Source: a virus
Lineage: Duplodnaviria > Caudoviricetes
Length of the DNA stretch: 58,187 bases
Strand: one strand, 5' to 3'
IMG/VR virus record: IMGVR_UViG_3300021197_000536
Coordinates: 1 to 58,187 of that record
Shown here one piece after another: positions 1-58,187 of the stretch (positions within the stretch are counted from its first letter, which is position 1; every line of letters begins with the position of its first letter). The notes under the pieces were generated by a model. The model was not told the origin of the DNA. It ran no database searches and saw only the letters and a list, made by a program, of their open reading frames with translations. Both the position numbers and the translations under genes were made by a program.

Positions 1-206
1 AGTATGTACTTAGAGTATCTAGACAAGAGATGCTTAGAAGGTGATGGAGATTAAGCCTAATCTGTCGCAAGGTCACTTGTGTTTCGTAAGTCCTCTTATG
101 TCGTAATCTTGCTTATGTTGTCGCACATCTCTTAGAGATTTGTCGTCGCAAGGCCACTTGTGTCGCACCCCTCTTTGAGGACACTCCCTTAATCTTAAGA
201 AAGGTC

Positions 207-235
207 TTGACTTACCTAAACCCTTGTGATATAAC
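207..235 (+). promoter_or_regulatory. sigma70-type promoter for the lysis/late arm
   Basis: TTGACT(207-212)-17 bp-TATAAC(230-235), with extended -10 TG. Confidence 0.7.
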
Positions 236-257
236 TGGGGAGGTGAAGAAGAACAAT

Positions 258-536
258 ATGAAACACCCTACAGATGATAACAGGGAGTACTTCCCTTCCG
301 ACGACGTCCTAGCTACCTTCTTTGAAGCTTTAGCTGATGACGATGTCAGAGCTCTCTACAATCTCCATATCCCTCGAAGTGATGTATTCTACATTAGAGA
401 GAAGTACTACAACGACACCGGTCATTGGGTATCTCTTGATAGGATGGAGATAGCGATGTTCAGGGAAGGGCTCCTATCAGCTGCTGACGTCAAGGACCCT
501 TACAGAATCAGAGATTGGGAAGACGACTATGAGTAA
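258..536 (+). CDS. hypothetical protein (possible small DNA-binding protein)
   Basis: The track start at 207 is the -35 box; ATG 258 follows GGAGGTG; overlaps the endolysin start. Confidence 0.6.
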   Translation: MKHPTDDNREYFPSDDVLATFFEALADDDVRALYNLHIPRSDVFYIREKYYNDTGHWVSLDRMEIAMFREGLLSAADVKDPYRIRDWEDDYE

Positions 537-918
537 GTACGTACTAGGCACCCGTAGTAGGTCACGCCTAGAAGGGGTACACCCTGATCTAGTTAAGGTC
601 GTAGAACGTGCTATTCAGTTGACTGAGGTAGACTTCACTGTCCTAGAGGGTATGCGTACCTTGGAGCGACAGAAGAAGCTAGTGGCTAAGGGTGCCTCTA
701 CAACACTGAACTCCCGACACCTCACAGGTCATGCTGTTGATATTGGTGCTTGGGTTGACGGAACGGTACGCTGGGATTGGCCACTGTACCATAAACTAGC
801 GGAAGCTATGAAACAGGCTGCTTTAGAGTTGAAAGTAGATGTGGATTGGGGTGGTGACTGGAAGTCATTTCCTGATGGTCCACACTACCAGCTATCGTGG
901 AAGTCCTACCCACGTTAA
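529..918 (+). CDS. endolysin, M15-family L-Ala-D-Glu peptidase
   Basis: SRHLTGHAVD, WGGDW and DGPHYQL zinc-peptidase motifs; GxRTxERQ. Confidence 0.92.
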   Translation: MSKYVLGTRSRSRLEGVHPDLVKVVERAIQLTEVDFTVLEGMRTLERQKKLVAKGASTTLNSRHLTGHAVDIGAWVDGTVRWDWPLYHKLAEAMKQAALELKVDVDWGGDWKSFPDGPHYQLSWKSYPR

Positions 919-951
919 ACCCTAAGGAAGGAAACCATGATGGAGAGATAA

Positions 952-1212
952 ATGGTAGACTTCGAATCAGTTAAAGAAGACATTGACCTGCTAAGGTCTG
1001 ATGTAATGAAGATATCGGATCGTCAAGCGATGTACGTACAAGAGCACCATAGGCTCGAGAAAGAGTTGGTGGAGTTGAAGACTAACTTGTCCTATCTCCG
1101 CAGAGGCCAAGACTCTATGAATGCTAACCTAACTCGTTTATTGTTTATTGTTGGTGGCAGCTTTATAGCAGGTATCGTAGGTTTTATAATTAAAGGTGGT
1201 CTAGTACAATGA
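952..1212 (+). CDS. coiled-coil protein with C-terminal TM helix (holin/antiholin-like, XhlA-like)
   Basis: Heptad N-terminus plus hydrophobic LLFIVGGSFIAGIVGFII; lies in the lysis cassette. Confidence 0.6.
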   Translation: MVDFESVKEDIDLLRSDVMKISDRQAMYVQEHHRLEKELVELKTNLSYLRRGQDSMNANLTRLLFIVGGSFIAGIVGFIIKGGLVQ

Positions 1213-1628
1213 TCCAAGCTCTACTCCCCCTACTAACCCCTATCATAGGGGATGTACTGAAGAGGGTTATACCCGACTCCGATAAGAGAAACGAGATCGA
1301 GCGTGAGACTAAGCTAGCTCTTCTAGAGCACGCAGACTCCATCGAGAAGGTTCGGGGTGAGATCATCCTAGCAGAGGCTAGCTCACAGAGCTGGTTGACA
1401 GCTACATGGCGTCCACTCTTGATGATGATCGTCATCGCTATCATAGCAATTAACTTTCTGATCTTTCCTGTTATCGCTATTGGTTACCCGGAGATCATGG
1501 ACAACGTACTGGAGCTACCTGACCAGCTCTGGAATCTACTTACTCTCGGTGTAGGCGGCTATGTCGTTGGTCGCAGTGGTGAGAAGATGATCGATAAGTG
1601 GTCATCAAACCCTAGTAAAGGAAAGTAA
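1209..1628 (+). CDS. 3-TM holin (gene-transfer-agent holin family)
   Basis: AEASSQSWLTATWRPLLM and LWNLLTLGVGGYVVGRSGEK motifs. Confidence 0.85.
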   Translation: MIQALLPLLTPIIGDVLKRVIPDSDKRNEIERETKLALLEHADSIEKVRGEIILAEASSQSWLTATWRPLLMMIVIAIIAINFLIFPVIAIGYPEIMDNVLELPDQLWNLLTLGVGGYVVGRSGEKMIDKWSSNPSKGK

Positions 1629-1632
1629 GAAG

Positions 1633-1770
1633 ATGGGTTGTTGGACTGATATGAAGAAACCATGTGGTAAGTGCTTTGGATGCTGGAACTTAGACCCTGC
1701 GTCTGTTACTACTAAGTTTAAACTCTATAATGGTACACTGCTGACATCTATCTGCCTTTTCGAGGAGTAA
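1633..1770 (+). CDS. small Cys-rich protein, 45 aa (not in ORF track)
   Basis: MGCWTDMKKPCGKCFGCWNLD...; fills the gap between holin and next gene. Confidence 0.5.
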   Translation: MGCWTDMKKPCGKCFGCWNLDPASVTTKFKLYNGTLLTSICLFEE

Positions 1771-1774
1771 GAGA

Positions 1775-2083
1775 TTGCCATCAAGTAAGAATTATCGAAG
1801 GGACTATAAGCAAGAGCGTGAGCTCCAGTTGAAGTCTCCTAAGTCTGACAAAGCTGCCAATGCTTCACGCAAGGCGGCTCGTCGTGCATTAGAGAAGAAG
1901 GGTGTAGTCAAGAAGGGAGATGGTAAAGATGTTGATCATAAGAACCGTAACCCTAAGGACAACTCAGCTAAAAACCTGAAAGCTAAACCTAAGTCAGTTA
2001 ATCGTAGCTTCTCCCGTAAGGTGGGCGCTAAGAAGTATGGCAAGATAGGGGCTTCTAACCCAGGTGCACAAAGGAGAAAGTAA
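1775..2083 (+). CDS. small basic HNH-like protein
   Basis: GKDVDHK...N...NL...NRS HNH-like motif; GAGGAG RBS with TTG start. Confidence 0.7.
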   Translation: MPSSKNYRRDYKQERELQLKSPKSDKAANASRKAARRALEKKGVVKKGDGKDVDHKNRNPKDNSAKNLKAKPKSVNRSFSRKVGAKKYGKIGASNPGAQRRK

Positions 2084-2084
2084 T

Positions 2085-2384
2085 ATGGACTTTAAGAAGT
2101 ATGAAAAAGAGCTGAACGAAGCAGGCTATATCGTCTCTAGAGACATGGTAGCTAACTTTCGTGGTGATGTCGTAGGTCAGATGGACCCATACGGTGAGTT
2201 CCACTACAGCGACAAAGAGATGGCTTTGGTCATCTGTGCAGCTATGCGAGCTGAAGAAGAGAAGCCAGCTAAGAAGCCTGTTAAGAAAGTAGCTCCTAAG
2301 AAGAAGCGCGCTCGGGACGAAGATGGTCACTTCAAGGCTGACGACCCTTCTACACCTGACGTCAACGAGGCTTGGGAAGACTAA
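2085..2384 (+). CDS. hypothetical protein
   Basis: ATG 2085 after AAGGAG; C-terminal RARDEDGHFKADDPSTPDVNEAW. Confidence 0.7.
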   Translation: MDFKKYEKELNEAGYIVSRDMVANFRGDVVGQMDPYGEFHYSDKEMALVICAAMRAEEEKPAKKPVKKVAPKKKRARDEDGHFKADDPSTPDVNEAWED

Positions 2385-2746
2385 TGCCTAGTAGTCGTGA
2401 CTACACAACATTCTTTGAGAGCTCGTCTATAACCTCCACAACTACGGGTGCGGCGGCTGATGTCGTATACACTGCCCCAGCTAACCACGACGCTGAGCTC
2501 ACAATGCTGGTGTGCACCAATGGTGCAGCTACAAACAAAATCAACGTCCAGGTCTACCATGCAGACGACGGCGTCTACCACTACCTCTTACGTGATCACA
2601 GTGTAGCAGGTAACGACACCCACCACGCAGTCACCAGTAACCGTCTCTTTCTACACGCTGGTGATAAGATCGTAGCGTATAAGACTGGGGGTACTTTCGA
2701 CGTGTCTATCTCAGGTAAACAGATCTACAACCCAACGAGGGCCTAA
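2384..2746 (+). CDS. small beta-rich putative virion protein
   Basis: TAATG coupling; VYTAPA... jelly-roll-like pattern. Confidence 0.6.
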   Translation: MPSSRDYTTFFESSSITSTTTGAAADVVYTAPANHDAELTMLVCTNGAATNKINVQVYHADDGVYHYLLRDHSVAGNDTHHAVTSNRLFLHAGDKIVAYKTGGTFDVSISGKQIYNPTRA

Positions 2747-2748
2747 GC

Positions 2749-3114
2749 ATGACTAAAAGAGCATTAACTGAAAAGCAAGAGTTGTTCCTAGCTGTACTCT
2801 TTGAAGAAGCAGAGGGCGATCCCTTGAAGGCTAAGAAGCTGGCGGGTTACTCCGATAACGTCCCTACTTCTTCTGTCACTGCCTCTCTCACAGACGAGAT
2901 TGCTGAGCTTACCCGTAAGTTCATTGCACAGAGCTCCACTAAGGCAGCGTACGCTATGTTCAAGGTCTTAGGTGATCAGGACATGCTAGGTGCTAAGGAG
3001 CGTATGGCAGCGGCGAAGGACATCATGGACCGTGCTGGTTTCGTTAAGACTGAGAAGGTCGAGGTCTCCACAGTGGAGCCTGTCTTTATTCTACCATCTA
3101 AGAAAGAAGATTAA
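2749..3114 (+). CDS. putative terminase small subunit
   Basis: LTEKQELFL...AKKLAGYS N-terminal pattern typical of TerS; upstream of terL. Confidence 0.6.
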   Translation: MTKRALTEKQELFLAVLFEEAEGDPLKAKKLAGYSDNVPTSSVTASLTDEIAELTRKFIAQSSTKAAYAMFKVLGDQDMLGAKERMAAAKDIMDRAGFVKTEKVEVSTVEPVFILPSKKED

Positions 3115-3405
3115 ATGGCCGCTAAGAAAGACCCACGCCTAGAGAGAGCCGGTGTATCAGGCTTCAACAAGCCTAAACGTACACCTAATCACCCTAAGAA
3201 GTCCCACGTCGTTGTTGCCAAAGAAGGTGATAAGATCAAGACTATCCGTTTCGGAGAGCAGGGTGCTAAGACAGCAGGTAAGCCTAAAGCAGGTGAGTCT
3301 GACAAGATGAAGAAGAAACGTGCTAGCTTCAAGGCTCGTCACGGGAAGAACATCTCCAAAGGTAAGATGTCTGCCGCCTACTGGGCTGATAAGGCTAAGT
3401 GGTGA
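3115..3405 (+). CDS. small Lys/Arg-rich phage protein
   Basis: IRFGEQGA, SFKARH and SAAYWA motifs; very basic. Confidence 0.75.
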   Translation: MAAKKDPRLERAGVSGFNKPKRTPNHPKKSHVVVAKEGDKIKTIRFGEQGAKTAGKPKAGESDKMKKKRASFKARHGKNISKGKMSAAYWADKAKW

Positions 3406-3410
3406 TCTAG

Positions 3411-3596
3411 ATGCCAGCAGCCAAGAAGAAAAGTACAGTAAACGCAGCAGGAAACTACACAAAGCCTACCATGCGTAAGAACCTCTTCAACTCTATTAAG
3501 GCGGGGACGAAAGGTGGTAAAGCCGGTCAGTGGTCTGCACGTAAAGCCCAGATGCTAGCTAAACAGTATAAGGCTAAGGGAGGTGGTTACAAATGA
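3411..3596 (+). CDS. small Lys-rich phage protein
   Basis: GQWSARKAQMLAKQYKAKGGGYK; ATGA coupling to next gene. Confidence 0.75.
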   Translation: MPAAKKKSTVNAAGNYTKPTMRKNLFNSIKAGTKGGKAGQWSARKAQMLAKQYKAKGGGYK

Positions 3597-3901
3597 AAGC
3601 TTCCCAGAAGTCTCTTAAGAAGTGGACGAAGGAGGAGTGGGGTACCAAGTCTGGTAAGAACTCTACCCAAGGTAAGAAAGCAACTGGCGAGAGATACTTG
3701 CCCAAATCAGCGAGAGAAGCATTGACAGATAAAGAGTATGCAGCAACAACAGCAGCTAAACGTAAAGGCAAAGCAGCTGGTAAACAACACGTAAAGCAAC
3801 CAGCAAAGATCGCTAAGAAAACAGCTCCTTACCGTATGAACAAAGGTGGCTACGTACCTTGTGGTGCTTCTAACCCAGGTACTCAGAAACGAAAAGGCTA
3901 G
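3593..3901 (+). CDS. small Lys-rich phage protein
   Basis: QKSLKKWTKEEW, GERYLP; C-terminal MNKGG...GASNPG. Confidence 0.75.
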   Translation: MKASQKSLKKWTKEEWGTKSGKNSTQGKKATGERYLPKSAREALTDKEYAATTAAKRKGKAAGKQHVKQPAKIAKKTAPYRMNKGGYVPCGASNPGTQKRKG

Positions 3902-3909
3902 ATAATAGC

Positions 3910-3938
3910 TTGACAACTAAGCGTGTGTGTGATATAAG
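3910..3938 (+). promoter_or_regulatory. sigma70-type promoter for packaging genes
   Basis: TTGACA(3910-3915)-17 bp-TATAAG(3933-3938), extended -10 TG. Confidence 0.7.
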
Positions 3939-4379
3939 ATGCCTAGGAAAGATGCTCCATCATTTAATGCTATACCTGTGGACCAGGCTTGGAAGATTCC
4001 AAAGAGAGGTCTAGACGGGGAGTGGTACCCAGTGGTACGTGTCGGAAGGCATATACCCTTTGGTTACGAGCAAGACGAGAATGACAAGGACATCCTTCAA
4101 CCTATCCCTGAGCAACTAGAAATGCTAGAACAAGCTAAGAGGTACTTAGTAGAGTACAGCTTAAGACTCGTAGCTCGTTGGCTTACAGAGCAGTCAGGTA
4201 GATACATCTCACATGTAGGACTAAACAAACGTGTCAGCATCGAACAAAAGAGGCGTAAAACGTCCAGCACCTATCGAGACTATGAACGGCGCTACAAAGA
4301 AGCCTCGGAAAAAGCCCGTAAGCTCGAAGAAGACCGAATCGGTGGAAGTGGTACAAGAAAGCTCGACTCCGACACCTGA
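3939..4379 (+). CDS. putative DNA-binding protein resembling the recombinase domain of large serine recombinases, no catalytic domain
   Basis: GRHIPFGY...YSLRLVARWL pattern; no N-terminal catalytic Ser motif. Confidence 0.55.
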   Translation: MPRKDAPSFNAIPVDQAWKIPKRGLDGEWYPVVRVGRHIPFGYEQDENDKDILQPIPEQLEMLEQAKRYLVEYSLRLVARWLTEQSGRYISHVGLNKRVSIEQKRRKTSSTYRDYERRYKEASEKARKLEEDRIGGSGTRKLDSDT

Positions 4380-5826
4380 GCTAGTTACTACACCAGCTCG
4401 TGCTAAGCCTGAGCCTATCGATGTAGAGAAGGCGCAAGAGATCATCTTCGCACCTAACCCTGGTCCTCAAACCGACTTCCTTGCAGCAAGCGAGCAAGAG
4501 GTTCTTTATGGTGGTGCTGCGGGTGGTGGTAAGTCCTACGCGATGGTAGCTGACCCAGTGCGTTACTTTAACAACCCCCAGTCCCGTGGACTCTTGGTCC
4601 GTCGTAGCACTGAGGAACTTCGTGAACTGATCTCGGTATCTAAACAGCTTTACCCTAGAGCTATCCCAGGTATCAAGTTCATGGAAAGAGATAAGACATG
4701 GGTCGCCCCTAGCGGTGCTACTCTCTGGATGTCCTACCTTGATCGTGACGATGACGTTATGCGTTACCAGGGTCAGGCTTTTAACTGGATTGGTTTAGAC
4801 GAACTTACACAGTGGCCTAGTCCTTTTGCTTGGAACTACATGCGTTCTCGTCTACGGGCTACTAGTGCATCTAAACTACCTCTCTATATGAGAGCTACTA
4901 CCAACCCCGGTGGCCCTGGTCATTTCTGGGTTAAGAAGACCTTCATTGATCCAGCCCCTGCTAACACTTCCTTCCACGCCACTGATGAGCACGGTGAGGT
5001 CATTGCTTGGCCTAAAGGACATTCTCGTGAAGGTGAGCCACTCTTTAAGAGACGGTTTATCCCTGCTAACCTATTTAACAACCCATACCTCGCTGAAGAT
5101 GGTATGTACGAAGCCAACCTACTCTCGATGCCTGAGCATCAGCGTAGACAACTACTAGAGGGTGACTGGAGTATCTCAGAGGGTGCAGCCTTCTCAGAGT
5201 TCAACCCTAAGACACATGTAGTCGAGCCTTACGATATCCCACACAGCTGGTCTAAGTTCAGAGCGTGTGACTACGGATACGGATCGATGACCGCAGTACT
5301 CTGGTTTGCTGTAACACCATCAGAGCAGATCGTTATATACCGCGAGTTATACGTCAACAAGACTACTGCCTCTGACTTAGCTGATATGATCAATGATATT
5401 GAAGCTGGTGAGAGGATTAGATACGGGGTGCTCGATAGCTCTCTGTGGCATAACAGAGGGGACACAGGGCCTTCCTTGGCTGAGCAGATGATCTTGAAGG
5501 GATGCCGTTGGCGTCCATCTGACCGTTCCAAGGGTTCACGTATCGCAGGTAAGAACGAGGTACACCGACGCCTACAGGTAGATGAGTTCACAGAGGAGCC
5601 TAGGTTGGTTTTCTTTAACACCTGCCGTAATATTATCACCGAGATACCAGCTCTGCCTCTTGATAAGAACAATCTAGAAGACGTAGACACTAAGAGCCCT
5701 ATCGACCACGGCTACGATGCTCTACGATACGGATTGATGACAAGACCCCGCAGTTCACTATGGGATTATGACCCCAACGCACAACGATCTGGCTTCCAAG
5801 CCTCTGATCCTCTTTTTGGTTACTAA
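4231..5826 (+). CDS. terL: terminase large subunit (true start probably later, e.g. GTG 4342)
   Basis: Walker A YGGAAGGGKS, Walker B IGLDELTQ, ATTNPGG, nuclease DYGY and DHGYDALRY. Confidence 0.95.
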   Translation: MSASNKRGVKRPAPIETMNGATKKPRKKPVSSKKTESVEVVQESSTPTPELVTTPARAKPEPIDVEKAQEIIFAPNPGPQTDFLAASEQEVLYGGAAGGGKSYAMVADPVRYFNNPQSRGLLVRRSTEELRELISVSKQLYPRAIPGIKFMERDKTWVAPSGATLWMSYLDRDDDVMRYQGQAFNWIGLDELTQWPSPFAWNYMRSRLRATSASKLPLYMRATTNPGGPGHFWVKKTFIDPAPANTSFHATDEHGEVIAWPKGHSREGEPLFKRRFIPANLFNNPYLAEDGMYEANLLSMPEHQRRQLLEGDWSISEGAAFSEFNPKTHVVEPYDIPHSWSKFRACDYGYGSMTAVLWFAVTPSEQIVIYRELYVNKTTASDLADMINDIEAGERIRYGVLDSSLWHNRGDTGPSLAEQMILKGCRWRPSDRSKGSRIAGKNEVHRRLQVDEFTEEPRLVFFNTCRNIITEIPALPLDKNNLEDVDTKSPIDHGYDALRYGLMTRPRSSLWDYDPNAQRSGFQASDPLFGY

Positions 5827-5835
5827 GGAATACAC

Positions 5836-7932
5836 ATGAGCATGTTCGAAGACGATGACTTTGAGATGGAAAACAACATGGAGCAGGCTGAGTCCTCTCA
5901 CGTTGGTGATATAGAAGAGGGTGAGACCGCTGATGAACCTGTGGGTCAGGTTGTATCCTTTGTACGAGAGCGGTTTAACAAGGCTGAAACAGCCCGTTAC
6001 CAGGACGAAGAGCGTTGGGTACGTGCTTACCGCAACTATCGAGGTATATACGGCCCTGATGTAGCGTTTACTAGCACTGAGAAGTCTCGCATCTTCGTTA
6101 AAGTCACTAAAACTAAGGTTCTTGCAGCCTATGGGCAGCTTGTAGAGGTGCTTTTCGGCAATAACAAGTTCCCAATCACCATCGATCCGACTACATTGCC
6201 GGAAGGCATTGCAGAAGCAGTGCATTTTGAGTCAAATCCAGAGATGCAGAAGGCTAAAGAGCCTGAGTTGTCACCGGAAGACACTAAACTACGCCCAGGG
6301 GAGACCTTTACAGACCTCCAAGAGCGTCTAGGAGCTCTAAAGTCCAAGCTTGAGCCTGTTATGGGCCAGTTGAAGGAGGGCGAGGGGCGTACAGCTACTG
6401 AGGTCACTCTCCACCCAGCTGCTATCGCTGCTAAGAAGATGGAAAAGAAGATCCATGACCAGTTAGAAGAGTCTGGTGCCTCTAAGAAGCTCCGTACAGC
6501 TGCATTTGAGTGTGCTCTGTTCGGTACCGGTGTTATGAAGGGTCCATTTGCTGTAGATAAAGAGTATCCACACTGGGATGACGAGGGTAACTATAAACCA
6601 CGTACTAAAACCATGCCTCAGTGCGATTCTGTGTCTATCTGGAACTTCTACCCTGACCCAGACGCTAATAGCATGGACGAAGCTGAGTATGCTATCGAAC
6701 GCCACAAGATGTCTCGGTCACAGATGCGAGCTCTTAAGCGTCGTCCCTTCTTCCGTAGCAATGCTATTGACCTAGCCCTTGCGTATGGTGAATCCTACAC
6801 TAAGGAGTGGTGGGAGCAGGCGATGGAAGACGATAGCGCCGAGACTAAGTCAGAGCGCTTCGAGGTTCTTGAGTTCTGGGGTTACGTTGATCGTGAGATA
6901 CTTGAAGACCACGGAGTAGACATCCCTCGTGAGCTTCGTAAGGCTGATCAGTTGAATGTTAACGTCTGGGTTTGTAATGGTGAGGTTCTCCGTCTCGTCA
7001 TGAACCCATTTAACCCACAGATCATTCCTTACTACGCAGTTCCATACGAAGTTAACCCTTACTCCTTCTTTGGTGTAGGTCTTGCTGAGAATATGGACGA
7101 CACACAGACCCTGATGAACGGCTTTATGCGTATGGCAGTCGACAATGCCGCCCTGTCAGGGAACCTCCTTATTGAGGTAGACGAGAATAACCTGACACCA
7201 GGTCAGAACTTGGATATCTATCCTGGTAAAGTCTTCCGTCGTAACGGCGGTGCCCCTGGTCAAGCTATCTTTGGTACGTCATTCCCTAACGTGTCTAACG
7301 AGAACATGCAGATGTTCGATAAGGCTCGTGTACTAGCTGACGAATCCACAGGTCTTCCTAGCTTTGCGCATGGTCAGACAGGTGTCTCCGGTGTTGGTCG
7401 AACAGCCTCCGGTATCTCTATGCTTATGTCGGCTGCTAACGGTTCTATCCGTACAGTCATCAAGAACGTAGACGACTACCTCTTAGGCCCCCTCGGCAAA
7501 GCCTACTTCTCCTTTAACATGCAGTTTGACCATGATCCTGAGATCAAAGGTGACCTTGAGGTTAAAGCACAGGGTACTTCATCCTTGATGGCTAACGAGG
7601 TTCGCTCCCAGCGTCTCATGCAGTTCCTACAAGTCGTACAGAACCCAGCATTGGCTCCTTTCGCTAAGATGGACTACGTCATCCGTGAGATCGCTGAGTC
7701 TATGGACCTCGACCCAGATAAGGTTGCTAACTCTCTTAGTGACGCAGCTGTACAGGCTGAGATCCTTAAGAAGTTCCAAGAGCAGAACCCTCCAGAACAG
7801 CCTCCGATGGCCTCTGGTGGCGCTCCTGCAGCCCCTACGGGCGGTGCCGGTGCCGGTGCTATGGGTACTGGTGCAGCTCCTGTCCCAGGGGAGCAGGGTT
7901 TCTCAGGTAACAATGGTCAACAACAAGTATAA
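5836..7932 (+). CDS. portal protein
   Basis: Follows terL; ~700 aa; FGTGVMK, IWNFYPDP, GVGLAENM, RTASGISML motifs. Confidence 0.9.
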   Translation: MSMFEDDDFEMENNMEQAESSHVGDIEEGETADEPVGQVVSFVRERFNKAETARYQDEERWVRAYRNYRGIYGPDVAFTSTEKSRIFVKVTKTKVLAAYGQLVEVLFGNNKFPITIDPTTLPEGIAEAVHFESNPEMQKAKEPELSPEDTKLRPGETFTDLQERLGALKSKLEPVMGQLKEGEGRTATEVTLHPAAIAAKKMEKKIHDQLEESGASKKLRTAAFECALFGTGVMKGPFAVDKEYPHWDDEGNYKPRTKTMPQCDSVSIWNFYPDPDANSMDEAEYAIERHKMSRSQMRALKRRPFFRSNAIDLALAYGESYTKEWWEQAMEDDSAETKSERFEVLEFWGYVDREILEDHGVDIPRELRKADQLNVNVWVCNGEVLRLVMNPFNPQIIPYYAVPYEVNPYSFFGVGLAENMDDTQTLMNGFMRMAVDNAALSGNLLIEVDENNLTPGQNLDIYPGKVFRRNGGAPGQAIFGTSFPNVSNENMQMFDKARVLADESTGLPSFAHGQTGVSGVGRTASGISMLMSAANGSIRTVIKNVDDYLLGPLGKAYFSFNMQFDHDPEIKGDLEVKAQGTSSLMANEVRSQRLMQFLQVVQNPALAPFAKMDYVIREIAESMDLDPDKVANSLSDAAVQAEILKKFQEQNPPEQPPMASGGAPAAPTGGAGAGAMGTGAAPVPGEQGFSGNNGQQQV

Positions 7933-7955
7933 TTACAACTAAGAGAGTAAGCAAT

Positions 7956-10900
7956 ATGTCAAGACTAACATCGAGAGAAGTTGTAGGTAGCACCAAGGCT
8001 CACCTAGAAGAACTAAACCAGATGACAGACGCGGGTGTTATCTACGTAGAGGAAGACACGGGCCGTATGGTATTAGGTGATGGTGTTCGCCGTTACCTAG
8101 AGATACCTTCGAATATACTTACTGCTGACCAAACAGACTTCCTTTCACACTGGACTTACGATGAGCCTACTCGTCGCCTAGTATCTACTAAGGCTATTGA
8201 AACAACACTTAACTCCTTGTACCTTGGTGAACAGCACAAGATGTCTTCTGGTTCAGAGAACATTTACTTCACTAACCTATCAAGTGACGTTAACTTCTTC
8301 CCTATGTGGGGCGGTCTTAAAGACCAGTCTATCACAGCTAACAGAGACAGCACAGGGTTTATCCCTCCAAGTGGTCGTGTCTATACTGACATGTTCTCTT
8401 TGCCTCTCGGTGGCGCTCCTGACCCCCTTGCTTCTGTAGGATATGATGGACCTAACTACTTTGGCATCAACATCTCTGGCCTTGGTATTACTACCACTGC
8501 TGCTGAACAGGTTGACGCCGATGTACGTCTTGAGTACCGCATCGTAATTAACGGTCGTCAGGTTTACATGCAGGAACTTCCCCGTGCTTCTGCCCGTTCT
8601 TCTGCTGGTTCAGTTATCTATCCTGGTGACGTTATTGAGTGGTTCTTTGACCACCCCGTTGATGTTCGTGCTGGTACTACCCTTCAAGCTACTATTATTA
8701 AAGTAGACAATGATACTGACGCTGACTTGGGTGTATTCCAAGTTCGTCAAGGTGACACTGTAGACCCTAACACTGGTCTCTATCGCTATCAGGCAACAGT
8801 ACACAACCGTTTGTTCGAAGACAAAGACCTAGAACTCATCTCCCCTTACCTTAAGTATAAGGCTATGGACTTTAGTGTTGACTCTACAGGCACTTCTATC
8901 TTGCTTAAGGACTTGTCCCTAGCGGCGGGTTCACAGATGCTTATTCCTCATAACATTAACACAATACAAGCTATTGCTAATGGTACTGAGATTAAGATTA
9001 TGGTTAAAGATGGCGCTAAGATTCTTGTTGAATCCTTGCCAGTCTCCGCTGTAAGCATCAACGGTTCTTTTGTAAACTCTGTATTGAATACAGCTGTAAC
9101 AGAACTTAACAACTTGTTTACTAACACTCTGAGCTTTGCTTCACAGGGTAATCCTGTAACTGGCTTTACGCTAAGTGGCAATGACCTGACCCTAGCACTA
9201 GCAGACGCTACTTCCTACACTGTTGACGTAACTACAATAGGTGTGGATACTAACAAGTTTGTAACTAGTGGTGCTTTAAACGGTACAGACCTAATCCTCA
9301 CTCTGAATGATGCTTCAACTGTTACTATTGATGCTTCTAACATGATTAACGGCTCTACTCTTACTGCCACTAATGACTCTTGGTTTATCTCTTATGGTAC
9401 TAACGCCAACGAACCTGTCGCTACAAGCGCTATAGATACTACAATAGTTGGTGGTGTTCAGGTACGCTTGCAAGGTCCGTACTACTTTGGTCAGAAGCTA
9501 CAGCGTGGACAAGAGTTCAAGTTCAACATGGACACAGGTAATCAACTTCGTTTGGGTATCTGGGATGGTGCTGAAGTAGCAACTTCTTACACAGACCAAG
9601 CGACTGCTGGCAACTGGAACACAGTGTTTAGCTATGCTAACGGCTCTGGTAAGTTCACAAGCTCTACTAACACAGATGTAACAACCTATCACGCAAGTGG
9701 CTATAGTGCTACTAACAACGCTCCTATGTCTATCCGCTTCGGCAATGATGGTCATATGACTCTGATGGATTTGTCTGGTGGTGTTGAAGTTATCGTAGCT
9801 AAGACAACCATTGCTTTGCCTGTTACTGAGTTCAACCTACAGTTCGGTGGATTCAACAACTCAGTATTCCCTAACGGCATTATCGACTCTACTTCTTTCC
9901 TTTGGGAAATTGTACACGACTTTGCTGGAACTGAAGCAGGTATTATCAACGGCATCCTAGACCACACAGTGCTTAAGTCTAACATCTCTATTCTCCCCGG
10001 AGAAAAGATTATGTTTATGCTTGATGAAGCAGGTACAGGTGATTTCTTTGGTACTGACTATACAGCCGCTGCTACAGGTGTCCTTACCGCTGAAGAACAG
10101 TTAGATGGTACATTCTACTATCAGACCAATGAAGCTATCGTATTTGATACGGCTGCTGGAGTCTCAGATTGGAATGCAAATACAAACGCACCTAATTACT
10201 TCTTTGCAGCAAGCCTAAACCAATACAGAGATGGTTCTGCTGGAACTATTCAGGGTATGTTTAGCTTACGCTACACAACAGACAACTCAATCACACTCTA
10301 TGATGAAGACTCTAATGTTAAGATTGCTACACGGAAAGCAGATGGTGACGGTACTACTCCTCTACACCTCTTCTTCGGTGTTAGAGGCAACCGTGCTTAC
10401 TACTCTATTCCGGTAATCTCTAAGCAGTCTATTACAGGTGGCTCACAGCCTAACCTGACGTTTGCTCCAGATGTTTCTAATCAGACGTTTACTGTTGAAC
10501 AAAACACTGCGTTTAGCTTGCAGATTGCTCTTGACGCTAACTCTGACATTGTTAACATGTATGGCGAAAGTGATGCTCCTTCTTGGGCAGTACTAGGCCA
10601 AGTAACAGGACAGTTCATTGGTACAGCACCAGCACATAACGGCTCAAGTGACTCCTATGTCATTAACTGTAAAGCTGCTAATGCTATTGGTGGTATTACT
10701 AACTTCACTGTGACTATCAATGTAACACTACCGGCCTACACCAACACCAAGTCTCTGAACTTGGATGGTTCAACCAACTGGCTCCAAGGTAACCCTGTCA
10801 ACATGACTGCTCTAGAACGGGCAACAAATGGTGACGGTAGTGCTTGGACAATCTCAATGTGGGTTAAACCAGATACATCAAACACAGGCAACCAGACTTT

Positions 10901-11489
10901 ATTGGTTTACGGTGCAGGAGATGACTACAATGGTGGAGCTATCACGCTGAAGCAAAGTGGCGGTACAAGCTTAGTGCTGAACTACGGTACTGTGTATAAC
11001 AACATCATCCTTGTTTGTGGTAATGCGTTCACAGCTAACACTTGGCAACACGTAATGGTCACCTTCGACGGTGGCACTACAGGAAGTGTTCCGGCAGATG
11101 CTTCTGACTACTACAGCAGATTTGACATCTATGTGGATGGTGTACTTCAGTCACCCGTCGGTGTTGCTTCTGGTAGTGGTTATGACGGCGCTCTTAGCGG
11201 TGCTAACCCTAGCGACAACATCTACCGTATCGGTCGTGCGTCTAACGTCCACAACAACTACTTCGGTGGTGTAATCAACCAAGTAGCTATTTGGGACACA
11301 GACCAAACTGCCAACATAGCGACTATCTATAACAGCGGTGCAACTCAGAACTTATCTGACTTAACTGTAGCTCCGTCTCATTATTATGAGATAGAAACCT
11401 CTGTAACGACTATAGCTGATATTGAAGGCTCTGCGCCTTTGACTGGTTATAACTTTGTTGCTGGTGACTTGGTTACTGATACACCTTAA
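7956..11489 (+). CDS. large beta-rich adhesin/fibre-like protein with Ig-like and C-terminal LamG/ConA-like domains
   Basis: SLNLDGSTNWL, WTISMWVKP, WQHVMVTFDG, IYVDG, GVINQVAIW LamG pattern; YVINCKAANAIG Ig-like strand. Confidence 0.75.
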   Translation: MSRLTSREVVGSTKAHLEELNQMTDAGVIYVEEDTGRMVLGDGVRRYLEIPSNILTADQTDFLSHWTYDEPTRRLVSTKAIETTLNSLYLGEQHKMSSGSENIYFTNLSSDVNFFPMWGGLKDQSITANRDSTGFIPPSGRVYTDMFSLPLGGAPDPLASVGYDGPNYFGINISGLGITTTAAEQVDADVRLEYRIVINGRQVYMQELPRASARSSAGSVIYPGDVIEWFFDHPVDVRAGTTLQATIIKVDNDTDADLGVFQVRQGDTVDPNTGLYRYQATVHNRLFEDKDLELISPYLKYKAMDFSVDSTGTSILLKDLSLAAGSQMLIPHNINTIQAIANGTEIKIMVKDGAKILVESLPVSAVSINGSFVNSVLNTAVTELNNLFTNTLSFASQGNPVTGFTLSGNDLTLALADATSYTVDVTTIGVDTNKFVTSGALNGTDLILTLNDASTVTIDASNMINGSTLTATNDSWFISYGTNANEPVATSAIDTTIVGGVQVRLQGPYYFGQKLQRGQEFKFNMDTGNQLRLGIWDGAEVATSYTDQATAGNWNTVFSYANGSGKFTSSTNTDVTTYHASGYSATNNAPMSIRFGNDGHMTLMDLSGGVEVIVAKTTIALPVTEFNLQFGGFNNSVFPNGIIDSTSFLWEIVHDFAGTEAGIINGILDHTVLKSNISILPGEKIMFMLDEAGTGDFFGTDYTAAATGVLTAEEQLDGTFYYQTNEAIVFDTAAGVSDWNANTNAPNYFFAASLNQYRDGSAGTIQGMFSLRYTTDNSITLYDEDSNVKIATRKADGDGTTPLHLFFGVRGNRAYYSIPVISKQSITGGSQPNLTFAPDVSNQTFTVEQNTAFSLQIALDANSDIVNMYGESDAPSWAVLGQVTGQFIGTAPAHNGSSDSYVINCKAANAIGGITNFTVTINVTLPAYTNTKSLNLDGSTNWLQGNPVNMTALERATNGDGSAWTISMWVKPDTSNTGNQTLLVYGAGDDYNGGAITLKQSGGTSLVLNYGTVYNNIILVCGNAFTANTWQHVMVTFDGGTTGSVPADASDYYSRFDIYVDGVLQSPVGVASGSGYDGALSGANPSDNIYRIGRASNVHNNYFGGVINQVAIWDTDQTANIATIYNSGATQNLSDLTVAPSHYYEIETSVTTIADIEGSAPLTGYNFVAGDLVTDTP

Positions 11490-11495
11490 TAACGA

Positions 11496-11524
11496 TTGAC
11501 AACCCCTGGCTTGTGTGCTATAAG
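11496..11524 (+). promoter_or_regulatory. sigma70-type promoter
   Basis: TTGACA(11496-11501)-17 bp-TATAAG(11519-11524), extended -10 TG; overlapped by an inverted repeat. Confidence 0.7.
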
Positions 11525-11556
11525 CTAGGGGTTACAGTCAACAGACAGGTACTATA

Positions 11557-11763
11557 ATGCAGATTAAACGACTAGTAAATGATAAACCACTGTGGGACTC
11601 CTTCTGCGATGAGCTGGATGAACGTATAACATACGCCTACAAGCAACTAGAACAAAGGGATGAGCCTTTGCACTTACACCGCCTACAAGGTGAGATCAAA
11701 GCGTTACGTAGCCTCAAGCAGCTCCGTGATAAAATCAATGGTGAAAAGACGGAGACCTTTTAA
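11557..11763 (+). CDS. small head-module protein
   Basis: LHRLQGEIKALRSL motif typical of the small gene after podoviral portals. Confidence 0.75.
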   Translation: MQIKRLVNDKPLWDSFCDELDERITYAYKQLEQRDEPLHLHRLQGEIKALRSLKQLRDKINGEKTETF

Positions 11764-13383
11764 ATGAAAAAGATGTATGAAGAAGGTGGCTTAGCCACGG
11801 ACGGTATGGATGTTGATCCTGTGTCAGGTAACGATATCCCTGTTGGCTCCAATGCTGAAGACGTACGTGATGACGTAGATGCTAAGCTATCCTCAGGTGA
11901 GTACGTAGTGCCTGCTGACGTAGTTAAGTACCTAGGTGTTGCTCAGCTGGAGAAGCTTGTCAACAAAGCTAAAGATGGCCTTGAGGACATGGAAGAGAAC
12001 GGACGTATCGGAGGTGCCCCTGCAGAGGAACCTGAAGAGGTCGTAATGACTCTTGGTGGTGATCTGGAGACTCTAGACGGTTACGCTACCGGTGGTCTGG
12101 TCCCAGGTGCTGATATTAACGGTATCATTGATCGTGTTAAAGCTGCAGCTATGAAAGACCCTTCTATTACCAACCTTCTTAAGTCAAAGGGTATCTTTGT
12201 ACAAGCCCCTGAGCAAGGACAAGCTGCTGTAGCTCCTGCCGTAGAGGGTCAGGCTGCTCCTAGGAAGTTCGCTGAAGGTGGTTCTGTAGAGACACCTGAG
12301 TTCGCCAAGTACGACTCAGAGGATTACACAAGCACTTTCGATCCATACGCACATGGACCTGGTTTCTCTATTACAACTGGAGCTTCTGCGGCACCTGTAC
12401 CTCCTACCTGCCCAGAAGGTTATGAGCTCGATCCCACTACCAACACGTGTGTTCCCGTTGAAGCTAAGGTTGAAGAGCCTAAACAGGATGAGGGGCCTAG
12501 TCAAGAGGAGTTAGCCGAACAGCAGAATGATCCTAACGCTTGGATGGAGCAGTACGACTACACTAACCCTGAGACACTCATGAATCAGACCATGACTACT
12601 CTTGGCCTCCGTGAAGCTGAAGAGGAGAAAGAAGGTGCTGGTGGTTTCATGGGTAAGATCGGGGATTTCTTCAGTAACACCCTCGGTAAGACCTTGGCAG
12701 GTGGTATGCTTGGTAAGCTAATGGCTACCAACAACTACTCCAGCGCAATGGCTAACGCAGCTGTTCTAGAGGCTCAAGGTTACAAGGCTGAGGCTCAGTC
12801 TATCCGTAACGCAGCAACTGGGTACGCTAAAGATAAGGGTGTCCGTGTGGGTGGCTTCTTCGACGGCACTAAGGGCAAGTCTGAACGAGCAGTGGGACTG
12901 ATGGCAGGTAGCTTTGGTAAAACGGGTACTAGCCTAGCAAGAGGTGGATCAGGTGGGTCCTCTGGCGGTCCACGTACATCTGGCACAGGTTATGATTGGC
13001 AGTCCTACAAAGCCCCTGGGGCCTCTAAGACCTTTAACCAGAAGTCTTCGCCTAACGCAGCTAAGGCTGCGAAGTCCCTACGTTCCCGTCAGTCTGACGC
13101 ACCTAGCACTGAGGCCATGCGTGGCATCTCCCGAGGTGCGGATATAGCAGAAGAGGCTGCAAGCTCTGGACGTAGCATTGCTGACATAGGTCGCTCTAAC
13201 GCACCTAGCACCGCAGCTCCTTCCGCAGAGGATCGGTCAGCTGCTGCAGCCGGTGCTTCCCGTGGTATCGGAGGTGAGTTCGGTATGGCTAAGGGTGGTC
13301 TAGTCCAACCTCGCCGTAAGACACCTACTTCAAAGAAGATGACTACAAAGACTACTAACAAAAAGGGTTTGGGCCGCCGATAG
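11764..13383 (+). CDS. putative virion protein with N-terminal DDVDAKLSSGEYVV domain and repeated AxGG motifs
   Basis: Located in head module; MYEEGG, YATGG, FAEGG, MAKGG. Confidence 0.7.
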   Translation: MKKMYEEGGLATDGMDVDPVSGNDIPVGSNAEDVRDDVDAKLSSGEYVVPADVVKYLGVAQLEKLVNKAKDGLEDMEENGRIGGAPAEEPEEVVMTLGGDLETLDGYATGGLVPGADINGIIDRVKAAAMKDPSITNLLKSKGIFVQAPEQGQAAVAPAVEGQAAPRKFAEGGSVETPEFAKYDSEDYTSTFDPYAHGPGFSITTGASAAPVPPTCPEGYELDPTTNTCVPVEAKVEEPKQDEGPSQEELAEQQNDPNAWMEQYDYTNPETLMNQTMTTLGLREAEEEKEGAGGFMGKIGDFFSNTLGKTLAGGMLGKLMATNNYSSAMANAAVLEAQGYKAEAQSIRNAATGYAKDKGVRVGGFFDGTKGKSERAVGLMAGSFGKTGTSLARGGSGGSSGGPRTSGTGYDWQSYKAPGASKTFNQKSSPNAAKAAKSLRSRQSDAPSTEAMRGISRGADIAEEAASSGRSIADIGRSNAPSTAAPSAEDRSAAAAGASRGIGGEFGMAKGGLVQPRRKTPTSKKMTTKTTNKKGLGRR

Positions 13384-13450
13384 GCCCTTACCACCCTCCT
13401 ACAAAACAATAAGGCCACTCAGCATAAAGCTGACCCCAACATAAAGGAAT

Positions 13451-14374
13451 ATGGACATGGCTCAAGAAATGGTTAAAGAAGTAGCAGCTAAAGAGGCTAT
13501 GATGTCTCGCGGTAGCAACTATATGGCTAAGCAAGCACGTATCGAGAAAGACGAGAAGGAACTAGAGGAGCTAATGGCCTCTCAGAGCCACGGAGAGGAC
13601 CCTGAGGAGGCCGAAGAGGTACAAGAGGTACCTGAGGCCCAGGAAGGGGATACTGAGGCTGTAGAGGACGCTCCTGAGGAGTCTGATGAGAACCTTAGCC
13701 GTGAAGAGAAGTCCTTCAAGAAACGGTACGGTGATCTACGCCGTCACATGGCCGAGAAGGAGAAGGAGTGGAAGAGTAAGCTGGAAGAGGCTGAGTCTAC
13801 ATCTCCCAAACTCCGTGCCCCTAAGTCTGATGAGGACATCGAGGCGTGGGCTAGAGAGTACCCTGATGTAGCTGCTATCGTGGAGACCATTGCGTCTAAG
13901 AAGGCCGATGAGAAGTTTGCAGTAGCTGAGAACCGCTTACGTCAGTTCGACGAGGCTAACTACGAAGCTGAGCGCACTAAGGCTGAGACAACCATCCGTA
14001 AAGCCCATAGTGACTTCGATGAGTTACGTGACTCCGACACCTTCCATGACTGGGTTGAGGAACAGCCTAAGTGGGTACGTGATGCCCTTTATGAGAACTC
14101 AGACGATGCTGCAAGTGTTGTCCGTGTCCTTGACCTCTACAAGGTCGACAATGGCCTGACACCCTCCGCTAAGAAGAGTAAAGCTAAAGATGCAGCTAAG
14201 ACTGTATCTAAGCGTAGCCGCCCAGCTGTAGATGATACAGGTGCTGGTGGTATGTTGAAAGAATCAGTGGTCTCTAAGATGACTGATAAAGAGTTTGAGG
14301 ATCGTTACGACGAGATTCAAGAAGCGATGCAGTCCGGTAAGTTTGTCTATGACATCTCCGGTAAAGCACGCTAA
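13451..14374 (+). CDS. capsid scaffolding protein
   Basis: Acidic coiled-coil, FKKRYGDLRRH, HSDFDEL; directly before the MCP. Confidence 0.8.
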   Translation: MDMAQEMVKEVAAKEAMMSRGSNYMAKQARIEKDEKELEELMASQSHGEDPEEAEEVQEVPEAQEGDTEAVEDAPEESDENLSREEKSFKKRYGDLRRHMAEKEKEWKSKLEEAESTSPKLRAPKSDEDIEAWAREYPDVAAIVETIASKKADEKFAVAENRLRQFDEANYEAERTKAETTIRKAHSDFDELRDSDTFHDWVEEQPKWVRDALYENSDDAASVVRVLDLYKVDNGLTPSAKKSKAKDAAKTVSKRSRPAVDDTGAGGMLKESVVSKMTDKEFEDRYDEIQEAMQSGKFVYDISGKAR

Positions 14375-14396
14375 GACCCCTTACTCAAATAACATC

Positions 14397-14425
14397 TTGA
14401 CATCAAGAAATGAGTATGGTATAAC
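14397..14425 (+). promoter_or_regulatory. sigma70-type promoter for the capsid gene
   Basis: TTGACA(14397-14402)-17 bp-TATAAC(14420-14425), extended -10 TG. Confidence 0.75.
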
Positions 14426-14650
14426 TGTAGGAGTTTGCTTAGCCCCACCTCTGGATACCTAGGCAACCCTTACAGTGGCCCTTAAAGGGCTCCCTGAACA
14501 CTAATAATCTTTAAGAATTACCTGATAAGTACAGGCCCTGTGTAGCTAAGCTGGCAAGCTGCCCTATACAGCACCCTCGAAACACTCAGCCCCTTATCCA
14601 GATTGTTTAGGTTCTCTTAACTGAGGTACTCTAACTAAACACGTACCTCT
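14424..14650 (+). ncRNA. structured 5' leader RNA of the major capsid gene
   Basis: Several helices by eye: 14424-14476, 14478-14490, nested domain 14496-14614, 14623-14649. Confidence 0.5.
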
Positions 14651-14684
14651 ATTTATCAAGCCAAACAATGAAGAGGATATCTCA

Positions 14685-15758
14685 ATGGCTTTCGCATCAG
14701 CTGCCGGTCACGGCAACCTGCCTAATGGCAACTTCTCAAGTGTTATCTATTCCAAGAAAGTCCAGCTTGCATTCCGCAAGAAGGCTATCTGTAATGACAT
14801 CACTAACTCCGACTACTTCGGTGAAATCTCAGCACAGGGTGATACTGTTAAGATCATCAAAGAGCCTGAGATCTCTGTAAGCTCCTACGCACGTGGTACA
14901 CAGATCGCAGCACAGGACCTTGACGACGAAGACTTCTCCCTCGTTGTAGACAAAGCTAACTACTTTGCTTTCAAGATCGACGACATCGAAGAGGCACACA
15001 GCCACGTTAACTTTATGGACCTTGCTACAAACCGTGCGGCATACCGCTTGGCTGACCAGCTTGACCAGGAAGTCCTTGGTTACCTTTCCGGTTACAAGCA
15101 GTCTGCTCTGCACGCAGCTGGTGACACTGTTAACGACCAGGTAAACGGTACTGTTGCTGTTTCTACTGCTGGTGCAGACGAATTGCTGACTTCCATGAAG
15201 CTCATCAAGTCTTCTTTCGGTAACATCTCAACTGCTTCTGCTGCGGATCACTCGATCCCAGTTGCTGCTCGCCTCCCAGGTGCAACAGCTCTGCCAACAG
15301 CATACGCTTCTCCTGTTATGTTGATCAACCGTATGGGTCGTTTGCTCGACCAGCAGAACGTTGACAAGGATGGCCGCTGGATCGTTATTGACCCAGTTAT
15401 GCTTGAAGTACTGATGGACGAAGATAGCCGCTTCTTGAATGCTGACTTCGGTGACTCTGGTGCTCTTCGCAACGGTCTGGTTATGAACAAGTGGAACGGT
15501 TTCCGCGTGTACGTATCCAACAACCTGCCAAGCGTCGGTGGTGGTGCTGCTACAACTGGTACTGCTAACCAGAACACTGACTACGGTGTTATCGTTGGTG
15601 GTCATGACTCCGCTGTAGCAACTGCTGAGCAGATCAACAAGACAGAGACATATCGTGACCCTGACAGCTTTGCTGACATCGTCCGTGGTATGCACCTCTA
15701 TGGTCGTAAGATTCTGCGCCCAGAGGCTCTCGTAACTGCCAAGTACAACCTTGCGTAA
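14685..15758 (+). CDS. major capsid protein (HK97 fold)
   Basis: YFGEISAQGDTVKI, FAFKIDDIE, FADIVRGMHLYGRKILRPEAL. Confidence 0.93.
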   Translation: MAFASAAGHGNLPNGNFSSVIYSKKVQLAFRKKAICNDITNSDYFGEISAQGDTVKIIKEPEISVSSYARGTQIAAQDLDDEDFSLVVDKANYFAFKIDDIEEAHSHVNFMDLATNRAAYRLADQLDQEVLGYLSGYKQSALHAAGDTVNDQVNGTVAVSTAGADELLTSMKLIKSSFGNISTASAADHSIPVAARLPGATALPTAYASPVMLINRMGRLLDQQNVDKDGRWIVIDPVMLEVLMDEDSRFLNADFGDSGALRNGLVMNKWNGFRVYVSNNLPSVGGGAATTGTANQNTDYGVIVGGHDSAVATAEQINKTETYRDPDSFADIVRGMHLYGRKILRPEALVTAKYNLA

Positions 15759-15764
15759 GACAGT

Positions 15765-15797
15765 AGGTACCCTGGGTGACTGGGGTACCTCTTTCTG
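15765..15797 (+). terminator. intrinsic terminator after MCP
   Basis: AGGTACCCTGG-gtga-CTGGGGTACCT then CTTTCTG. Confidence 0.7.
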
Positions 15798-15826
15798 TTA
15801 GTCATACATCTTGAAAGGATTCTTAA

Positions 15827-16240
15827 ATGGCTCTATCATCTTCCCTTAAGTCTAAGGCCTATATGGTCGAAAAGACTACAACCCTCGGTGTTGCTACTGG
15901 CACCACTGTTGGTCCAGCCGTTCTGGCTAACACTATGGTCATCGCTTCCGGTATCGAGTTCGTAACTGCAGCTGGTTCTGCCGCTACTTCCGCTACTGTT
16001 GCTGTTGGTGACGGCGTAACTGCTAACTTAGCAGCTGTTGACATGCAAGCTAAAGCTGCTGGCACCATCCTTGGTGGTGTAGTTCCTAGCTTCGTATCTG
16101 CTGACGACACTATCGACGCTGTCTTGGCTGTTACTGGTGCTGGTCTTGTTGCTGCTACCGTGCGTATCTGGGCTATCGTTGTAGATTGCAACGAGAACAC
16201 CAAGAACGCTGCTGAGGTTGACCGCGACACACTCGCATAA
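15827..16240 (+). CDS. putative capsid decoration/minor capsid protein
   Basis: Small Ala/Thr/Val-rich beta protein right after MCP; ADDTID...RIWAIVVD. Confidence 0.7.
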   Translation: MALSSSLKSKAYMVEKTTTLGVATGTTVGPAVLANTMVIASGIEFVTAAGSAATSATVAVGDGVTANLAAVDMQAKAAGTILGGVVPSFVSADDTIDAVLAVTGAGLVAATVRIWAIVVDCNENTKNAAEVDRDTLA

Positions 16241-16248
16241 GACTAGTT

Positions 16249-16276
16249 AGAGGCCCCTTCGGGGGTCTCTTCCCTT
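16249..16276 (+). terminator. hairpin/terminator with UUCG loop
   Basis: AGAGGCCCC-TTCG-GGGGTCTCT then pyrimidine tract. Confidence 0.65.
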
Positions 16277-16300
16277 CCCCTCTACTCACAGGAATACAAC

Positions 16301-16663
16301 ATGGCCTTTATTGCTGATACCGTTTTCGATAACGGTCTAGCTGTACTCGATACGAATGGTATTCGTTTAGATATCTGCTCAACTGAACCCACTACATACA
16401 CTGAAGCTACTGCGACTTACACACTTGGTAACGACACTGTAAACACAGGAGCCCCCACGGACGGTGTTACTGACGGTCGTCGCGTTATCGTACCGACTAT
16501 CACTGCTGGCTCTGTCACAGGTACCGGTACCGCTGCTTTCTGGGCACTTACCGACAACTCCTCTATCTTATTCGCAACTGGTGCTTTGTCTGCCTCCCAG
16601 GTTGTTACAACAGGTAACACTTTCTCATTGGATGCTGTTTCAATCACTATCCGTGACGCTTAA
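16301..16663 (+). CDS. virion structural protein
   Basis: DGRRV...TGTAAFWAL...VTTGNTFSL beta-rich pattern. Confidence 0.7.
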   Translation: MAFIADTVFDNGLAVLDTNGIRLDICSTEPTTYTEATATYTLGNDTVNTGAPTDGVTDGRRVIVPTITAGSVTGTGTAAFWALTDNSSILFATGALSASQVVTTGNTFSLDAVSITIRDA

Positions 16664-16679
16664 GTAGAGCTCACAAGGT

Positions 16680-17405
16680 ATGGCTGATCATATATTAAAA
16701 GCAGGTGGTAGTAACGCCTACAATACGTCAGTGTATGGTCAAGCTGTTTACACAGCACCAGGTATTGAGTTTAGCAGTGAGACTGCAAGTGTCTCTTTAT
16801 CTCAAACCCATAACCTAGCAGCAACTAGTGTTGAGGCTAGCACTGAGGTAACTGCACCAGGTCTAACTCAGGTCCAAATGCTGCTGAGTGTAGTAACCCA
16901 GTCTAGCCCTGAGGTGACTGCCCCAGAAATAGACGAACTAAACATACTGGATGCTACCGATGTACAGGCCCCTACAACCCTGACATTACCCACCCCTCGT
17001 CAACTACATAGTCTAACGAGTGTCGGGTCAGAGAGCTTACCGGAAGTCTCAATACCGATTTGTAAGGAGAGTAATGAACTCTTCGCAATATCAGTAGAGT
17101 CGACGCCAGGTGTGACCTCCGTACCAGTACAACAGGCACACACCCTTCTTTCGTCTAGTGTAGAGTCAAGCTCTGACGTTACAAACCCTGCTCAAGTCAC
17201 AGGTGTTGTCTTCTTACAAACTCCGACTGAGACTACGTCTGAGTCTGCAACACCTTCTATCTGGGAGTTAGGGCCTTTTGAACAAGACACAGACTTTACA
17301 GTGTACGTACCAGAACAAAACACAAAGGCTCTAGTTGGTCCACAGGATTATAGTAATCAAGTGATAGTACCTCCAGAGAATAGACAGATAAGGATCGCAG
17401 CGTAA
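16680..17405 (+). CDS. Ser/Thr-rich virion protein with ~21-aa periodic repeats
   Basis: Recurrent QxHxLxxxSVES-like units; tail region. Confidence 0.6.
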   Translation: MADHILKAGGSNAYNTSVYGQAVYTAPGIEFSSETASVSLSQTHNLAATSVEASTEVTAPGLTQVQMLLSVVTQSSPEVTAPEIDELNILDATDVQAPTTLTLPTPRQLHSLTSVGSESLPEVSIPICKESNELFAISVESTPGVTSVPVQQAHTLLSSSVESSSDVTNPAQVTGVVFLQTPTETTSESATPSIWELGPFEQDTDFTVYVPEQNTKALVGPQDYSNQVIVPPENRQIRIAA

Positions 17406-26264: not shown

Positions 26265-28594
26265 GTTTCTGGGCAGGACTAGCACGTGGCTTCGCTGATG
26301 CGGATGCTAAGAAAGAACGTGAAGCAACTCGAGCTGAAGCAGAGGCTGCGCGTAAAGAAGCTCGAGACTACTCACGTGGCCGTGATTCCATTGCGGACGC
26401 ACGTTACGAGTCACAGCAGAAGACAGCTGCAGAGCAAGCTAAGGAAGCTGCTCGCCGTTGGCAGTTGAATTACGACGCAACCTTGGATAACACTAAAGCT
26501 AACCGTGAGTGGAGACAGAGTGAGGCTGAGCGTAGTCAGTCCAACATCGACCGTACCTTTGAACGTGAAGATAAGTACGGAGAGCGTGAATGGGCCTTAA
26601 AGATAGACAAGTTGAACTTCACTAAGGACCAAGCTGATGTAGCTCAGGCGAACGCTGACCGTATCTTCAACCAAGGTATTAAATCCTTTAAGTACGATCA
26701 GTCACGTGATGTCATAGCTGACCTACGGATGGACCGTGCGGAGGCTCGTGCTATTGCGAATGAGCTATACAGCAAGGAACGTGATCTGGTAGGTGATGAA
26801 GTAGCTGCCCAGAACCGTGCAGATAGACTAGAACAGTTTAGGTTCCAGGTTGAACGTGCAGGCGTCAGTGATGAGCAGTGGGCGGCTTCAATGAAGCTTA
26901 AGGAAGACGAACTAGAGATTAGTCGTACATCTGACCTACTTAAGATGATCCCAACAAGCTTATCGAGTAGTCTTGGTGGGGGTTCATCTTCGACTTCTAC
27001 GTCCGGTAAAGGTTCCACTACCTTGAGTACTGAGGCTATGAAGGAAGGCTCACTGTTGTTTAAAGCTGAGTTCAAGAACCTAGACGAAGACACTAAGAAG
27101 TCTGAGTTCTTCCAAGCAGCCGCTAAATCCCCTGGTGCTCAAGCGACTATCATGGCGTTTGTAGAGGCACAGGGTAAGAAAGGTAACACGATTGATCTGA
27201 CGGATGTGCCAAAGTACTTCAAGTACCTAGGTGCTACCGAGGGTAAGGGTGAGGCTGAAGCTAAGGAGTTCCTTGATAGTCTTGTAAGTGGTGATGAGAG
27301 CCTAGGGGACAAGGATACGTTCATCAAAGGTATGATGGCTATGCGTAACTATAAGCCAACTAAGCAACTCTTTATCCAGACAGACTCCCCAGCTTCTATT
27401 GATGATGCGTCTAAGCAGCTTCCAGTTTGGGAGAATGCTGTGGAAGTCGATGCTTACCGTGCTCTACCTAACCTTACAGGTGCTGAGAAGGCAGAGGTGC
27501 AAAAGGCTCTCGGTATGCTTGAGCGTAAAGAGAACAAAACACAGGGTCTTGACATCCTAGCTAAGTACGGCTATGGTTCAGGTGCTGTTAAGCAGTACAA
27601 CATGGAAGACAACCCCGTCATTAGCAGCTACTACGGAGGTAGAGAGCCTCAAGCTACTCCTACTGAGCCTCAAGCTGCTGTCACCCAAAGCTCACCTAAA
27701 GGCGTTACTGTGTTCAAGGACTGGGATGAGGTAACTGCCGCCCGTGCTGAAGGCTTCACAGGTAAAGCGTCGGTAGGTGGTGTAACTTATTCGATCTCCC
27801 CTCTAGAGACTCCTCCGGCTGTCACAGAAGGTACTGGACCAGAGACTCCTCCGGCTGCAGTAGAAGGTACTGGACCGGAGACTGTTAATGGAGACGGCTT
27901 CCGGGGTACTGGCTATGTAAGACCCCCAGAGGACAACATGGACACAGACATCGACCGTCTCTTCAACGAGGCTTCTAACTTAGAAGAGGCTGCAGTAGAA
28001 GGTGATCCAATAAAGTTCACACGTGCTGAGGAGACACCTGACGTAGACCTTGAAGAGGGTGTTGAAAACCTATCTGATATCCCTGACACTTTCGAGTCTC
28101 CTGAGGAGTTTGAGAAGAGTGTAGACTTTGTTCTAGAAGAGATAGAGGAACTGGGTATTAACCTCCCAACTACCAACACAGAGCTCTCTGAGTTCAGAGA
28201 TGATCTTAAGGAACTAGTGTACGAGATGGGCGCTGATATCCCGAAGCCAGTCCTGCAAGAGGTCATCAAGCGTGCTACAGACAACGCTAAAGGTGGTCTC
28301 TCTGTCACAGGTACAGCTATGGACGCACACGAGACAGGCCTAGGCCAAGGTGGGAATCCTGAGGATACACCAGTAGGTACTCAGATTAAGAACATGACTG
28401 ACCGCATGGGAATTACTGAGCCTGATATCAAGAAGCGTAAGCGTAAGCCAGAGCCAGCACCTGAGTTGAACCGGTCTGAGGTCTATCGTCTTAAGAGAGC
28501 TGTTGCTTCTGGAGATGAAGGTATCCTCAGTAACCTAGTCGAGAAGTATGGTGAAGAGAAGATAGCAGAAGTGTTGGAAGGGTTAGGTCTATAA
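26261..28594 (+). CDS. putative internal virion protein
   Basis: MSFWAGLARG amphipathic start, long charged helical region. Confidence 0.7.
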   Translation: MSFWAGLARGFADADAKKEREATRAEAEAARKEARDYSRGRDSIADARYESQQKTAAEQAKEAARRWQLNYDATLDNTKANREWRQSEAERSQSNIDRTFEREDKYGEREWALKIDKLNFTKDQADVAQANADRIFNQGIKSFKYDQSRDVIADLRMDRAEARAIANELYSKERDLVGDEVAAQNRADRLEQFRFQVERAGVSDEQWAASMKLKEDELEISRTSDLLKMIPTSLSSSLGGGSSSTSTSGKGSTTLSTEAMKEGSLLFKAEFKNLDEDTKKSEFFQAAAKSPGAQATIMAFVEAQGKKGNTIDLTDVPKYFKYLGATEGKGEAEAKEFLDSLVSGDESLGDKDTFIKGMMAMRNYKPTKQLFIQTDSPASIDDASKQLPVWENAVEVDAYRALPNLTGAEKAEVQKALGMLERKENKTQGLDILAKYGYGSGAVKQYNMEDNPVISSYYGGREPQATPTEPQAAVTQSSPKGVTVFKDWDEVTAARAEGFTGKASVGGVTYSISPLETPPAVTEGTGPETPPAAVEGTGPETVNGDGFRGTGYVRPPEDNMDTDIDRLFNEASNLEEAAVEGDPIKFTRAEETPDVDLEEGVENLSDIPDTFESPEEFEKSVDFVLEEIEELGINLPTTNTELSEFRDDLKELVYEMGADIPKPVLQEVIKRATDNAKGGLSVTGTAMDAHETGLGQGGNPEDTPVGTQIKNMTDRMGITEPDIKKRKRKPEPAPELNRSEVYRLKRAVASGDEGILSNLVEKYGEEKIAEVLEGLGL

Positions 28595-31500
28595 TGTCAG
28601 GCATTCCCGATTGGGCAAAACCAGTCGAGTTGCTGGAGGACGATCAAGAACGGATCAACCGTCTAGCCTCTCCTACTGCTACACCTACTAGTGATCTTGA
28701 GATACCTGAGTGGGCTCAGCCTGTACAACAGAGGGAGGCCCCAGAGGCCTCTCCTACTCCCACCTCCTCAGACGTCCCTGAGTGGGCCAGACCTATCGAT
28801 GAGGGGCGTACCCCTACCAGAACTGAAGAGACCCCTCCAGAGGGCCTTGTAGGGCTTCCTAAGGGCGTTGAGGCCTTTACATACTCTGAGAATGATCTGT
28901 CTGACCGTCCTGAGCTCTATAACCCTATCTACGAGTACGTAGAAGACCGTTATGGTATCCAAGCCGTAAAGGGTAAAGCTCGGGAAGACATTGTAGACAC
29001 TTTCTTGAACAACCGCCGTGGTAACGCGGGCGGTAACTCTGTTCGTGTCATCTCTGAGGCAGACTACCTTATGGACGTCAAGGATGATCCTACTCGCCTC
29101 CTTAAGGCTGGTAAAGCTTATGCTATCTTTGAAGGCATGGAGAACATAACCGGAGACAACGTCTCTTGGGGTGAGTTCGGGGAAGCTATTAAAGACTACA
29201 CATCCTCTGTCGTACTCGACCCAGTTAACGTCGTATCAATGGGCCTCGGTAAGGTCGTAGGAGGTACTACGATCAGGGCAAGCTCCAAGGCTGTAGAGAA
29301 GATAGCTCAGCGTGAGGTGTCTAGGATGCTCATGAAGGGTGCCTCCCGTGAGGTCGCCCTTAAAGCTGGTACAGAGGTCCTACGTAAGTCTGCTACACAA
29401 GCTGCAGTACAGGGTGCTTCTGAGGTTGCTGAGTTCTCTGCGAAGATGGCAGCTAACAAGGGTATGCAGCGTGTTATGACTAATGCTGGCCTCAAAGAGG
29501 TGGCTGCTACAACAATCGCTGATGCCGCTATCAACTCTGGTACTGAGTTCCTTTACCAGCGTAGTCTTGTTGACACTAATGTCCAAGATGAGATCAGCAA
29601 AAGTGCTGTTGGTATCGCTGCCCTGTCCGCAATAGCTATGGGTGGTGTTCAAGCAGGTCTTGTAGCACGTCGTGGTACGTCTGGGACGGCTCTCTTGTCA
29701 GAGACAGTAGAGAAGGCTGACCCTAAGCAGATTGCTAAGGACCTCCAGGCCTCTATTAAAGACTGGGCTTCATCTCTACAGGACGACGTAGCTGGTGAGA
29801 CTGACTGGCTTACTAAGGTTAAGAATGGTGAGGAACTCACTGACGGTGACACTGACTTCTTTATCGATCTCCTACTTGGTCGTAACGATGCGGAAGGTAA
29901 CGTCCAGCTGAAGGGCTTAGCCCAGCACATGCAAGAGGGTGGTTACTTCTACACTAAGCGTAGTGAAGACGATAAGATGTCTAACTGGCTTGCTGACTTC
30001 ATGAAGGAAGAGCTGGACCAGTCAGACATTGATGGCATCCTGTCAGCTGTAAGTGATGCAGTTGGGGTTAAGGTTAAGGGCAAAGTCACACCTGAAGCCT
30101 TTGGTAATGCCTTCGCTAACAAGATGAACGCAAGTGCTCGTAGCATGAACAGTGTTATGCAGGTTGCTAAGCGTCTTGATGTAAGCGTAGCTGACTTAGA
30201 CGTTGATAAGTTCTTCGATGAAGCTATGGGTCTCAACCTGATTGACGACATCAAGCTAAGTAAGGACCGCTACAGTGGTAAAGGTGTCTTTACTGCTAAC
30301 CTGACTGAGACTCAGAACAAGTTCATCCGTACTCTTGTTTCTCACCCCTCTACGTCAGCGCTTAACGTGCTGGGTTACGGTGCTGCTGCAGGTCTGGATA
30401 TCAGCACTGATCTTACAATGGCACTCTATAAGGGCACACGAGGTACCTTTAAGTCAGTACTCGGTTATGCAGACAGCGGTGCTAAGGAGCTCTACGTAGC
30501 TAAGCAACTCCTACTGGCGTCTAAGGATCGTGTTAAGTTCGCACTTGACCCTGACATGACCTACGCAGCCTACAAGAGTGCTCTGCTACAGAACACAGGG
30601 GCTCTTGACAAGCTCAACCGTACCTTGTCTGGTGGTGTGGATATCTCTAACTCAGTAGAGCAGATGTCTAGACTAGGAGGGCGTGCAGGTCTTGTCCAAG
30701 ACAAAGCAGACACAGTCCTTGGTCACGTTCAGTCCGCAACCTTTGTACATGCTCAGGACGCCTTCACTAAGTCCCAAGAGTATGTAGGACAGATGAACAA
30801 GCTGCTCCGTACCAAGTTCGGTAAGAGCTGGAATGAGTTCTACACGGACCCTAACGCTGTTAAGATCATGGCGACTAAAGAGTATAAACAGTTGGAGATG
30901 GATGCTGTAACGGCTACTCTTGCTAATACATTCTCTAAGTCGTATAAGGACAGCACTAAGTTGGGTGAGCTAGCTGGCTTTGTCGAGGATGCACGTAACA
31001 TCCCTGGTCTTGGCTTCATGATACCTTTTGGTCGCTTCTTTAACAACACCATCGACTTCGGTATCAAGAACACACCTCTTCTTAATATCGCAGCTAAGAA
31101 GTCAGGTAAGTATGCTGACATGGGGTACGATGAGCTTATGGCTCGTGGTGCTGTAGTCACGGGTCTTGTGTGGTCTATGGCACAGGATGAAGATGAGAAC
31201 AGACGTATGGGCCTAGGTCTCTACGACAAGGTGGTAGACGGTCAAGTTGTGTCACAGCAGTACGACTACCCTATCTCACTCTTTAAGGCAACTGCGCGTG
31301 TAATCTCCTACAAGATGGCCGGTGAAGAGTTACCTCCTGAGATCATTACCCAGATCGGTAAGGACTTCGGTATTGGAGGTCTCACACGTAACCTGAATAA
31401 GACAGGTGCTGAGTTTGCTGACTTTGGTGCAGCTCTCCTTGCTGGTGAGATGGAGGGTATCCTCGCGGAAGGCCAGACCATCTCATCTGATATTACTGCC

Positions 31501-32217
31501 CAAGCACTCAGTGGCTTCCTACGCCCACTTGAGCCTATCGATACAGGTATTGCTATCTTCGCTGGTGTAGACCAAAGCCCTAAGGATACAGCACAAGGTA
31601 ACAAGTTCGTAGGAGATTCCCTGCGATACCTTGACACAACTGCTAACTTCCTGTTGGGCAAAGGGGATGCTCCTGTTAAGCAAGGTGGTGCTACCGGTGA
31701 TAAGGCTCAGCAGTCCACTAAGAACCTAGGTGTACGTACACAGAACCTGACTGAAACTCAGCGTGTTATGAATATGCTAGGTCTTGACCAGTGGAAGCTT
31801 AACTCAGGCTTGTCTAAGGACAAGAAGCTTATGATACCTGAGGCTGTCAACGAGTACCAGCGTCAAGTATACGCGGCTATAGAGGACTGGTCAGCTACTA
31901 AGATGGCGAATGAGTCTTTCCGTAACTCGGATACCAAGACACAGCGCATGTTGTGGGACGACAAGATCAAGGAAGTAACCCAGACTGCTAAGTTTATGTT
32001 GGTTGTGGACTATGATGGCCCCCAGAGTACGCTACGGGACCAGTACGACATCATGACTAAGTTCAGTGTTGGGGATGTAGAGTCCGCTATGACTGAGTTA
32101 GAGTTCGATAAGACTATCGGAGAGCTCAGTGAGGTAGAGATAACTAGCCTTAGAACCCAGCTTGAGCTAACCGGCTACGTTGACCGGATGAGTGTAGACC
32201 AGAAAGTCTACGATTAA
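28594..32217 (+). CDS. large internal virion/ejection protein (gp16-like position)
   Basis: 1207 aa, last late gene; DPVNVVSMGLG, IPFGRFFNN. Confidence 0.75.
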   Translation: MSGIPDWAKPVELLEDDQERINRLASPTATPTSDLEIPEWAQPVQQREAPEASPTPTSSDVPEWARPIDEGRTPTRTEETPPEGLVGLPKGVEAFTYSENDLSDRPELYNPIYEYVEDRYGIQAVKGKAREDIVDTFLNNRRGNAGGNSVRVISEADYLMDVKDDPTRLLKAGKAYAIFEGMENITGDNVSWGEFGEAIKDYTSSVVLDPVNVVSMGLGKVVGGTTIRASSKAVEKIAQREVSRMLMKGASREVALKAGTEVLRKSATQAAVQGASEVAEFSAKMAANKGMQRVMTNAGLKEVAATTIADAAINSGTEFLYQRSLVDTNVQDEISKSAVGIAALSAIAMGGVQAGLVARRGTSGTALLSETVEKADPKQIAKDLQASIKDWASSLQDDVAGETDWLTKVKNGEELTDGDTDFFIDLLLGRNDAEGNVQLKGLAQHMQEGGYFYTKRSEDDKMSNWLADFMKEELDQSDIDGILSAVSDAVGVKVKGKVTPEAFGNAFANKMNASARSMNSVMQVAKRLDVSVADLDVDKFFDEAMGLNLIDDIKLSKDRYSGKGVFTANLTETQNKFIRTLVSHPSTSALNVLGYGAAAGLDISTDLTMALYKGTRGTFKSVLGYADSGAKELYVAKQLLLASKDRVKFALDPDMTYAAYKSALLQNTGALDKLNRTLSGGVDISNSVEQMSRLGGRAGLVQDKADTVLGHVQSATFVHAQDAFTKSQEYVGQMNKLLRTKFGKSWNEFYTDPNAVKIMATKEYKQLEMDAVTATLANTFSKSYKDSTKLGELAGFVEDARNIPGLGFMIPFGRFFNNTIDFGIKNTPLLNIAAKKSGKYADMGYDELMARGAVVTGLVWSMAQDEDENRRMGLGLYDKVVDGQVVSQQYDYPISLFKATARVISYKMAGEELPPEIITQIGKDFGIGGLTRNLNKTGAEFADFGAALLAGEMEGILAEGQTISSDITAQALSGFLRPLEPIDTGIAIFAGVDQSPKDTAQGNKFVGDSLRYLDTTANFLLGKGDAPVKQGGATGDKAQQSTKNLGVRTQNLTETQRVMNMLGLDQWKLNSGLSKDKKLMIPEAVNEYQRQVYAAIEDWSATKMANESFRNSDTKTQRMLWDDKIKEVTQTAKFMLVVDYDGPQSTLRDQYDIMTKFSVGDVESAMTELEFDKTIGELSEVEITSLRTQLELTGYVDRMSVDQKVYD

Positions 32218-32223
32218 ACAAAG

Positions 32224-32260
32224 AAAAACCCCCCTCAAGGCTTTTACACCAAGAGGGGGG
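32224..32260 (-). terminator. terminator at convergence of the two arms
   Basis: CCCCCCTC...GAGGGGGG stem with A-tract on + (U-tract on -). Confidence 0.75.
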
Positions 32261-32288
32261 CTGCTAGTCATAGTAGTAGTAGTTAGTC

Positions 32289-32525
32289 TTACTTATTATG
32301 TTGAAGTATAAGGTCTACATACCTATATGCTTCGTTTACGAGTTCTTCTGCTCGTACTGTAGCACCTGACGCTAGTAACCCAGCTAATACTGAGGCTGCT
32401 AGTTGTGCTGAGAGAGGGGAGAGAACCTCAGGCACGTCGGCAGGTGTTTCCTTCTTCGACTTAACGAAGGCTTTAGCCTCCTGTTCCAGAGATGGAGTAG
32501 GGGGTTTCTTACGTTTAGGGGCCAT
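32289..32525 (-). CDS. hypothetical protein
   Basis: GGAG RBS, own promoter; LAGLLA...AYRYVD motif. Confidence 0.7.
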   Translation of the reverse strand: MAPKRKKPPTPSLEQEAKAFVKSKKETPADVPEVLSPLSAQLAASVLAGLLASGATVRAEELVNEAYRYVDLILQHNK

Positions 32526-32556
32526 CTTTATCTCCGTAACACCGTCGTTATTAAGG

Positions 32557-32586
32557 AGTATACCATAAGAAGACCCCTCTTGTCAA
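32557..32586 (-). promoter_or_regulatory. sigma70-type promoter
   Basis: TTGACA-18 bp-TATACT on -, extended -10 TG. Confidence 0.6.
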
Positions 32587-32593
32587 GGGCTAT

Positions 32594-33250
32594 TTAGTAA
32601 GTTTCAATAACTTCATCGACGATACCGTGTTTAACACACTCCTCAGGGGTCAACCACTCATCAGTTGGGTGGAGGAGGTGCTTACGGATATACCGCTCAG
32701 ACTTCTTAGTGCACTTCTTGTAGTGCTCTACCATACGTTGACCTGCCATGTCGAACTCTTTGATCTTAGCTTGAAGTTCGTGTTCCTTGCCTACGCTACC
32801 CCAGGAGTACTGGTGTGACATAACAGAGGTGTTGTGTGTCACCATACGTCGATCACCTGCCATGATCGTTAGGACACCACAAGAGGCTACCAGACCCTTA
32901 CCTATTGTCGCTATAGGGATTTCTGACATCTTCATAGCGTCGATAAGATGGAATGCAGAATGCACTGACCCACCTGGGCTATTGATAACTAATGTGATCT
33001 GCTCAGGTTGCATCTCCTCAGGCATAAGGTTATACTCGTAGATAGCTGCTACAAGAGGCATGATCTTCTCTTGGTCGAACTTGTCAACTAGGAGTAGTAT
33101 ACCGTTCTCACGTAAGAGTGCACCTGGTTGTGGCATAGGCTCAGGTGTTTTCTCTTGTTGCTTACAGCAGCAGTGTACCTCCTCCTTCTTAGCTGGAGCT
33201 TTAGTCTTAGTGTCTTTCTTAGCGGATGATGTAAGTAGTGTATTAAGCAT
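32594..33250 (-). CDS. clpP: ClpP-like protease subunit
   Basis: INSPGGSV, catalytic Ser in VASCG, His in SHQ, Asp in DEWLTPEEC, GIVDEV. Confidence 0.9.
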   Translation of the reverse strand: MLNTLLTSSAKKDTKTKAPAKKEEVHCCCKQQEKTPEPMPQPGALLRENGILLLVDKFDQEKIMPLVAAIYEYNLMPEEMQPEQITLVINSPGGSVHSAFHLIDAMKMSEIPIATIGKGLVASCGVLTIMAGDRRMVTHNTSVMSHQYSWGSVGKEHELQAKIKEFDMAGQRMVEHYKKCTKKSERYIRKHLLHPTDEWLTPEECVKHGIVDEVIETY

Positions 33251-34268
33251 TTATGCGCTCCTCAGCTAGTTTATCTGCAACCTGTTGTGGGGTGATCCCC
33301 TCGTCCCTAGCAGTCATTAGGACTTCGAATGTCTTATGTTGGATTTGGACAAGCTTACGGTAAACTCCGATGTCCTTCCAACTTAAGTCTTGGTAGTTGT
33401 TTGATACGATGATAACACCTCCTGCGTTGGCTAGGTAGTCTGGCACCGTGACTATACCCTTCTTGAAGAAGGATACGGCTAAGGTATCGTTAGGTATCTG
33501 GTTGTTAGCTCCTCCGCAGATAATAGAACCTCTGTTCATCTCGTTGTAGCATTTGAGGTCAGCCGAACCTCCTAACGCACAAGGGGCATACACATCGATC
33601 TCAGGTAGAATGTCAGAGCGTTCCTTGTAAGGCTTAGCGTTGTAGCCAATCTTAGCAAGCATCTCCGACTCCTCTGAGATATCTGAGACACGCAGGGAGC
33701 TTCTTGCTTTGTGTAAGAAGTCAGCGAGACGAGAGCCAACCTTACCTAGGCCTTCGATGGCGACTGATACGTCAGCCATGTCCCGTCCTGTGAAATTGAC
33801 AGCACCTAGCATAGCCATGTACACACCGTAGGCGGTAGCGAAACCGCTGTCCTCGCCTAGGTTCTGACCATTGACAAACTCTGTCTGAGAGGCCAGGTAG
33901 GCAACCTGTTCAGGGCCGGTACCTACGTCCCCGGCTGTGATGTACACCAACTCATCCTTGTTTATGTAGTCCATGACATCCGCAAACTTCTTCAATGTCT
34001 CATGGTCAGCTAAAGGGGCGTTGATAGTAGCCTTACCGCCCCCTAGATCTAAACCAGCCAGTGAGTTCTTGTAGGTCATACCCTTGGCTAGGCTAAGTGC
34101 GTCAGACATCTGGTCCTCGAAGGTGTCGTAGGGCATAACCCTACAGCCCCCTAAGGCAACACCAAGCGCTACGCTGTGTATTGCAACAATGGCTCGGAAA
34201 CCTTCATCATCTTCAGCTATAACTACTCGGTGGTAGCCTCCTACTGGATGCTCTATAAACTGTAGCAT
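33243..34268 (-). CDS. Leu/Phe/Val dehydrogenase (Glu/Leu/Phe/Val family)
   Basis: ALGGCR, GMTYKN, GGGKA (catalytic Lys), GLGKVG Rossmann, PCALGG, GGANNQ, PDYLANAGGVI. Confidence 0.92.
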   Translation of the reverse strand: MLQFIEHPVGGYHRVVIAEDDEGFRAIVAIHSVALGVALGGCRVMPYDTFEDQMSDALSLAKGMTYKNSLAGLDLGGGKATINAPLADHETLKKFADVMDYINKDELVYITAGDVGTGPEQVAYLASQTEFVNGQNLGEDSGFATAYGVYMAMLGAVNFTGRDMADVSVAIEGLGKVGSRLADFLHKARSSLRVSDISEESEMLAKIGYNAKPYKERSDILPEIDVYAPCALGGSADLKCYNEMNRGSIICGGANNQIPNDTLAVSFFKKGIVTVPDYLANAGGVIIVSNNYQDLSWKDIGVYRKLVQIQHKTFEVLMTARDEGITPQQVADKLAEERINA

Positions 34269-34271
34269 TGT

Positions 34272-35246
34272 TTAACCTTTCTGTTTGATCTGTGCTTCGA
34301 ACTCACGTAAACGCTTCGCTACTGAGATCAACTCGATGATAGTTGGCCAGCTTTTAAGGATGAACTGCATAGAACCTTCCACTCGACCAAATGCCCGAAT
34401 GATCTGCTGCATGACACCTAGGGTAATCATACCACCTACGATAGCAGGTGCTAAGAAGATGTAAGCTGTCAACACATTGGCTTGTAAGTAGGCCATCCGT
34501 ACTACGTTGAACTTCAAGTACTGGAAGTAACTACGGAAGTGGATGCTACGTACGTCGTTAAACAGCTCTTCTAGAGGTTTCGGAGATAGTGTACCATCGT
34601 CCTCCATCTTAACGAGATGCTTTCGGTAAGCTGCTTCCTTGGCTTGGATGTCGTACTCAACACCCACAAGACGAAGGAAGTAACCGGCAACAACAAGTAG
34701 AAGAGTACCACCGATAGACCAAAGGAGAGCACCAGTGACCAAACCATATTCCCAATCTCCAAACCATAGAACTGCAATACCTGCCCCAAGCCCCAAGAGG
34801 ATAGGGAAGAACTCGACTAACACCATTACCGACTCAATGAGGGCAGTACCTAGTCCCTCTACGATCCTTGAGAACTTCACAGTATCCTCTTGGACACGTT
34901 GAGAAGCGCCCTCAATCGTACGAGCCTTGTCGTATACACTGTGATACCACTCTACCATTGAGGTTCTCCAACGGAAGAGGAAGTGAGCTGTGAAGAAGGA
35001 GCCCACCAAGGATAGTCCGACCCACATGGCAGCTAAGGTACCAAAGCTAGCAAGACCAGTCCAGTACTCTCCCATCGTTACAGTGCCAGGTTCGGTTAGT
35101 GCATTCTGGATCATGTCGTAAAACGAGCCGAACCACTCATTGATCTTAACGTCAATCTTAACTTGGAACCAAAGAGTACTCAGTATAAAGAGAGTACCAG
35201 CGTAGGCCCAGAGTGCGTATCTCCATTGCTTAAAGAATAAGAACAT
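34272..35246 (-). CDS. sbmA: SbmA/BacA-family peptide transporter
   Basis: INEWFGSFYDMIQ, FRWRTSM, IEGASQRVQEDT, EAAYRK, AFGRVEGSMQ, WPTIIELIS. Confidence 0.92.
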   Translation of the reverse strand: MFLFFKQWRYALWAYAGTLFILSTLWFQVKIDVKINEWFGSFYDMIQNALTEPGTVTMGEYWTGLASFGTLAAMWVGLSLVGSFFTAHFLFRWRTSMVEWYHSVYDKARTIEGASQRVQEDTVKFSRIVEGLGTALIESVMVLVEFFPILLGLGAGIAVLWFGDWEYGLVTGALLWSIGGTLLLVVAGYFLRLVGVEYDIQAKEAAYRKHLVKMEDDGTLSPKPLEELFNDVRSIHFRSYFQYLKFNVVRMAYLQANVLTAYIFLAPAIVGGMITLGVMQQIIRAFGRVEGSMQFILKSWPTIIELISVAKRLREFEAQIKQKG

Positions 35247-35247
35247 A

Positions 35248-35685
35248 TTACTTCCTTTCTGTCTCTACATCAGGTTGGTAATCGTCTAGCTCTAGGCCGG
35301 GGTTTCCTTCCGCGTTGTCTTCCCGCTCAATGAACTCACCAGTTGTAGCTTGTCCACCCTCAGTCTTAGCTTTAGCCTTTTCCAACTCCTCAGCAGTCTC
35401 CTGGGAGTACGGCATAACGTAGAGGCGGTTGCCTCTGTCTTCTGTCCAGATCCAGAGATTGATGTCATCTCCGTCTGTGTTGTGGTGTACGTACACAAAC
35501 TCGACAGTGGGGAAGCCTTGGATGGGTTTACCTAGTTGATCTGTGTAGTGCGCCTGTGTCACCACCCCTAGCAATACTGCAAGGGATAGTGCTGTTCCTT
35601 TTACACTGTAATGGATACTTGAGTAGAATACCATAAAGACAGTGACTGCAATGAGCAGTAGGTAGGCAGTGAGTATTAACGTCAT
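35248..35685 (-). CDS. membrane protein (2 TM plus soluble domain), third gene of the MotA/MotB-like trio
   Basis: ATG 35685; two hydrophobic helices, LGKP, INLWI, RLYVMPY. Confidence 0.7.
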   Translation of the reverse strand: MTLILTAYLLLIAVTVFMVFYSSIHYSVKGTALSLAVLLGVVTQAHYTDQLGKPIQGFPTVEFVYVHHNTDGDDINLWIWTEDRGNRLYVMPYSQETAEELEKAKAKTEGGQATTGEFIEREDNAEGNPGLELDDYQPDVETERK

Positions 35686-35686
35686 A

Positions 35687-36274
35687 TCAATTCCTTCCCG
35701 CCCTAGGGCGTAACGTAACTTGGACGTCTGTGCGGATATCTGTGATAAGACCATCCTCTACTTTAAAGACCAGTAGAGTACGCTCCTGTCTTGTATCCAA
35801 CACAACCTGACCTTCGTAGACGGTACTGAAGGGTACCACCTGAGTGACCCTAACTCTGATGTCCTCTGGCCCAGGTAGACGTGAGAAGAAGTGAGCGTTA
35901 ACAATGTAGGCACCGTCAGGCAGTACTGTCATTGTGGTGATCTCGTAGTTACGTTTAACAGCTACCTTCTTACCATTGATTACAAACGTGTCATTGACAG
36001 CACCTAGATCGTCTCTCTTGAGGGTAATGTAACCGTTACCTTTATTGGCGTAGAAGACTGTCTCTCCGTCAGGTCCTTTGACATGAAGATCGATGTCTAC
36101 TTTACTGTCATCACTCCACTCCATCTCAATCATGAGAACGATAGGTGGGTCCACAACACCTTGCTTGGCTATCGGATTGATAAGTAGGAATGCGATAACA
36201 AAGAGGCTAGTGAACCCAACTAAGAGATTGAATAGAAGATCTACGAAGGCTAGGTTTGAACTATACTTTCGCAT
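35687..36274 (-). CDS. MotB/ExbD-like single-pass membrane protein
   Basis: LAFVDLLFNLL TM helix with conserved-type Asp; soluble domain DIDLHV.GPDG...DDLG. Confidence 0.7.
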   Translation of the reverse strand: MRKYSSNLAFVDLLFNLLVGFTSLFVIAFLLINPIAKQGVVDPPIVLMIEMEWSDDSKVDIDLHVKGPDGETVFYANKGNGYITLKRDDLGAVNDTFVINGKKVAVKRNYEITTMTVLPDGAYIVNAHFFSRLPGPEDIRVRVTQVVPFSTVYEGQVVLDTRQERTLLVFKVEDGLITDIRTDVQVTLRPRAGRN

Positions 36275-36275
36275 A

Positions 36276-36689
36276 TCAACCCTCCAGTATAACTAGCTGC
36301 ATCTTTAACCAGAGTGATGCAACGAGACCCACAAGGGATGTTACAAGCGCTGTAGACATACCAGAGGCTAACGTACTAATAGCCTGTGTCATGCTCTCTA
36401 TGGAGCTTGTATCGATGTCTCCGAAGCTCTGGCCTAGGACCAATAAGAATCCGAAGAGAGTACCAACCATACCGATAGATAGCACTGCATCAGAGGCAAA
36501 CCAGTGTACGTCGGTCTGCTTGAAGAGCATTGAAGCTGTAGCTATGAGCGAGATAGCTATGATGACAAAGGAGAGGTACGTGCTGTCTGCCTCTAGGAGT
36601 AACCCAGCCAGTCCAAAGAAGTACTGACCGAGGGCTAGGCCCAGGAGACCTACATTAACGGTGAACCACCAAAACCAAGTTCTAAGCAT
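36276..36689 (-). CDS. minimal MotA/TolQ/ExbB proton-channel family protein
   Basis: IGMVGTLFGF...GMSTALVTSLVGL, the two conserved channel helices. Confidence 0.8.
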   Translation of the reverse strand: MLRTWFWWFTVNVGLLGLALGQYFFGLAGLLLEADSTYLSFVIIAISLIATASMLFKQTDVHWFASDAVLSIGMVGTLFGFLLVLGQSFGDIDTSSIESMTQAISTLASGMSTALVTSLVGLVASLWLKMQLVILEG

Positions 36690-36690
36690 C

Positions 36691-37347
36691 TCAGTATCCT
36701 TTCTTGAGTAGGCTCAACCGAAGTGGGTCAGCAACCCGTTCGTAAAGCCACAGGTCAGGCAACTCCACCGACTTTGAGTACTGCCCATCAACCATTCTAA
36801 ACAGCTTCAAATCATCTTGGTCAAGTATCAAGAAGGTCTTAGCGTCTGTGATAGTCGATACAATGTACATAAGCTGGTATGTGTAGCCCATAGTGAACAT
36901 GTAGTTAGATGTGAGTGTACCAATAAGCTGGCCTGACTTAAGACCCTCGTTGTGAGTACCTGCGCTGGGTGACCAAGCTACGTGGAAGCCTAGGATACCA
37001 TCCATCTGTAGGTTCGGGGCTCCAAGCAGAGCTACGGCACAGGCACTGAGGCAAACATCACCGTCTTTGACAACAGCGGTGGCGTTCTTATCACGTAGTA
37101 GGATACCGATACGGAACCCTTCGGCAGCAGCACCACCGTTGGAGTTCAAGTAGACCGTATTGGCACCTGATGCTTCCATTGCAGACTTGAGTCTCTTAGA
37201 GTCTCCTTCTTCGACGGTACCTTCAAAGGAGATAGTGTTGGAGTCCAAAGTTCGTATAGTAGAAGCCGTGGCAGCCGTGGTGCTGTAGATAAGTACCATT
37301 ATTAGTATTGCATTAGCAACTAGCATCTGTATAACTGGATTCTTCAT
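36691..37347 (-). CDS. exported ClpP/crotonase-fold protein (COG3904-like)
   Basis: Signal peptide; VYLNSNGG, CLSACAVALLGA, LGFH. Confidence 0.7.
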   Translation of the reverse strand: MKNPVIQMLVANAILIMVLIYSTTAATASTIRTLDSNTISFEGTVEEGDSKRLKSAMEASGANTVYLNSNGGAAAEGFRIGILLRDKNATAVVKDGDVCLSACAVALLGAPNLQMDGILGFHVAWSPSAGTHNEGLKSGQLIGTLTSNYMFTMGYTYQLMYIVSTITDAKTFLILDQDDLKLFRMVDGQYSKSVELPDLWLYERVADPLRLSLLKKGY

Positions 37348-37598
37348 AGTTTATCCTTTCCTTCTAGTTGATTGATCCTCATTTCAGAGTACCTAATCAC
37401 TTTCTGAAGGTCTATGATCTCAGATTCCATTTGAGTCTTACCTTCGTATAACTTGTAGCCAGCACGTGAGGCGTACTTCACGATGTTGCCTCGCCAGAAC
37501 TCGAAGCCATTCATCATGATGTAGGTGATAGGTTCGATGACCCATCGTGCGTAGTGCTTAGGCTCCGCTACAATGTCTTTATTCTTCTTAGTAGCCAT
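37344..37598 (-). CDS. DUF3310-like protein (T7 gp1.7-related)
   Basis: PKHY...IEPI...GNIVKYASRAGYK...DLQK; ATG 37598. Confidence 0.75.
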   Translation of the reverse strand: MATKKNKDIVAEPKHYARWVIEPITYIMMNGFEFWRGNIVKYASRAGYKLYEGKTQMESEIIDLQKVIRYSEMRINQLEGKDKL

Positions 37599-38305
37599 TA
37601 TAGCTTCTCCTCGTAAAATACTCTGACCCACTGTGCACAGATACCTGAGCGAACGATATCGTTTAGGTTGAACTCAACGATAGGGATAGGTAGCATATGC
37701 TTCTTAGCAAGGTGTGTGATCTTAGTAAGACCGTCACCGTCCTTCAAGTCAGTCTGCTGTACGTCACCATTAAGTACAATAGTGGAGCCTTCTCCAACTC
37801 GTGTGAGCAGCATCTTAAGTTCGTGGAGTGTGATGTTCTGAGCCTCGTCACAGATGATGAAAGCGTCATCGAAGCTACGTCCTCGCATCAAAGCAAGAGG
37901 TACCATCTCAATGTTGCCTGCCTTAACCCCAGTCTCCACAGCACCTTTACCTAAGTGCTTAGTGAGTACGTCGAGTACAGGTAGGGCCCAGGGGGCTGTC
38001 TTCTCACTAAGGTCCCCAGGGAGGATACCGATTTCCTTACCTACTGATACCATAGGTCGGGTGATGATGATCTTGTTGATATCCTTAGTTGTGTACAGGT
38101 CAGCAGCCAGAGTAGTGGTTACGTAGGTCTTACCGGTGCCTGCGGGTCCGAATACAATAACCTGAGAAGAGGAGTTGATAGCTTTGATGAGCTCCCCTTG
38201 GTTCTCAGTCTTAGGGACAATGCCTGACGTCTTCTTCTTAACAGCCCCTTTATATGTAGTCTCCCTCTTTCCTCTTGTTTTAGGCTTGGGTTTCTGTTGC
38301 ACCAT
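37598..38305 (-). CDS. phoH: PhoH-family ATPase
   Basis: GPAGTGKT, GILPGD, MRGRSF, DEAQN, LTRVGEGS, GDVQQTD, DIVRS. Confidence 0.95.
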   Translation of the reverse strand: MVQQKPKPKTRGKRETTYKGAVKKKTSGIVPKTENQGELIKAINSSSQVIVFGPAGTGKTYVTTTLAADLYTTKDINKIIITRPMVSVGKEIGILPGDLSEKTAPWALPVLDVLTKHLGKGAVETGVKAGNIEMVPLALMRGRSFDDAFIICDEAQNITLHELKMLLTRVGEGSTIVLNGDVQQTDLKDGDGLTKITHLAKKHMLPIPIVEFNLNDIVRSGICAQWVRVFYEEKL

Positions 38306-38332
38306 CTGGTATGACTCCTATTCTTGTTGTTA

Positions 38333-38360
38333 AAAAGGGAGACTCCTTTCGGAACCTCCC
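38333..38360 (-). terminator. intrinsic terminator after nrdJ
   Basis: GGGAGGTTCC-GAAA-GGAGTCTCCC-TTTTT on -. Confidence 0.8.
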
Positions 38361-38362
38361 AT

Positions 38363-38392
38363 ATAGTAGCACAGATTGTAGTAGTTTGTCAA
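38363..38392 (-). promoter_or_regulatory. promoter for the phoH-to-clpP operon
   Basis: TTGACA-18 bp-TACTAT on -, extended -10 TG. Confidence 0.6.
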
Positions 38393-40284
38393 GTTAGATC
38401 AACAATCTCACATACATCCCCGGAGCAGGCCAGGGTCTGGCTACCTGCTGTATTGTCTTCACTCTCGTACTCTGCTAGCTTCTCCCAGTCGATAGACTTA
38501 GGCATAAACTTAGACATAGTAAGATAGTCCGACCTACTGATATCCTGGTAAGGCGCTTGTTGGTATGTGTGCTCACTGAAGGGTAAGAACGACACACCTG
38601 ACATCTCATCGAAGTACTTGTACACGAAGGCACCCACCTCGAACCACTCGTCAGACTTGACGTTGATCGTGACGCTAGGCTTGTGCTCACACCAGTAGCG
38701 CTGGTACATCAGCCACATCTCTAGCTGCTCGATTGCAGTCAGGTCAGCAGTAACTACAGCACCCTTCGGTGCCTTCACAGGGAAGCTAAAGACTGTAGTC
38801 TGATCAGGCTTGAACGCTTCAGGCTCGTTAGGGATACCTTGGTCCTTCATGAACTGTGTCATGGGGTCCTTGTTATCGCCACGAACAGTTCGGATATAGT
38901 ACTTACTGTGACGGGCGTGAATACCAGAAGCGCTGTCCACGAGTTGAGAGACAGTACCCGAAGGCTTAACGCAAGTAATAGCAGCAGCAACAGGAATACC
39001 AAGGCGGTCAGCCCACTCTGCGTTTGTAGCCACAGCAACAGACTTGAGGTGTTCAAGGGTATTCTCCAATCCTTTGTTCTTAGCTGTCATCAAGTGGTTA
39101 TCCATGATGCCTGTCAGAGACACACCAAGTAGACGCTCCTCTTCAGTGTTATCCGCCCACTTCTTACGAAGGTAAGGGAACTTAGTGTACGTAGATTGGA
39201 TTGTACCCAGGATAGTAGCTAAGCGAACCTTCTCTGAGAGAGACTCGATATCGTCAGTAGCACGTACCACACACTCCGTTAGGTTACAGAATTGTGCTGG
39301 ACGTAAGATGATCTCGCTGCACGGGTTGGTCCCGAAGTCGTAGTCAGGGTCACGTCGTCCGCTCTTAGCTGCCTGTGCCTTGGATGCTTGACGGTTGAAG
39401 ACACCACGTTCACCTGATCCACTCTCTGCAAGTGCCATCCACTCGCGCATGAATGACATAGCATCAGGCTTCTCTGTGTATGACACACTGTTGTTAGCCA
39501 AAGCACGTTGTGGATTGTTCTCCCACCATTGACCGGACTTAGCGTGACGCATACGGTCGTCTGACAAGTTAGACAAGCTGATCATAGCAGAACGACGTAC
39601 ACCGCCAACGACTACAACCTCACCAATCTTACACATGACGTCGTGTACCTCAAGAGAGGAGAGCTTACGACCTTGTGCACCCTTGAATGTGGTGATAGCG
39701 AAGTTGAACAGGTCAACTAGGGGCGCTGGGCCTGATGCTCGACCACCAAAGGTCTTAAGGGGTGCTCCTGCTGGACGTACACGAGACACGTCCCACGTCG
39801 GCACCTCGCCTGAGTACAGTAGTGCGATAAGCTGGCGCAGTGCCTTAGCCCAGCCTTCCTTGCTATCCTTAACCACGATGTTTGTCTCACTCTCGAAGAG
39901 CTGTGGTACCTCAGGTAGCTTGCTGACGTACTGACGCTCAACGGAGAAGCCTACACCTGTACCACAAAGCAAGATGAACATGGCCTCGTCGAAGGCCTTG
40001 ATGTCGTCTACAGCTAAGTAGCTACAGTTGTACATGCAAGTGTTGTCACGGTTAGCTGCTGGACCTGCTGTCATCAGTGATCGCATACTTGGCATCACAC
40101 CTAGGCCTAGGACAGCCTGTTCGATCTCGCCATAAGTCTTCTTATCGACCTTGTCCCCTACTACGTTAGACATGAAGCGCTCGATGGTTTCTGACCAGCT
40201 CTCACGGCCCTTGCCATCTACGTATTTAGCGTATCGTGACTTGTGGATGAAGGATTGATAGTCTGTAGGTAGTTGATTGCTCAT
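38389..40284 (-). CDS. nrdJ: class II (adenosylcobalamin-dependent) ribonucleotide reductase, monomeric RTPR type
   Basis: YNCS, GGVRRSA, TNPCSEI, FCNLTE, TCVKPSGTVSQL, C-terminal ACSGDVC; no beta-subunit gene. Confidence 0.93.
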   Translation of the reverse strand: MSNQLPTDYQSFIHKSRYAKYVDGKGRESWSETIERFMSNVVGDKVDKKTYGEIEQAVLGLGVMPSMRSLMTAGPAANRDNTCMYNCSYLAVDDIKAFDEAMFILLCGTGVGFSVERQYVSKLPEVPQLFESETNIVVKDSKEGWAKALRQLIALLYSGEVPTWDVSRVRPAGAPLKTFGGRASGPAPLVDLFNFAITTFKGAQGRKLSSLEVHDVMCKIGEVVVVGGVRRSAMISLSNLSDDRMRHAKSGQWWENNPQRALANNSVSYTEKPDAMSFMREWMALAESGSGERGVFNRQASKAQAAKSGRRDPDYDFGTNPCSEIILRPAQFCNLTECVVRATDDIESLSEKVRLATILGTIQSTYTKFPYLRKKWADNTEEERLLGVSLTGIMDNHLMTAKNKGLENTLEHLKSVAVATNAEWADRLGIPVAAAITCVKPSGTVSQLVDSASGIHARHSKYYIRTVRGDNKDPMTQFMKDQGIPNEPEAFKPDQTTVFSFPVKAPKGAVVTADLTAIEQLEMWLMYQRYWCEHKPSVTINVKSDEWFEVGAFVYKYFDEMSGVSFLPFSEHTYQQAPYQDISRSDYLTMSKFMPKSIDWEKLAEYESEDNTAGSQTLACSGDVCEIVDLT

Positions 40285-40460
40285 TAGCCGCGTCCTCGCA
40301 TTGTTTTATCTTCCTTTAGCCACACCATACGGTCAATATCCGCACGGTTGAGGCCTATGTCTTTAAGCTCCCTGTCACTCAGTCTGTTGAGTGTTTTGAT
40401 TGTATTACGGTGCTCTGTCCTTGTCGACAGGTAGTTCATTAGCCGCCATAGCTTCTTCAT
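40284..40460 (-). CDS. DUF1127 (YjiS/CcaF1-like) small protein, 58 aa (not in ORF track)
   Basis: LNRLSDRELKDIGLNRADI signature; ATGA and TAATG coupling on both sides. Confidence 0.85.
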   Translation of the reverse strand: MKKLWRLMNYLSTRTEHRNTIKTLNRLSDRELKDIGLNRADIDRMVWLKEDKTMRGRG

Positions 40461-40786
40461 CGTGTATCTCCACTTCCTCGTAATGTTCCTCGCCGTTCAC
40501 GGCCATCTAACTTGTCTATATTAACTTCTACTACTTCTTCTAACGATCCATCAAAGTAGTTGGCTAGTGCAGTGGCGTAGAAGACTACATCACCCAGTTC
40601 CTTGATGATCTCGTCCCTGTCAACCTTAGTGGAGTCTCGGATCAGCTTCTTAACCTTCTCGGCTACCTCTCCAGCCTCCCCTACTAGGCCCAGAGTGTTC
40701 TCTACGAGCCTAGCGTCTCCTTCCGTTAACATCTTAGCCTCTACCCAGTACGAGTAGTCCATTGTTGTCGGTGAAGTGTTACTCAT
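40457..40786 (-). CDS. mazG: MazG-like NTP pyrophosphohydrolase
   Basis: LGLVGEAGEVAEKVKK...ELGDVVFY...GSGD. Confidence 0.9.
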   Translation of the reverse strand: MSNTSPTTMDYSYWVEAKMLTEGDARLVENTLGLVGEAGEVAEKVKKLIRDSTKVDRDEIIKELGDVVFYATALANYFDGSLEEVVEVNIDKLDGRERRGTLRGSGDTR

Positions 40787-40949
40787 TAGGTACCTCAGTT
40801 ACTTCAGTTTCTATTACTACGATGTCGTCACAATCGTACATGGCAGCGTGTATAAGCTCCAGTACACTAGACTCCCGTGCGCTTGGGTCTAGGCTGTATG
40901 TGAACAGATCAAGGTCCACTTTTACCCGCATTGTTACCTCAAACTCCAT
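40779..40949 (-). CDS. hypothetical protein, 56 aa
   Basis: ATG 40949 after GGAGGG; MEFEVTMRVKVD... Confidence 0.6.
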   Translation of the reverse strand: MEFEVTMRVKVDLDLFTYSLDPSARESSVLELIHAAMYDCDDIVVIETEVTEVPNE

Positions 40950-41727
40950 TGTGCCCTCCATACTCTTTCTTAAGTGCCTCCAGTGATACCCACTGCGGCT
41001 CGTACATCCCGTCTTGGATGTTACGCTTGATGAGCACACCTTTCCACCACTCCTTGTTGGCTTGACCAGCCCAGGACTCAGGGGCACCCTTATAACAACC
41101 GACCACTGCGCCGATGGCACCCTTAGCACCTACGTCATCCTTGAAGTACATGTCACGCTTGTGGCTGTGACCTACACTAGCTGAGCGGTAGCGTTTCTGG
41201 ATGAGAGCGTAGGCGTGGTGGACACCACTGATTGCACGACCAAAGTTACCAGCGCCGATGTAGTGGGCGTAGTCAACTCCGTCATAGTTGTGGATGGCAG
41301 GGGCTCCGTTTGTGTATTCGTGGTACTCGTCAAACCATCGCTTCGTGTTTAAGTGCTTGAAGGAGATGCCGTACTTGTCCCCTTCTAGGCGTGGGTCATA
41401 CGAGATAGCAGTCTTGATACGTGCCTCATGGTTACCCTCGAAGCCGTACCAAGCTGGACGCTTACGACGATTCTTAGAGAACCGATAGCGAAGCAACTCC
41501 TGAGACTCATTGTAGGACTCGATGTCTCGTTCGTAACTCTGAGATACGACAGCCTCTGGTTTCCGTGTATCGTAGGAGTTTAAGGACTTTATGTCAGCGC
41601 CATCACCTAGGTCTACACAGTAGTCTGGTTTGATGTCGTAGATGAGACCACCTAACCAATCGAAGCGCTCGTTGCTTGTCTCAGGGGATGCGTGTCCACA
41701 GGACCATACTATCGCTGTCTTAGTCAT
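40939..41727 (-). CDS. calcineurin-like metallophosphoesterase
   Basis: DLGDGAD, EGNHE, GHSH motifs; start MTKTAIV at 41727. Confidence 0.88.
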   Translation of the reverse strand: MTKTAIVWSCGHASPETSNERFDWLGGLIYDIKPDYCVDLGDGADIKSLNSYDTRKPEAVVSQSYERDIESYNESQELLRYRFSKNRRKRPAWYGFEGNHEARIKTAISYDPRLEGDKYGISFKHLNTKRWFDEYHEYTNGAPAIHNYDGVDYAHYIGAGNFGRAISGVHHAYALIQKRYRSASVGHSHKRDMYFKDDVGAKGAIGAVVGCYKGAPESWAGQANKEWWKGVLIKRNIQDGMYEPQWVSLEALKKEYGGHNGV

Positions 41728-42127
41728 TCTTCTTTCCTTCCTTAAGCCACTCGTCTGGAATGGTCTTGTCTGAGTATAGAAAGCCGTTCTTGTCACACCA
41801 ATCTCCGTAGGTGCTCTTAGCCCCTTTATAGAGCTTGGCTCGTGAGTTACTGAAAACGAAGCGTATGTCCTTATCGGGGTACTGCTTCTTGATCTCCTTG
41901 TGTTTGCGTCTATCAGAAGATACAAACCGTCCTTTAGTCTCTATGATGATACCGTTGCTTAACACGAAGTCAGGTGTGTACGTTCTCTCCTTGCTGTCAA
42001 GCCACTTTATCTTATCCTCTTCGTAGGTAAAGCTAACACCTCTTTCCTTGAGGTTATTAGCCAGCCCTTCTTCTAGACCTGATCGATACCCTGCTGCTAT
42101 TCCATGAAATCTGCTACGTTTAGCCAT
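41720..42127 (-). CDS. endonuclease I / Holliday junction resolvase (T7 gp3-like)
   Basis: YRSGLEE, YTPDF, IIIETKGRF, DIRFVFSNS. Confidence 0.93.
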   Translation of the reverse strand: MAKRSRFHGIAAGYRSGLEEGLANNLKERGVSFTYEEDKIKWLDSKERTYTPDFVLSNGIIIETKGRFVSSDRRKHKEIKKQYPDKDIRFVFSNSRAKLYKGAKSTYGDWCDKNGFLYSDKTIPDEWLKEGKKND

Positions 42128-42984
42128 TAAAAGTCTTCAACCTCCGGAACATTAAGCTTCTTCTTAACCTCAGTCAGGTAAGTAGGACCGTGTGAGTAAG
42201 CGAACATCTTGAGGCCAGGCCAGCAAGCTTTCTTGAACTCGCAATAGGAGCACTCCATCTTCAACTTACGATTAGGAGATGTCTTGCTCTGTGGTTCGTC
42301 CTCATACTCGCGAGGTGGTGGGGTCTTCTTAGCTACCATAGTCTTGATAGCCTCGATCTCCTCAGCCTTAGTCTTAAGCTCTTCGGTGAAGTCATACATG
42401 TCTAAGCAGATGTGACCGTTGACCTTATCGATAACTAGGAAGGCACCGTGTGTCTTGTCAGTAACGAGTGGGTCATCTTTAGCTGCGTAGACGTAGGATG
42501 ATAGTTGTGAGATGTAACCGAAGGGGTCTTGCTCACGTAGGTTACCTTCTTTGAACTTCTTGAAGGAGTAAGGTGATGCTGACTTAACGTCAACAGTCAT
42601 ACCATCAATTACGCAGTCTCGGCTACCCTTGATACCGTGGGCTGACATACGATCCTGTTGGCCCTCTACCTTATGCCCTGCTTGTAGTGCGATGGCTAGT
42701 GCAAGCTCTTCGATCATATCACCGAAGTTGAACTTGAGCAGTGCGTTGGCCTGCAGTGGTTCAGCTAGGTTAGTCTGGTTGATCTTGTACCAGAGCTTAC
42801 GAGAACACGGGGTGCCCAGCGACGACATAGACAAGTAGCCGCGAGGTTCCGATGGTTTACCGAAACGATCAGCAACGATGTCTGAGTAGTTAGCAGCCAT
42901 CTGATCACCGATAGCTTTGTCCCACCCTTTGTTGCCGTAGATCACGTCTTCCATGTCTTCAACGAGTGTTGATATATCTTTCAT
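42127..42984 (-). CDS. PD-(D/E)xK (Cas4/RecB-like) exonuclease
   Basis: SSLGTPCSRKLWY, D...DVKS, QLSSY, CSYCEFKKACW. Confidence 0.85.
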   Translation of the reverse strand: MKDISTLVEDMEDVIYGNKGWDKAIGDQMAANYSDIVADRFGKPSEPRGYLSMSSLGTPCSRKLWYKINQTNLAEPLQANALLKFNFGDMIEELALAIALQAGHKVEGQQDRMSAHGIKGSRDCVIDGMTVDVKSASPYSFKKFKEGNLREQDPFGYISQLSSYVYAAKDDPLVTDKTHGAFLVIDKVNGHICLDMYDFTEELKTKAEEIEAIKTMVAKKTPPPREYEDEPQSKTSPNRKLKMECSYCEFKKACWPGLKMFAYSHGPTYLTEVKKKLNVPEVEDF

Positions 42985-43004
42985 CTAAGTCTCCTAATTA
43001 TCGA

Positions 43005-43032
43005 GGAAAGAAGGGGCCCCGAAAGGCCCCTC
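43005..43032 (-). terminator. intrinsic terminator
   Basis: GAGGGGCC-TTTCGG-GGCCCCTT then CTTTCC on -. Confidence 0.7.
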
Positions 43033-43042
43033 TGTGTTTCTC

Positions 43043-43588
43043 TTAAAAAGGAATCTCTCCTGGAGAGACCTTAGCTGCGGGTGGTGGAGCCTTGGGGCTT
43101 GCTGCGGCAGACCCCGATGTGTAATCTCGAGGTTTAACACCTGCTGAAGGTCCACCTCCTCCGTCTGACTCGAACACTACATGGTCAATGACTTGGACCC
43201 CGTTGAGGCGGCAACCTTTGCCCATCTTAGTGTCGTAGACGTCGAGGAAGACAACACCGATAGATCCGTTACCGATCATACCGTCTTCGTCTGACCATGT
43301 GTCACCGCTTGGTGTGAAGACCTTAGGTGGACCGGCTGCCCACTCACGGTCAAACTTATCTTTCCAAGGACGCTTGAACTTGACCCGTGTGCCTCGGCCC
43401 TCTGGATCAGGTTTGCCTTGTTTACGGACACCTGCGTCCTTCATTGCTTTGAAGGTTTCATCATCCATAATAAGGTCAACGGTAGTAGCGCCATCTGTCT
43501 CGATGTCAAACTCTCCGTTATCTCGGTTACCCTCGAATAGCTTAGCCCACTCGAGTGTTCCGTGAAGTTCTATAGTTTTAGTAGCCAT
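43043..43588 (-). CDS. putative single-stranded DNA-binding protein (gp2.5-like)
   Basis: WAKLF, IGNGS, GVQVIDHV; C-terminal EIPF; replication cluster. Confidence 0.75.
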   Translation of the reverse strand: MATKTIELHGTLEWAKLFEGNRDNGEFDIETDGATTVDLIMDDETFKAMKDAGVRKQGKPDPEGRGTRVKFKRPWKDKFDREWAAGPPKVFTPSGDTWSDEDGMIGNGSIGVVFLDVYDTKMGKGCRLNGVQVIDHVVFESDGGGGPSAGVKPRDYTSGSAAASPKAPPPAAKVSPGEIPF

Positions 43589-43616
43589 TTTTGTATCTCT
43601 CCATACGTTGTAAGGT

Positions 43617-43638
43617 AAACTAGGCCCGAAGGCCTAGC
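43617..43638 (-). terminator. hairpin/terminator with UUCG loop
   Basis: CTAGGCC-TTCG-GGCCTAG-TTT on -. Confidence 0.65.
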
Positions 43639-43657
43639 TAGTTGTTATACTTTCAGC

Positions 43658-43873
43658 TTATACTGACTGATCTTCGTCAGGGGCGTTAGCTGCCTCAGTC
43701 ATAATGTCGAGGACATGCTGTGATGCAGGAGCTTGGCCTGTGCACTGGGAGAAGGTATATACCCACTCACCTTGGATAATCTCGACTGTGTTCTCACACG
43801 TGAAGGCTGAAGCTGTAGAAGCTGCGAAGATAGCTGCTGCTGCGAGGGAAGATACTGTAAGTGTCTTAATCAT
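43658..43873 (-). CDS. small secreted protein with a Cys pair
   Basis: Signal peptide MIKTLTVSSLAAAAIFAASTASA|; own promoter and terminator. Confidence 0.7.
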   Translation of the reverse strand: MIKTLTVSSLAAAAIFAASTASAFTCENTVEIIQGEWVYTFSQCTGQAPASQHVLDIMTEAANAPDEDQSV

Positions 43874-43914
43874 GGTTAGTTCCTTTCTGAGAACTATGGG
43901 TTTGTAATGTGGTA

Positions 43915-43943
43915 ATTCTAGCATACCGAAAGCACGGTGTCAA
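43915..43943 (-). promoter_or_regulatory. sigma70-type promoter
   Basis: TTGACA-17 bp-TAGAAT on -, extended -10 TG. Confidence 0.75.
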
Positions 43944-43948
43944 GAACA

Positions 43949-45910
43949 TTAATGCGTATCATACCACGTTTTTCCTATGTCATACGATCCTGGTGTTGGT
44001 ATCTTAAAGCCTAAGCTCTCACCAGTCTCTGTCATAGTAGTTGCTATAAGTTTACCTAGGTGTTCTGCCTCCTCTCTGGTTCCTATTACTTCAACTTGGT
44101 ATTCGTCATGAACAAAAGCAACCATCTTGAAGTTGATACCCTCTGCCCTAGCCTTTTCATGGAAGTTAAGCAGTGTGTATTTCATCAGGATAGATTCACC
44201 AGACTGGAGGATACCAGCTAGTGTCTTATGTTCGTTGGGCACTTTAACCTTGCGGCCATCGTACCCTGTAAAGTACCCTTTATCTGCGATGTAGGGTACC
44301 ATACGTCTCTTCAACGGTGCTAAGCCATCGATACTCTGCTCAAACCGTTTCATAGCAGCAGCGGCCTCTCTGACACCAACACCCATGATGCTGGCTGTCT
44401 TTGCTACACCGGCCCCTAGTAACCATCCGTAGATGAAAGTCTTGGCCATATCCCGTGTAGCGTGAGGCACCCCTAGTGCCTTCTTGTTCATGTTGTGGAT
44501 GTCGGTCTCGTTCTCCTTCTTCCCTTCCATGATAGCTCTAGCATACATATCTGCGTCAAAGTGACGCCACATGTAGTCAGCTAACACCCTTAACTGGATA
44601 CCGTCAGCGTCACAGCCTACTAGGTAGCTGCCCTTTGGTACTGTCCAACACTGCCTCAGTTGGTGGTCATACTTGGCCTTGATGACCTCAACTGCGTTAC
44701 TAGGCTCACCGTGAAAGGGTGAAGCGATGTTAGCGGTGTTAGGGTTGTTGTGAGCGCAGCGCCCTGTCCAAGCTCCTACGTTGTTGATAGTACCGTGTAT
44801 GCGATGATCATCACACACTTGGTTAATCCACTCTACAAGAGAGCTTCTTCGTCCCTCTAGGGTAAGCCACTGTGCTAGTGCCTTAGCGCCCTGTGCGGCT
44901 GTCTCAGGGAGTGTGGAGAGGTTGTCTTCCGACACCGTGTACCCGTACTTCTCTAAGTCTGCCTTCTTAGCATCGTAGAACTCCTGATCCATCTTAGGTA
45001 TCTTCTTACCGTAAGGATCACCAACAGATAGCCTGTTGAAGTTCATGTGTGTCTTAGTCTTCTCGAAGGGTTTCCAACCGGCTTCCCAGAGAACGTCGAC
45101 ACGGTCCCGGGATGCCCCGGGGTTGAAGCTAACGAAGTCGTAGCAGACTAGATCGTCACCGTCACGCTGAGTCATAGCGTACTTCTCTTTGGCCTTCACA
45201 ACGCTAGAGTAAGGTGTACCATCTTGCTTCTCACGGTACTTGATAGTGTTGACAGGTAAGAGTTTAGGTGGGAAGTCCTGATGGAACAGCTCCTCCAGTT
45301 CGTCCTTCTCCTTGAGCACACTGTCGAGTAGGCTCTGAGCTAAGTCCTTGTTGAAGTGGAAGCCATGATACTTAGTGCGTACCAGTTCGATCTGTAGGTC
45401 ATGCTCAGTACGCATAGCTGTAGCCCAGTCAGGGTCGAAGATCACAGACCTGAAGTGGTTGAACAAGGCCTCAGTAGTATCGAGGTCTCCTCTCCAGTAC
45501 TCGATCATCTCATCATTAAGTTGTGAGAAGTTATCGTAGTCACCTTTGTGGACACCTAGGCGTAGTCCCCAGGACTTCAAGCTGTGCGGACCCTTGCCGC
45601 CCAGAGGTGTAAGCACGTCGTAGTCAACAGTCCTAGACACGATCAAGGTATCGATAACCTTACGCGGGTCTAGAGGTTTGTCTAACCACTTGTTGAGCAG
45701 AGGTAGATCGTACTGGATGAAGTTGTGACCAACCATCTTGTCCAGAGAATGATGCCACTCGGTAGCAGCCTTGCGAGCTACAGGGTCTTCGTGGATATTG
45801 AGGAAGGTGTGAACCTCACCCGTGTCTGCCATCTTGCCTCCGACGATCCAGCACTTATCAGGGTGCTCAATCGCATTCGTTTCGATGTCACAATATGCGA
45901 GTCTAGTCAA
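43949..45910 (-). CDS. polA: family A DNA polymerase with 3'-5' exonuclease
   Basis: DIETN, GHNFIQYD, TGR, DADGIQLR (motif A), AKTFIYG (B), VHDE (C); TTG start after GGAGGG. Confidence 0.95.
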   Translation of the reverse strand: MTRLAYCDIETNAIEHPDKCWIVGGKMADTGEVHTFLNIHEDPVARKAATEWHHSLDKMVGHNFIQYDLPLLNKWLDKPLDPRKVIDTLIVSRTVDYDVLTPLGGKGPHSLKSWGLRLGVHKGDYDNFSQLNDEMIEYWRGDLDTTEALFNHFRSVIFDPDWATAMRTEHDLQIELVRTKYHGFHFNKDLAQSLLDSVLKEKDELEELFHQDFPPKLLPVNTIKYREKQDGTPYSSVVKAKEKYAMTQRDGDDLVCYDFVSFNPGASRDRVDVLWEAGWKPFEKTKTHMNFNRLSVGDPYGKKIPKMDQEFYDAKKADLEKYGYTVSEDNLSTLPETAAQGAKALAQWLTLEGRRSSLVEWINQVCDDHRIHGTINNVGAWTGRCAHNNPNTANIASPFHGEPSNAVEVIKAKYDHQLRQCWTVPKGSYLVGCDADGIQLRVLADYMWRHFDADMYARAIMEGKKENETDIHNMNKKALGVPHATRDMAKTFIYGWLLGAGVAKTASIMGVGVREAAAAMKRFEQSIDGLAPLKRRMVPYIADKGYFTGYDGRKVKVPNEHKTLAGILQSGESILMKYTLLNFHEKARAEGINFKMVAFVHDEYQVEVIGTREEAEHLGKLIATTMTETGESLGFKIPTPGSYDIGKTWYDTH

Positions 45911-45911
45911 A

Positions 45912-46190
45912 TCACCCTCCTGTTTCAGCAACTAACAGCCGATGGTAGTCAATCAGCAGTATCTCCAGTTCGTCCCTTAGTCGTTCAAGTCCATCAGACC
46001 CTTCGCCATCCCGTAAGGCACTTGCTATCTGCTCCTCAGCGTATCGGATCTGGTGGGTTAGTTCGTCGAGTAGGCCGTATTCCACGTCCTCGTACTGATC
46101 TAACTCCTCGTCCTCTAGTGTGAAGCCATCCAGAAGGTCATCACTGAGGACCTCCAGCTTGTAGTCATCGCAGTCATAGTAGTTAGACAT
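45912..46190 (-). CDS. acidic hypothetical protein
   Basis: GGAGG RBS; very Asp/Glu-rich. Confidence 0.7.
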   Translation of the reverse strand: MSNYYDCDDYKLEVLSDDLLDGFTLEDEELDQYEDVEYGLLDELTHQIRYAEEQIASALRDGEGSDGLERLRDELEILLIDYHRLLVAETGG

Positions 46191-47772
46191 TGTAGGCTTC
46201 CTCCTTTAGGATTGTTGTAGCAGGGTCATAGATAATAGAACCGGCACTACCTAGGCGACTGAATGGGCGATTCTTATCGATCTTGAAGTGAGTAGTGTTA
46301 CGTACGTCCTCGTCTTCAGAGTCAACGTCACGCTCAAGGATCATACAGATGATTGCTTCTTCCTCTAACGATCCAGCGTACTTGGTCCTGCCGTCATCGT
46401 TAACTTGAGAGATGAAGATGACACCGATGTCCAACTCCTTAGCTAACTGAGCCATACGGGAGCCCACTGCTGTTAGCATCGAAGTAGCACCATCCGCGCC
46501 ACCCTGAGATAGGTAGGCTAGGCGCTGTACGTGGTCGATGAACACATAGTCAACACCGTAGACTGTAGCCGCCATCCGTACGTAGTCTAGGAGCTTCATA
46601 GGGTCATCGTGTGACCTAAGCTCGAACACCACTGTGCGATCATCAGCCATCTTCTGAGCAGCTGCAATGACCTGATCTTCTGATACACCGTTAGACGCTG
46701 CGTCCTCCTTTGTGCGCACATTGGTACCCATTCCGTAGGTAGCCATAGCACGGTAGGTGGTAGATCTCATCTCCTCCATATGCATAAGACCTATCTTAAC
46801 ATCAGGGTCATTGGCTAGGAGACCACACTCAAAGAAGCGAACCATCTCTGTCTTACCACCACCTCTTGGTGCCTTAACAAAGGTTAGGCCACCTTTGACT
46901 AGACCTCTGATCTTATCGTCTAGGCCGCTGTGTCCAGTTGGTACGTAGCTGTAAGGATTCTCCCTATTGATTGTCTCTTCGATATCGAGATCACCAATGT
47001 AGAAGTTGTCTGGACTAAACCGCTGAGGCTTCTTAGCTGCCCACATAAGGTCATCACCGTCCCCTTCCATCAGAAACTCGTTAGCGTCTTTATGCTTAGA
47101 CATAGCTACGAAGAAGAACTTATCAGGGAAGAGTTCGTACAGCTTCTCAGCTGCTGCCTTACCTGCTGCGTCCTGCTCACCTGCGTAGACGATCTCCTTG
47201 AAGGAGTTCATGTACTCGAAGTTCTTCTTGATGAAGCGCTCAGTGATCGTAGCACTGGGCAAGGATTTAACAGGGAAGGACTTACCTAGTATCTGGTATA
47301 AAGAGGCGCTATCAAACTCACCTTCAGTAATGTAGAGGCGGTTAGATGACCCTGCGTTGAAGTCAGGACCGAAGAGATCATCTAGGGAAGCACGCTCCTT
47401 CAACCAGAACTTCTTCTCATCGTACCCTCTATACTTAACATTGGTAGGCCACTTGAAGGCGTACCGTACTGGATCACCAGCTGCGTCTAGCTGTAGCTGG
47501 ATGCCAAACAACTGGCAGACGTCAGGGTCAATCCCTCGGATACCTTCGAAGGTACCTGATGCGATTTCACGTTGTGTCACGGGAGGTTTCCTTTCCTTAA
47601 GTGGGTAATCTGTTGGTGCCCAGTCGAATATCTTCATGTCACGCATACCAGCCATTGGGTATGAGCGGTTACAGGAGTGGCACTTACCAACCTGCTCGTC
47701 TTCCTCCCAGCTGAATGCATCAGAGGATGAGCAAGCTTCGTAAGGGCAGGGGACGTGAACTCTATTGCTCAT
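46183..47772 (-). CDS. primase-helicase (T7 gp4-like)
   Basis: Zn finger CPYEAC...CHSC, TOPRIM ITEGEFD/KDANE, Walker A APRGGGKT, IDH, KNR. Confidence 0.93.
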   Translation of the reverse strand: MSNRVHVPCPYEACSSSDAFSWEEDEQVGKCHSCNRSYPMAGMRDMKIFDWAPTDYPLKERKPPVTQREIASGTFEGIRGIDPDVCQLFGIQLQLDAAGDPVRYAFKWPTNVKYRGYDEKKFWLKERASLDDLFGPDFNAGSSNRLYITEGEFDSASLYQILGKSFPVKSLPSATITERFIKKNFEYMNSFKEIVYAGEQDAAGKAAAEKLYELFPDKFFFVAMSKHKDANEFLMEGDGDDLMWAAKKPQRFSPDNFYIGDLDIEETINRENPYSYVPTGHSGLDDKIRGLVKGGLTFVKAPRGGGKTEMVRFFECGLLANDPDVKIGLMHMEEMRSTTYRAMATYGMGTNVRTKEDAASNGVSEDQVIAAAQKMADDRTVVFELRSHDDPMKLLDYVRMAATVYGVDYVFIDHVQRLAYLSQGGADGATSMLTAVGSRMAQLAKELDIGVIFISQVNDDGRTKYAGSLEEEAIICMILERDVDSEDEDVRNTTHFKIDKNRPFSRLGSAGSIIYDPATTILKEEAYNV

Positions 47773-48002
47773 AGTAGTGATCTCCTCTGATAATAAGCAC
47801 CCTCTGACGAGTTCATTGAGTAAACTATATCTAACAGTTGCTGATAGCTTAACTCCAAGACCTGATTACGATCAGTGTCTGGGATAACCTGCGATATAAA
47901 GACAGACGTCTCATCAATGCAGACAATAACATCATCGTAAGCACCACCTTCATCCAGAGTAGTGATGACTGTGCAGTCTTGTTCCATTTCAACGGTATAC
48001 AT
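47769..48002 (-). CDS. hypothetical protein
   Basis: ATG 48002 after AAGGA; own promoter upstream. Confidence 0.7.
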   Translation of the reverse strand: MYTVEMEQDCTVITTLDEGGAYDDVIVCIDETSVFISQVIPDTDRNQVLELSYQQLLDIVYSMNSSEGAYYQRRSLL

Positions 48003-48027
48003 ATCTGGTCCTTCTCTTGATCTGGGT

Positions 48028-48056
48028 AGTATACAATGAGAAAGGGCCCCGGTCAA
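48028..48056 (-). promoter_or_regulatory. promoter embedded in a terminator hairpin
   Basis: TTGACC-17 bp-TATACT on -; the -35 box sits in the loop of GGGCCC...GGGCCC. Confidence 0.7.
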
Positions 48057-48093
48057 GGGCCCTCTTTAGTTACTTCTAATTATAGGATCTTTA

Positions 48094-48792
48094 TTAATCG
48101 TCGTCTTGTCCTTCCATAAGTGCAACCCACGACACAGGAAACAACTTAGCCATCTTCTCACTGATCTGATTAGCTACAAGCCGTGACTCGTATTGTGTGT
48201 CACTGGCACAACGTAGGCGGCACATATCTGCAAAGGCATCCAGTGAACCTGACCAGTACCACTCAGTCATAGTAGACTGTGGCAGTACCATACGTGCTTG
48301 CTCAGGGGCTACTCCTTTATCTAATAGGAAGTTGTAGTATTCCTTGACTGCACCCATCTCCTCGTCTGGGGTATTCCACACCTGACTTTGCAGCATATAA
48401 CCCTCAACCACACCATCAGACCCCTGCTTCTTATCCTCACTACGTCCACGCCACACATCAGGTGTGTAGAACTCTGGTTCATCATCCACATACCGACGAC
48501 TGATCTCATTCCACCGTAGGAACTTATGTTTGACTAGCTGTCGTGCTACAAAGATGGGTGCCTTGACATGGAAGGATGCGAAGGCATGACCGAAAGGCGA
48601 TAGGTGCTTGTGCTTAGCTAAGTACTTGACCAGCTTGGTGTCACGTTCTGACAGTACGTTAGGCCCACCTACACGGCCTTCAAACTGGCTCTTCTTGCCG
48701 AAGCTTACTCGTGCGGCGTTCACTACTGACAAATCACTGCCCATTGAATCAATTAATGTTGCTTCAATCTGAGACCTTGCCTGTGTGCTCAT
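48094..48792 (-). CDS. thyX: flavin-dependent thymidylate synthase
   Basis: VVNAARVSF, HLSPF, RQLVKH...NEISRRY, PEQARMVLP. Confidence 0.95.
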   Translation of the reverse strand: MSTQARSQIEATLIDSMGSDLSVVNAARVSFGKKSQFEGRVGGPNVLSERDTKLVKYLAKHKHLSPFGHAFASFHVKAPIFVARQLVKHKFLRWNEISRRYVDDEPEFYTPDVWRGRSEDKKQGSDGVVEGYMLQSQVWNTPDEEMGAVKEYYNFLLDKGVAPEQARMVLPQSTMTEWYWSGSLDAFADMCRLRCASDTQYESRLVANQISEKMAKLFPVSWVALMEGQDDD

Positions 48793-48811
48793 TTGTCTTT
48801 TAAAGTCAGCT

Positions 48812-49009
48812 TTACTGTAGATCTTTAGCACTGCGGCTCTCCTTGACTTTAGGGGTTCCTAAGAGCAGTAGGAGTAGGATTGCAATGATGGGCGACAGCA
48901 CCACACCACAGACAGCCCAAGCCATTCCACTGCGGTTACGATTCTCTGCCATGTTGTAGATAAGCCATGCAAAGAGTGCAAACATTGTAATTACGAGTAA
49001 GATTTCCAT
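48812..49009 (-). CDS. small membrane protein (superinfection-immunity-like)
   Basis: TM - AENRNRSG.AW - TM pattern. Confidence 0.6.
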   Translation of the reverse strand: MEILLVITMFALFAWLIYNMAENRNRSGMAWAVCGVVLSPIIAILLLLLLGTPKVKESRSAKDLQ

Positions 49010-49078
49010 ATTACTAACCTTTCTAGGTCTTCTAGTTTAGAAGTGACCCCATGCTTACCACAGGGTCGCTTATGATCT

Positions 49079-49480
49079 TTACTTCTTACGGAGCTGGCAG
49101 TAACCAAGCCCTACCAGAACACGCTGGTAGTCTTTGGAGGTGCTGCACAGTGTGTAGATGGCCACACGACGTCGCTCACCCTTCATCTGAGTTACTTGGA
49201 CAATGGTACGGGCCATCTGCTCACTCAGGCACCACTCCACGGTACGTGAGTTAGAGAACCCTGCACCCAGAAGAGCTACGCCATTCACCTGTTGGCAAGG
49301 TGCAGTGTTGTTGCCTACACTCACAGAGGCACTGCTGGAGCCCTCTATGGTGAGGTTGTTCTGTGCCTGTCCTGTGCCGTGGGAGGTTGATGTTGTTGTA
49401 CCTGAGTGTGTAACGGAAGAAGCGAGAGCAGGAAGAGCTGCAACGCTCATGGTAACTGTGAGAAGAATAGTCTTGAGCAT
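49079..49480 (-). CDS. secreted protein with Cys residues
   Basis: Signal peptide ending LPALA|; AAGGAG RBS. Confidence 0.7.
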   Translation of the reverse strand: MLKTILLTVTMSVAALPALASSVTHSGTTTSTSHGTGQAQNNLTIEGSSSASVSVGNNTAPCQQVNGVALLGAGFSNSRTVEWCLSEQMARTIVQVTQMKGERRRVAIYTLCSTSKDYQRVLVGLGYCQLRKK

Positions 49481-49528
49481 TGTAGCTCTCCTTTAGTTGG
49501 TTTAGATGTCAGTCATAGTAGTCTGGGT

Positions 49529-49960
49529 TTACCAGTCGTTGTCGTTCATGTTGTGCTTGAACGTACCAGTGAAACCGACGGATGCAGAACCGTAAGTACC
49601 TACGAACTTCGTAATCTTACCGTTGCCTTGTGTTTGAGCATAGCCACTGCCGCTTGTGCGAGTAGTGAAGCCGCCTCCGCCGACTACGATTGCATGGCCA
49701 GATACGCCGGGGCCGCTAGTGTTAGCATTACCGTGCATCCCGAAGCCAACACCACCGACTCCATAAGCTGAGTTTCGAGCGTGTGCTTGACCAGAGACCT
49801 TACCTGGGCCTTTGCCTTCGATAGAGATGCCTGCTGCTGACTGGGATGTGATGTCGATAGCGAGCTTACCTTTGTTCAAGTTGATACCAGCTTGGTCAGC
49901 GGATGCTGCTGTTGCTGCCAAAAGAACGAGTGCTGCGGATACTGTTGTCAAAGTTTTCAT
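49529..49960 (-). CDS. secreted Gly-rich beta protein
   Basis: Signal peptide ending AASA|; alternating Gly/small residues. Confidence 0.7.
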   Translation of the reverse strand: MKTLTTVSAALVLLAATAASADQAGINLNKGKLAIDITSQSAAGISIEGKGPGKVSGQAHARNSAYGVGGVGFGMHGNANTSGPGVSGHAIVVGGGGFTTRTSGSGYAQTQGNGKITKFVGTYGSASVGFTGTFKHNMNDNDW

Positions 49961-50142
49961 ATTGTAGTCTTTCCTTAGATTGGGTTGGGTAGTTGAGCTG
50001 GCAGTGGGGTAGTTAGTCTTGTATTTTGTCTAGTACATTTAATAGCTCCTTTGTCTCCCAACATCTGTTGTTTGGATCTAGCATGTACCCTGCCCCGCAA
50101 TGGGCACAGATAAAACCTTTACCATTTCCTAGTCTCAAGATC

Positions 50143-50340
50143 TTACAGTCCATGTTCAAACTCATCTAGGACCTTGATTAGGGCTGATACCAAGGCGTAT
50201 GACTCTTTTACGTCACGGTGATCAACAGGCCACTCTGAGCGGCCAGCTATTACGTTAAGGTGATATGTGAGCTGGTCGTTCAGCTCTGCCACCACGATGT
50301 CAGTTACCACCTCGTAGGGTAGCTCTACTGTCTGTCCCAT
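50143..50340 (-). CDS. hypothetical protein
   Basis: ATG 50340 after GAGGA. Confidence 0.55.
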   Translation of the reverse strand: MGQTVELPYEVVTDIVVAELNDQLTYHLNVIAGRSEWPVDHRDVKESYALVSALIKVLDEFEHGL

Positions 50341-50578
50341 TATCTTTATCCTCTTTCTTAAGGTCATCTATTGTAGCTGCGTGGCGGTGAGTAGCCCAGT
50401 ACACCCAGCTGGTAAGGCAGTGCCCATTACCAAACAGAGCGTCAATAAGTGCTGCTACATTAGGCTTACCTTGTCGTCGCCACATATGGTTTCTAGCACT
50501 GAATGTCTGGTTACTCCTGCCGCCTAACAGTACACTAAAGAGAACACTTATAGCGACACATATTCTGAGTATATACAC
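50300..50578 (-). CDS. hypothetical membrane-associated protein
   Basis: SVLLGG..NQTFSAR...IDALF...HC motif seen in phage proteins. Confidence 0.6.
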   Translation of the reverse strand: MYILRICVAISVLFSVLLGGRSNQTFSARNHMWRRQGKPNVAALIDALFGNGHCLTSWVYWATHRHAATIDDLKKEDKDNGTDSRATLRGGN

Positions 50579-50582
50579 CGAC

Positions 50583-50765
50583 TTAGTCCTCTTGTTTAAA
50601 GGCTAGATTGAAGAGAGACGAACGGGCTTCATCGATCTTATCGAAGTAGTAGGCTACCTGATCACTACTAACAAGTTCTTTACCCATCTCCAGCTGGTAC
50701 ATCTTTGAATAGACTTCAAGGTCGTCCATCAGTTTAATGAAAGTTTGTACTTTGGTATATTCCAT
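50583..50765 (-). CDS. hypothetical protein
   Basis: ATG 50765 after AGGAG. Confidence 0.55.
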   Translation of the reverse strand: MEYTKVQTFIKLMDDLEVYSKMYQLEMGKELVSSDQVAYYFDKIDEARSSLFNLAFKQED

Positions 50766-50767
50766 GT

Positions 50768-50929
50768 CTACTCTCCTTTGTCTATTGCTTCTGACAAGAT
50801 CTCCACAAGATCGTTGTGTGACTCTACAACCTCTTCTAGAGTATGCGACACACCAGTCAGCACCCACTGCTGGTAGGCTGTGACGACCGAAAGGGCGATT
50901 ATGGCGATAGTCGCTGCATCTAAGTGCAT
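50768..50929 (-). CDS. small membrane-anchored protein
   Basis: ATG 50929 after AAGGAG; N-terminal TM. Confidence 0.55.
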   Translation of the reverse strand: MHLDAATIAIIALSVVTAYQQWVLTGVSHTLEEVVESHNDLVEILSEAIDKGE

Positions 50930-50939
50930 TGTTTTCTCC

Positions 50940-51098
50940 TTAATGTAAAGTTTGTGTTGGACGTTTAAGTAAGTATAACTCGTAGTCACCCTGTGTAAGG
51001 CCCTCTGATCGTATGAAAGACTGGAGTTGATGAATCTCTTTAAGTAGATACTTGATCATCTCCTCTACTTCCCAATCCTCCTCTTCCTCATCAGTCAT
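50940..51098 (-). CDS. hypothetical protein, 52 aa (not in ORF track)
   Basis: MTDEEEEDWEVEEMIKYYL...; AAGGAG RBS. Confidence 0.55.
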   Translation of the reverse strand: MTDEEEEDWEVEEMIKYLLKEIHQLQSFIRSEGLTQGDYELYLLKRPTQTLH

Positions 51099-51122
51099 AG
51101 TAGTTACTCCTTACCTTTAGTA

Positions 51123-51165
51123 GTACTCTAAGTATACTCTAAGTATAACCTTAAGTATTACTCTT
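51123..51165. repeat. tandem 11-bp TACTCTAAGTA repeats
   Basis: tactctaagta tactctaagta taaccttaagta. Confidence 0.85.
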
Positions 51166-51212
51166 CATCACTTTTCATTACTATTCTATTTTCTTAAAGG
51201 ACGACAAGTCGT

Positions 51213-51241
51213 ATTGTAACGATGTTTGTCGCACCTGTCAA
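51213..51241 (-). promoter_or_regulatory. sigma70-type promoter with GGTGCGACA box in the spacer
   Basis: TTGACA-17 bp-TACAAT on -. Confidence 0.75.
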
Positions 51242-51250
51242 GCTAATTCT

Positions 51251-51463
51251 TTAGTCTACATACCAAGAAGATACATGATCATGTTTGTCATACCCTCCAT
51301 CAACACCTTCATACCCCTCTGAGATAACCACTAGGTCACCCTCTAGGGATGAAGCATCGGCGTAGCTTACAGCGTTACTTAGAGTATCCTTTGCAGCAGA
51401 CTCCACTAGTGCCTTGCCTTGCATGATCTCAACGATGTACTTGAATCCGTCTGTCATTGTCAT
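51251..51463 (-). CDS. hypothetical protein
   Basis: GGAG RBS; coupled to the peptidase operon. Confidence 0.6.
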   Translation of the reverse strand: MTMTDGFKYIVEIMQGKALVESAAKDTLSNAVSYADASSLEGDLVVISEGYEGVDGGYDKHDHVSSWYVD

Positions 51464-51470
51464 TTCTCCA

Positions 51471-52445
51471 TTATGTGTAGTATTGATAGTTTATGCCACC
51501 TCGATAGTAGTCGATATCGCTGTAGCCCTCGCCTATTTCTTCGATTAGATCTTCGAGAGACAAGCCGTAGTCGTGTAGCATTTGAGCTATTGCCGTAGGT
51601 CGGTCAGCGACCAACCGTTCGATAGAAGCCAGTGCTGCCTCTTCCTCCTCATCCTCCGAGGGGTTAGAGTAGGAGCCCCACTGAGAATAGTTAAGTGTCT
51701 CAAGGTGGGTAGGGTCCCGAACTATCGCTAAGGCCTCCCAGCGAGCCTCTATGAGCCTCTCAAGCAGTATCTGAGCGTAGTGTAGGTCTTGAGATTCTCT
51801 TTTGGTGTGCTGGTCATAGTAGCCCACACTGATATTAGTGCATTCAGGTATAATCCCAGCGTACTCAACACTGTCAGTGTAGGTTCCCGTTGTGTCAGCC
51901 TTGAGAGGTAGGTCAAGGGCAACCGCCAGGCTTGATGCGAACTCGTCACTTGCTGTCCTGCGGCCACCTTGGTGTGTTATGATGCTTCCGGTACCGAACC
52001 TATCGAACGATATGACTGCATCGATCTCGTTAAGCCACGCAGGTCTATCTGCGACCAAGGCGGTGCTGCCGATACCTCCGATTTCCTCAGCTGCATGGGC
52101 TACATAGACCCCATCGACACCAGCTTCGATCATGCCAAGCATAAGCCACAACCCTGTAGTGCAATCAGCACCTAGGCAGCTACCTGTAGTTGTTGTTACA
52201 ATGTCTCCTTCTACTTGAAGTGTTTGAAAACCCTGCATACTGTGAACTGTATCAGTATGGGCCGTGAAGGCGATGTTAGGTCGATTGCCAATCACCTTCA
52301 CGTAGTTCCCATGCTCATCAGGTTCACCAAATACAGGCTCTAAGTACTTCTTACAGAACATACTCTCTGTATGGCTGTAAGCTGGCCTCATCCATTGAAG
52401 CAAATTCACCAATAAGTGTTTAGTAACCTTGCTACGTTTAGTCAT
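51471..52445 (-). CDS. M28/M20-family zinc peptidase-like protein
   Basis: AHTDTV, LGADCTTG, AEEIG, SFDR, YTDS, GYYDQHT. Confidence 0.85.
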   Translation of the reverse strand: MTKRSKVTKHLLVNLLQWMRPAYSHTESMFCKKYLEPVFGEPDEHGNYVKVIGNRPNIAFTAHTDTVHSMQGFQTLQVEGDIVTTTTGSCLGADCTTGLWLMLGMIEAGVDGVYVAHAAEEIGGIGSTALVADRPAWLNEIDAVISFDRFGTGSIITHQGGRRTASDEFASSLAVALDLPLKADTTGTYTDSVEYAGIIPECTNISVGYYDQHTKRESQDLHYAQILLERLIEARWEALAIVRDPTHLETLNYSQWGSYSNPSEDEEEEAALASIERLVADRPTAIAQMLHDYGLSLEDLIEEIGEGYSDIDYYRGGINYQYYT

Positions 52446-53007
52446 GTTTGTTTCCTTTTGACATGTTCTCTTTTGCTTCGAGAACTCTTAGGTTCCAAGG
52501 GACGTGTAACCCGCAGACGTTCTCACCTCTGAGTGGCACGATGTGATCGACGTGATGTTCAATACCAGTTTCAAGTGTTATGTTCTTACAGGTTATGTAG
52601 ATCCCCTTCATCTGATCTACCTGTGATTTGGTTAACCAACTCGGTGTAGCCTGTAACCTACTAGCTCGGTACACCGCATTTCTAGCGACCGCCTTAGCCA
52701 CAAAGTCAGGGTCAGCCTCCTTCAGGACTGCGTATGGTTTGTCATAGTACCTAGCCTTGTGGTAAGCCTTAGCCCTGTCAGTGTTGTCAGCATACCACTG
52801 TTTAGACTGAGCCCTGTGAGTATCAGCGTTATTTCGGCGGTACTCCTTCATCTTACTCAAGAGACGGTCACGATTGGCAGACCTCCACGCATCGTCACAC
52901 TGCTTCTTACAGACCTTGCAGGTAGATCGCAGACCATCGGCCTTACTCTTGTCCTTATGGAACATAGAGAGCGGGTGTGTTGTTCTACACTTATTGCACG
53001 TTTTCAT
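52438..53007 (-). CDS. HNH homing endonuclease with N-terminal Zn ribbon
   Basis: KTCNKC...CKVC; HHVDHIVPL...GLHVPWNL...EN..KGN. Confidence 0.92.
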   Translation of the reverse strand: MKTCNKCRTTHPLSMFHKDKSKADGLRSTCKVCKKQCDDAWRSANRDRLLSKMKEYRRNNADTHRAQSKQWYADNTDRAKAYHKARYYDKPYAVLKEADPDFVAKAVARNAVYRASRLQATPSWLTKSQVDQMKGIYITCKNITLETGIEHHVDHIVPLRGENVCGLHVPWNLRVLEAKENMSKGNKHD

Positions 53008-53024
53008 GGGGTGTCCTTTAAACT

Positions 53025-53136
53025 GAAAAGGGGCTACACAAGTCCGATACTGCCCGAAGGTGCGCGACTTGTATAACCCCTAGTATAGGCGACAAATAAG
53101 ACCTCGATACTTCCTAGTAAACTAGGTGCGCAGATC
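53025..53136 (-). ncRNA. structured leader with two hairpins sharing an identical internal loop
   Basis: GCGCA-[stem-loop]-(A/C)AGUAUCG twice; second hairpin has cUUCGg and is followed by UUUU. Confidence 0.6.
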
Positions 53137-53156
53137 ATACTTGAAGCTATCCTATA

Positions 53157-53185
53157 AGTATACTATAAGTATTACTTAATGTCAA
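53157..53185 (-). promoter_or_regulatory. sigma70-type promoter for the HNH gene
   Basis: TTGACA-17 bp-TATACT on -. Confidence 0.75.
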
Positions 53186-53329
53186 GTAATACCTCCTCTG
53201 AGGAGGAGAAGGAGAATACTTTAAGTATACTCTAAGTACCCTTATCTCTCTCTCTTGACAGTTATACCATACTAGCAAGTCAAAGTATATGTGACACGTT
53301 GTCGCACCCCATAAGGGTGTTCACATCAG

Positions 53330-58187: not shown

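Follow-up and report, generated by a model that had tools for sequence, protein, structure and literature searches.

The three adjacent genes A, B, and C described here form a three-gene envelope module that is common to Alphaproteobacteria and their phages and is no phage-only device. The trio is cellular by origin or at least by use, and its sequences suggest that it most likely encodes an ion-driven stator-like complex with a periplasmic output. The cassette was analysed in the window, the whole 58,187-nucleotide stretch of viral DNA under study (IMG/VR record IMGVR_UViG_3300021197_000536, positions 1 to 58,187), the source of which is an HMO-2011-type marine podophage. Of the readings considered, the one held with somewhat better than even confidence is that A, B, and C are a single operon for a MotA/ExbB-type complex driven by the ion-motive force.

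The trio lies on the minus strand at 35248-36689, the interval singled out in an earlier sequence-only reading of this DNA, and the coordinates of its features are listed in Table 1. The longest open reading frame for C spans 35248-35754; translation most probably begins at the ATG at 35685, giving a protein of 145 aa, since this codon is placed one base past the stop of B, is accompanied by a GGAAGGA Shine-Dalgarno-like run, and coincides with the position at which the homologues begin. The A/B junction and the junction between the upstream gene and A show an identical pattern of stop codon, one base, and ATG, with purine-rich runs, and the one-base junctions and Shine-Dalgarno-like runs indicate translational coupling of A, B, and C. 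All three are far beyond chance ORFs, because dozens of homologues were found for each protein and the gene order is conserved.

Table 1. Features of the A-B-C cassette and its two immediate neighbours (window coordinates).
Feature	Coordinates	Strand	Basis or remark
ClpP-related protein, 218 aa, N-terminal hydrophobic leader; neighbour, non-core	36691..37347	(-)	NCBIfam Clp_rel_HeadMat (E 6.9e-7), PHROG protease families
Gene A, 137 aa	36276..36689	(-)	ORF
A residues 72-126, last two TM helices	36312..36476	(-)	Aligned to PF01618 positions 59-105
Gene B, 195 aa	35687..36274	(-)	ORF
TM helix of B, residues 9-31	36182..36250	(-)	Asp12 codon at 36239-36241
TerD/DUF2135-type beta-sandwich of B, residues 47-182	35729..36136	(-)	Structural match
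Gene C, 145 aa	35248..35685	(-)	Start picked from homologue starts and SD-like run
SbmA/BacA-like inner-membrane transporter, 324 aa; neighbour, non-core	34272..35246	(-)	Pfam SbmA_BacA (E 4.1e-126)

The A-B-C order held at every locus examined with enough sequence. Among 80 viral loci, A was present in 79, B in 77, and C in 77, and each miss coincided with a contig end; the 55 genome loci, mostly from SAR116, contained A in 54, B in 54, and C in 53, and 20 further sampled alphaproteobacterial loci contained A in 20, B in 20, and C in 17. The two-helix third protein to which the sequence-only reading had drawn attention is therefore a constant companion of A and B in viral, genome, and bacterial loci. 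The viral carriers belong to several unrelated phage types, including the HMO-2011 type and large myovirus-like genomes, and three Rhizobium phages also carry A-B-C. Of 401 Alphaproteobacteria sampled, 56 had B homologues, with ordinary cellular genes on their flanks, and the family comprises 1651 protein clusters at 50% identity (E<=1e-10).

In a complete SAR116 chromosome, the operon stands alone among cellular genes, with TctC, TctA, cupin, and DUF1127 genes on one flank and luciferase-like monooxygenase, Zn-dehydrogenase, and anthranilate synthase genes on the other. The same flanks were retained across many species-level SAR116 genomes with very low sequence divergence, and no fourth recurrent neighbour beyond A, B, and C was found in the 20 further bacterial loci. 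One SAR116 genome contains five PF01618 matches, so that the short A occurs beside ordinary paralogues. A prophage origin of the SAR116 copies was considered and rejected in view of the cellular flanks and of five loci in which no tRNA gene was detected. The trio had at first been taken for a phage device, with interference with host Ton/Tol/Zorya systems among its suggested roles. The former view is not supported as it was put, in light of the stand-alone chromosomal operon and the bacterial homologues of B, and the cellular distribution argues against phage-only roles such as a decoy or poison, so that a host-type envelope function carried along by phages is favoured instead.

Gene A encodes a hydrophobic protein with four predicted transmembrane (TM) helices, a nearly absent cytoplasmic loop, and a C-terminus that extends 9 residues past the last helix (helix 4). 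Its loop charges agree with an N-in, four-TM topology under the positive-inside rule, which served as the sole basis for the predicted topologies of A, B, and C. Membership of A in the MotA/ExbB/TolQ superfamily is weak for the window protein alone and clear at the family level. The window protein scored 19.5 bits against PF01618, below the Pfam cut-off of 22.9, and its SAR116 orthologue scored 32.8-33.3 bits, over the cut-off; the profile matched 20/20 aligned A relatives at E<=0.01 (best 3.3e-8) and was present in 87 of the best 120 database relatives, and one A relative is named 'MotA/TolQ/ExbB proton channel family protein' at NCBI. These results bear out the description of A in the sequence-only reading as a protein reduced almost to the MotA/ExbB channel helices. 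The phage and SAR116 forms are without a cytoplasmic loop and are short compared with other cellular relatives, and phage A is, to our knowledge, among the smallest ring subunits of the superfamily.

The last two TM helices of A carry the motifs G-x-x-G-T-x-x-G-F and M-x-x-A-L-x-T-x-L-x-G. Across 20 sequences, the invariant residues were G73, G76, T77, G80, F81, and L85 in helix 3 and M111, A114, L115, T117, L119, G121, and S125 in helix 4. We take the conserved Thr residues to be counterparts of the Thr residues of ExbB/TolQ, with small and Thr residues presumably lining the ion path. When the A profile was compared against PDB sequences, MotA/PomA were the sole chains reached, on TM3-TM4 and at a non-significant E>=1.1. 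With the balanced NCBIfam library, ZorA models were the commonest matches of 20 A relatives (15, 12, and 7 of 20); ZorA2 matched 15/20, ZorA_4 12/20, MotA 2/20, and TolQ 1/20, and the PADLOC ZorA2 model PDLC00636 matched A at E 7.7e-9. A tblastn search of A on the phage collection gave no match, and the A genes of the Rhizobium phages surfaced solely by iterated profile search.

Gene B encodes, in order, a short basic N-terminus (mean 2.2 K/R and 0.2 D/E), a single TM helix bearing Asp12, a conserved I-N-P linker, and a beta-sandwich predicted to be periplasmic. Asp12 occupies the fourth position in the helix, near its cytoplasmic end, and belongs to the motif AFVDLL; a second motif, DIDLHV...DDLG, covers residues 59-91. 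Asp12 was kept in 102 of 104 distinct B homologues, the remaining two being alignment gaps, and D60, D62, D88, D89, G91, E111, and E164 were found in 104/104. The position of its gene directly after A, its one TM helix with an Asp, and its acidic cluster give B the look of a stator partner. B itself had no family match in Pfam, NCBIfam, or PADLOC, and the ExbD, MotB, and OmpA families were matched by 0/21 B members scanned. The DUF2135 Pfam profile matched 1/21 members (E 0.019), TerD was not among the listed matches, and the JGI label 'YfaP (DUF2135 family)' was attached to 4 of 120 listed B relatives.

Structural comparisons were performed using an AlphaFold2 model of B (pLDDT 85.7). VIA-align matched the model with 2qz7_B, a TerD homologue (Z 10.5, rmsd 3.4, 131 aligned), and with 2kxt, TerD (Z 9.6, rmsd 4.0, 133 aligned), the next-best match having a Z of 6.0, and Foldseek matched it with the TerD-like 3ibz (E 2.3e-4). 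As modelled, the periplasmic domain of B is a TerD/DUF2135-type beta-sandwich, and the earlier view of B, as an Asp-bearing TM helix joined to a domain that is neither OmpA-like nor ExbD, can be kept with this fold assignment added. The invariant acidic cluster of the sandwich (D60, D62, D88, D89, D95, E111, and E164) probably binds Ca2+. The domain has the fold of TerD/DUF2135 (YfaP) proteins, and conserved Asp-rich motifs are also a feature of the Ca2+-binding TerD proteins of the matched entries. TerD proteins are soluble and cytoplasmic, and the matched solved chains (169-174 residues) lack the N-terminal TM helix of B, whereas the sandwich of B follows a stator-type TM helix and is predicted to face the periplasm.

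Gene C is predicted to encode a two-helix TM hairpin (residues 2-51) followed by a beta-beta-beta-alpha-beta-beta domain (residues 63-135; model pLDDT 87.5). The hairpin loop is basic, with 1.8 K/R and 0.1 D/E, so by the positive-inside rule the beta domain would be located in the periplasm. The hairpin is poorly conserved and may be a mere anchor; G52, I75, and G111 were the only invariant residues. Foldseek matches of C were of OB-fold type and weak, all with E>=0.06, and the 'OB-like' label for the domain is derived from the strand-helix order alone. VIA-align with the whole C model yielded a list taken up by matches to helical hairpins (Z up to 7.4), and the C profile gave chance-level matches only against PDB sequences. 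An NfeD-like reading, in which a ClpP-class protease is paired with a membrane-anchored OB domain, was rejected because NfeD was absent from the Pfam matches of 20 C relatives and from the listed fold matches. The TonB and TolA Pfam families were likewise absent from the matches of 20 C members, and no longer, fused forms of C were found among proteins of 309-2000 residues, a range that lies above the 297-aa lysozyme-bearing Atlas cluster discussed below. A complex prediction with two copies of A, two of B, and one of C, in which C was scored, gave a score of 0.00 and a mark of 0.32, with the controls not folded and the result uninformative on C binding.

In the proposed mechanism, A would form an ion-conducting ring that encloses the B helices in an assumed ratio, by analogy, of five A to two B subunits, and ions would pass by way of Asp12 of B and the conserved Thr and Gly residues in the last two A helices. 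Work or a signal would exit on the periplasmic side, given that phage A is practically without a cytoplasmic part. The outlet would be the TerD-type beta-sandwich of B, probably Ca2+-binding and held just above the membrane, and C, the small beta-barrel of which is also predicted to face the periplasm, would be the likely partner, an arrangement resembling TolQ-TolR acting on TolA. Several unrelated phage lineages carry the trio as an accessory set of host-like envelope genes, and in Alphaproteobacteria it forms stand-alone operons; in the phage lineage of the window, it would share a transcript with the genes for a secreted ClpP-like protein and an SbmA-like importer.

Comparison with known systems showed partial likeness to several of them. 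MotA-MotB and PomA-PomB share with the trio a four-TM, N-in ring protein with conserved last two helices and a partner with Asp near the cytoplasmic helix end, but phage and SAR116 A lack the cytoplasmic torque-generating loop, B lacks an OmpA-like domain, and no flagellar genes were found in the flanks inspected. The gene order of the trio is that of TolQ-TolR-TolA, and with these proteins and ExbB-ExbD-TonB it has in common a MotA/ExbB-family protein, a bitopic Asp protein, a third membrane-anchored and presumably periplasmic protein, and a presumed periplasmic output. When 104 B sequences were aligned with 26 ExbD/TolR sequences using hhalign, the F-x-D-hydrophobic start of the B helix lined up with their motif and the Asp was in register, over 15 columns only (P 0.031, probability 1.6%), which is too little to demonstrate homology of the TM helix. 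The ExbD fold, however, is absent from B (Pfam 0/21), TolQ models reach a single one of the 20 A relatives, and no outer-membrane partner is evident for the trio. C anchors a compact domain of about 85 residues by two TM helices, whereas in TonB and TolA a single TM helix is joined through a long spacer to a TonB_C-type domain. Estimated from their lengths, the periplasmic parts of B and C look too small to span to the outer membrane, and the Ton/Tol analogy is therefore loose. A precedent is given by GldL-GldM/PorL-PorM, the 5:2 motor of type IX secretion and gliding, in which the ring subunit is small and the axle has an all-beta periplasmic part that does its work in the periplasm; no sequence or fold match with it was found, and GldM is long and periplasm-spanning in contrast to the single compact sandwich of B.

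The likeness to ZorA-ZorB, which extends from the profile proximity of the A TM part to the A-then-B gene order and the single Asp-bearing TM helix of B, raises the alternative that the trio is a minimal Zorya-like sensor or depolariser. Such a device would open only upon a disturbance of the envelope, such as the arrival of a phage, and would then drain the membrane potential, aborting infection in a bacterium or causing superinfection exclusion in a phage or prophage. This alternative is considered unlikely. It is in keeping with the ZorA TM regions as the nearest named relatives of A, with the membership of TerD domains in the ter operon, reportedly a determinant of phage and colicin resistance, and with the non-recurring surroundings at the 20 alphaproteobacterial loci and the unrelated phage carriers, as for mobile defence genes. 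However, all ZorA scores lay far under the family cut-offs, the window protein reaching at most 17.4 bits with the NCBIfam models against cut-offs of 100-700, and A is without the long cytoplasmic tail of ZorA. In place of the peptidoglycan-binding domain of ZorB, B has a TerD-type sandwich, and the trio is without ZorC, ZorD, and ZorE but includes the constant membrane protein C; PADLOC yielded no match to ZorB, ZorC, ZorD, or ZorE-like families, or to any further family, for B, C, or either flanking gene. The constant SAR116 flanks and low divergence also resemble a vertically kept housekeeping locus, unlike a variable defence island.

The genes around the phage copy point to a second alternative, namely that the motor energises a phage island for uptake or envelope protection, acting with the secreted ClpP-like protein, the SbmA-like importer, an amino-acid dehydrogenase, and ClpP so that peptides are imported and degraded, whether as nutrients or to counter antimicrobial peptides, during phage production. 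In the window, a protease-like gene, A, B, C, the SbmA-like gene (391.1 bits against NCBIfam NF009036, cut-off 385), one further gene, and ClpP are packed into a tight string with gaps of 1-3 bases or overlaps. At least two phage types that are unrelated to each other carry the island, since it was also found in a complete 203,815-base viral record without a match to the window terminase, and viral locus L046 has the same genes in a different order. The ClpP-related gene was found beside the cassette at 50/80 viral loci and the SbmA-like gene at 41/80. Against this stands the absence of both from the 55 genome loci (0/55 each) and of any recurrent neighbour from the 20 other bacterial loci, from which it follows that the core cassette works without them. 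Furthermore, 23 distinct viral B sequences came from loci without the SbmA-like or the protease-like gene, where the neighbours were tail sheath, Hsp20/ClpS, DnaB/Pol III, and gp15 genes. On the B tree, which was generated with FastTree, midpoint-rooted, and has many long branches, two changes suffice for the island label, so the co-occurrence mostly reflects shared ancestry. SbmA-type importers are also not known to us to need an outer-membrane energiser, and the role of island energiser is judged doubtful and rather improbable.

It is quite improbable that A, B, and C are no motor at all, their MotA/ExbB likeness being a remnant in small membrane proteins that serve lysis timing (holin-like or antiholin-like) or act as a passive scaffold. 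Lysis proteins are common among small multi-TM phage proteins, and an ESM Atlas structure search paired the C beta domain with a 297-aa viral cluster, all members of which carry Phage_lysozyme (TM 0.79 by query), a match that serves as a lead only. SAR116 and other Alphaproteobacteria nevertheless carry the operon on the chromosome without phage genes nearby, Pfam and PHROGs gave no holin or lysis match, and the residues conserved are the Asp of B and the Thr and Gly of the last two A helices, which we take to be the ion-path-defining residues of the superfamily. Finally, A is shortened relative to its cellular relatives, as a dominant-negative subunit might be, but its use as a tail-less, loop-less decoy that joins and disables ExbB, TolQ, MotA, or ZorA rings of the host is very improbable, because its own B and C always accompany it, SAR116 chromosomes keep the short A beside ordinary paralogues, and A is just distantly related to those families.

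MotAB, ExbBD, TolQR, AglRQS, GldLM, and ZorAB are the known ion-driven motors of this superfamily, and each of them opened a field. As a stator-like complex, the trio would add a branch to the superfamily, one in which the axle domain and the third subunit are both new. No published study of A-B-C was found, including in the literature on DUF2135 with or without MotA. The HMO-2011-type phages are described as dominant in the sea, and the main text of the corresponding genome paper contains no mention of MotA, ExbB, TolQ, SbmA, 'proton channel', or Clp (PMC9038755). The trio is not rare, being carried by SAR116 bacteria and HMO-2011-type phages and represented by the 1651 clusters. Owing to its small size, phage A is an appealing minimal system for structural and mechanistic studies of the conversion of ion flow to movement, and the role of the trio would reveal an envelope function worth carrying for marine phages. 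In its fullest form, to which only a small likelihood is assigned, the proposal is that of one more class of ion-driven rotary motor directed at the periplasm, with a Ca2+-binding TerD-type sandwich on the axle instead of a peptidoglycan-binding or ExbD domain, and a dedicated two-TM protein that takes up the output. Abundant marine phages, of the HMO-2011 type and with large myovirus-like genomes, would carry it reduced to a 137-aa ring subunit, in some cases within a mobile island (secreted protease-like protein, SbmA-like importer, ClpP) that would rewire the uptake of the infected cell or its endurance at the envelope.

The window, a viral record of 58,187 bases, encodes a large terminase sharing 69-79% identity with its counterparts in Roseobacter phages CRP-13 and CRP-9 and Puniceispirillum phage HMO-2011, and was therefore assigned to the HMO-2011-type podophages. 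Three adjoining membrane-protein genes, designated A (137 aa), B (195 aa) and C, are located in a tight minus-strand run in which genes are separated by one to three bases or overlap slightly. The junctions between the upstream gene and A, A and B, and B and C alike consist of a stop codon, one base and an ATG, and a purine-rich, Shine-Dalgarno-like run precedes each of the three. Read as its longest ORF, C would start at 35754, within B; since homologues begin at the ATG at 35685, C was taken to be 145 aa long.

Gene run around the A-B-C trio in the window
Feature	Position	Strand	Basis
PhoH	37598-38305	-	Name from annotation of matching phage records
95-aa ORF	37344-37631	-	ORF call
ClpP-related protein with hydrophobic leader	36691-37347	-	Family match
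A	36276-36689	-	Family match
B	35687-36274	-	ORF call
C	35248-35685	-	Start placed where homologues begin
SbmA/BacA-like transporter	34272-35246	-	Pfam E 4.1e-126; NCBIfam NF009036 391.1 bits
Glu/Leu/Phe/Val-type dehydrogenase	33243-34268	-	Pfam ELFV_dehydrog_N E 9.9e-19
ClpP, standard	32594-33250	-	E 1.6e-29

Two ClpP-class genes are present in the window. The first may encode a secreted or membrane-anchored protein because of its N-terminal hydrophobic leader, and a Lys-rich N-terminal extension with Cys residues (...HCCCKQQ...) precedes the standard ClpP. The SbmA/BacA-like inner-membrane transporter has no ATPase domain; its score against NF009036 ('putative transporter') exceeds the cut-off of 385 bits, and it matched only four records in the cultured-phage collection, none of them from marine phages. 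As a guess, the substrate of the marine-phage protein may be peptides or some cofactor of the ribonucleotide reductase encoded nearby. Across the window and all fetched viral loci, only six records contained the amino-acid dehydrogenase gene that separates the SbmA-like gene from ClpP.

The Pfam model PF01618 (MotA_ExbB) matched A of the window weakly (19.5 bits versus a cut-off of 22.9, residues 72-126) and the A orthologue of SAR116, an alphaproteobacterial group, with 32.8-33.3 bits. It matched 20 of 20 diverse A relatives at E<=0.01 (best 3.3e-8), a precomputed match was available for 87 of the best 120 database relatives, and one relative is named 'MotA/TolQ/ExbB proton channel family protein' by NCBI. 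Among solved structures, the A-family profile reached MotA and PomA chains only, over TM3-TM4, at E values of at least 1.1. Invariant residues were found in the third helix (G73, G76, T77, G80, F81), the fourth helix (M111, A114, L115, T117, G121) and the first outer loop (D35, T37). MotA has an N-in topology with four TM helices, and loop charge counts for A fit the same arrangement, in which the predicted cytoplasmic loop of the window protein spans about 13 residues. These profile matches place A in the MotA/ExbB superfamily, and the pared-down MotA/ExbB-like protein proposed by the sequence-only reading is retained.

No family match was obtained for B in Pfam, NCBIfam or PADLOC. Its short basic N-terminus leads into one TM helix with Asp12 as the fourth residue; 102 of 104 distinct phage and bacterial homologues keep this Asp, the remaining two being alignment gaps. 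Further conserved are F10, L13-N16, G20 and an I-N-P turn on the outer side, where the helix ends. When B was compared with 26 alphaproteobacterial ExbD/TolR sequences using hhalign, Asp12 was in register with the ExbD/TolR Asp, and because this alignment covers 15 columns only (P 0.031, probability 1.6%), the likeness of the helix is one of motif rather than established homology. In the AlphaFold2 model (pLDDT 85.7) a beta-sandwich starts at residue 47, which matched TerD structures with Z scores of 10.5 and 9.6 (next match 6.0) and a TerD-like structure (3ibz) in Foldseek with E 2.3e-4; some relatives carry the JGI label 'YfaP (DUF2135 family)'. Seven residues, D60, D62, D88, D89, G91, E111 and E164, are invariant in 104/104. 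A putative Ca2+ site in the sandwich is reasonable, since the title of one matched entry is that of a study of the calcium-binding properties of TerD. B combines the hallmark Asp of MotA/ExbB-family partners with a TerD-type domain, and both the Asp-bearing TM helix and the domain of neither OmpA-like nor ExbD type first read from its sequence were recovered.

The model of C (pLDDT 87.5) consists of a two-helix hairpin followed by a beta-beta-beta-alpha-beta-beta domain, with weak fold matches of OB-fold type only (E>=0.06). Because the hairpin loop is basic, charge counts place the domain, as a prediction, outside the cytoplasm. The only invariant residues are G52, I75 and G111. In the ESM Atlas the small domain was found in large uncharacterised viral clusters and, as a lead and not as evidence, in a single cluster of 297-aa proteins that also carry a phage lysozyme domain.

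For counts in viral contigs, the best 80 of 170 confirmed loci were taken; A was found in 79, B in 77 and C in 77, always in the order A-B-C, and every miss was at a contig end. The phage settings of the cassette differ widely: behind a tail-sheath gene (with a 545-aa ORF one gene further upstream), between Hsp20 and ClpS, behind DnaB and DNA polymerase III alpha, and two genes behind a T4 gp15-like gene. B was detected in 29 cultured-phage records, all Rhizobium or Sinorhizobium phages, and is surrounded by A-like and C-like genes in phages 16-3, RHph_N3_19 and RL38J1. In phage 16-3 (locus L002, positions 2274-4135) other genes break up the cassette: p039, of 96 aa and unrelated, separates A (p038) from B (p040), a 61-aa membrane ORF (p041) separates B from C (p042), and a periplasmic trypsin-like protease gene (p036) is two genes upstream. 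In another viral locus (L014), A and B are separated by an additional 150-aa ORF (3576-4028), which matched both the A profile (E 7e-47) and the B profile (E 3e-15) and may be an A/B fragment of duplicated or chimeric origin.

B relatives numbered 274 at E<=0.001 in a word-indexed search and, among 1.84 billion cluster representatives, 2188 (E<=0.001), 1651 (E<=1e-10) or 554 (E<=1e-30), nearly all of about 200 aa. A scan of species-representative genomes, restricted to one very specific peptide pattern, nevertheless yielded 55 loci, mostly SAR116; A and B were each present in 54 of them and C in 53. C is the obligate third membrane protein of the trio and corresponds to the 2-TM protein seen from sequence. 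A complete 2.2-Mb SAR116 chromosome has TctC, TctA, cupin and DUF1127 genes on one flank of the trio and luciferase-like monooxygenase, Zn-dehydrogenase and anthranilate synthase genes on the other; no tRNA genes were found and no phage genes seen in these flanks. This genome holds four further PF01618 matches, one with an ExbD match about 100 bases past it. Among SAR116 single-cell and MAG contigs (L089-L121), about 24 of the 55 genome loci have the contig end roughly 50-160 bases upstream of A, and the B match starts 391-618 bases from it. This stretch seems hard to assemble or variable; the complete genome has a 370-base intergenic gap there, behind the DUF1127 gene.

A profile search of 401 genomes drawn evenly from the Alphaproteobacteria detected B in 56. 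Of 20 such loci, A-B were adjacent in all 20 and followed by C in 17, with no other recurring neighbour. The trio is one unit, and its distribution is cellular as well as viral; the earlier reading of it as a phage device is not borne out in that form. ORF lengths of A are about 200-280 aa in most of these bacteria (starts in high-GC loci being approximate), with extra residues past the second helix in the long sequences inspected, and 136-175 aa in phages and SAR116. On a FastTree phylogeny of 104 B sequences, with an arbitrary root and many long branches, SAR116 copies formed one tight clade within a viral clade (support 96), and most long-A bacterial copies branched outside.

Solved relatives of the MotA/ExbB superfamily assemble as 5:2. 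By analogy, A would form a ring around B helices, with ions passing at Asp12, and, as phage A lacks a cytoplasmic domain that could exert force, output would be periplasmic, via the sandwich and C, in a manner resembling the action of TolQ-TolR on TolA. This whole package, including a cell envelope role, is considered somewhat probable. Within it, an ion-conducting MotAB/ExbBD-like A-B pair is likely, and C being their physical partner has a slightly better than even chance.

A Zorya-like role in defence or superinfection exclusion, as sensor and depolariser, is unlikely. It draws on the profile matches of A, which lean towards ZorA: PADLOC ZorA2 matched the window protein with E 7.7e-9, and among NCBIfam models for ZorA, MotA, PomA and TolQ, with all scores far under cut-offs, ZorA models were commonest in A members (15/20, 12/20 and 7/20, versus MotA 2/20 and TolQ 1/20). 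However, Zorya has a ZorA tail and effectors, both missing from the trio, and the SAR116 locus is stable. A role tied to neighbouring genes is quite unlikely. A complete viral record of 203,815 bases (L060), in which the terminase of the window found no match, carries protease-like, A, B, C, SbmA-like, 155-aa ORF and ClpP genes (3636-8276); this suggests transfer of the island as one piece from one type of phage to another, and the set recurs in another order in viral locus L046; but the neighbours occur in 0/55 genome loci, many viral loci are without them, and the island label is clustered on the B tree. A role other than that of a motor, for instance in lysis timing, is very doubtful. Interference with host stators, raised earlier, is most unlikely because the operon also occurs in bacteria and B and C always accompany A.

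Many non-flagellar pairs of unassigned function are described as 'generic ion transporter' pairs in a 2025 survey of MotAB relatives (PMC12505986); 'TerD' and 'beta-sandwich' are absent from the main text of that survey. The main text of the HMO-2011-type phage paper (PMC9038755) contains no MotA, ExbB, TolQ, SbmA, 'proton channel' or Clp, although its supplements might list them, and full-text searches found no paper on DUF2135, alone or with MotA. The trio thus combines a known ring family with an axle domain and a third subunit that are rated as new, and its ring protein is unusually reduced. Since bacteria maintain it as a stand-alone operon, the trio probably serves an envelope function of the cell, which phages would keep up or boost during infection.

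What the first reader, a model, noticed from the sequence alone, without database searches (positions are those of the whole stretch)
53025..53150. Tandem RNA motif with identical internal loops in the HNH leader
Seen on the - strand after the promoter: GAUCU-GCGCA-CCUAG(uuua)CUAGG-AAGUAUCG-AGGUC, then GGGGUUAUACAAGUC-GCGCA-CC(UUCG)GG-CAGUAUCG-GACUUGUGUAGCCCC-UUUU. The stems differ completely while the loop GCGCA/(A,C)AGUAUCG is kept, and G-U pairs work only on this strand. The second hairpin doubles as a terminator before the RBS. Inference: an undescribed protein- or ligand-binding attenuator, or a ~125-nt sRNA partner of the nuclease.
Basis: partly seen in the sequence, partly recalled or inferred. 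Interest (0 to 1): 0.78.

Follow-up and report, generated by a model that had tools for sequence, protein, structure and literature searches.

The report
Twin-loop RNA leader of mobile nuclease
Two neighbouring RNA hairpins that carry the same internal loop sit between a promoter and a homing-nuclease gene inside a 904-base mobile insert of a marine phage, and most likely keep that selfish nuclease under tight control.

Summary
On the minus strand, a sigma-70-type promoter (53185-53157) is followed by two 51-nt hairpins, H1 (53143-53093) and H2 (53080-53030). Both have the asymmetric internal loop GCGCA / (A|C)AGUAUCG closed by CC/GG, on unrelated stems. Then come UUUU, a ribosome-binding site and the nuclease ORF.

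New context: all of this lies in a 904-nt insert (52403-53306). The insert is absent from 13 of 13 related phage loci and from cassette-free contigs in three public runs. It is present at about 90% identity at the same site in a different phage (L159). It is therefore a mobile, free-standing HNH-type nuclease cassette with its own promoter and leader.

Between the two copies the leader differs only in H1's apical loop, the linker and the 5' end. Stems and loops are unchanged, so there is no covariation.

No Rfam family matches. A covariance model and pattern scans found no further copy, including 0 of 92 loci with more distant relatives of the nuclease.

Best reading (about 0.4): a cassette-borne cis-regulatory leader, with H2 as a leaky terminator and the twin loops as sites for one protein. 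Main rival: T7-style RNase III processing signals. Interest is moderate.

The parts
52403..53306 (-). 904-nt mobile cassette. It holds the 5' non-coding part, the promoter, the twin hairpins, the nuclease ORF and a replacement 5' end for the peptidase gene.
   Evidence: Contigs of runs X4, X5 and X20 join 52402 to 53307 with one other letter between. 13 of 13 related loci have the two flanking genes abutting. L159 carries the same insert at about 90% identity in another phage.
53157..53185 (-). Sigma-70-type promoter match, TTGACA-17-TATACT. A start near 53150 is inferred.
   Evidence: 11 of 12. L159 keeps it as TTGACT-17-TATACT.
53093..53143 (-). Hairpin H1 (51 nt). Outer stem of 6+5 bp with a U.U mismatch, internal loop GCGCA (53131-53127) / AAGUAUCG (53112-53105), inner stem CCUAG/CUAGG, apical loop UUUA.
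   Evidence: pair probabilities 0.88-1.0. Model score 76.1 bits. In L159 only the apical loop differs, UUUA to GUGA.
53081..53092 (-). 12-nt linker between the hairpins, UCGCCUAUACUA. Its last A can pair with U53029.
   Evidence: It holds 2 of the 5 leader differences from L159: one deletion and one C>T.
53030..53080 (-). Hairpin H2 (51 nt). 15-bp outer stem with a GGGG/CCCC base, internal loop GCGCA (53065-53061) / CAGUAUCG (53052-53045), then CC-UUCG-GG.
   Evidence: (-28.0 kcal/mol, z -4.8). Model score 65.4 bits. Identical in L159.
53026..53029 (-). U run directly after H2, followed by CAGUUU. Candidate terminator tail.
   Evidence: Not called by the consensus scan.
53014..53019 (-). Ribosome-binding site AAAGGA, 6 nt before the ATG at 53007. 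It lies outside H2.
   Evidence: Inside the 91-nt run without differences from L159.
52438..53007 (-). 189-aa HNH-type (beta-beta-alpha-Me) nuclease ORF with an N-terminal Cys4 ribbon.
   Evidence: phrog_1035 'endonuclease VII' E 2.5e-27, and phrogs named HNH endonuclease. tblastn hits annotated as HNH, homing endonuclease or endonuclease VII. Invariant H-V-D-H ... N ... N columns in 36 relatives. Pfam and fold searches are weak.
51471..52445 (-). M28-type peptidase gene, the gene the cassette sits in. Its first 14 codons (52445-52404) belong to the cassette, and its ATG overlaps the end of the nuclease ORF.
   Evidence: phrog_4191 E 3.3e-76..
53192..53212 (-). Small hairpin just upstream of the promoter, inside the cassette. 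Terminator-like by the scan.
53330..54778 (-). Upstream 482-aa gene of no known family. In relatives it directly abuts the peptidase gene.
   Evidence: no family; 40% and 34% identity to the neighbours in L134 and L135.

Best explanation
The two hairpins are the cis-acting 5' leader of a mobile, free-standing HNH-type nuclease cassette. The cassette sits in the first codons of a phage peptidase gene.

**Proposed working.**
- Host RNA polymerase starts at the cassette's own promoter, near 53150, or reads in from the operon upstream, and transcribes H1 and then H2.
- H2 has a very stable stem with a G+C-rich base followed by UUUU, 22 nt before the start codon. It acts as a leaky intrinsic terminator or roadblock.
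- Most transcripts therefore end as a leader RNA of about 125 nt, and only read-through reaches the nuclease ORF and the re-started peptidase ORF.
- The identical internal loop on both hairpins is the recognition site for one factor that binds twice or as a dimer. This could be a host RNA-binding or RNA-processing protein, or the nuclease itself. The factor sets how much message gets through or survives.

**Shown.** The structure, its strand, the promoter match, membership in a mobile insert, and strict conservation in a second copy.

**Inferred.** Transcription start, termination, protein binding, and the direction of regulation.
For: **Structure and promoter.**

**The loops are read as folded RNA.** The pattern occurs only twice in the record, against an expectation of 0.12. 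The two loop halves are 10 and 4 nt apart in the DNA of H1 and H2, so only folding brings them into the same arrangement.

**The whole unit is one insert.**
- It is absent from 13 of 13 related loci. Neighbour homology was checked for 2 of them.
- It is absent from cassette-free contigs in 3 runs from 3 studies.
- It is present in L159 in another phage, whose peptidase DNA is only 69% identical.

**Conservation against L159.**
- Leader: 4 mismatches and 1 gap in 125 columns (96%). Ribosome-binding-site stretch: 100%. Nuclease ORF: 90.2%, with 27 of 189 residues changed and 27 non-synonymous against 20 synonymous codon differences. Cassette 5' part: 84%.
- All 5 leader differences fall in the 31 positions outside the stems and internal loops. 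By chance this is about 0.001 for 5 independent events, or 0.015 counted as 3 events.
- The longest run without a difference in the whole 1.2-kb alignment is 53087-52997, which covers H2, the U run, the ribosome-binding site and the start.

**Precedent.** Free-standing homing-nuclease genes of T4-type phages are held down by terminators, processing sites and hairpins next to the ribosome-binding site. One case is a very stable hairpin just upstream of an unsequestered site in phage 25 (PMC2988022, passages read).
Against: - There is no direct evidence of transcription, termination or binding.
- H2 is an atypical terminator. It is 51 nt long with a large internal loop and only four U in a row, and the consensus scan did not list it.
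- H1 shares the loop but has no terminator features, so the loop's role is not termination as such.
- A strong terminator would also starve the peptidase gene, which restarts inside the cassette.
- No covariation is available, because the stems are identical in the only second copy. A second difference-free run of 89 nt (52521-52433) shows that identity along the cassette is patchy, so recombination could explain part of the leader's conservation.
- The motif was found nowhere else: 0 of 92 loci with distant relatives of the nuclease, 0 of 13 related phage loci and 0 of 5 whole related records. Generality is therefore unproven.
Confidence: 0.4

Rival explanations
1. RNase III-type processing signals, as in the early region of phage T7. 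Each hairpin would be an irregular double-stranded substrate of about two helical turns. Its asymmetric internal loop would direct a single cut, separating upstream message from the nuclease message and setting the stability or translation of the latter.
For: - T7 R1.1 is a 60-nt hairpin with an asymmetric 4/5 internal loop, cut by RNase III (PMC6121014, passages read).
- Folding five early intergenic stretches of T7 fetched here shows hairpins that share the sequence around the internal loop (CUCAAGGU ... CCUUUAUGAU) while other parts vary. They lie shortly before ribosome-binding sites. The site names and places are recalled, because the record does not annotate them.
- The same pattern is seen here: a conserved loop plus the first two pairs of the upper stem, and variable stems.
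- H1 and H2 have the same overall length, 51 nt with 17 helical steps each, although the loop sits 3 steps apart. This fits a length-measuring enzyme.
Against: - The upper stem is only 2 bp in H2 and 5 bp in H1, far shorter than in the T7 sites. A cut inside the loop would have almost no helix on one side.
- The motif is not used at any other intergenic site of this phage, unlike in T7.
- An alphaproteobacterial RNase III needed longer duplexes than the E. coli enzyme, and the nearest cultured phages infect Rhodobacteraceae.
- There is no sequence likeness to the T7 sites.
Confidence: 0.25
2. A stand-alone small RNA of about 125 nt, made from the cassette promoter and ended at H2, that acts in trans on host or phage messages or sequesters a protein. 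The nuclease would be made from read-through only.
For: The layout is promoter, 5' hairpin, A/U-rich linker, then a terminal hairpin with a U tail. This is the usual layout of bacterial sRNAs (the generalisation is from textbook knowledge). The leader is better conserved than the protein it precedes.
Against: - No outstanding complementarity exists within the phage: the longest match is 13 nt, reached by 10 of 50 shuffles.
- The conserved letters lie in internal loops, not in an open seed region.
- The host genome is unknown, so host targets could not be tested.
Confidence: 0.1
3. The shared loop has no function of its own. H1 and H2 would be diverged copies of one duplicated terminator or stabiliser hairpin, or chance by-products of recombination at the cassette border.
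For: Only two cassette variants are known, and identity along the cassette is patchy. A 20-nt stretch of H1's 3' half is 70% like the linker plus H2's 5' half, which hints at an old duplication (D3). Many relatives of the nuclease simply have ordinary terminators upstream.
Against: Neutral decay after a duplication should erode unpaired loops at least as fast as stems. Here 16 of 17 loop and closing letters are kept while the stems keep no alignable similarity. Every difference from L159 avoids the loops and stems.
Confidence: 0.12
4. A small-molecule riboswitch with two like aptamers, the second embedded in the terminator stem.
For: Tandem like domains and terminator-embedded aptamers exist among riboswitches (recalled, not from a call). 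The conserved internal loops are flanked by helices.
Against: - There is no alternative fold. H2 forms with probability about 1.0 and is 22 kcal/mol better than any fold without it.
- No Rfam match, even at E up to 10.
- A metabolite sensor before a selfish nuclease has no evident rationale.
- The distribution is tiny.
Confidence: 0.04
5. A put-like antiterminator RNA. The two promoter-proximal hairpins would bind the transcribing polymerase and make it read through downstream terminators, so that the insert is not polar on the operon.
For: Two hairpins lie directly after a promoter, inside an insert that interrupts an operon. The HK022 put precedent is recalled, not from a call.
Against: The second hairpin itself looks like a terminator. 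There is no likeness to a described family. Nothing here tests the idea.
Confidence: 0.05

Closest known systems
Regulatory terminators and hairpins of free-standing homing-endonuclease genes in T4-type phages (mobE, segB, segF, seg43(25))
   Same: A selfish nuclease gene is inserted between or into phage genes. It has its own or borrowed promoters, with stable RNA hairpins or weak terminators next to its ribosome-binding site that limit expression. In phage 25 a very stable hairpin lies just upstream of a free ribosome-binding site (PMC2988022, passages read).
   Different: Here there are two hairpins with one and the same internal loop. The ribosome-binding site is not sequestered. The cassette brings a host-type promoter and a replacement 5' end for the interrupted gene. 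The phage is a marine HMO-2011/CRP-type phage, and there is no sequence relation to the T4 cases.
RNase III processing signals of phage T7 early RNA (R0.3, R0.5, R1, R1.1, R1.3)
   Same: Hairpins of 50-60 nt with an asymmetric internal loop. The loop-flanking sequence is shared between copies in one genome. They lie shortly before ribosome-binding sites in host-polymerase transcripts.
   Different: The loop is 5/8 rather than 4/5 and lies close to the tip (upper stem of 2 or 5 bp). There are only two copies, both in one mobile insert. No sequence likeness was found, and cleavage is untested.
Two-hairpin leader motifs read by a dimer or a ligand (ANTAR targets, guanidine-II mini-ykkC, NAD+-I nadA, thrS operator)
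   Same: Two neighbouring hairpins with variable stems and the same conserved unpaired letters, placed in a leader before a terminator or ribosome-binding site (recalled, not from a call).
   Different: In those motifs the conserved letters are mostly in terminal loops or in larger bulged domains. Here the terminal loops vary (UUUA, GUGA, UUCG) and the internal loop is conserved. The Rfam scans found no likeness to any family held there.

Membership tests
Any Rfam 15 family | Match to a family covariance model | tested here: not met
   0 matches at gathering score over the whole window. Only 2 chance-level rows (E 7.6 and 8), elsewhere in the 451-nt stretch. 0 matches at E up to 10 on the 136 nt.
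Intrinsic (Rho-independent) terminator | Stable G+C-rich stem-loop | tested here: met
   H2: -28.0 kcal/mol, z -4.8, GGGG/CCCC base, outer pairs with probability about 1.0. H1 is weak (-13.6 kcal/mol).
Intrinsic (Rho-independent) terminator | U-rich tract directly after the stem, and compact hairpin geometry | tested here: inconclusive
   H2 is followed by UUUU and then CAGUUU. The hairpin is 51 nt with a 5/8 internal loop, and the consensus scan, which requires a 3-8-nt loop, did not list it.
Intrinsic (Rho-independent) terminator | RNA 3' ends at the U tract | not testable with these tools
   Only assembled contigs were available, and they cannot show RNA ends.
T7-type RNase III processing signal | Irregular hairpin of about two helical turns with an asymmetric internal loop | tested here: met
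   Both hairpins are 51 nt with 17 helical steps plus a 5/8 loop. Compare R1.1: 60 nt with a 4/5 loop.
T7-type RNase III processing signal | Substantial helix on both sides of the loop (upper stem of about 9-10 bp in the T7 sites) | tested here: not met
   Upper stems are 5 bp (H1) and 2 bp (H2). T7 upper stems are 9-13 bp in the folds.
T7-type RNase III processing signal | Cleavage by RNase III | not testable with these tools
   Needs an enzyme assay or end mapping in rnc+ and rnc- hosts.
Free-standing HNH homing-endonuclease cassette | ORF of the HNH / beta-beta-alpha-Me nuclease superfamily | tested here: inconclusive
   For: phrog_1035 at E 2.5e-27, plus phrogs named HNH endonuclease; annotated HNH, homing endonuclease and endonuclease VII hits; invariant H152-V-D-H155, N172 and N181 in 36 relatives. 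Weak: no Pfam hit for the protein; Pfam HNH in 3 of 36 relatives, best E 0.0075; no PDB sequence hit; Foldseek gave nothing at E up to 0.001; VIA-align gave Hpy99I at Z 5.5 (38 residues aligned, rmsd 1.6) and PacI at Z 4.5 (84 aligned, rmsd 4.2), both in the noise range.
Free-standing HNH homing-endonuclease cassette | Presence/absence polymorphism at one fixed site among close genomes | tested here: met
   Cassette-free joints 52402/53307 in contigs of X4, X5 and X20. 13 of 13 related loci lack it.
Free-standing HNH homing-endonuclease cassette | Same element at the homologous site of a different genome | tested here: met
   In L159 the cassette is about 90% identical while the flanking peptidase DNA is 69% identical. 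The upstream flank reads like codons 6-9 of the L134 peptidase gene.
Free-standing HNH homing-endonuclease cassette | Site-specific cutting of the empty allele, and homing | not testable with these tools
   Needs a cleavage assay or co-infection crosses.
Riboswitch / switchable attenuator | Mutually exclusive terminator and anti-terminator folds | tested here: not met
   The best fold without H2's 3' strand is -24.1 kcal/mol, against -46.1 with it. H2 pairs have probability 0.97-1.0.

The most novel reading that the evidence does not exclude
The twin loop is a new, compact RNA-protein recognition element carried by a selfish gene. The HNH-type nuclease, or a dimeric host protein, binds the identical internal loops of both hairpins and thereby feeds back on termination or stability of its own message. 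This would be the first RNA-level autoregulatory operator of a free-standing homing endonuclease, travelling with the cassette from phage to phage.
Probability: 0.15. Interest if true: 0.65.

Novelty: new variant of a known kind. Interest (0 to 1): 0.42.

Why it matters
Homing-nuclease cassettes must stay nearly harmless to the phage that carries them, yet how they are regulated is known for only a few T4-type cases. This cassette, from an abundant marine phage group, brings a complete control unit: a promoter, two hairpins with one shared internal loop, and a replacement start for the gene it interrupts.

If the loop proves to be a protein-binding or processing site, it would add a small, portable RNA control module. 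It would also show that mobile nuclease genes carry their regulation with them.

The population data, with full and empty alleles and a second phage host, also make this a clean natural example of homing in uncultured marine phages.

Tried and rejected
**Exact-pattern scans**
- Viral contigs, single motif (112 and 104 stretches).
- Viral contigs, tandem motif: 7 stretches, all chance by my reading of the sequences printed.
- Metagenome contigs, tandem motif: 57 stretches; I judged only L159 real from the listing.
- Bacterial and archaeal genomes, tandem motif: 39 stretches, none with more than 2 flanking pairs.
- Across 175 distinct matched sequences held, only the window's own copies and L159 have 5 or more pairs flanking the motif.

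**DNA searches of the phage collection**
- No match, near or distant.

**Covariance model R1**
- It rests on only two distinct hairpins plus one loop variant.
- It found nothing beyond the window and L159.

**Upstream regions of nuclease relatives**
- 11 relatives and 80 were inspected.
- 54 of the 80 have under 90 nt of free space upstream. The rest show ordinary terminators or unrelated folds, and none has a twin loop.
- In Shewanella phage SppYZU01 (42% identity) the gene overlaps its upstream neighbour and has no leader.

**Ideas rejected**
- Group I intron: no Rfam match, and the cassette brings its own start codon for the interrupted gene.
- DNA-level operator or cruciform: the spacing of the two loop halves varies, and there are four G.U pairs.

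**Expression evidence**
- No RNA holder is listed for the stretch.
- The run labelled RNA by guess (X7) gave one contig spanning the cassette. This says nothing about transcription.

**Limits of the data**
- 36 variant rows were not shown, so a third variant seen in X4 could not be read.
- The search of earlier findings returned nothing.

Full report
**1. The observation**

Read on the minus strand, a promoter match TTGACA-17-TATACT (53185-53157; 11 of 12) is followed by two hairpins.

- **H1 (53143-53093).** The outer stem is CAAGUA.GAUCU / AGGUC.UAUUUG with one U.U mismatch. The internal loop is GCGCA / AAGUAUCG. The inner stem is CCUAG/CUAGG, capped by UUUA.
- **H2 (53080-53030).** It has a 15-bp outer stem with a GGGG/CCCC base, the internal loop GCGCA / CAGUAUCG, and then CC-UUCG-GG.
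- **Downstream.** UUUU follows, then AAAGGA, then the ATG at 53007.

Both hairpins are 51 nt long. The shared part is GCGCACC ... GG(A|C)AGUAUCG, 16 of 17 letters.

The pattern occurs only at these two places in the 58,187-nt record. The expectation is 0.12, and 0 of 100 shuffles gave two.

The fold is strand-specific:

| Stretch | Minus strand | Plus strand |
|---|---|---|
| 131 nt | -46.1 kcal/mol (z -4.2) | -36.1 (z -3.0) |
| H1 | -13.6 | -6.8 |
| H2 | -28.0 | -22.4 |

Four G.U pairs account for the difference between the strands. In the ensemble, all stem pairs have probability 0.88-1.0, except the two-pair cap of H2.

**2. What surrounds it**

The window is a whole virus record, estimated 80% complete.
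- It encodes terminase, portal, major head protein, DNA polymerase, primase-helicase, ribonucleotide reductase, thymidylate synthase and PhoH.
- Its head protein is 83% identical to that of Roseobacter phage CRP-13 and 71% to that of Puniceispirillum phage HMO-2011. It is therefore a marine phage of that type.

The ORF after the leader (53007-52438, 189 aa) matches phrog_1035 'endonuclease VII' at E 2.5e-27, plus families named HNH endonuclease.
- It finds phage genes annotated as HNH, homing endonuclease or endonuclease VII.
- It keeps an H-V-D-H ... N ... N signature in 36 relatives.
- Pfam, PDB sequence search and fold searches are weak or empty.

I therefore call it HNH-type on profile and motif evidence only.

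Upstream lies a 482-aa gene of no known family. Downstream lies an M28-type peptidase gene (phrog_4191, E 3.3e-76). Its ATG overlaps the end of the nuclease ORF.

**3. The leader belongs to a mobile insert**

- **Relatives lack it.** In 13 of 13 related loci found through the peptidase, the large upstream gene directly abuts or overlaps the peptidase gene, with no nuclease gene and no leader. Homology of the upstream gene was checked for L134 and L135 (40% and 34% identity).
- **Empty alleles exist.** Laying public contigs on 52300-53500 showed contigs in three runs from three studies (X4, X5, X20) that join 52402 to 53307 with a single other letter between. Their flanks are nearly identical to the window. 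This is the empty allele of the same phage. By my reading of the letters (inference), it keeps an open peptidase frame that starts at a TTG overlapping the stop of the upstream gene.
- **Most runs hold only the flank.** In most runs the share of sampled words is 0.11. This fits runs that hold only the flank.
- **A second copy sits in another phage.** A metagenome contig, L159, carries the insert at about 90% identity, while the peptidase DNA that follows is only 69% identical. Its few upstream letters match codons 6-9 of the L134-type peptidase gene. The variant positions in the X7 contig and in some X4 contigs are the same as L159's.

So 52403-53306 is a cassette found at the homologous site, in the first codons of the peptidase gene, in two phage backgrounds and missing from others. 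It carries its own promoter and leader, the nuclease ORF, and 14 replacement codons with a ribosome-binding site. These let the interrupted peptidase gene restart.

This is the signature of a free-standing homing-endonuclease cassette. Homing itself is inferred.

**4. Conservation inside the cassette**

Window against L159:

| Segment | Identity |
|---|---|
| 5' non-coding part | 84% |
| Small hairpin plus promoter | 92% (TTGACA becomes TTGACT; TATACT kept) |
| Leader 53150-53026 | 96% |
| Ribosome-binding-site stretch | 100% |
| Nuclease ORF | 90.2% (27 of 189 residues differ; 27 non-synonymous and 20 synonymous codon differences) |

The five leader differences are at 53147 (before H1), at 53121 and 53119 (H1 apical loop, UUUA to GUGA), and at 53089/53088 (linker).
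- None touches a stem or an internal loop.
- By chance this is about 0.001, or 0.015 if neighbouring changes count as one event.
- The longest difference-free run of the whole alignment is 53087-52997, which covers H2 through the start codon.

There are two caveats. A second run of 89 nt (52521-52433) shows that identity is patchy, so recombination may contribute. And because no stem letter changed, there is no covariation.

The best argument for structure-plus-loop selection remains the comparison of H1 with H2 themselves: unrelated stems around the same loop.

**5. Search for relatives of the motif**

- **Rfam.** No match at gathering score. Nothing at E up to 10 on the 136-nt stretch.
- **Pattern scans.** Viral, metagenome and genome collections gave only chance or coding matches apart from L159.
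- **Covariance model.** A model built from the hairpins scores 76 and 65 bits on H1 and H2. It finds nothing else in the window, in five whole related phage records, in 11+1 loci with relatives of the nuclease or 13 peptidase loci, or in 80 further loci with nuclease relatives at 32-42% identity.
- **Upstream regions.** Inspection of those upstream regions shows no comparable twin-loop leader.

The motif is so far confined to this cassette lineage. Nuclease relatives at 85%, 79% and 77% identity exist on short contigs, but their DNA could not be fetched.

**6. How it most likely works**

- **RNA, not DNA.** The two loop halves lie 10 and 4 nt apart in the DNA of H1 and H2 and become equivalent only on folding. 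The stems need G.U pairs. Recognition is therefore at the RNA level.
- **A static structure.** Without H2's 3' strand the best fold is 22 kcal/mol worse. A ligand-switched attenuator is therefore unlikely.
- **No trans target within the phage.** The longest complementarity is 13 nt, which is ordinary.
- **What fits.** A fixed leader in which H2, with its G+C-rich base and U run 22 nt before the ATG, stops or slows most transcripts. The common loop on both hairpins would serve as a double site for one factor.

This matches what is known of free-standing homing-nuclease genes in T4-type phages. These are throttled by weak terminators, RNase E sites and hairpins next to the ribosome-binding site (PMC2988022, passages read). 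I give this reading about 0.4.

The main rival, at about 0.25, is a pair of RNase III signals of the T7 kind.
- R1.1 is a 60-nt hairpin with an asymmetric 4/5 loop (PMC6121014, passages read).
- The T7 early intergenic hairpins that I folded share their loop-flanking sequence much as H1 and H2 do. The site names are recalled.
- Against it, the upper stems here are very short (2 and 5 bp), and no such hairpin occurs elsewhere in this phage.

Lesser rivals are a trans-acting sRNA, a functionless relic of a duplication, a riboswitch, and a put-like antiterminator.

**7. Verdict**

The feature is real, strand-specific and conserved. It belongs to a well-delimited mobile nuclease cassette. Its kind, a structured control leader of a free-standing homing-nuclease gene, is known. 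The twin internal loop is a new variant with no described family.

The evidence base is thin: two sequence variants, no covariation and no expression data. The function of the loop is therefore open. Interest is moderate.

Noticed in passing
window 52403-53306, with the junction 52402/53307: Full and empty alleles of the nuclease cassette co-occur in public marine runs. The empty allele is the commoner by the word shares. This is a natural homing polymorphism in an HMO-2011/CRP-type phage.
   Followed up: yes
window 53307-53334 and 52403-52445: The letters just upstream of the cassette look like a decayed copy of the peptidase gene's original first codons. The cassette's 3' end supplies 14 new codons (MTKRSKVTKHLLVN) that resemble the native start of relatives (MAVTKHKLVAM in L134). 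The leftover upstream frame would give a peptide of about 17 aa. This is my reading of the letters and is not tested.
   Followed up: partly
window 53290-53306 (- strand), and the same place in L159: At the cassette's 5' edge lies a palindrome, TGTGACA-ACG-TGTCACA. It is perfect in L159 and has one mismatch in the window. It could be a protein site or part of the nuclease's target. Not examined.
   Followed up: no
window 53187-53202 and 53339-53354: A 16-nt direct repeat (88% identity). The end of the 482-aa gene (CTCAGAGGAGGGCTTA on the minus strand) recurs inside the cassette, just before the promoter, where it forms the small hairpin at 53192-53212. It may be a relic of an earlier insertion context.
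   Followed up: no
window 53149-53171 and 53216-53238: The -10 region of the cassette promoter is duplicated 67 nt upstream (23 nt, 87% identity) without a matching -35 element.
   Followed up: no
window 52433-52521: An 89-nt run identical between the window and L159. It covers the catalytic C-terminus of the nuclease, the peptidase ribosome-binding site and the overlapping stop and start. It is the second longest difference-free run of the alignment.
   Followed up: partly
window 53330-54778 (-): The 482-aa protein has no Pfam or PHROG family, yet it is conserved next to the peptidase gene in all 13 related loci. Its C-terminal part is rich in Cys pairs.
   Followed up: no
window 32204-32267: A strong hairpin with U/A runs on both sides lies between the converging structural (+) and replication (-) gene blocks. 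It is a likely two-way terminator.
   Followed up: no
L337 (phage T7 850-6476): Five early intergenic hairpins of T7 share CUCAAGGU ... CCUUUAUGAU around their internal loops, while their lower stems and tips differ. This is a useful yardstick for paralogous hairpins that share a loop.
   Followed up: partly
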